From assembly GCA_041489255.1 (NCBI GenBank), contig JBGPQV010000014.1, forward strand, positions 17,304 to 41,303: DNA of 24,000 nucleotides. The letters are read 5' to 3'. Position 1 is the stretch's first letter. Every line of letters begins with the position of its first letter. The notes beneath the pieces are model-generated. The model saw nothing but the letters and a program-made list of their open reading frames with translations, made no database searches and was not told where the DNA came from. This document shows positions 1 to 24,000 of the stretch, piece after piece. Made by a program: the position numbers and the translations under genes. Source of the DNA: Thermoplasmata archaeon (lineage in GTDB: Archaea; Thermoplasmatota; Thermoplasmata; RBG-16-68-12; JAFNFQ01).

Positions 1-383
1 GCGACGTCCTCCCCCGTGTCCGTGAACGGGCGCGTGTCGAACAGTACCCACCCGCTGTTGACGATGCCCGACGAACCCACGATGTAGGTCGGGTCCTGCG
101 AGTCGCTCACGCATTGCGTGTGATTCGTGCAACCGCCCATGTTCGTCCAGTCCACGAATTGGAAGCCGAGGTCTCCCAGCAACGTCGCGTTCACCCAAGG
201 TGACGACCTTGCCCAGTTGCACTCTGGCGAGTTCTCCGGGTACCTCCCGTCCACATCGTAGACGCACGTCCAGTTCAGGTCCGTCCTGGCCCGCGCTCCT
301 GGCGGGACGATGACCAGCGATCCCGCAACGACGCTCAGCACCAACACTAGACACACGATTCGTCCGATTCTGTTTTCTCTCAA
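1..383 (-). CDS. Hypothetical secreted or membrane-anchored protein, N-terminal part only (gene runs off the window start)
   Basis: A minus-strand frame stays open to coordinate 1. It is absent from the ORF track because it is truncated. My translation from TTG 383..381 (alternative GTG 356..354) reads LRENRIGRIVCLVLVLSVVAGSLVIVPPGARARTDLNWTCVYDVDGRYPENSPECNW. A basic n-region followed by a hydrophobic core indicates a signal peptide or anchor. The TTG overlaps the TGA stop of the upstream gene (TTGA). Confidence 0.5.
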   Translation of the reverse strand, partial: MRENRIGRIVCLVLVLSVVAGSLVIVPPGARARTDLNWTCVYDVDGRYPENSPECNWARSSPWVNATLLGDLGFQFVDWTNMGGCTNHTQCVSDSQDPTYIVGSSGIVNSGWVLFDTRPFTDTGEDV

Positions 384-1465
384 GTCGTCGCCTCCTTTTT
401 CAAAGCATCAATCAATCTGGGCGGGACGTCCTCGATCGCCCGCTCATGCCATTCTTCTTCGTAGCTCCACTCCGCGCTCGCGAGGACTTCTTGGACGGCC
501 TGGTCGATGACGGGCTGGAACGAGCTCAGGTCCGGCAACCTCGCCTCGGGGAACGCGACCTCCAGGTCGACGGCCTCACCGTCCTCGATCTCCACGGCTC
601 GGGCGGCTTGCTCGATTCTCCGGGTGACCTCCCCCAGGAGGCCCGCGCCGACCGTGGCCGCGGCCTCTCGGATCCATAACGTCCGCTTTGCCAGCTCGGT
701 GGGGCTGATGTCCAGCCCGAGGATTACCATGCGGGCCTTGACGTAGGCGAGGGTCGGGTTCTCGATCCCCATTCGGGTCTTCAGGACCGCGAGGCTCGAG
801 ATCTCGTACCTGATCTCGCCCCTGTACTTCGGGGGCTCGGGTTGCGAAGGCAGGTTCAGCCGCTCTGCGTCCCCGTAGAGCAGGCCGACGTCCTGGGCCG
901 CCTCGATGATGAGATCGAGGTGACTGGTCCGGCGGGAGCCCTCGCCGAACACTCGGTAGATCCCGGTCCCCGCGCGGTCCGCGTCATGGAAGATGAGGAC
1001 GGGCTTGTCGTCGTCCTGGAGCAGCTGGCGGACCAGGCGGGTAGGGAACCCCTTCCCGGCGACGACGACTCCCCAACCGTAGTCGGAGAGCTCTTTGATC
1101 TTGTCGGCCTCGCCCGCCTTCTCCACGAATATCCAGCCGCGGTTCTGCTCCCACGCGTCCGGGAGGTCCTCGATGGGGTTCTTCGTCCCCTGGTCGTAGA
1201 ACCAGCCTTCGGGCTTGGCCTCGGGCCGCTGCAGCCCCTCGTTCTGCTCGAGGGAAGTCCACACGTCGTCGCGGTAGGTCGAGTAGCCCTGGTCGGTCAG
1301 GAACCAGTCGAACTCCTCCTGGGTGATCCTCTTGCCCAGCTCGGGGGCGATGAGGTCTCTCACGATGTAATAAGAGTCCCGTTGGAATTCGTCCTTGAGC
1401 AGTTCGTAGTTGGCGCGGATGATCTCCCTCACGACTTTCCAGAGGTTCGTCTTGGCCTTGGTCAT
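380..1465 (-). CDS. Stand-alone Spo11/topoisomerase VI subunit A-like protein (5Y-CAP-like Tyr motif plus Toprim; Topo mini-A-like)
   Basis: 361-aa ORF. Motifs read from the translation: QRDSYYIVRDL (aa 28-38, the R-[DE]-x-Y-Y catalytic-Tyr context of Spo11/Top6A), WIFVEKAGE (Toprim Glu, aa 115), VVVAGKGFPTRLVRQLL, IFHDADRAGTGIY (DxD, aa 161-163) and DVGLLYGDAERLNLP. The Tyr-to-Glu spacing of about 83 aa is similar to Top6A. An A/T box lies 20-30 nt upstream of the ATG. Confidence 0.7.
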   Translation of the reverse strand: MTKAKTNLWKVVREIIRANYELLKDEFQRDSYYIVRDLIAPELGKRITQEEFDWFLTDQGYSTYRDDVWTSLEQNEGLQRPEAKPEGWFYDQGTKNPIEDLPDAWEQNRGWIFVEKAGEADKIKELSDYGWGVVVAGKGFPTRLVRQLLQDDDKPVLIFHDADRAGTGIYRVFGEGSRRTSHLDLIIEAAQDVGLLYGDAERLNLPSQPEPPKYRGEIRYEISSLAVLKTRMGIENPTLAYVKARMVILGLDISPTELAKRTLWIREAAATVGAGLLGEVTRRIEQAARAVEIEDGEAVDLEVAFPEARLPDLSSFQPVIDQAVQEVLASAEWSYEEEWHERAIEDVPPRLIDALKKEATT

Positions 1466-1484
1466 GTTCTCACCTGGATGAGCT

Positions 1485-1495
1485 GAAAAATAAAG
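1485..1495 (-). promoter_or_regulatory. A/T box CTTTATTTTTC: candidate TATA box for the Top6A-like gene (leaderless) and/or oligo-T termination tract for the upstream RNase P RNA transcript
   Basis: The plus strand gaaaaataaag at 1485-1495 reads CTTTATTTTTC on the minus strand. Its centre is about 25 nt upstream of ATG 1465..1463. It is the only A/T-rich stretch between rnpB and the CDS. Confidence 0.45.
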
Positions 1496-1572
1496 GGCGC
1501 CCCCGCCCGCCAGGGCGGAGGCTTGGGGGGAAACTAGTCGGGGTAAAACTCGGAACGTCTCTATGGTAGGGG

Positions 1573-1613
1573 CCTACGGCAGTCGGTAATCCTATGGAGA
1601 AGACTGCCGTAGG
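1573..1613 (-). other. Perfect 12-bp hairpin with a 17-nt loop, immediately 3' of the RNase P RNA
   Basis: cctacggcagtc (1573-1584) is the exact reverse complement of gactgccgtagg (1602-1613). In RNA sense the 5' arm CCUACGGCAGUC repeats CCUACGGCGGUC found within the RNase P RNA 3' region (1626-1637). Confidence 0.6.
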
Positions 1614-1614
1614 G

Positions 1615-1977
1615 GGGCCAGGTGACCGCCGTAGGCCCCCTTCTGTTCTAACGGCATTTGACTTAGCGTCCTACCTGGCCTATCGGCCTTTTTGGACTTG
1701 CTCCGATGGGGAGTCGCCGTCTCACCAGTCGGCTCCGATCGCTCGGCTCCTGCACTCCGCCGCCAGCGTCCTCGTCATTACGTGCCGCGATTCATCCTCG
1801 GCGGCGGCTGTGTCGTTTCTGCGCCCTTGCCATCCCTCTCGGGATACCGGCTTGCGCCGGTCCACCAGCGTCCCCGCGGCCTCCGCGAGAGGCGCGCGGT
1901 TCGCTCGCCGGTTTGGAGGGGGGACCTTCCTCAGCAACCACGTTGGTCACCGTCGGCCGTCCACGGTCTCCTGGCGG
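1615..1977 (-). ncRNA. rnpB: RNase P RNA, archaeal type-A-like (ends approximate, about +/-15 nt)
   Basis: The reverse complement carries conserved blocks: GAGGAAGGTCCCCCC (CR-I, 1932..1918), GGCAAGGGCGCAGAAACGACACAG (1831..1808, CR-II/III-like), GGAGCAAGTCCAAAAAGGCCGATAGG (about 1704..1679; compare E. coli M1 GGAGCAAGGCCAAATAGG) and AACAGAAGGGGGCCTAC (CR-V, 1647..1631). P4 can form as GGTCCCCC/GGGGGCC. A terminal P1 can form as GCCAGGAGACC (1975..1965) with GGTCACCTGGC (1627..1617), 10 of 11 pairs. Confidence 0.85.
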
Positions 1978-1997
1978 GACTCCAACAGAGTTCCCGC

Positions 1998-2006
1998 CTA
2001 AAATGC
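1998..2006 (-). promoter_or_regulatory. Candidate TATA box (CATTTTAGG) for rnpB
   Basis: This A/T-rich 9-mer is centred about 26 nt upstream of the predicted RNA 5' end (about 1975-1977) inferred from the P1 pairing. Confidence 0.35.
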
Positions 2007-2097
2007 TTTCCGTTGGCGGACGAAGGAATTGACCTCCAGTGATTGATCAGTGCAGCTCACTTCAAGAGGCGATGACCGTCATCTATAAACCGCCAAT

Positions 2098-2559
2098 TTG
2101 CTTGCTCCAATCGTGCTCAGAATCCGGCTTTTCGCACCGAACGACGTCGGTCCAGTCATGGATTTGGTGAAGGCCTCCTTGAGGGAGAACTACCCGCCGA
2201 ACCTCTACCTGGACGTCCACCACTGGTGGAAGGAGGGATTCCTCGTGGCGGAGAACTCCGGCCAGGTCATCGGGTTCATGGCGTGCGTCGTGAACGCACC
2301 GGGCCAGGCCAGGGTGCTGATGCTCGCCATCGACGCACCTCACAGGAACCAAGGCATCGGGACGCAGCTCATGACCGCGTTCGTCAGAGAGTGCGCCGTC
2401 AGGGGGATGAAGTCGATCGAGCTCGAGGTCAGGCAGAGCAACCTCGCAGCCGTCAGATTCTACAGGCGCCATGGCTTCGAGATCACCTACACCCTCGAGC
2501 ATTTCTATACCGACGGCGAGGGCGGCTACAAGATGATCAAGCACATCGGGGCCGCCTGA
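2098..2559 (+). CDS. GNAT family N-acetyltransferase (RimI / archaeal Nat-like)
   Basis: 153-aa ORF with the acetyl-CoA motif-A region VLMLAIDAPHRNQGIGTQLM and the C-terminal AVRFYRRHGFE. A TATAAA box at 2084-2089 favours a leaderless start at GTG 2113 rather than TTG 2098. Confidence 0.85.
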   Translation: MLAPIVLRIRLFAPNDVGPVMDLVKASLRENYPPNLYLDVHHWWKEGFLVAENSGQVIGFMACVVNAPGQARVLMLAIDAPHRNQGIGTQLMTAFVRECAVRGMKSIELEVRQSNLAAVRFYRRHGFEITYTLEHFYTDGEGGYKMIKHIGAA

Positions 2560-2563
2560 GGCC

Positions 2564-4096
2564 CTACTTGTACCCTTCCATGCCCTCGCTCGGATGATAA
2601 TTCCAGTAATTGTATGGCGACGCGCTCTTCTGTGACTCCGTGACGTCCTTCGCGACCCCGCCGTAGTAGGAGCCGTACTTCGCCTTGATCTGCTCCTCGG
2701 CACTCCTTGCCCTCTTGAGCGCGTCCTTGATGTGCTTCGGCTCGATCAGGGGGCTCTTCTCGGTCACCGCCAGGTCCCCCGCCGACCTGATGAGCCCGCC
2801 GAGTTCCCTGAGGCGCAAGGTCAACGATTTCTCCTGCCCATCGACCTCCTTAGCGCGCCTGTGCGCCTCGGTGATCAACGCCTGCACCGCGTCCCTCGTG
2901 GCCGGAGGGATGCGCTTGTCCATCGCGATTTCCTGCGCGGTGAACTGCGCCAGCTTCGACCTGTTTACCTCGTTGTCCTCCATCGTGGTTTCGACGAGGA
3001 CCTCGTAGCCGCTGCCCATGATCCTCGACCTGAGGGGCGAGAGGATGTGCGGGAGGTCCTGGATGTTGCACGCTGCCACGAAGATGAAGTCGCAAGGGAC
3101 GGCATCGACGCGGACGCTCGCGCCGGCGCTCTGCGGGTTCCTTCCCGAAATCGGGAACCGTTTCTCCTGCATTGCGGTGAGGATGTACCTCTGGAGGAAA
3201 CCGAGCTGCGGCAGCTCGTCTATGAACAGCACGCCCTCGTGCGCCTCGTGTATCGCGCCGGGCACGACCCTCTCGTACGGCTGGGTGCCGAGCTGTGGAT
3301 GGCCGCCGTACGGGTCGTGTCTCACGTCCCCCAGCAGCTCCGTGTCGCTCGCCCCGGTCGCGAGCACGAAAGGGTTCCTCTCGACCGGGACGAGGACCTT
3401 CCTGGGGCTGATCTGCTCCATCTCCCTGCGCTTCTCCAGCGCCTTCTGGTCCAGCACCTTGATGAGCTCGCCCGCCCGCTCGTAGACGACGACCTCCTCC
3501 TGGCCGAACCTGCGTCTCGTGGTCGTGACCCTGTCTTTTGCGGCTATGGTGCCCAGGGTGACCTCGAAGAGACCGCCGAGCAGGTCCCCGAAGGGGTTGC
3601 TGGCGGTCTGATGTATCGCGGACTTGGGGCGGCTGCATTTGGGGCAGACCCTGTCTTTCGGTGAGGAGTAGATGCCGCAGTGCACGCACTTGTAGCCCAG
3701 ACGTTCAGCGACATTTATCGGCGCCTCCTTCGGATCGATCAGCTCGCCCTCGGCGCCCTCCCTTTCCAGGTTGTCCTTCACCACGTCATCGCGCTTCCTG
3801 ACCTCGATCATCGGCCGCTCGGGGTTCTCAGGGTTGTGGACGACCCGTATCTCCTCCATCGGGCGGGGAAGGTGCAGCGACAGCGCCTGCGCTATCATCG
3901 ACTTCCCGGTGCCCGGCGGGCCGACGAGGAGGAGATGTCTCCTCTGCGTCGCCGCGGTCCTGGCGAGGGTGACGGCGTCGTCCTGCCCGATGACCCGCTC
4001 CAACGGGTCCGTGGGGATGGGTATGTCTGTGGTCGACTCGATCTGGTCGAGGTTGACTATCGTCGGTTTCTTCGGCGGACGCCTCTCGACTGTCAT
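2564..4096 (-). CDS. LonB-like AAA+ ATPase with a zinc-ribbon insertion; no membrane anchor and no S16 protease domain
   Basis: 510 aa with Walker A GPPGTGKS (aa 59-66) and Walker B VLFIDE (aa 289-294). The block PGAIHEAHEGVLFIDELPQL...LTAMQEKRFPISGRN...VPCDFIFVAACN...PLRSRI matches archaeal LonB ATPase modules as I recall them. A CVHC-x10-CPKC ribbon (aa 137-154) lies between Walker A and B. The ORF ends about 70 aa after the AAA lid. It starts 9 nt after the dnaG stop and is preceded by GAGGAAGG. Confidence 0.8.
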   Translation of the reverse strand: MTVERRPPKKPTIVNLDQIESTTDIPIPTDPLERVIGQDDAVTLARTAATQRRHLLLVGPPGTGKSMIAQALSLHLPRPMEEIRVVHNPENPERPMIEVRKRDDVVKDNLEREGAEGELIDPKEAPINVAERLGYKCVHCGIYSSPKDRVCPKCSRPKSAIHQTASNPFGDLLGGLFEVTLGTIAAKDRVTTTRRRFGQEEVVVYERAGELIKVLDQKALEKRREMEQISPRKVLVPVERNPFVLATGASDTELLGDVRHDPYGGHPQLGTQPYERVVPGAIHEAHEGVLFIDELPQLGFLQRYILTAMQEKRFPISGRNPQSAGASVRVDAVPCDFIFVAACNIQDLPHILSPLRSRIMGSGYEVLVETTMEDNEVNRSKLAQFTAQEIAMDKRIPPATRDAVQALITEAHRRAKEVDGQEKSLTLRLRELGGLIRSAGDLAVTEKSPLIEPKHIKDALKRARSAEEQIKAKYGSYYGGVAKDVTESQKSASPYNYWNYHPSEGMEGYK

Positions 4097-4105
4097 CCTT
4101 CCTCA

Positions 4106-5416
4106 TCAACTCGCGAAATCGCCCTTGGTGAGTATCTGGACGTTGGCGGGCTGTTTTGCCACCGTGCCCATCTTCGCGCCGACCACGGACTTGATGCCTA
4201 TGTCGGCAGCTATGTCAAGTATCCTCTGGGTTATAATCCCGTCGAACACAACGGCCCTGACTCTCTTGGTGTTTGACTTGAGGGTCTCGACGAGCTCCCT
4301 GACGGGTACCTCGACCGCGATCTCGTCCCTGTCGTCCAGTATCCTCGCCCTCGAGGACCCGGAAAGTTCGATCAGCATGTCCCGGTACTTCTCGATCTGC
4401 GGGGGGATCCTTCTCTGCGGCTCTCTCGCAGGAGGTTCCTCCTGAGGCTCAGGCGCCCGCTCGGGCATCGGGGGCTCAGGCTCCTCCGTCGGCGGCGGGG
4501 CTGGCGGTGCCAGGCCCGCTGGCCGCGGCTTCTCCTCCTCCGTCGCCTTCAGTGTGATCCCTCCGAGGCCGTACATCTCGACGTACTGCTCGGCGGGTAT
4601 CTTGTTCCTGAGGGCCTTCATGATCTGCTTCTGGGTCATCTCCTCGACCTCCGTGCCCCTCGGGGCCCGGGCGATGAAGTCGACCTCGGCCACCTGGAGC
4701 ATTTCCTTGAGGATGAGGTCCCCGCCCCTGTCGCCGTCGACGAACGCCGTGACGACGCGCTCCTTCGCGAGGTCCTGTATCGTCTTGGAGATGTTCGTGC
4801 CCTCGACTGCAATCGAGTTCTTTATCCCGCACTTGAGCAGGTTGAGCACGTCGGACCTCCCCTCGACGACGATGATTGCGTCGCTGTCGGAGATGTTCGG
4901 TCCTGCAGGCAGGCGCTCCGGTCCGAAGGAAATCGCCTCCGAGACCTGAACCGACCGCCTGACCTCGTCCAAGAGGCCGAGGCCGGATGTCCGCGAGGTG
5001 TCCACCATGTTGGTGAGCAGCTGCCTCGCCCTCTCGACTATCTTGTTCCTCTTGGTAATCCTGACGTCCTCTACCTTCTCGACCTTGATGATCGCCTTGC
5101 ACGGTCCGACCCTGTCAATCGTCTCCAGGGCCGATGCAAGGACGCTCGTCTCGACCTGGTCGAGACTCGATGGGATGTAGATGTTGCCTTCGCTCTTGCC
5201 CTTCTTCGCTATCACTTCGACTTCTATGCGCCCGATCCTGCCGCTCTTCTGGAGATCTCTGAGGTCTAGCTCATCTCCCAACAGACCCTCTGTCTGGCCG
5301 AAGACAGCCCCTATTACGTCGGGCTTCTCGACAACCCCATCAGCATCCAGACGAGCGTGAATCAGGTACTTCGTCGTGCTTGGATCTATGTTCATATTCT
5401 CTGTTCCTAGGGACAA
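4106..5416 (-). CDS. dnaG: Archaeal DnaG primase (Toprim; exosome-associated type)
   Basis: Diagnostic N-terminal block KYLIHARLDADGVVEKPDVIGAVFGQTEGLLGDELDLRDLQKSGRIGRI, with Toprim motifs IIVVEGRSDV and FVDGDRGGD. The likely true start is ATG 5395 (MNIDPS) rather than TTG 5416. A P/E-rich linker occupies aa 293-339. Confidence 0.92.
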   Translation of the reverse strand: MSLGTENMNIDPSTTKYLIHARLDADGVVEKPDVIGAVFGQTEGLLGDELDLRDLQKSGRIGRIEVEVIAKKGKSEGNIYIPSSLDQVETSVLASALETIDRVGPCKAIIKVEKVEDVRITKRNKIVERARQLLTNMVDTSRTSGLGLLDEVRRSVQVSEAISFGPERLPAGPNISDSDAIIVVEGRSDVLNLLKCGIKNSIAVEGTNISKTIQDLAKERVVTAFVDGDRGGDLILKEMLQVAEVDFIARAPRGTEVEEMTQKQIMKALRNKIPAEQYVEMYGLGGITLKATEEEKPRPAGLAPPAPPPTEEPEPPMPERAPEPQEEPPAREPQRRIPPQIEKYRDMLIELSGSSRARILDDRDEIAVEVPVRELVETLKSNTKRVRAVVFDGIITQRILDIAADIGIKSVVGAKMGTVAKQPANVQILTKGDFAS

Positions 5417-5576
5417 ACGAGAACGACTGATCCGCTCCAGACATCGCTACTCGCGAATGCGGGGTGGCTCCTTTCTCACGCGCAACCCCTTACTAATGTG
5501 ATGATTGGTAACGGGATGAGTGGGAATGGTCATTATCGCTTGCTATCCCTTGGATACCTATTCGGGTCGCCTTTAT

Positions 5577-6008
5577 TTAAACATTGCGACGCCGTTGCGC
5601 CACCGAGGCCAACTTGGAGGGCGCGGCTGCGCCGATCGAGTCCACGCTCTCCATGCTCACGACGGCCATCAGCGCCGCCTTCGCCGGGATGAGGTTGAGG
5701 TAGAATTGCAGCGTCCCGAAGACAAGGAGCACGAGCCATGCCAGGACGGCCGGGATGAACAGCTGGTCCGTCGAAGGCAGCCGCCCGAACGCAGGCAGCC
5801 ACGCGGCGAGCGCCGGCATGAACGCGAGAGCAAATGCGGCGAACGAGCGCTTGATTCGCGCTTCATCTGCGGTGAGACCTGCATTCGTCGTTGATTTCGC
5901 ACGCGTCGCAATCCTCAGGTACACGCGCGCGGTCGTTGCGACGACGACAAACCAGACAACCCCAAGAACGGCCTGGGACAATACTCCTGCGATTCGCTCG
6001 ATGTCCAT
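5577..6008 (-). CDS. Hypothetical integral membrane protein (3-4 predicted TM helices)
   Basis: 143-aa ORF with hydrophobic stretches VLGVVWFVVVATTA, FAAFALAFMPALAAWLPAF and IPAVLAWLVLLVFGTL. A CTATAG box at 6034-6039 lies about 28 nt upstream of ATG 6008. I recognise no family. Confidence 0.5.
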   Translation of the reverse strand: MDIERIAGVLSQAVLGVVWFVVVATTARVYLRIATRAKSTTNAGLTADEARIKRSFAAFALAFMPALAAWLPAFGRLPSTDQLFIPAVLAWLVLLVFGTLQFYLNLIPAKAALMAVVSMESVDSIGAAAPSKLASVAQRRRNV

Positions 6009-6081
6009 CTCGCCCTCGGCGAGTTCATCGATGCAGGATGACTATAGCCTATTGACCTAGTTATTGCGGTTGAGAACACGA

Positions 6082-6564
6082 TTACGCGCCGAGAATCTCC
6101 TCGGCCTCGCGCGCGGCTTGGTCCAACTCCTTCGCCGCGAGCTCGCGGTCAACATCCCCGCTCATCATGGCGAACAGGCTGGCGGTGCCGCCCGCGATGG
6201 ATTTCACCACAACGACGGAGTCTTTCGACTCGGTCACGACTCTTTCAGCGGGTTCGAGGCCGAGGTTGGCCAATACGTTGGAACACGACTGCATGGCCAG
6301 CGCGCTCATGGCGGTAACCATCATCACGTTGACCTTCGGCGGCAGGTCGCTCGCGATCGGGAGGCCACTCTTGTCAGCTATTGCCGAACCGCGTATGTAA
6401 GGAACCCGTCGCCTGAATTCAAGAAGCACAGCCTGGAGCATCTCGGCAAGATTGCCCACTTTTCCCGCGACCCTCTCCGTCTGCTGGATGGACATGCTGT
6501 CGGCCGGAAAAGCACTCCTCTGTCCGGGCATTAATGTTTGCGGGACGATTATCACATGCCACAA
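6082..6564 (-). CDS. Roadblock/LC7 (MglB-like) domain protein
   Basis: The pattern VPYIRGSAIADKSGLPIASDLPP...VVVVKSI is typical of Roadblock/LC7 proteins. An ATTAAT box at 6529-6536 suggests a leaderless start at ATG 6495 (MSIQQTERV, 137 aa) rather than 6564. Confidence 0.7.
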   Translation of the reverse strand: MWHVIIVPQTLMPGQRSAFPADSMSIQQTERVAGKVGNLAEMLQAVLLEFRRRVPYIRGSAIADKSGLPIASDLPPKVNVMMVTAMSALAMQSCSNVLANLGLEPAERVVTESKDSVVVVKSIAGGTASLFAMMSGDVDRELAAKELDQAAREAEEILGA

Positions 6565-6572
6565 TCACTGGC

Positions 6573-7046
6573 TTACTGCCGGCGTTCCTTCGCCGCCCTC
6601 GCCCTCCTCAATGACTCGTCGGTCCTGCGCCGTGCCCCCTCCTGCCGCTGTTCCTTCGTCCAGCGCTTCAATGTCTGGATGTAGTTCGGGAGGCCTTCGA
6701 CATCCTTCACATCCTTCCTGCAGAGGACTGCGATCTTTTGGCGGTACTCCAGGTTCGGCTTGGCTCCGTTCGCAGTCAGCCCCTCCCGGATGCGTCTGCA
6801 CAATGTCCCGCCGCGGGAGTCCCAGTCCGTCAACACGATGACCAGCCTGTGCTTACTTGAAACCTGCTCGCAGAAGTTGAAGAGAGACGAGCCCTTGTTC
6901 ACTGTAATGATTTCGCCCTCCATCCCCAAGTTTCGAAGAGCAGTGGCATCTTTCCCGCCTTCAACGATGAGCGGCACTGCAACGTTCTCCTCCCGAAGTT
7001 CATCCAGAGTCTCCTGCAATTTCTCAAGGATGTCCTCATATTTCAT
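6573..7046 (-). CDS. Small Toprim domain protein (primase-like / RNase M5-like, COG1658-type)
   Basis: Toprim motifs PLIVEGGKDATALRNLG and LVIVLTDWDSRGG, followed by a basic C-terminal tail. The start overlaps the stop of the upstream DUF167 gene (ATGA at 7043-7046). Confidence 0.75.
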   Translation of the reverse strand: MKYEDILEKLQETLDELREENVAVPLIVEGGKDATALRNLGMEGEIITVNKGSSLFNFCEQVSSKHRLVIVLTDWDSRGGTLCRRIREGLTANGAKPNLEYRQKIAVLCRKDVKDVEGLPNYIQTLKRWTKEQRQEGARRRTDESLRRARAAKERRQ

Positions 7047-7378
7047 TTCTTGAGCACCTCCAGGAGTCTGGCCCGGGTTCGGGTGCAGTCGAGGTCAATC
7101 AAGACCACTTCCTTCAACCTCGAGGTCTGGCCGGTCATCAGGCGGACTCTATTCGTTGGGATCTGGAATGTCTCCGCGATGAATTCGAGCAGCGCAGCAT
7201 TGGCTTTTCCTTGTCGCGGTTCGGCGGCGATTTTCACCCTGAGCGCATCCCGCCACTCGTCCACGCGCTCCCACGAATTGACTTTTGCATTGGGGACCAC
7301 TTCCACCCTCAGGATTGTTCCTTCCTTGCACATCCTCACCGACCTGCCAATATCCCACGCCTTCTTGGGCGGGTCCAT
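7043..7378 (-). CDS. DUF167 / YggU (UPF0235) family protein
   Basis: 111 aa. The pattern LRVEVVPNAKVNSW...LRVKIAAEPRQGKANAALLEFIAETFQIP...VRLMTGQTSRLKEVVL matches the YggU signature (app-x-GkAN ... G-x-tSr-x-K). Confidence 0.85.
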   Translation of the reverse strand: MDPPKKAWDIGRSVRMCKEGTILRVEVVPNAKVNSWERVDEWRDALRVKIAAEPRQGKANAALLEFIAETFQIPTNRVRLMTGQTSRLKEVVLIDLDCTRTRARLLEVLKK

Positions 7379-7400
7379 CGCGCAGATGAGGAGGGCAGAC

Positions 7401-7409
7401 TATAATAAA
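7401..7409. promoter_or_regulatory. Shared A/T box TATAATAAA between divergent leaderless genes (DUF167 operon and GINS)
   Basis: This is the only A/T-rich element in the 52-nt spacer. It sits 23-31 nt from ATG 7378 (minus) and 22-30 nt from ATG 7431 (plus). Confidence 0.5.
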
Positions 7410-7430
7410 GAACATGCCTATTCCACGGTG

Positions 7431-8087
7431 ATGGCCGGAGCCGCCAGGGTCGACTTCGAGCGGATAACCCAGGTCTACCGCGAGGAGAGTGGCAAGAAGC
7501 AGCTGGTCGAGCTCGAACCGGACTTCTACGACGCCGCAAACGAGTACCTGAAGCGCTTGGAGCGCGAGACCGCCAGGGCGTCGGGGGAGAACGCCACCGC
7601 ACCCAAGACCCAGTTCCTCCAGGACGAGCTACGCAAGGCGAGGAAGAGGCTGGAGCAAATCTACCAGTACAGGGAGAGGAAGATTGCGCTCCTCGCGCAG
7701 TCTAACGTCAGCGGTGTGGAGACAGAGCTCAAGGGCATCACGGTGCAGGAGCAGGTCCTCTTCGAGAGACTTGTCGCGGCCCTGGGAGATTCGAGGAGGC
7801 TGGTCTTTGGCGGTTCACAGGTTGCAGAGCAGCGAGTCGAGGTTCCTCGTGCCGAGGAGAAGCCACGCGAATCCGAGGCCGCGGGGCAACCGCCAAAGCC
7901 AATCAGCGCACCGCCGCCCCAGACCCAGAGGAAGACCGTGACCGTCTACGTCATGGAGGACGTGCCGCCTTTCGCGGGCATCGATGTCACCTACAAGCTG
8001 ATGAAAGAGGATGTCGTGTCGATGCCCGAGGAGTACGCGAACGTCCTCGTGAAGAGAGGGAAGGCCCGCGTGGTCGAAGTCCGGTGA
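7431..8087 (+). CDS. GINS complex subunit, Gins51 (Sld5/Psf1-like) type
   Basis: The track ORF 7050..8087 is trimmed to ATG 7431 because its 5' part is antisense to the DUF167 gene. The N-terminal helical A-domain reads ITQVYREESGKKQLVELEPDFYDAANEYLKRLE. The C-terminal small beta B-domain reads VTVYVMEDVPPFAGIDVTYKLMKEDVVSMPEEYANVLVKRGKARVVE. A P-rich linker joins them. Confidence 0.7.
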   Translation: MAGAARVDFERITQVYREESGKKQLVELEPDFYDAANEYLKRLERETARASGENATAPKTQFLQDELRKARKRLEQIYQYRERKIALLAQSNVSGVETELKGITVQEQVLFERLVAALGDSRRLVFGGSQVAEQRVEVPRAEEKPRESEAAGQPPKPISAPPPQTQRKTVTVYVMEDVPPFAGIDVTYKLMKEDVVSMPEEYANVLVKRGKARVVEVR

Positions 8088-8108
8088 CCGCGACGGCGGG
8101 AATCCGGG

Positions 8109-8432
8109 TCACAGCTGCCTCACATAGATGTACGCCAGCGCCTTCCCGCCTACGACCTCGACCTCCACCATCGTCTTCTCATAGAGCTTCGCGGAGACTC
8201 CCTCAAATTCGTCGAGCGCGAGGAGCTCCCTGTCTGCAATGCCCGTGAGCAGCCTCCCCTCGATCATACCGCCCTCCTTCTTCGCCGCGACGTAATAATC
8301 AATCTCGGGGTCGAGCGCGCGCTCGTAACCCCGCAGCACCGCCTTGACGGCCAGAGGTTCCCTCCCGAGGACCTGCATCAATGTGCTCTTCTTCGCGAGC
8401 TCCCCGTGGACGAAGACCTGGTGGACGGTCAC
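8109..8432 (-). CDS. Gamma-glutamylcyclotransferase-like (AIG2/GGACT family) protein
   Basis: The track ORF 8109..8576 is trimmed to GTG 8432..8430, which overlaps the TGA of the upstream ORF (GTGA). VFVHGELAKKSTLMQVLGR...LRGYER...IEGRLL...LLALDEFEGVSAKLYEKTMVEV...ALAYIYV fits the FVYGTL...LD-x-[YF]EG...Y pattern. Confidence 0.7.
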   Translation of the reverse strand: MTVHQVFVHGELAKKSTLMQVLGREPLAVKAVLRGYERALDPEIDYYVAAKKEGGMIEGRLLTGIADRELLALDEFEGVSAKLYEKTMVEVEVVGGKALAYIYVRQL

Positions 8433-8716
8433 TGGCCCTCGCACTCCTGCAGGCCGATTGCGGGGTCGATCTCGCCCGCGAGATTCGTCGTCATGAGGCG
8501 CGCGACCTCCGCGATCCTCTGCCAGTGCTCTGCGCGCATGTTCTCGCTGTAGATGCTGAAGACCGCCTTCCCCCATGCGTTGACCAGGTCGAGCAACTCA
8601 GGAACCGAGAAGACCAGTTCCTCCACGGATGTGGCGGGGTGGACCGCGCCCTCGCTCGCTCCCGCCGCGGCAAGAAGCTTCTTCACAACGGGAGGATATT
8701 CCATCGGGCGGCTCAT
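8429..8716 (-). CDS. Hypothetical protein (about 95 aa; start uncertain: 8719 GTG, 8716 ATG or 8704 ATG)
   Basis: The frame is translationally coupled to the AIG2-like gene. The N-terminal 40 codons of track ORF 8429..8836 cover the A/T-rich promoter spacer and were dropped. I recognise no family. Confidence 0.4.
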   Translation of the reverse strand: MSRPMEYPPVVKKLLAAAGASEGAVHPATSVEELVFSVPELLDLVNAWGKAVFSIYSENMRAEHWQRIAEVARLMTTNLAGEIDPAIGLQECEGQ

Positions 8717-8774
8717 CACGAACGGCGAATATGGTCTTTTGGGTAAATCGAAGGCATATCGAATCCTTACCAGA

Positions 8775-8786
8775 CTTTTTTTATAG
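8775..8786. promoter_or_regulatory. A/T box CTTTTTTTATAG between divergent genes
   Basis: This is the only A/T tract in the 8717-8830 spacer. The plus-strand gene additionally has GGAGGAG 8-15 nt upstream of ATG 8831, indicating a leadered, SD-type start. Confidence 0.4.
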
Positions 8787-8830
8787 TCGGCGGAGGAATG
8801 ATAATCGAGCAGAGAATGGAGGAGAGCTAA

Positions 8831-11485
8831 ATGCATCCCTCGCGGAAGAATCGGGGCAGTTCCAAGGTGAATCGTGGGCTAGTACTTCCGATGCTGCTGG
8901 GTTTCGTCCTCATCTTTTCGTACCTCGTGCTCGAGTCACCGCAGGCCAAGGCAGACCCGGGCATAGACTACGTCCAGATCAGAACCGCTCCCGGCGGCGG
9001 GGGCGAGGTCGTCGGGGACATGCTCTACTATGTCGGCGACCAGGACACGTACTGGGCGGCAGGCTACAACGTCTCGGGCGACTTCGTCATGGACGTCGAG
9101 GCACACTGGTACACGAGGACTTCCTTGGTGGGATGGGTGGAACCTTATGAAGGCACGAACACGACCTTCCACGCTGCTGGTGAAGGTCAGACCTACGTCA
9201 GCATGTATGCATCGCTGAACCAGAGCGGCAATAACACCTATTGGCAGAATGATACGGGAATCCTGACGGTGCTGTACCGTGGCGTCGACTACGTCCAGAT
9301 AAGGGACGGGCCCGAGGGCGGCGGGAGCATCGTGGATGTGCGCTCGTACTTCATCGACGACACGGACACTTACTACGCGGCCGGCTACAATCACTCCAGT
9401 GGCTTCATGGGGGACCTCCCTGCGGCATGGGAGAGCGACAACGACACAGTCTGCACGATAACCAGGCAGGAGTACCAAGCGGAATTCAAAGGGGTCGGCC
9501 AGGGCGTCTGCCATGTCTCTGCGACCTACAACGGCACCGTCACGAACACGACCGGCGACCTGACGGTCGATCAGAGGATCGTACTGACCGTCGACGACGA
9601 TCCTGGTGCGGATTACTTCACGATTCACGAGGCGGTGGAGAACGCCAGCGACGGCTACATGATCTTCGTCTATAATGGGACCTACAACGAGCACGTGCTG
9701 GTGGACAAGCGGCTCATCATCGAGGGCGAGTCGATGGAGAGCGTGATCGTGGACGGCGGCGGGAGCGGTATCGTATTCCATGTCACCGCCAAGAGCGTGG
9801 AGATATCCAGGTTCACCGTCAGGAACGCCGACTACGGCTTCTACCTGGATCACTGCAACAATACGCGGTTGACCTACAACAAGATCACCTCGTACACCTA
9901 CGGCATCTACTCCAACAGGACGAAGGACGCGTTCATCGCGTGGAACGTCATAACGGTCGGGCAATATGGCGTGGTCACGGACCATGCGCACAACGACGCG
10001 GTGCGCTACAACACCATCTCTTACAACGACGAGTACGGCGCGAAGGATTACGATTCGGATCTGAAGAACTGCTTCAACTGGAACTACTTCCACCACAACC
10101 ACATCGCCTACTACTACGACCCGGAGGAGCCGGTGGGCACGCTGCTCTTCAACGGCAACCGGATCGAGAACAACGACATCGGGATCAAGGCGTCGCAGGC
10201 CTCCTCGCTCATAGCGACGGACAACACGATTCTGAGCAATGGCGTCGGCATCGACCTAGTTGACTCCTCGCCCTACATTGCTGGCAACCTCCTCAAGTTC
10301 AACACGATCGGCGTCAGGTTCAGCAACTCGGCCGCGACGATCTACAACAACTACATCCAGGGCGGGGACTACGGGATAACGGGCACGGGCACATCGCCGA
10401 CGATCCAGGGGAACACGATTCTTGAGTCTGCGATCCTGGAGGTCTCGATCACCGCGGGGAACGATGTGCGCCTCTTGGACAACGACCTGGGCGGCGGCAT
10501 CGCCCGCCTGGCGGATTCCACTGTCCGCGAGATGTCCCTGGTCCGGACGACCTTGCGGCAGCTCAACACGACCGTCTTCGACTGGAGCCTTGATTCCGAG
10601 TCTCAGATCGACATCCAGTGGTATCTCGGAGTGCGGGTGAAGGATTCGGGCGGCAACGCGGTCCTGGGAGCGCTGGTCAAAGTCTCCGGCAGCGATGGGC
10701 GCGAGGTCGTCAACGGGACTTCGACATCCGGCGGATTGACGGGGCCCTTCGAGCTGACCGAGAAGGTGAGGCGGCTGAGCGGGGACGTGAGCGAGGGCGC
10801 CTACCTGATCGAAGCGTCCGATGGAGACCAAAAGGCCTCGCAGACGGTCCTTATGGACAGCAACAAGCAGCTCGACTTGGCGATCGGTCCGATTCCAGGC
10901 GTGGGTGAGGGCGGCATCCCGTGGATTTTCGTCGGGGCAGTCGGCGTCGCCGGGGCTCTGACGGTTGCGGGACTCTTCTCCATAGAGATCTTCGTCTACT
11001 TCTTCTTCGCCCTCTTTGTCCCGCTGTACACGAAACTCAGGAAGGACCAGGTGCTCGACCATTACAGCCGCGGCAGGGTCTACCAGTATATCGAGATGAA
11101 TCCCGGAGAGCACTTCAACTCGATCAAGCGGGCCCTGGACCTGAACATCGGCACCGCAACGTATCACCTGGAAGTCCTTTCCAGATCCGGGCTCGTGACC
11201 TCCCGCCAGGACGGAATCTACAAGCGGTTCTATCCGACGAATGTCCCGATACCGCCATCGAACGGCGGGGGCATAAGCGAAGTGCAGCAGCGGGTCCTCA
11301 CTGTCATCAAGGACACGCCAGGGATAAGGCAGAAAGAGATCGCCCGCCTGTTCGGGATAAGGCAGTCGACACTGAACTACCAGGTCACCAGGCTGGAGGA
11401 GAAGGGGCTCATCAGCGCAGAGAAGAGAGGACGGAGCGTGCACTACTTCCCCAAGCAGGTTCCGCCGCCACCACCGCAGGCGTAG
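8831..11485 (+). CDS. Membrane-tethered tandem wHTH protein with a large extracellular domain (signal peptide, 2 Ig-like repeats, right-handed beta-helix/PbH1 repeats, CarboxypepD_reg-like domain, TM segment, 2 winged-helix DNA-binding domains)
   Basis: 884 aa. The signal peptide is LVLPMLLGFVLIFSYLVLESPQAKA. Duplicated modules begin DYVQIR..GGG...DTY.AAGYN (aa 42-148 and 151-247). NosD/pectate-lyase-like repeats span aa 255-560 (DGYMIFVYNGTYNEHVLVDKRLIIEGE, NKITSYTYGIYS, NTISYN, NRIENNDIGIKAS and others). The hydrophobic segment IPWIFVGAVGVAGALTVAGLFSIEIFVYFFFALFVPLY covers aa 696-733. The wHTH domains are RVYQYIEMNPGEHFNSIKRALDLNIGTATYHLEVLSRSGLV and RVLTVIKDTPGIRQKEIARLFGIRQSTLNYQVTRLEEKGLI. 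Confidence 0.85.
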   Translation: MHPSRKNRGSSKVNRGLVLPMLLGFVLIFSYLVLESPQAKADPGIDYVQIRTAPGGGGEVVGDMLYYVGDQDTYWAAGYNVSGDFVMDVEAHWYTRTSLVGWVEPYEGTNTTFHAAGEGQTYVSMYASLNQSGNNTYWQNDTGILTVLYRGVDYVQIRDGPEGGGSIVDVRSYFIDDTDTYYAAGYNHSSGFMGDLPAAWESDNDTVCTITRQEYQAEFKGVGQGVCHVSATYNGTVTNTTGDLTVDQRIVLTVDDDPGADYFTIHEAVENASDGYMIFVYNGTYNEHVLVDKRLIIEGESMESVIVDGGGSGIVFHVTAKSVEISRFTVRNADYGFYLDHCNNTRLTYNKITSYTYGIYSNRTKDAFIAWNVITVGQYGVVTDHAHNDAVRYNTISYNDEYGAKDYDSDLKNCFNWNYFHHNHIAYYYDPEEPVGTLLFNGNRIENNDIGIKASQASSLIATDNTILSNGVGIDLVDSSPYIAGNLLKFNTIGVRFSNSAATIYNNYIQGGDYGITGTGTSPTIQGNTILESAILEVSITAGNDVRLLDNDLGGGIARLADSTVREMSLVRTTLRQLNTTVFDWSLDSESQIDIQWYLGVRVKDSGGNAVLGALVKVSGSDGREVVNGTSTSGGLTGPFELTEKVRRLSGDVSEGAYLIEASDGDQKASQTVLMDSNKQLDLAIGPIPGVGEGGIPWIFVGAVGVAGALTVAGLFSIEIFVYFFFALFVPLYTKLRKDQVLDHYSRGRVYQYIEMNPGEHFNSIKRALDLNIGTATYHLEVLSRSGLVTSRQDGIYKRFYPTNVPIPPSNGGGISEVQQRVLTVIKDTPGIRQKEIARLFGIRQSTLNYQVTRLEEKGLISAEKRGRSVHYFPKQVPPPPPQA

Positions 11486-11525
11486 ACTCGAATGATTCAA
11501 TAGCTCCCCCGCCATCAGACTCAGC

Positions 11526-11798
11526 GTGGTCAGGAAACCGAAACGGACCGCCAGGGACGTTCTTTACGAGCTCAAGTGGCGGGAGGGCATGAGCCTCAGC
11601 CGGGCGGAGGTCTGGTATGCGGACAGGACGAGGGCGGAGGAGTACAAGGTCATCAAGGGCGAGGAGATAACTGAGCTAGGACGGGGCTACTTCATGTCAG
11701 GCGATTCCATGCTGCCCTATTACAAGATCCTCAGGATAGTCTATGACGATGAGGTCTTGTTCGAAAGGCAGGAGAGCGAGCGGAAAACGGCTAAATAG
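11526..11798 (+). CDS. DUF504 / UPF0248 (MJ1316-like) family protein
   Basis: 90 aa starting at GTG. DVLYELKWRE...VWYADR...I.G.EI...YFM...MLPYYKILRIVYDDEVLFER matches the family pattern (IPyHRI..I..dgevifeR). Confidence 0.8.
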   Translation: MVRKPKRTARDVLYELKWREGMSLSRAEVWYADRTRAEEYKVIKGEEITELGRGYFMSGDSMLPYYKILRIVYDDEVLFERQESERKTAK

Positions 11799-11808
11799 TC
11801 TCGCGGAG

Positions 11809-13710
11809 TTGGGACATCACGAGGATGGAACGCTGAAGCGGGCTCTCACTTGCGTTTTCGCTCTTGTCGTTCTCGTTGCCCTCGTTCCCGCCACCTTCAG
11901 CGCGACCCCATTGGAGAAAGCCGGCTCACCGCCGATTGTCCCTTCGCAATCAAGCTCAGAGCCGCACGCTCTCTCGAACATCAGCGACAATCCGGCGTAC
12001 CTCGGGAACTTCACACTGACTGCCGCGTTCGAGGCGAAGATGCAGGGACCAGACGGCGGGATCATCGAGATGGAGGACGATCCGACCAAGTTCGAGAACA
12101 CTGACAACACTCTCGAGGCCGTATGGGTCTGGTCTAGATATTACACCTTGACGCGGGACGACAGATACACGGCAAACATCAGTGCCGCGTGGAACTATTC
12201 GTGGGCACACCCCGCTTGGCTCGAAACAGACTCAGGACGGGTGTACAGTTGCTCTTGGGCCATCAAGGCGGAACTAGAATTCAGGCGGGCGTACGGGAAC
12301 CACAGCAACCTGCCTTATGCGAAGCGGTGCGCCGCGTACATCAACGCGAGGAACGGCTGGGAGACGAACATAATCCTCAACAACTGGGGGAAGAACGACA
12401 TCCGCGGGCTTGCGGCGGGGAACATGTACGACTGGGCCGTGGAGCAGGGCAACGAGACCGCGCGTCTCGGCGCGATCGCGCTCGGGAACGCGACGAAGGC
12501 GGCGATCGAGGCGAACTCCACTTGGCTCGCGGTCGAAGACTGGGCCCTGGCGGGTGGAGTGGCATATTGGGGAGTCGTGCACTCGACGCTCAGAGAGTAC
12601 CCCAATGCGACGTGGGCGGAGCAGTATGCGGCCTTCCTCAAGACGAACGTGACAGCTCCCGGCGGCGGACCTGGTAACAGTCAGTGCGGCTGGTATGCTT
12701 GGTATGCACTCGGGCACTACGCTGCCTGGGAGGCGACGGGCAACGCAAGCCACCTCAATCAGTCGCTCGGGATGGTCGCCTGGCTGATCCTGCAGGACGG
12801 CGACAGGGACGGCGGCATACCGACCAACTTCGGCGACCCGGACAACACCGACGAGTCGTGGGTCACGTCGTACAGGGCGCTCGTCATAGGGGAGATCATC
12901 CCGGCTTGGCACGGCCAGCCTCCGGACCCGCCGACCTTGACGATTGCGGATATGGTGGATCAGACCCATCTCAACGTCTTCTGGAACCTGTCTCTCCAAG
13001 ACAGCTTCATAGGAGACGTGGTTCGCTACGACGTCTATCGGGGCACGGCTTATGATGCGACCGGGGCGGGCTATTCGCTGTGGGGGAGAGTATTTGCGGG
13101 CTATAATGGATTCCCAGTACTCATCCCGATGGGCGACACATCCTCCTATTTCTTCTACGCTATTGCAGTGGACTTTGAATGGCTCACGTCAGCAATGTCG
13201 AATCAAGTGGGGAGGATCGTGGAGTATGGAGGGGGCATCATCGGTAACGCGCTTCTCGGCAATCCGTTCATCGTCCCGAATGACGATATCTCCGAGGTGA
13301 TAGAATGGACTCTCGTCGATTATATCCGAGCGTTTGATCCTTCACGACCCACTTCTCCCTGGACTTCATATGTTCTCGGTAGAAGCTACCAGAGCCTCAC
13401 GCGCCTGCCGCTGGGAATGGGTTTCTGGGCGAACTTCACGGCACTATTGGGAGTATCCATGACGGGGCTTATTCCTAGCTCGGTCGATATCGACCTGAAA
13501 GCTGGGTGGAACCTCATCGCTTCATGCTCGATGACGAATCGCACCGTGGGCGACGTGCTGGCGGGAGTGCCTTGGGTGGCCGTTGAGGTCCTCGACCAGT
13601 CACAGCCCGGATACCGCCTGCGCAGGGCGTCGTCCGCCGATATTCTGTTCCCCGGCCAGGGCTTCTGGGTGTACGTCAGCTCCGACTCCACCCTCGTGTT
13701 CTCCAACTGA
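11809..13710 (+). CDS. Secreted, N-glycosylation-sequon-rich protein with an alpha/alpha-toroid-like region, an FN3-like domain and a C-terminal beta-rich domain
   Basis: The preferred start is TTG 11809 (MGHHEDGTLKRALTCVFALVVLVALVPATFSA, a signal peptide), just after the DUF504 stop. ATG 11743 would overlap that gene by 56 nt. W/Y-rich helical repeats and QDGDRDGGIPTNFGD resemble prenyltransferase/terpene-cyclase or glycosidase toroid repeats. There are at least 12 N-x-S/T sequons. The C-terminus has GWNLIAS and PGQGFWVYV motifs. The product assignment is weak. Confidence 0.7.
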   Translation: MGHHEDGTLKRALTCVFALVVLVALVPATFSATPLEKAGSPPIVPSQSSSEPHALSNISDNPAYLGNFTLTAAFEAKMQGPDGGIIEMEDDPTKFENTDNTLEAVWVWSRYYTLTRDDRYTANISAAWNYSWAHPAWLETDSGRVYSCSWAIKAELEFRRAYGNHSNLPYAKRCAAYINARNGWETNIILNNWGKNDIRGLAAGNMYDWAVEQGNETARLGAIALGNATKAAIEANSTWLAVEDWALAGGVAYWGVVHSTLREYPNATWAEQYAAFLKTNVTAPGGGPGNSQCGWYAWYALGHYAAWEATGNASHLNQSLGMVAWLILQDGDRDGGIPTNFGDPDNTDESWVTSYRALVIGEIIPAWHGQPPDPPTLTIADMVDQTHLNVFWNLSLQDSFIGDVVRYDVYRGTAYDATGAGYSLWGRVFAGYNGFPVLIPMGDTSSYFFYAIAVDFEWLTSAMSNQVGRIVEYGGGIIGNALLGNPFIVPNDDISEVIEWTLVDYIRAFDPSRPTSPWTSYVLGRSYQSLTRLPLGMGFWANFTALLGVSMTGLIPSSVDIDLKAGWNLIASCSMTNRTVGDVLAGVPWVAVEVLDQSQPGYRLRRASSADILFPGQGFWVYVSSDSTLVFSN

Positions 13711-13743
13711 CGAAGGCAATAAGCTGAATAGGCCATCGAGCCA

Positions 13744-14241
13744 TTGGGGTGTCGCTTGGGCAGGACTATCAAGGTATTCTGCACCAAATTGTCCGGCATC
13801 TCCCTCGGCAAGCTCCTGGATGAGCTTCGTGAGTCGGGGTTCGACTGTCGATACGTGGACACCTCCCTCGACTTCGACCTCGATTCGCCCGTCTGGGCGC
13901 GGGCAGAGATCGTCAGCACTGGGAGTCCGCGTTCGATCGTCATCGAGCACTACATCGGCGGGCTTCATGGGACGCTCGTGGAGGAGGAGACGGAGCAACT
14001 GCTCGAGAAGGTCGAATCCGCCGAGGAATCGTGGAACAAGCGAGAGGTCGTGGTCTATCTCCGCATGTCTAGAGAGCTTTTCGCGATCCAGATGGAAGGC
14101 GGGGAGGCAGAGAGGATGAAGGGGCTCCTTGATCGCTGCCTGCAGTTATTCGCGACCATGGGCGAAGGTTTGCTCTATGTCGAGGGCGAGGGCTTCTTCA
14201 GCAAAGGTAAGCTCGTCCTGCCGCTAGCGAAAGACGACTGA
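13744..14241 (+). CDS. Hypothetical cytoplasmic acidic protein
   Basis: 165-aa ORF with GC-rich third codon positions and no TM segment or signal peptide. I recognise no family. The TTG start is uncertain. Confidence 0.5.
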   Translation: MGCRLGRTIKVFCTKLSGISLGKLLDELRESGFDCRYVDTSLDFDLDSPVWARAEIVSTGSPRSIVIEHYIGGLHGTLVEEETEQLLEKVESAEESWNKREVVVYLRMSRELFAIQMEGGEAERMKGLLDRCLQLFATMGEGLLYVEGEGFFSKGKLVLPLAKDD

Positions 14242-14282
14242 AGACCGCTACGCTATTACCCTCATGCCGCAATTCCGTCCGC

Positions 14283-14564
14283 ATGTCCAAGTTCCCCGAC
14301 TCTGTGCTCACTACAACGAAGAAGGGAGAGGTAGAAGCGCGCATGCTGATCGACCGCGGGAAGTTCGTGAGGTACAGGTATGTCGACGCGGAGACCGGTG
14401 CAGAGAAGGATGGCGGGAAAGTCAAGCTCGTGCTCATCCCGGAGAATGGCGGGGCTGAGGAGTTCTTCGTGATACCGACCAAGGGCGGTCGCTCGCTCCT
14501 CCTCAAGGCGGAGGTGAAGGGGGAGAGGATGCTCTGGGACGGGGAGAAGGCTGTCAAGCTGTAG
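14283..14564 (+). CDS. Hypothetical small basic/beta-rich protein
   Basis: 93-aa ORF with an ATG start and a weak A/T box about 30 nt upstream. It is K/E/G-rich with alternating hydrophobic residues (KFVRYRYVDAETG, KVKLVLIPENG, EEFFVIPTKGG). I recognise no family. Confidence 0.55.
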   Translation: MSKFPDSVLTTTKKGEVEARMLIDRGKFVRYRYVDAETGAEKDGGKVKLVLIPENGGAEEFFVIPTKGGRSLLLKAEVKGERMLWDGEKAVKL

Positions 14565-14606
14565 AACTGGAAACCCTTAAACCGAACACCCTCTTACTCG
14601 CCTTCA

Positions 14607-15824
14607 GTGGAACCGAGAATCCGGGCCATCGCCGTGCTTTCTGCGGTGGTCTTCCTCGTCATGCTGGGGCTCTCGATCATCTCCCCGGTGCTGCCTTTCT
14701 ACGCGCAGGAACTCGGCGCCAGCACTTTCATGGTCGGCCTCCTGGTCGGAGCGCTCGCCGGCGCGCGCTTGGTGGTCAACCTGCCCGCCGGGGCGGCGGG
14801 CGACCGCTTCGGCAACTGGCGGATGATGCAGATCGGCCTTCTCTTAATCACTACTACATCCTTCCTCGCCGTCATCGCGTTCAACTACTGGATGCTGCTG
14901 ACGGTGCGCATCATCGAGGGCGTCGGGTCGGCGTTCTACGTGACTTCCTCCTTGGCGGCACTCGGGAGAGCCGCCCCTCCGGAGAAGAGAGGGCGCTACA
15001 TGGGATACTACGTCTCGTTCCTCCTCCTCGGCCAGGTGCTCGGACCTACCGTCGGCGGCGGCGTCGCGACCGTTTGGGGGCTCAGAGCGCCATTCGCGTT
15101 CTATGGCACTGCCACGTTGGTCGGGATGTTCCTGCTAGTCTTCGCGAAACTGCCCGAGAGCAGGGCGGAGGCCGCGACGGGCGGCGTCGACTGGGTCGCG
15201 GTGAGGGGACTGATCCGCAATCGCTCTTTCATCAAGGTCAACTTCGGGACGATGAGCGCGTTCTTCGTGAGGTCGGGCATACTCACGACGATCTGTCCCC
15301 TCTTCTTCTTCGCGAAGTTCGGATGGAACGAAGCGACGATCGGCCTTCTCATCTCCGTCGCCGCCTTCTGCTCGCTCGCGACGATGCTCCCTTCCGGGAT
15401 CTGGGCGGACCGCCGCGGGAGGAAGCTGCCCTTCACCCTGAGCTTCGTCTTCACCGCGCTCGTGGCGCCGCTGTTCCTGTGGCCCTCGGATTTCCTCGGG
15501 GCCGTCCTGGTCTACGCGCTATGGGGCCTCGCGATCGGCCTCCAGGGTCCCGTGGCGGCTTGGTCGACCGACTTCGCAAGTAAGGAGAACATGGGGACCG
15601 CCATGGGGCTGTACAGGACGATGGGCGACCTGGGGTTCCTCCTCGGCCCGACGATCCTGACCGCCATCGTCGGCTTCGGGACCTTCGGCCAGTCTTACGA
15701 CCTCGCGTATTTCTTCTCGATGGCCTTGATGCTCGTCGCCGCCGTGGTCATTGTTACGGCGGACGACCCGGTATCTAGGAATGTCAAGAACAGGAAGGAA
15801 AAGATCGTAGTGCCAATCGAATAG
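14607..15824 (+). CDS. Major facilitator superfamily (MFS) transporter
   Basis: 405 aa with about 12 hydrophobic segments. The MFS loop 2-3 motif reads NLPAGAAGDRFGNWRMM (G-x-x-x-D-R-x-G-R-R-like) and recurs in the second half as PSGIWADRRGRK. Confidence 0.88.
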   Translation: MEPRIRAIAVLSAVVFLVMLGLSIISPVLPFYAQELGASTFMVGLLVGALAGARLVVNLPAGAAGDRFGNWRMMQIGLLLITTTSFLAVIAFNYWMLLTVRIIEGVGSAFYVTSSLAALGRAAPPEKRGRYMGYYVSFLLLGQVLGPTVGGGVATVWGLRAPFAFYGTATLVGMFLLVFAKLPESRAEAATGGVDWVAVRGLIRNRSFIKVNFGTMSAFFVRSGILTTICPLFFFAKFGWNEATIGLLISVAAFCSLATMLPSGIWADRRGRKLPFTLSFVFTALVAPLFLWPSDFLGAVLVYALWGLAIGLQGPVAAWSTDFASKENMGTAMGLYRTMGDLGFLLGPTILTAIVGFGTFGQSYDLAYFFSMALMLVAAVVIVTADDPVSRNVKNRKEKIVVPIE

Positions 15825-15828
15825 GCCA

Positions 15829-16545
15829 TCACTGCAAGAGCTCGTAGACTATCCTGTCCGTCTCCTTGCCCTTGCTCCTGCTCTCGGTGATGTGCATCCG
15901 GCCGACCTCTGATGTGTTGCGAAGGTGAGTTCCGCCACAGGGGCAGTAATCGACGTCCTGTATCTTCACGATTCTCAGCCGCCTGATGCCCTTAGGGATG
16001 AGGTCCATGAGCGCCCTGTCGTCGACGCGGTTCTCGACCGCGACGCGGTCTTCCTCGAAGATCGTTACGGGCTTCGCGGCGGTGAACACCTTATTGCACT
16101 CGTCCTCTATCCTCTTCAAGTCCTCCGGGGTGAATGTTGCCGGTTGGAAATCGACGCGCGAATGGTCGGAATGAATCTGGTTGCCAACCGTCCTCGCGCC
16201 GTAGACCTTGAACACGAGGCCGGAGATGACATGCTGGGAGGTGTGCATGCGCATGTGCGCGTACCTCCTGTCCCAGTCGATGACGCCGTGCACCTGCCCT
16301 GATGGCGGGAGCTTGTCCACACAGTGCTTGATGACGCCTTTCTCCTTGGTCACCTTCCAGACCCTCGCCTCCCCGCCATCCCAGCGAAGCAGGCCGGTGT
16401 CCGTCGGCTGGCCTCCCGCCTCCGCGTAGAAAAGGGTCTTGTCGAGGATGATGTGGTCATTTCCTGATTCGATTATGCTGGCATCGAGTTCCCTGAGGTA
16501 GCATGCATCCGCGCTCGGGAAGTAGAGAATCTCGGTGCCGGTCAT
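15829..16545 (-). CDS. alaX: Alanyl-tRNA editing protein AlaX (AlaX-M type)
   Basis: 238 aa with the zinc/editing motifs HMRMHTSQH (HxxxH) and CPCGGTHLRNTSEVG (CxxxH). The N-terminal LFYAEAGGQPTDTG block is typical of the AlaRS editing / threonyl-alanyl SAD fold. Confidence 0.92.
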   Translation of the reverse strand: MTGTEILYFPSADACYLRELDASIIESGNDHIILDKTLFYAEAGGQPTDTGLLRWDGGEARVWKVTKEKGVIKHCVDKLPPSGQVHGVIDWDRRYAHMRMHTSQHVISGLVFKVYGARTVGNQIHSDHSRVDFQPATFTPEDLKRIEDECNKVFTAAKPVTIFEEDRVAVENRVDDRALMDLIPKGIRRLRIVKIQDVDYCPCGGTHLRNTSEVGRMHITESRSKGKETDRIVYELLQ

Positions 16546-16567
16546 TTCTGGTTCACCGCTGGCGGGC

Positions 16568-16574
16568 GATATAC
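16568..16574 (-). promoter_or_regulatory. Candidate TATA box (GTATATC) for leaderless alaX
   Basis: The A/T heptamer lies 23-29 nt upstream of ATG 16545..16543. Confidence 0.45.
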
Positions 16575-16661
16575 AGCGCGGGACTAAACCTTTTCACATG
16601 ACGGCACCTCGCACAATCGGAGAGGAATAGTGACCGGATGAAGCGGCCATGGCGGCCAGAA

Positions 16662-16676
16662 GGCCGCGACGCGGCC
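16662..16676. repeat. Perfect 15-nt GC palindrome GGCCGCG-A-CGCGGCC, within three GCGGCC copies
   Basis: Read directly from the sequence. GCGGCC occurs at 16643, 16652 and 16671, and GCCATGGC at 16646-16653. Confidence 0.6.
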
Positions 16677-16682
16677 TCACGT

Positions 16683-16716
16683 CCTCTTGTTATCCCTAAG
16701 TAGATATAACAGGAGG
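16683..16716. other. 11-bp inverted repeat (one G-T pair) with a 12-nt loop, enclosing a TATA-like GATATAAC
   Basis: cctcttgttat (16683-16693) pairs with ataacaggagg (16706-16716). The loop is ccctaagtagat. Confidence 0.55.
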
Positions 16717-16813
16717 GGGCGTGACCCTTGGCGGGGGAGGTCGATGAACGTGGTGGCTGCCTGAGTGCATCTTGGCCTCGGCATCGGGGGGATGGCAGTT
16801 TCTGAATCAACAG

Positions 16814-17119
16814 ATGTCGTTGGCGCGGAACGGCCAGCGCCTGCATTGACCTCAGGACCCGAGGTATCGGTTGAGAGATTGGTGTCATTTCTTCCAGTGC
16901 AGACCCGTCTCTAATCGATTCACACTTGGATGTCGTGGTTCGCGACCCGAATCGACTTCGTCCAGGGCGGCCGGGAAATCGATGCGGCAAGCCGGCACAA
17001 CCGCCAGAGATGTCTGGGTGCGAGGTCGTCGCGCACCGATCATGTCGCGACGCGAGCACACAGGAGATGAGCCCGAACCGAATCCTGCCGGAATGTCGCG
17101 GACACCGCCGATGTCGCGG
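16814..17119. repeat. Dispersed motif ATGTCG[CT]G[GA] (6 copies, 3 strong) carrying the array core in inverted orientation
   Basis: Strong copies are ATGTCGCGA at 17042, ATGTCGCGG at 17093 and ATGTCGCGG at 17111. Weaker copies are ATGTCGTTGG at 16814, ATGTCGTGG at 16920 and ATGTCTGGG at 17010. TCGCGG is the reverse complement of the CCGCGA core of the 21-bp array. Confidence 0.5.
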
Positions 17120-17127
17120 CGGGCGTC

Positions 17128-17459
17128 GTCTCGACCGCGAAGGACAGTTTCTCAACCGAGAAGAATAATCTCTCGATGCGCATGGATTTCATCTCTGTCG
17201 GGCTGAGTCCGCGCTCAACCGGGAAGAAATGTTTCTACAGAGAAAGATTCCTTCCGCACCGCGAAGAGATCCTTCTCAACCGCGAAACATTTCTTCCGGA
17301 CAGAGAAAGGCACCGTGCGCGTTGAACCATGACCAGGGAACCTTCGAGAAGACGTCTTTCTCGACAGCGAAAGCCGATTCTGCCTTCCCATGCTCCTTCT
17401 CGACCGCGAAAGAGTCCTTCTCAACCGCGAAGGAGTCCGTCCAGACCGCGAAGGACTCC
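17128..17459. repeat. Degenerate 21-bp direct tandem array, about 16 unit lengths; consensus TTCTC[AG]ACCGCGAA[AG]GAGTCC
   Basis: The best units start at 17128, 17149, 17252, 17273, 17358, 17397, 17418 and 17439. The last three are ttctcgaccgcgaaagagtcc, ttctcaaccgcgaaggagtcc and gtccagaccgcgaaggactcc. Partial units start at 17212, 17233, 17294 and 17336. Degenerate units start at 17170, 17191, 17315 and 17379. Unit lengths are 21 nt except for 19, 22 and 18. Confidence 0.8.
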
Positions 17460-17712
17460 GTGCGCACGCCCCACTCCCTAGAAGGTCCCTGGGACATCCA
17501 CGCAATCGGCTGTCTCTCGGTGCCCTTCCATCGGAGGAATCTTGAAACGCTTCCCTCAGCAGGCACGTCACAGTGATCAGCCTTTGTATCTCGTCGAATC
17601 GCAGAATGCATTGCGAATGTGAGGATGTCCGCATTCGGGATTCCCTGGAGGTGAAACCATTAATATTCAAGAACTATGATGGTCTCGACAATCTTACGGA
17701 GGATTACCTCGA

Positions 17713-17970
17713 GTGAGGGGAAAGGAGGATACGCCCGATGCGACTGCTTCCGCACTGGATAGATGGAGAGCATGGGCGGTGGTGTTTCTCATCGGAGGTT
17801 TGTCGGCAACTATCGGGTTCTTCATGTGGCTGGTCCTCTGGATTCAAACGCCGCTATCACCCAGCTTCGAGAGGAGCCGTGTCCCAATTGGAGCATTGCT
17901 GATAAGCGGACTTGTCTTTGGAGTATACTTGGTTGCGCGGTCTCTCCAGTGGTACAGGAGGGCAGAGTAG
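17713..17970 (+). CDS. Hypothetical small membrane protein (2 TM helices)
   Basis: 85 aa with TM stretches WAVVFLIGGLSATIGFFMWLVLWI and IGALLISGLVFGVYLVA. GGAGGA lies 11 nt upstream of GTG 17713, and an ATTAATATTC box sits at 17659-17668. Confidence 0.5.
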   Translation: MRGKEDTPDATASALDRWRAWAVVFLIGGLSATIGFFMWLVLWIQTPLSPSFERSRVPIGALLISGLVFGVYLVARSLQWYRRAE

Positions 17971-17983
17971 CGCGCGCAATCGC

Positions 17984-19129
17984 CTAGCTTCCCCTCAATA
18001 GGCTCCTCGCAATGACCAGCCTCTGTATCTCGCTCGTCCCCTCGTACAGCTCCGTGATCTTCTGATCCCTGAAGTACCTCTCGACCGGGTAGTCCTTGAC
18101 GAAACCATACCCGCCATGGATCTGAAGCGCCTGGTCGACTATGCGCTTGCACGCCTCCGAGGCGAACAGCTTCGCCATGCTCGACTCCGTCGTGTGCTTC
18201 ATCCCCTGGTCCTTCATCCAGCACGCCCGATGAGTGAGCAGCCTGGCTGCATCTATCTGGGTGGCCATGTCGGCCAGCTTGAATTGGATGGCTTGCAAGT
18301 TGCTTATTGGCCCGCCAAAGGCCTTCCTTTCCTTGGAGTACTTGATGGCGGCCTCCATGGCGGCCTGAGCGATGCCAAGCGCCTGCGACGCAATCCCGAT
18401 CCTACCCACGTCCAGCGTCGCCATCGCGATCTTGAAACCCTCGCCCCTCGTGCCCAGCAGGTGGTCCTCAGGGATCCTGCAGTCATCGAAGGCGATGAGC
18501 TCGGTGTCTGAGGCCCTGATGCCCAGCTTGTTCTCCTTCTTGACGCGCTGGTACCCTGGAGATGAATCCGGGACGATGAAGGCGGAAATCCCCTTCGGCC
18601 CCGTGCCCGGATCAGTCCGCGCGTAGGTGATGAGGAGCTTCGCCATGTAGCCGTTCGTCACGAAGATCTTGGAGCCGTTGAGGTGCCATTCCCCGCCCTT
18701 GAGCTCGGCGGTCGATGTGAGGGCGGCGGCATCGGAGCCCGCCCCGGGCTCGGTCAATGCGTACGCCCCGACCCACTCCCCGCTCGCCACCTTCGTTAGG
18801 TAGTCCTTCTTCTGTTTCTCGGTCCCCCATTTGTACAGGGGCTCGCAGGCCAGGCCGTTGTTCACACCGAGCATGACGCCCGCGGAGGCGTCTATTCGGG
18901 AAATCTCCTCGATCGCGATCGAGTAGGAGATGTAGTCGAGGCCCGCCCCGCCAAGCTCCGTCGGGATTGCCATGCCCGTGAGGCCCATCTCCGCCATCTT
19001 CTTCATCCAATGCACCGGCGTCTCCTGGACCTCGTCGTAGTGCGCGCTCTCAGGCGCAAGTTCCTTCTCGGCAAACTCCCTGACAGACTTCTTGATCATC
19101 TGATGGGTCTCGTTGTATTCGAACTCCAT
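17984..19129 (-). CDS. Acyl-CoA dehydrogenase (short/medium-chain, butyryl-CoA dehydrogenase-like)
   Basis: 381 aa with full-length ACAD architecture. Matching blocks include ALTEPGAGSDAA, GSKIFVTNG, ALGIAQAAMEAAIKYSKERKAFG, QAIQFKLADMAT and the C-terminal IYEGTSEIQRLVIAR-like YEGTSEIQRLVIARSLL. Confidence 0.95.
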   Translation of the reverse strand: MEFEYNETHQMIKKSVREFAEKELAPESAHYDEVQETPVHWMKKMAEMGLTGMAIPTELGGAGLDYISYSIAIEEISRIDASAGVMLGVNNGLACEPLYKWGTEKQKKDYLTKVASGEWVGAYALTEPGAGSDAAALTSTAELKGGEWHLNGSKIFVTNGYMAKLLITYARTDPGTGPKGISAFIVPDSSPGYQRVKKENKLGIRASDTELIAFDDCRIPEDHLLGTRGEGFKIAMATLDVGRIGIASQALGIAQAAMEAAIKYSKERKAFGGPISNLQAIQFKLADMATQIDAARLLTHRACWMKDQGMKHTTESSMAKLFASEACKRIVDQALQIHGGYGFVKDYPVERYFRDQKITELYEGTSEIQRLVIARSLLRGS

Positions 19130-19192
19130 GACCTTGGCCCCGCGGCTGGAAAGAGGCCTTCTTTAATAATCCTTACCCTGATGGTCGGGGAC

Positions 19193-20221
19193 TCAAGGAT
19201 TAGACTTGATAGGAGCGGGCAATTGCGAAGCAGAGCCATTCGCCTTCATTCCAAGACGGGTTTTGAGCCACGTCAGGCTTTTTCCCCGCCATGAGCCAGC
19301 CGGACTGCCGCGCGATGGCTCCCTGGCACGGTCAGCAGCATGTGCGCGGAAGGCGGAGACGTCTATTCCAGACAGCCGCTGAACGACGGCTCTGGCTCCA
19401 CTTATTGGGCGCGCCCGAGCCTCCTGTTGCATCCCAAGGCCAGGGATGCGGTAGCGGCGCTCGAGCCAGGCGGCAACTTTCGCTATCGGGACCGTCATGA
19501 GCAGATAGAGAATCGTGACCATCACATAAACCTCAACGAATTTGCCGCCGAACGAAAGGACGCGAGCAGCGTCCGTCAGTTCATGGACGCCGATGACCGA
19601 TAGAAGCGCGGAGGCTTTCAGCATCAAAATGAATTCATTGGTGAGCGGCGGGATGACGACGCGCACCGCTTGCGGGAGGATGACCGTCCGCATCGCGCCC
19701 CAGTATCCGAGTCCGACCGACTTCGCGGCCTCCACCTGGCCAACCGGGACTGACTGCAGGCCGGCGCGGAATATCTCAGCCTGGTAAGCGCCCGTGTTTA
19801 TCATCATCGCGAGGAAACCGGTCAGGCGCAGCCGGTCAAATGACGAGAGATTTCCGGGACTGTAGAAGCTGAAGATCGCGAACAGCAAGTAGAGCTGGAC
19901 GAGAAAAGGCGTGCCGCGAATCGACTCGACCCAGCCCGTCGCCAAGGCGCGGACGGGCAGGAACCTGAGCGTCCGAAGCCAGCCCAGAAAGAAGCCTATC
20001 CCCATCCCGACAAGATAAGATCCTATCGTTATCAGGAGGGTGAGGCTCGCCGGGCCCAGCAGGCTCGGGAACGCCCTCAGGATGTATGCCACGTCGATCG
20101 GACTGCTGTTGTTCAGCAGATACAGCAAACCGCCAATGAGCAAGACGATGATGAGCACTGCCGCTACTTTCTCTCCTATCTGCTCGATACGAGGTCGCAG
20201 GGGCGGAGTTTCGGATTCCAT
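19193..20221 (-). CDS. Polar amino-acid ABC transporter permease (HisM/GlnP family) with a non-conserved 79-aa C-terminal tail
   Basis: The permease core includes IESIRGTPFLVQL and the EAA-like loop EAAKSVGLGYWGAMRTVILPQA. The protein would normally end near ERRYRIPGLG, but the frame stays open to 19193. Confidence 0.85.
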   Translation of the reverse strand: MESETPPLRPRIEQIGEKVAAVLIIVLLIGGLLYLLNNSSPIDVAYILRAFPSLLGPASLTLLITIGSYLVGMGIGFFLGWLRTLRFLPVRALATGWVESIRGTPFLVQLYLLFAIFSFYSPGNLSSFDRLRLTGFLAMMINTGAYQAEIFRAGLQSVPVGQVEAAKSVGLGYWGAMRTVILPQAVRVVIPPLTNEFILMLKASALLSVIGVHELTDAARVLSFGGKFVEVYVMVTILYLLMTVPIAKVAAWLERRYRIPGLGMQQEARARPISGARAVVQRLSGIDVSAFRAHAADRAREPSRGSPAGSWRGKSLTWLKTRLGMKANGSASQLPAPIKSNP

Positions 20222-20224
20222 GTT

Positions 20225-20950
20225 TCACTCCAGTACCTTAGCGACGAAAGCCTTCGTGCGTTCCTGGCGGGGATTGACGAGCACTTCCTCCGGCGTCCCC
20301 TCTTCTATGATCCGCCCGTCGTCCATGAAGACAACGCGCTTGGCCACGTTTCTGGCGAACCCCATCTCATGGCTCACAACAACCATCGTCATCCCATCGC
20401 GCGCGAGCTGCGTGATGACGTCGAGCACTTCCTTGATGTACTCCGGGTCAAGGGCGCTTGTCGGCTCGTCGAACAACACCGCTTTGGGATCCATGGCGAC
20501 GGCACGCGCTATCGCAACGCGCTGCTGTTGACCGCCGGATAGCTCGGCGGGATAGGAATCGTATTTCTCTCCGAGACCAACTCGCTCGAGCAATTCCTTC
20601 CCCTTTTTCTCAGCCTGCTCGCGCGAGAGCCCCATTACCTTCCGCAGCCCCAGGGTCACATTTTCCAGTGCTGTCAAATGGGAGAATAGGTTGAACTGCT
20701 GGAAAACCATCCCGACCTGCTGGCGGACCCATTCAGGTCTGATTTTCGGTGCGTTGACTTTTACCCCCTCGATGAAGACGCTCCCTTTATCAGGCGTGAC
20801 TAGTAGGTTGATGCACCTCAGGAGGGTGCTCTTTCCAGAGCCGCTCGGCCCGACCACCACGAGCACGTCTCCCTTCTCCACCGACAGGCTGACGCCCTTC
20901 AGGACGTGCAGCGAGCCGAACCACTTGTGAAGTCCTTCCACGCGTATCAA
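20225..20950 (-). CDS. Polar amino-acid ABC transporter ATP-binding protein (GlnQ/HisP-like)
   Basis: 241 aa with Walker [10 protein letters not shown], the Q-loop, the [14 protein letters not shown] signature, Walker [12 protein letters not shown] and an H-loop SHEM. It overlaps the upstream permease gene by 4 nt. Confidence 0.95.
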
Positions 20951-21801
20951 AACGCCACGCTCCCGAGCCCAGGGACTCGATACGATTGCTCAACCGCCCC
21001 GACCGCCTGGGTGACCATGTAGGTGACAACGAAGTAGACCAAGGCTATGATCAGCCACGCGAGCATCACCCACTCGATCGAACCGAGTCTCAAGAGTCCC
21101 AGCTCGCTCTGCTTTCCCCAGTAAGCGAGGTCGGTCGCACCGACAATCGAGAGCAGAGAGGAATCCTTGATCACGAGTGCGAACTCATTGCCGAGGGCGG
21201 GGAGGGTCACCCTGAACGTCTGCGGGAGGATCACATTCGCCATGACCTGACCTTTTGACAGACCGACTGCCTCTCCCGCCTCGATCTGCCCTCGGGCAAC
21301 CGCTTGGAAGCCCGCCCGGAATATCTCTGCTTGATAGGCGCCTGTGTGCATCGCGAGGGCAAGGGCCGCAAACGCAAGTCCAGACTCAAAACTGGCGCCG
21401 GCGAACAGACTGGGTATCCAGAAAAACGCGAACAATATCAATACCAATGGCGGTACTCCCCGAATGAAGTCCACGTACAGCGTTGCAGGCCAGGAGATTA
21501 TCGGATGGCGGGAAAAGCGCGCCCACCCGACTGTGAAGCCGATGCCCAGACCCAGAGGGATGATAGTCAGTGAGAGAATTATCGTGTTCCTCGCGCCGTC
21601 GACAAGAGGGAGTTCGAGAAGCTGCCAGAGATTCGGGTCGAGAGCCTTTGTCGCCCGTGCCACGGCCAGGATGGTCAGGAGCACTATGACGACGGAGACG
21701 GCAAATACGGCCCGGGAGAGGCGGGGATGAGTCATGATCCAGCGGCGGACGCGGCTCGGTCCGCGAACGGATCGAAGCTCGCCATTCCGGTCCGCGCTCA
21801 T
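20947..21801 (-). CDS. Polar amino-acid ABC transporter permease
   Basis: Contains [14 protein letters not shown] and the EAA loop [22 protein letters not shown], and ends with [11 protein letters not shown]. The true start may be the internal MTHPRLS. Confidence 0.88.
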
Positions 21802-21854
21802 CCTCCTCCGGGCTGACCACTACCTTCGGCGTATGCCGGGATGTCCCGCCAATC

Positions 21855-22718
21855 CTATCTTAGCTTGTTCAGTATCTGCGCGTAGGTTCCATCATCCCGC
21901 ATCGCTTTCAGGGCACTGTTGATGCCTGCAATCAGGTGAAGGGGGTCACCGTCTGCGACCGCGAACCCGTACAGCTCGTTCGTCTCTATCGTGCCGGCGA
22001 TCCTCAGGTTCGGATTGCCCGCAACGTAGCTCTGTGCTATGGGCTTGTCGACCAAGACCCAGTCCACCTGGCCGTTGAGAAGCTCGGTGATCACGGTGTT
22101 GACGCTGGGGAAGCTCGTCCACATGGTATCCGGTGTCTTGTGAGTGTCGATGAGGTTGCCTTGCACCCAATAGTAGCTCGTGGTCAGGGTCTGCGTCGCC
22201 ACAGTGTGGTTCGCCAGTTCGTCTATGGTACACTCCGAAGCTGCACAGGTGACCGCCGTCGACCCCGTCTTGACCAGCACGGCCTGGTCCGCCTCGTAGT
22301 AGGGGTCTGAGAAGTCGAAAGACGAATTCCTGTCGGCACCAACTGAGCCGGACATGGTGATCGATGAGGCGCCTATGTCCACGCGCTTGAACTTCACGGC
22401 GGCCAGCAGGGCATCCCATTCCTGGAAGTCGCGCCATTCGATGACCCAGCCGTTGCGCGTCCCGATCTCGTTCACCAAGTCGATATCGATGCCCTCGAGG
22501 TTTCCGTTCGTGGTGTTCCTCATTTCCATGGGGGGGAACGGCGTGTTCGTCCCCACGACGATCGAGGTCTTCTCCTTGACCCATCCGAACAGGGGAGCGC
22601 CCGCCAACCCACCCATCACGAAGCCAATCACGAGAAAGATCACGGCTATCACCGCCAACGTCGAACCTTTCGCCCCCTTCCTCAGCGCTGCCGGGGGCGG
22701 TACTTGTCCTTCGGCCAT
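21855..22718 (-). CDS. Amino-acid ABC transporter substrate-binding protein (family 3 SBP) with an N-terminal membrane anchor
   Basis: The TM anchor is LAVIAVIFLVIGFVMGGLAGAPLF. It is followed by the SBP_bac_3 pattern VVGTNTPFPPMEM...GIDIDLVNEI...VDIGASSITMS...FSDPYY. Confidence 0.9.
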   Translation of the reverse strand: MAEGQVPPPAALRKGAKGSTLAVIAVIFLVIGFVMGGLAGAPLFGWVKEKTSIVVGTNTPFPPMEMRNTTNGNLEGIDIDLVNEIGTRNGWVIEWRDFQEWDALLAAVKFKRVDIGASSITMSGSVGADRNSSFDFSDPYYEADQAVLVKTGSTAVTCAASECTIDELANHTVATQTLTTSYYWVQGNLIDTHKTPDTMWTSFPSVNTVITELLNGQVDWVLVDKPIAQSYVAGNPNLRIAGTIETNELYGFAVADGDPLHLIAGINSALKAMRDDGTYAQILNKLR

Positions 22719-22740
22719 GGCGGCAATATCCTACAGTCTC

Positions 22741-22752
22741 TATATATTAATT
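22741..22752 (-). promoter_or_regulatory. Candidate TATA box (AATTAATATATA) for the ABC transporter operon, leaderless
   Basis: A strong A/T 12-mer lies 23-34 nt upstream of ATG 22718. Confidence 0.5.
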
Positions 22753-22882
22753 CTGACGGAGGCAATCCTCCCCCGGTCTACTCTGCAGGCTGATGACGGT
22801 TTCTGCAACACTGCCCATCGATTGACAGTCCAAATGCCAAGAGTCAAATATCAACTCCACTTAGGACAGCAAAGGTGCGATA

Positions 22883-23665
22883 ATGCCCATATTCCAGAAG
22901 GCCGGCGAGGCGGACGTAACCAGGGCAATCCTGGCCGGATTCACACGTGACTTTGAGGAGTACGCTGAGACCGAGGTCATCATAATCGGCGGCGGGCCGA
23001 GCGGGCTCATGGCCGCGCGCGACCTCGCGAGGAAGAAAGTCAAGGTCGTCGTCATGGAGAGGAACAACTACCTCGGCGGCGGCTTCTGGATCGGCGGCTT
23101 CCTGATGAACACCATCACGGTCAGGGCGCCCGCCCAGAAGGTCCTGGACGAGATCGGGTGTCCATACAAGGAATTCACCAAGAATCTCTACGTCACCCCG
23201 GGTCCCCATGCCTGCAGCAAGCTGATCGCGGCTGCCTGCGACGCCGGCGCGAAGATACAGAACATGACCTCGTTCGAGGACGTCGTCATCCGCGAGAAGA
23301 ACAGGGTCGGCGGCGTCGTCATCAACTGGACGCCCGTCCACACGCTGCCTCGCGAGATCACCTGCGTGGACCCGATAGCCCTCGAGTGCAAAGTCGTGAT
23401 CGACGCGACCGGACACCAGGCGGAGGTCATGCAGTCCCTGAAGAAGCGCGGACTCGCGAAGATAATCGGCGAGGGCGGCATGTGGGTCGAGAAGTCAGAG
23501 GACGCTGTCGTCGAGCACACCGGCGTCGCCTATCCCGGCGTCATCGTGGCGGGGATGGCGGTTTCAGCCACCTACGGCCTGCCCCGCATGGGCCCGACCT
23601 TCGGCGCGATGCTCCTGAGCGGGAAGAGGGCCGCAGAGGCGGCGCTCAAGGAAATCGGCAAGTAG
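22883..23665 (+). CDS. thi4: Thiazole synthase Thi4 (archaeal type)
   Basis: 260 aa with the FAD/NAD fold [18 protein letters not shown], then [25 protein letters not shown] and [29 protein letters not shown], all typical of Thi4/THI1. AGGTG lies 7 nt upstream of the ATG. Confidence 0.92.
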
Positions 23666-23763
23666 CGAGCGATGCTCGGTGTCCCGTCCAGTCACCGCGT
23701 CTGCAAGCGGAGCCAGCGCTTATCTACGCATTCGGCGATTGCCGCAATGGAGTCGAATTGACA

Positions 23764-24000
23764 GTGTCTCGCTCGTGGAACATCCCCGGCAGGCTGGTGC
23801 TCTACAGGGATGAGAGCACGCCGCGCCTTGATGTCGGCGAAATCGCCGCCTATCTGCAGAAGACCATCGGCATTCCGACTGAGACGAAGCAGGATTTTCT
23901 CAGGGAATATGGCCGGGGAGACCTGCGAGATATCGCCGAGAGGATCGCCGGGACCAGAGTGAGGAACGTGGACAAGCCATTCGAAGCAGAGCAGGCGGCA
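23764..24000 (+). CDS. Hypothetical protein, N-terminal 79 codons (continues beyond window end)
   Basis: The frame is open from GTG 23764 (or TTG 23758) to the window end: VSRSWNIPGRLVLYRDESTPRLDVGEIAAYLQKTIGIPTETKQDFLREYGRGDLRDIAERIAGTRVRNVDKPFEAEQAA. Codon third positions are GC-rich like neighbouring genes. The family is not recognised. Confidence 0.5.
   Translation, partial: MSRSWNIPGRLVLYRDESTPRLDVGEIAAYLQKTIGIPTETKQDFLREYGRGDLRDIAERIAGTRVRNVDKPFEAEQAA

Follow-up and report, generated by a model that had tools for sequence, protein, structure and literature searches.

A 21-bp near-palindromic tandem array in a replaceable intergenic segment of an uncultured Thermoplasmata archaeon

The described systems closest to the array reported here are plasmid iterons and centromeres, intergenic minisatellites, and the repeat clusters of archaeal replication origins. 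Among plasmid centromeres, sopC of F consists of 12 repeats of 43 bp with a dyad in each, and parC of R1 is built from 11-bp iterons. Plasmid iteron and centromere arrays resemble the present array in their one-orientation direct repeats, internal dyads, whole-turn spacing, and location in accessory DNA. Unlike these systems, the array has no adjoining rep, parA/parM, or centromere-binding gene and no AT-rich region, and its phase drifts between sub-arrays. Intergenic minisatellites (VNTRs) are likewise composed of imperfect head-to-tail units in non-coding DNA, with copy-number differences between strains, higher-order structure, and concerted evolution. The array departs from the usual VNTR in that its units, 20-bp near-palindromes, recur every two helical turns, in that it lies within a swappable accessory segment tied to a dispersed small-gene module, and in that no phase-variable gene adjoins it. 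In natural populations, intergenic tandem repeats are hot spots of non-coding deletions (PMC9426551). Archaeal origins, for their part, are described as AT-rich and as adjoining orc1/cdc6 (PMC3177234). The array region recalls the ORB/mini-ORB clusters of oriC as a long, repeat-rich intergenic stretch in an archaeon. However, it has no orc1/cdc6 neighbour, is not AT-rich, has its units in tandem instead of around an unwinding element, and lacks conservation among close relatives. Our search of the literature found no description of such an element.

The array lies in a 24-kb stretch of DNA, referred to here as the window, from an uncultured Thermoplasmata archaeon. An archaeal RNase P RNA is present in the window, and relatives of its alaX-like gene were found only in Thermoplasmata and Methanomassiliicoccales-type metagenome-assembled genomes. 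The first-pass annotation had placed the array at a plain junction between alaX and an acyl-CoA dehydrogenase gene (ACAD). This description needs revision: the site is an accessory slot beside a dispersed module, and an 85-aa ORF (ORF85) separates the array from ACAD (Table 1). The slot is bounded by the 3′ end of ACAD on one side and by the dispersed module on the other. The array itself falls within the 1.17 kb that separate the divergently oriented starts of alaX and ORF85. GC content is 0.53 to 0.59 across 16.5 to 18.0 kb, with no A+T-rich unwinding stretch. Because a diverged duplicate of the ACAD 3′ end marks the slot edge, the ORF85 segment may itself be an inserted cassette, as the sequence suggests.

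TABLE 1 Features of the array and its surroundings, in window coordinates
Feature	Position	Strand	Remarks
alaX-like gene (tRNA_SAD / tRNA-synt_2c), flanking core gene	15829..16545	-	Domain search
Module remnant	16647..16757	-	One 74-bp-type repeat, palindrome (~16689-16712), conserved upstream region; 81-aa gene deleted
W-type variable segment (left arm, array, and right arm)	16753..17548		Unrelated sequence instead in L281, L410, L412 (type A) and L411 (L-type)
Left arm, non-coding	16827..17124	+	Almost identical across the four W-type lineages; + strand bears six GATGTCG(Y)GG motifs; no RNA-fold signal
Sub-array 1, units U1 and U2	17125..17166	+	Cores 17134 and 17155; U2 holds perfect TTCTC-AACC-GAGAA dyad
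Two degenerate slots	17167..17208	+	First has ATGCGCAT palindrome (17175-17182), a TGCGCA-type unit
Sub-array 2, units U5 to U9	17209..17311	+	Cores 17218, 17237, 17258, 17279, 17300; U5-to-U6 spacing 19 bp
72-bp higher-order repeat, first copy	17249..17320	+	Three units plus GTGCGC; partner 17394-17465, 75% identity, 145 bp apart
Two degenerate slots	17312..17354	+	GTGCGCGT at 17314; TTCGAGAA at 17342
Unit U12, then 18-nt degenerate slot	17355..17393	+	Core 17364
Sub-array 3, units U14 to U16	17394..17466	+	Best-preserved copies (TRF 84% matches); GTGCGCAC at end
Diverged duplicate of ACAD 3′-terminal coding sequence	17549..17593	+	~80% identity; right edge of variable slot, left edge of ORF85 cassette
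ORF85, hypothetical 85-aa ORF between array and ACAD	17713..17970	+	Two hydrophobic stretches; GTG start; GGAGGA Shine-Dalgarno-like motif upstream
Acyl-CoA dehydrogenase (ACAD), flanking core gene	17984..19129	-	Domain search

The array extends over window positions 17125 to 17466 and comprises 16 slots of 21 bp, which abut without spacers; 11 hold recognisable units and 5 are degenerate. The unit consensus, TCCTTCTCGACCGCGAAGGAC, is a 20-bp near-palindrome that is self-complementary at 8 of 10 pairs (P ~0.009 after allowing for 21 registers). TRF reported three period-21 sub-arrays (17129-17174, 17242-17309, and 17394-17459), and a repeat search of the window returned 8 in-register copies. 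These results agree with the first-pass annotation, which had described a 21-bp tandem array of about 16 units built on a dyad. The perfect dyad that it reported for its unit B at 17149 (U2 in Table 1) is as stated, and the same is true of the units measuring 19, 22, and 18 nt and of the stop codons at 17276 and 17215. It had also assigned the core TC[AG]ACCG[CA]GAA to eight units, of which only 5 match exactly. A relaxed core, AC[CA]G[ACG]GAA, is found 11 times (at 17134, 17155, 17218, 17237, 17258, 17279, 17300, 17364, 17403, 17424, and 17445), with successive spacings of 21, 63, 19, 21, 21, 21, 64, 39, 21, and 21 bp.

Relative to shuffled sequences, the arrangement is far from random: a three-unit pattern gave 3 matches against 0.00 expected, and the 20-mer consensus with at most 3 mismatches gave 5 against 0.02. 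All strong matrix matches to the unit are on the + strand and within 17125-17456, so the array has a single orientation. The 21-bp period corresponds to two helical turns, as had been noted. The accompanying claim that all sites face one side of the duplex holds only within sub-arrays, since offsets of −2, +1, and −3 bp between sub-arrays rotate later blocks by roughly 70 to 140 degrees. Variation among units is greatest at positions 9, 12, 18, and 21, and the outer dyad arms are not kept from unit to unit. Repeats separated by unique spacers of similar length, as in a CRISPR array, are not seen. Misassembly, which had been raised as a concern, was ruled out: three independent assemblies (two from Logan and one from JGI, from different samples) are 100% identical across the whole intergenic region, array included, and unit spacing is unchanged in the assemblies of several relatives.

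A 21-bp unit could in principle derive from a decayed or frameshifted gene for a heptad-repeat protein (SFAVEKD on the minus strand, SFSTAKE on the plus strand). The most variable unit positions are third positions in both heptad frames, and 13 of 25 lineage substitutions inside good units fall on them (P = 0.04); the same positions are equally expected from degenerate binding-site positions or from conversion. The every-third-base variation that had been read as a possible trace of a former coding repeat is present only weakly (mean information per phase of three, 1.31, 1.23, and 0.98 bits), and its support for such an origin is marginal. Searches of the ORFs over the array region against Pfam and NCBIfam gave no match. 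When the minus-strand 111-aa ORF was compared with 5.8 billion clustered proteins, only two ORF calls were retrieved, both made at this locus in relatives. The plus-strand 115-aa ORF, run exhaustively with HMMER against 1.84 billion representatives, gave one same-locus ORF call and one irrelevant repeat protein; neither search returned a homologous repeat protein.

An intact ORF spanning the array in close relatives had been named in advance as grounds for abandoning the non-coding view. Such ORFs do exist (188 aa in L084/L085, P0023; 186 aa in L282) and cross the array, as the heptad-gene reading would have it. In the window itself, a TAA at 17166 precludes one. The consensus unit is stop-free in all six frames, so long spanning ORFs are to be expected and do not rescue a coding interpretation. 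Moreover, the ORFs of L084/L085 and L282 are in different frames, read three unit phases, and are Arg-rich without homologues, and that of L282 starts with TTG. In a fixed frame, array substitutions between the window and L085 split 12:12:17 by codon phase (P = 0.54), against 3:0:41 for ACAD, and a deletion found in two relatives measures 145 bp, which is not a multiple of 3. A single phase, homologous proteins, and third-position bias, the marks of a heptad-repeat gene or pseudogene, were thus sought at this locus and not found. We consider the heptad-gene reading largely refuted already and extremely unlikely. On the evidence of sequence, the array is non-coding, as the first-pass annotation had proposed, with no homologues, no codon periodicity, and frames that differ by lineage.

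The form of the array found in the window, designated W-type, is carried by four sister lineages: that of the window (= L001-L003); L004; L084/L085/L086/L288/L327/L385; and L282/L395. Turnover among them is rapid. L282/L395 lack exactly 145 bp (window 17258-17402), a length equal to the spacing of the 72-bp repeat pair. The two copies, 17249-17320 and 17394-17465, are likely the substrate of this deletion, whose length is the signature of unequal crossing-over. In total, L282 has lost two cores by point changes and six to ~7 unit slots by deletion. In L085, five changes clustered within 7 bp give U2 a head like that of U16, which reads as gene conversion; in the L084/L085 lineage, U2 no longer has its perfect dyad.

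Divergence is distributed unevenly along the segment. Between the window and L085, 37 of 321 array positions differ (11.5%), compared with 3 of 319 in the left arm (0.9%) and 7 of 246 in the right arm (2.8%). The array diverges at a rate indistinguishable from that of ACAD third positions (10.7%; P = 0.81). Within the array, substitutions affect 2 of 88 core positions versus 35 of 233 spacer positions (P = 0.0007). This contrast is expected from gene conversion alone, since donor units do not differ in their cores. In each of the three comparisons, the arms have diverged much less than ACAD third positions (P from 1e-4 to 1e-12). Purifying selection on the arms was set aside as unproven. Their similarity is not proof of constraint because the region is a recombination mosaic, which fits arm near-identity equally well: 16687-16826 is 18% diverged in L004 and almost identical in L085, and ORF85 differs by 7% in L004 versus 0.4% in L084.

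Outside the four W-type lineages, the slot holds other sequence. The first-pass annotation had proposed conservation at this locus in relatives as a check, and the array turned out to be absent from L410 and L411, whose flanking genes show 92-94% nucleotide identity to those of the window. In L410 (92.9-94% in flanking genes), L412, and L281, window 16753-17548 is replaced by a type A spacer of ~310 bp with a 4x11-bp TGTTCCAGT repeat; its alignment with the window block is marginally above shuffles. In L411 (ACAD 92.6%), the slot contains an unrelated 1.5-kb insert with a 178-aa ORF and a 21-bp array of its own. This L-type array (L411 2699-2930) has ~9-11 units of approximately GCTTCTCGGCGAATGCGCACA in window orientation, with 42- and 84-bp higher-order structure. 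It recurs together with its arms at a second genomic locus, L404 (array at 2847-3076), with 79% identity over 729 bp. The two copies differ by 21-bp indels within the array, and the arm-array-arm layout is kept at both loci. At L404, the cargo is a pair of genes encoding an HTH_3 protein and an AbiEii-like nucleotidyltransferase. The array block is upstream of the dispersed module in L411 and L404 alike, with the same order and orientation. The repeat periods of the three alternative segments are therefore 11, 21, and 21 bp.

The L-type array is like the W-type array in period, in its ~10 copies, in arm-array-arm layout, in slot, and in orientation to the 81-aa module described below. The two also share the short strings CTTCTCG, GCGAA, and GTGCGCAC, and the window array includes TGCGCA-type units. 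On the other hand, neither arrays nor arms give a significant alignment, and the best ungapped cyclic match of the units, judged by eye, is ~10/21. Homology of the two array types is thus not demonstrable by alignment.

In the dispersed module, an 18-bp palindrome (TATACCTA-nn-TAGGTATA) directly adjoins the ATG of an 81-aa gene, and 2-3 repeats of 74 bp each contain the palindrome again. The module was found at at least 3 loci. In L004, the 81-aa gene is split by an insertion of ~970 bp, and in L406 the module is present without any array. A structural model of the 81-aa protein (pLDDT 88) has three beta strands and a 38-residue helix and gave no significant structural match.

Occurrence of the unit elsewhere was assessed by pattern and matrix scans. 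In the window and the relatives' flanks, no good additional matches were detected, the best being a score-16 site inside a gene at 14076-14096. The at least 120 matches listed from a metagenome pattern scan include only orthologous loci and unrelated arrays, such as 13x21 bp in the bacterial contigs L361 and L304. Scans of viral contigs gave unrelated tandem repeats or chance matches and no W-type array outside the orthologous locus; a viral or plasmid origin is not supported by these scans.

We next consider what the array might do, beginning with regulation of its neighbours. The array ends ~200 bp from an AT-rich putative ORF85 promoter (~17657) and starts >580 bp from the alaX start. At these distances, it is poorly placed for an archaeal operator. 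An operator array for alaX or ORF85 is not supported, as no site overlaps or lies beside the TATA, BRE, or TSS of either gene, and a role specific to alaX or ACAD appears unlikely.

Alternatively, the array may lie in a non-coding RNA or long leader, transcribed rightward from the bidirectional palindrome/TATA of the module, with repeated hairpins serving to bind proteins or as sponges. As read from the sequences, every module copy has a conserved Shine-Dalgarno-like motif and ATG (GGAGGTCGATGAATGTGG) facing the variable segment, and the arms are highly similar among lineages. The array also folds much better than shuffled sequences (z = -5.5 on the + strand and -3.2 on the - strand); a strong fold is automatic, however, given the repeated dyads, and the flanking arms show no advantage over shuffles (z = -0.5 and +0.3). 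Conserved hairpins were rejected because uncompensated changes in L085, L004, and L282 disrupt the predicted stems. For instance, a perfect 14-bp stem (17222-17235/17284-17297) has two mismatches in L085 and is deleted in L282, and the stem 17492-17508/17614-17630 carries uncompensated changes in relatives. Rfam gave no match at gathering or permissive E-value thresholds; neither a covariance-model match nor compensatory changes mark a structured RNA, and no oligo-T terminator was seen in the sequence. In the window, L411, and L404, no ToxN/AbiQ-type toxin gene adjoins the array, as would a ToxI-like type III toxin-antitoxin system. We regard an RNA-level role as improbable.

A replication origin or iteron set, belonging either to chromosomal oriC or to an integrated plasmid-like element, would account for an intergenic region that is long, rich in repeats, and equipped with several families of motif (21-bp units, six GATGTCG motifs). 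Several direct repeats of 17-22 bp in one orientation, typical of iteron origins, are present, and elsewhere in the window there are Toprim/DnaG-like and Topo VI A-like genes and a weak, below-threshold Gins51 match. However, neither the 24-kb window nor the relatives' flanks yielded an orc1/cdc6 or rep gene, no rep-like domain was detected in the window ORFs scanned or in those flanks, and the adjacent DNA is not A+T-rich. Furthermore, an essential origin would not be missing from relatives so similar in their flanking genes. An origin is thus very unlikely. As for a plasmid centromere of the parC/sopC type, neither a partition NTPase nor a centromere-binding gene was found in the window or related loci, and the array shows no consistent linkage to a rep, par, or regulator gene.

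The array shows what is expected of an intergenic VNTR: imperfect tandem units in the 10-100 bp range, copy-number polymorphism among close genomes, and non-coding sequence. We conclude that it is very probably a non-coding accessory minisatellite, lineage-restricted, polymorphic in copy number, and carried in a replaceable segment. The fuller explanation that we favour, and hold tentatively as a whole, is that of an accessory-segment minisatellite whose units may be iteron-like binding sites. The array is the repeat block of a ~0.8-kb accessory segment (16753-17548) in the swappable slot, and it would grow, shrink, and homogenise by unequal crossing-over between the 72-bp repeats and gene conversion between units. 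The units may be present or recent sites for a dimeric DNA-binding protein supplied in trans, in which case the array would serve as an iteron-like or centromere-like landing pad of the accessory element rather than as an operator for alaX or ACAD. We infer binding sites because the unit is near-palindromic, because all units have one orientation, and because the alternative segments likewise carry tandem repeats of 11, 21, and 21 bp. Counting against this part are the module without an array in L406, the loss of the perfect U2 dyad in L085, and the unmaintained outer dyad arms; taken by itself, a protein-binding platform is possible but doubtful.

A purely neutral minisatellite is almost as likely as the explanation above. 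Here, a palindromic seed would have been amplified by slippage or unequal recombination in a dispensable spacer, leaving a functionless array now subject to drift and decay. The sister lineages differ in copy number and sequence, and the array is absent altogether from L410, L411, L412, and L281; 5 of the 16 slots are already degenerate; the array of L085 has diverged at the neutral rate; conversion alone explains the contrast between cores and spacers; and intergenic tandem repeats are known hot spots of non-coding deletion in natural populations (PMC9426551). Against neutrality, the near-palindromic unit is improbable by chance, each of three alternative slot segments carries a tandem repeat of one- or two-turn period, and two loci preserve the arm-array-arm layout of the L-type array.

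A more far-reaching version of the accessory-segment explanation, which we consider unlikely, would make the array one of at least 3 interchangeable, helically phased repeat ends (the 4x11-bp repeat of type A, W-type, and L-type) of undescribed composite accessory elements of Thermoplasmata. The opposite end would be the module, comprising the 18-bp palindrome and 81-aa gene followed by the 2-3 74-bp repeats, and variable cargo would lie between the two ends, for example the HTH_3 and AbiEii-like nucleotidyltransferase pair. The arrays would then be allele-specific sites, iteron-like, centromere-like, or for recombination, used in maintaining or moving the element.

In all, the array is of a kind already known, an intergenic minisatellite, here with iteron-like units. 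The locus illustrates that a striking repeat, built from dyads and helically spaced, can be an ordinary, fast-evolving minisatellite in dispensable DNA. It also illustrates how a stop-free repeat unit yields long spurious ORFs that gene callers later annotate. If the composite-element reading is true, the locus would represent a new small accessory element of uncultured Thermoplasmata, with swappable repeat ends and a small protein, and would provide a handle on how accessory DNA is exchanged and maintained in these archaea.

The variable slot that holds the array in the window carries other repeats in related contigs. In three of these (L281, L410, and L412), it is occupied by the type A spacer, which bears four tandem copies of an 11-bp unit, TGTTCCAGT, a period equal to one helical turn. 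The L-type insert contains a second family of 21-bp arrays, built on a unit of approximately TGTGCGCATTCGCCGAGAAGC with higher-order periods of 42 and 84 bp. L-type arrays occur at two separate loci (L411 and L404), where the array arms are conserved and the cargo differs: a 178-aa ORF lies beside the array at one locus and a pair comprising HTH_3 and an AbiEii-like nucleotidyltransferase at the other. Coordinates are collected in the table.

Coordinates of features in the window and in contigs from other assemblies.
Feature	Position	Strand	Remark
Archaeal RNase P RNA	window 1620-1972	-	RF00373, 122.8 bits
ORF overlapping RNase P RNA	window 1594-2001	+	
884-aa protein	window 8831-11485	+	NosD/beta-helix repeats; C-terminal HVO_0163-type and MarR-type winged-helix domains
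Module copies	window 16647-16757; L085 2500-3220; L084 2486-3052; L404 4929-5398; L406 4936-5422		window copy is a remnant
Insertion (~970 bp)	L004 3621-4592		splits 81-aa gene
Shine-Dalgarno-like motif and start	window 16736-16765		equivalent positions in L410, L412, L281, L411, L404, L406
GATGTCG(Y)GG-type motifs (six)	window 16814, 16930, 17010, 17042, 17093, 17111	+	within 16814-17116
ACAD 3'-end duplicate	window 17549-17593 and 17987-18032		
L-type arrays	L411 2699-2930; L404 2847-3076		
4x11-bp repeat	L281 1148-1192; L410 234-278; L412 4632-4676		type A spacer
GTGAAAATCACACTCCCGACC repeat	L361 9421-9700; L304 99-300		L304 on reverse strand

To the left of the array, the GATGTCG(Y)GG-type motifs are unevenly spaced; the remaining 23.7 kb of the window holds 14 matches to ATGTC[GT]. 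On the other side, the 3'-terminal coding sequence of the acyl-CoA dehydrogenase gene (ACAD) is duplicated (~45 bp, ~80% identity), and the duplicate flanks the segment encoding an 85-aa ORF (ORF85). The absence of ORF85 from L410, L411, and L412 suggests that this ORF is a cassette that was inserted at the 3' end of ACAD.

Elsewhere in the window, the ORF overlapping the RNase P RNA is probably spurious, and no connection was found between the 884-aa protein and the 21-bp array. Two unrelated bacterial contigs, L361 and L304, carry an intergenic 21-bp repeat, GTGAAAATCACACTCCCGACC, in 8 to 13 copies. This repeat was retrieved by the scan solely because it shares the searched 11-mer; the ORFs adjoining it in L361 were taken, from their sequence, for hemA and hemC.

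Beside the slot lies a dispersed module of ~0.5 kb, present at at least three genomic loci. An 18-bp palindrome, TATACCTA-nn-TAGGTATA, stands immediately 5' of the ATG of its 81-aa gene (18 clusters, 70-97% identity), and two or three 74-bp repeats, each containing the palindrome, follow 3' of the gene. The copy in the window lacks the gene; in L004, none of the ORFs of the insertion that interrupts it showed a Pfam domain. On the opposite side of the module palindrome, a conserved Shine-Dalgarno-like motif and start, GGAGGTCGATGAATGTGG, is directed into the variable segment. The ORF that follows this "MNV..." start is different in each allele, ranging from 5 to 68 aa (6 aa in the window). Judged from sequence, the arrangement resembles a constant promoter, ribosome-binding site, and start to which swappable sequence is joined.
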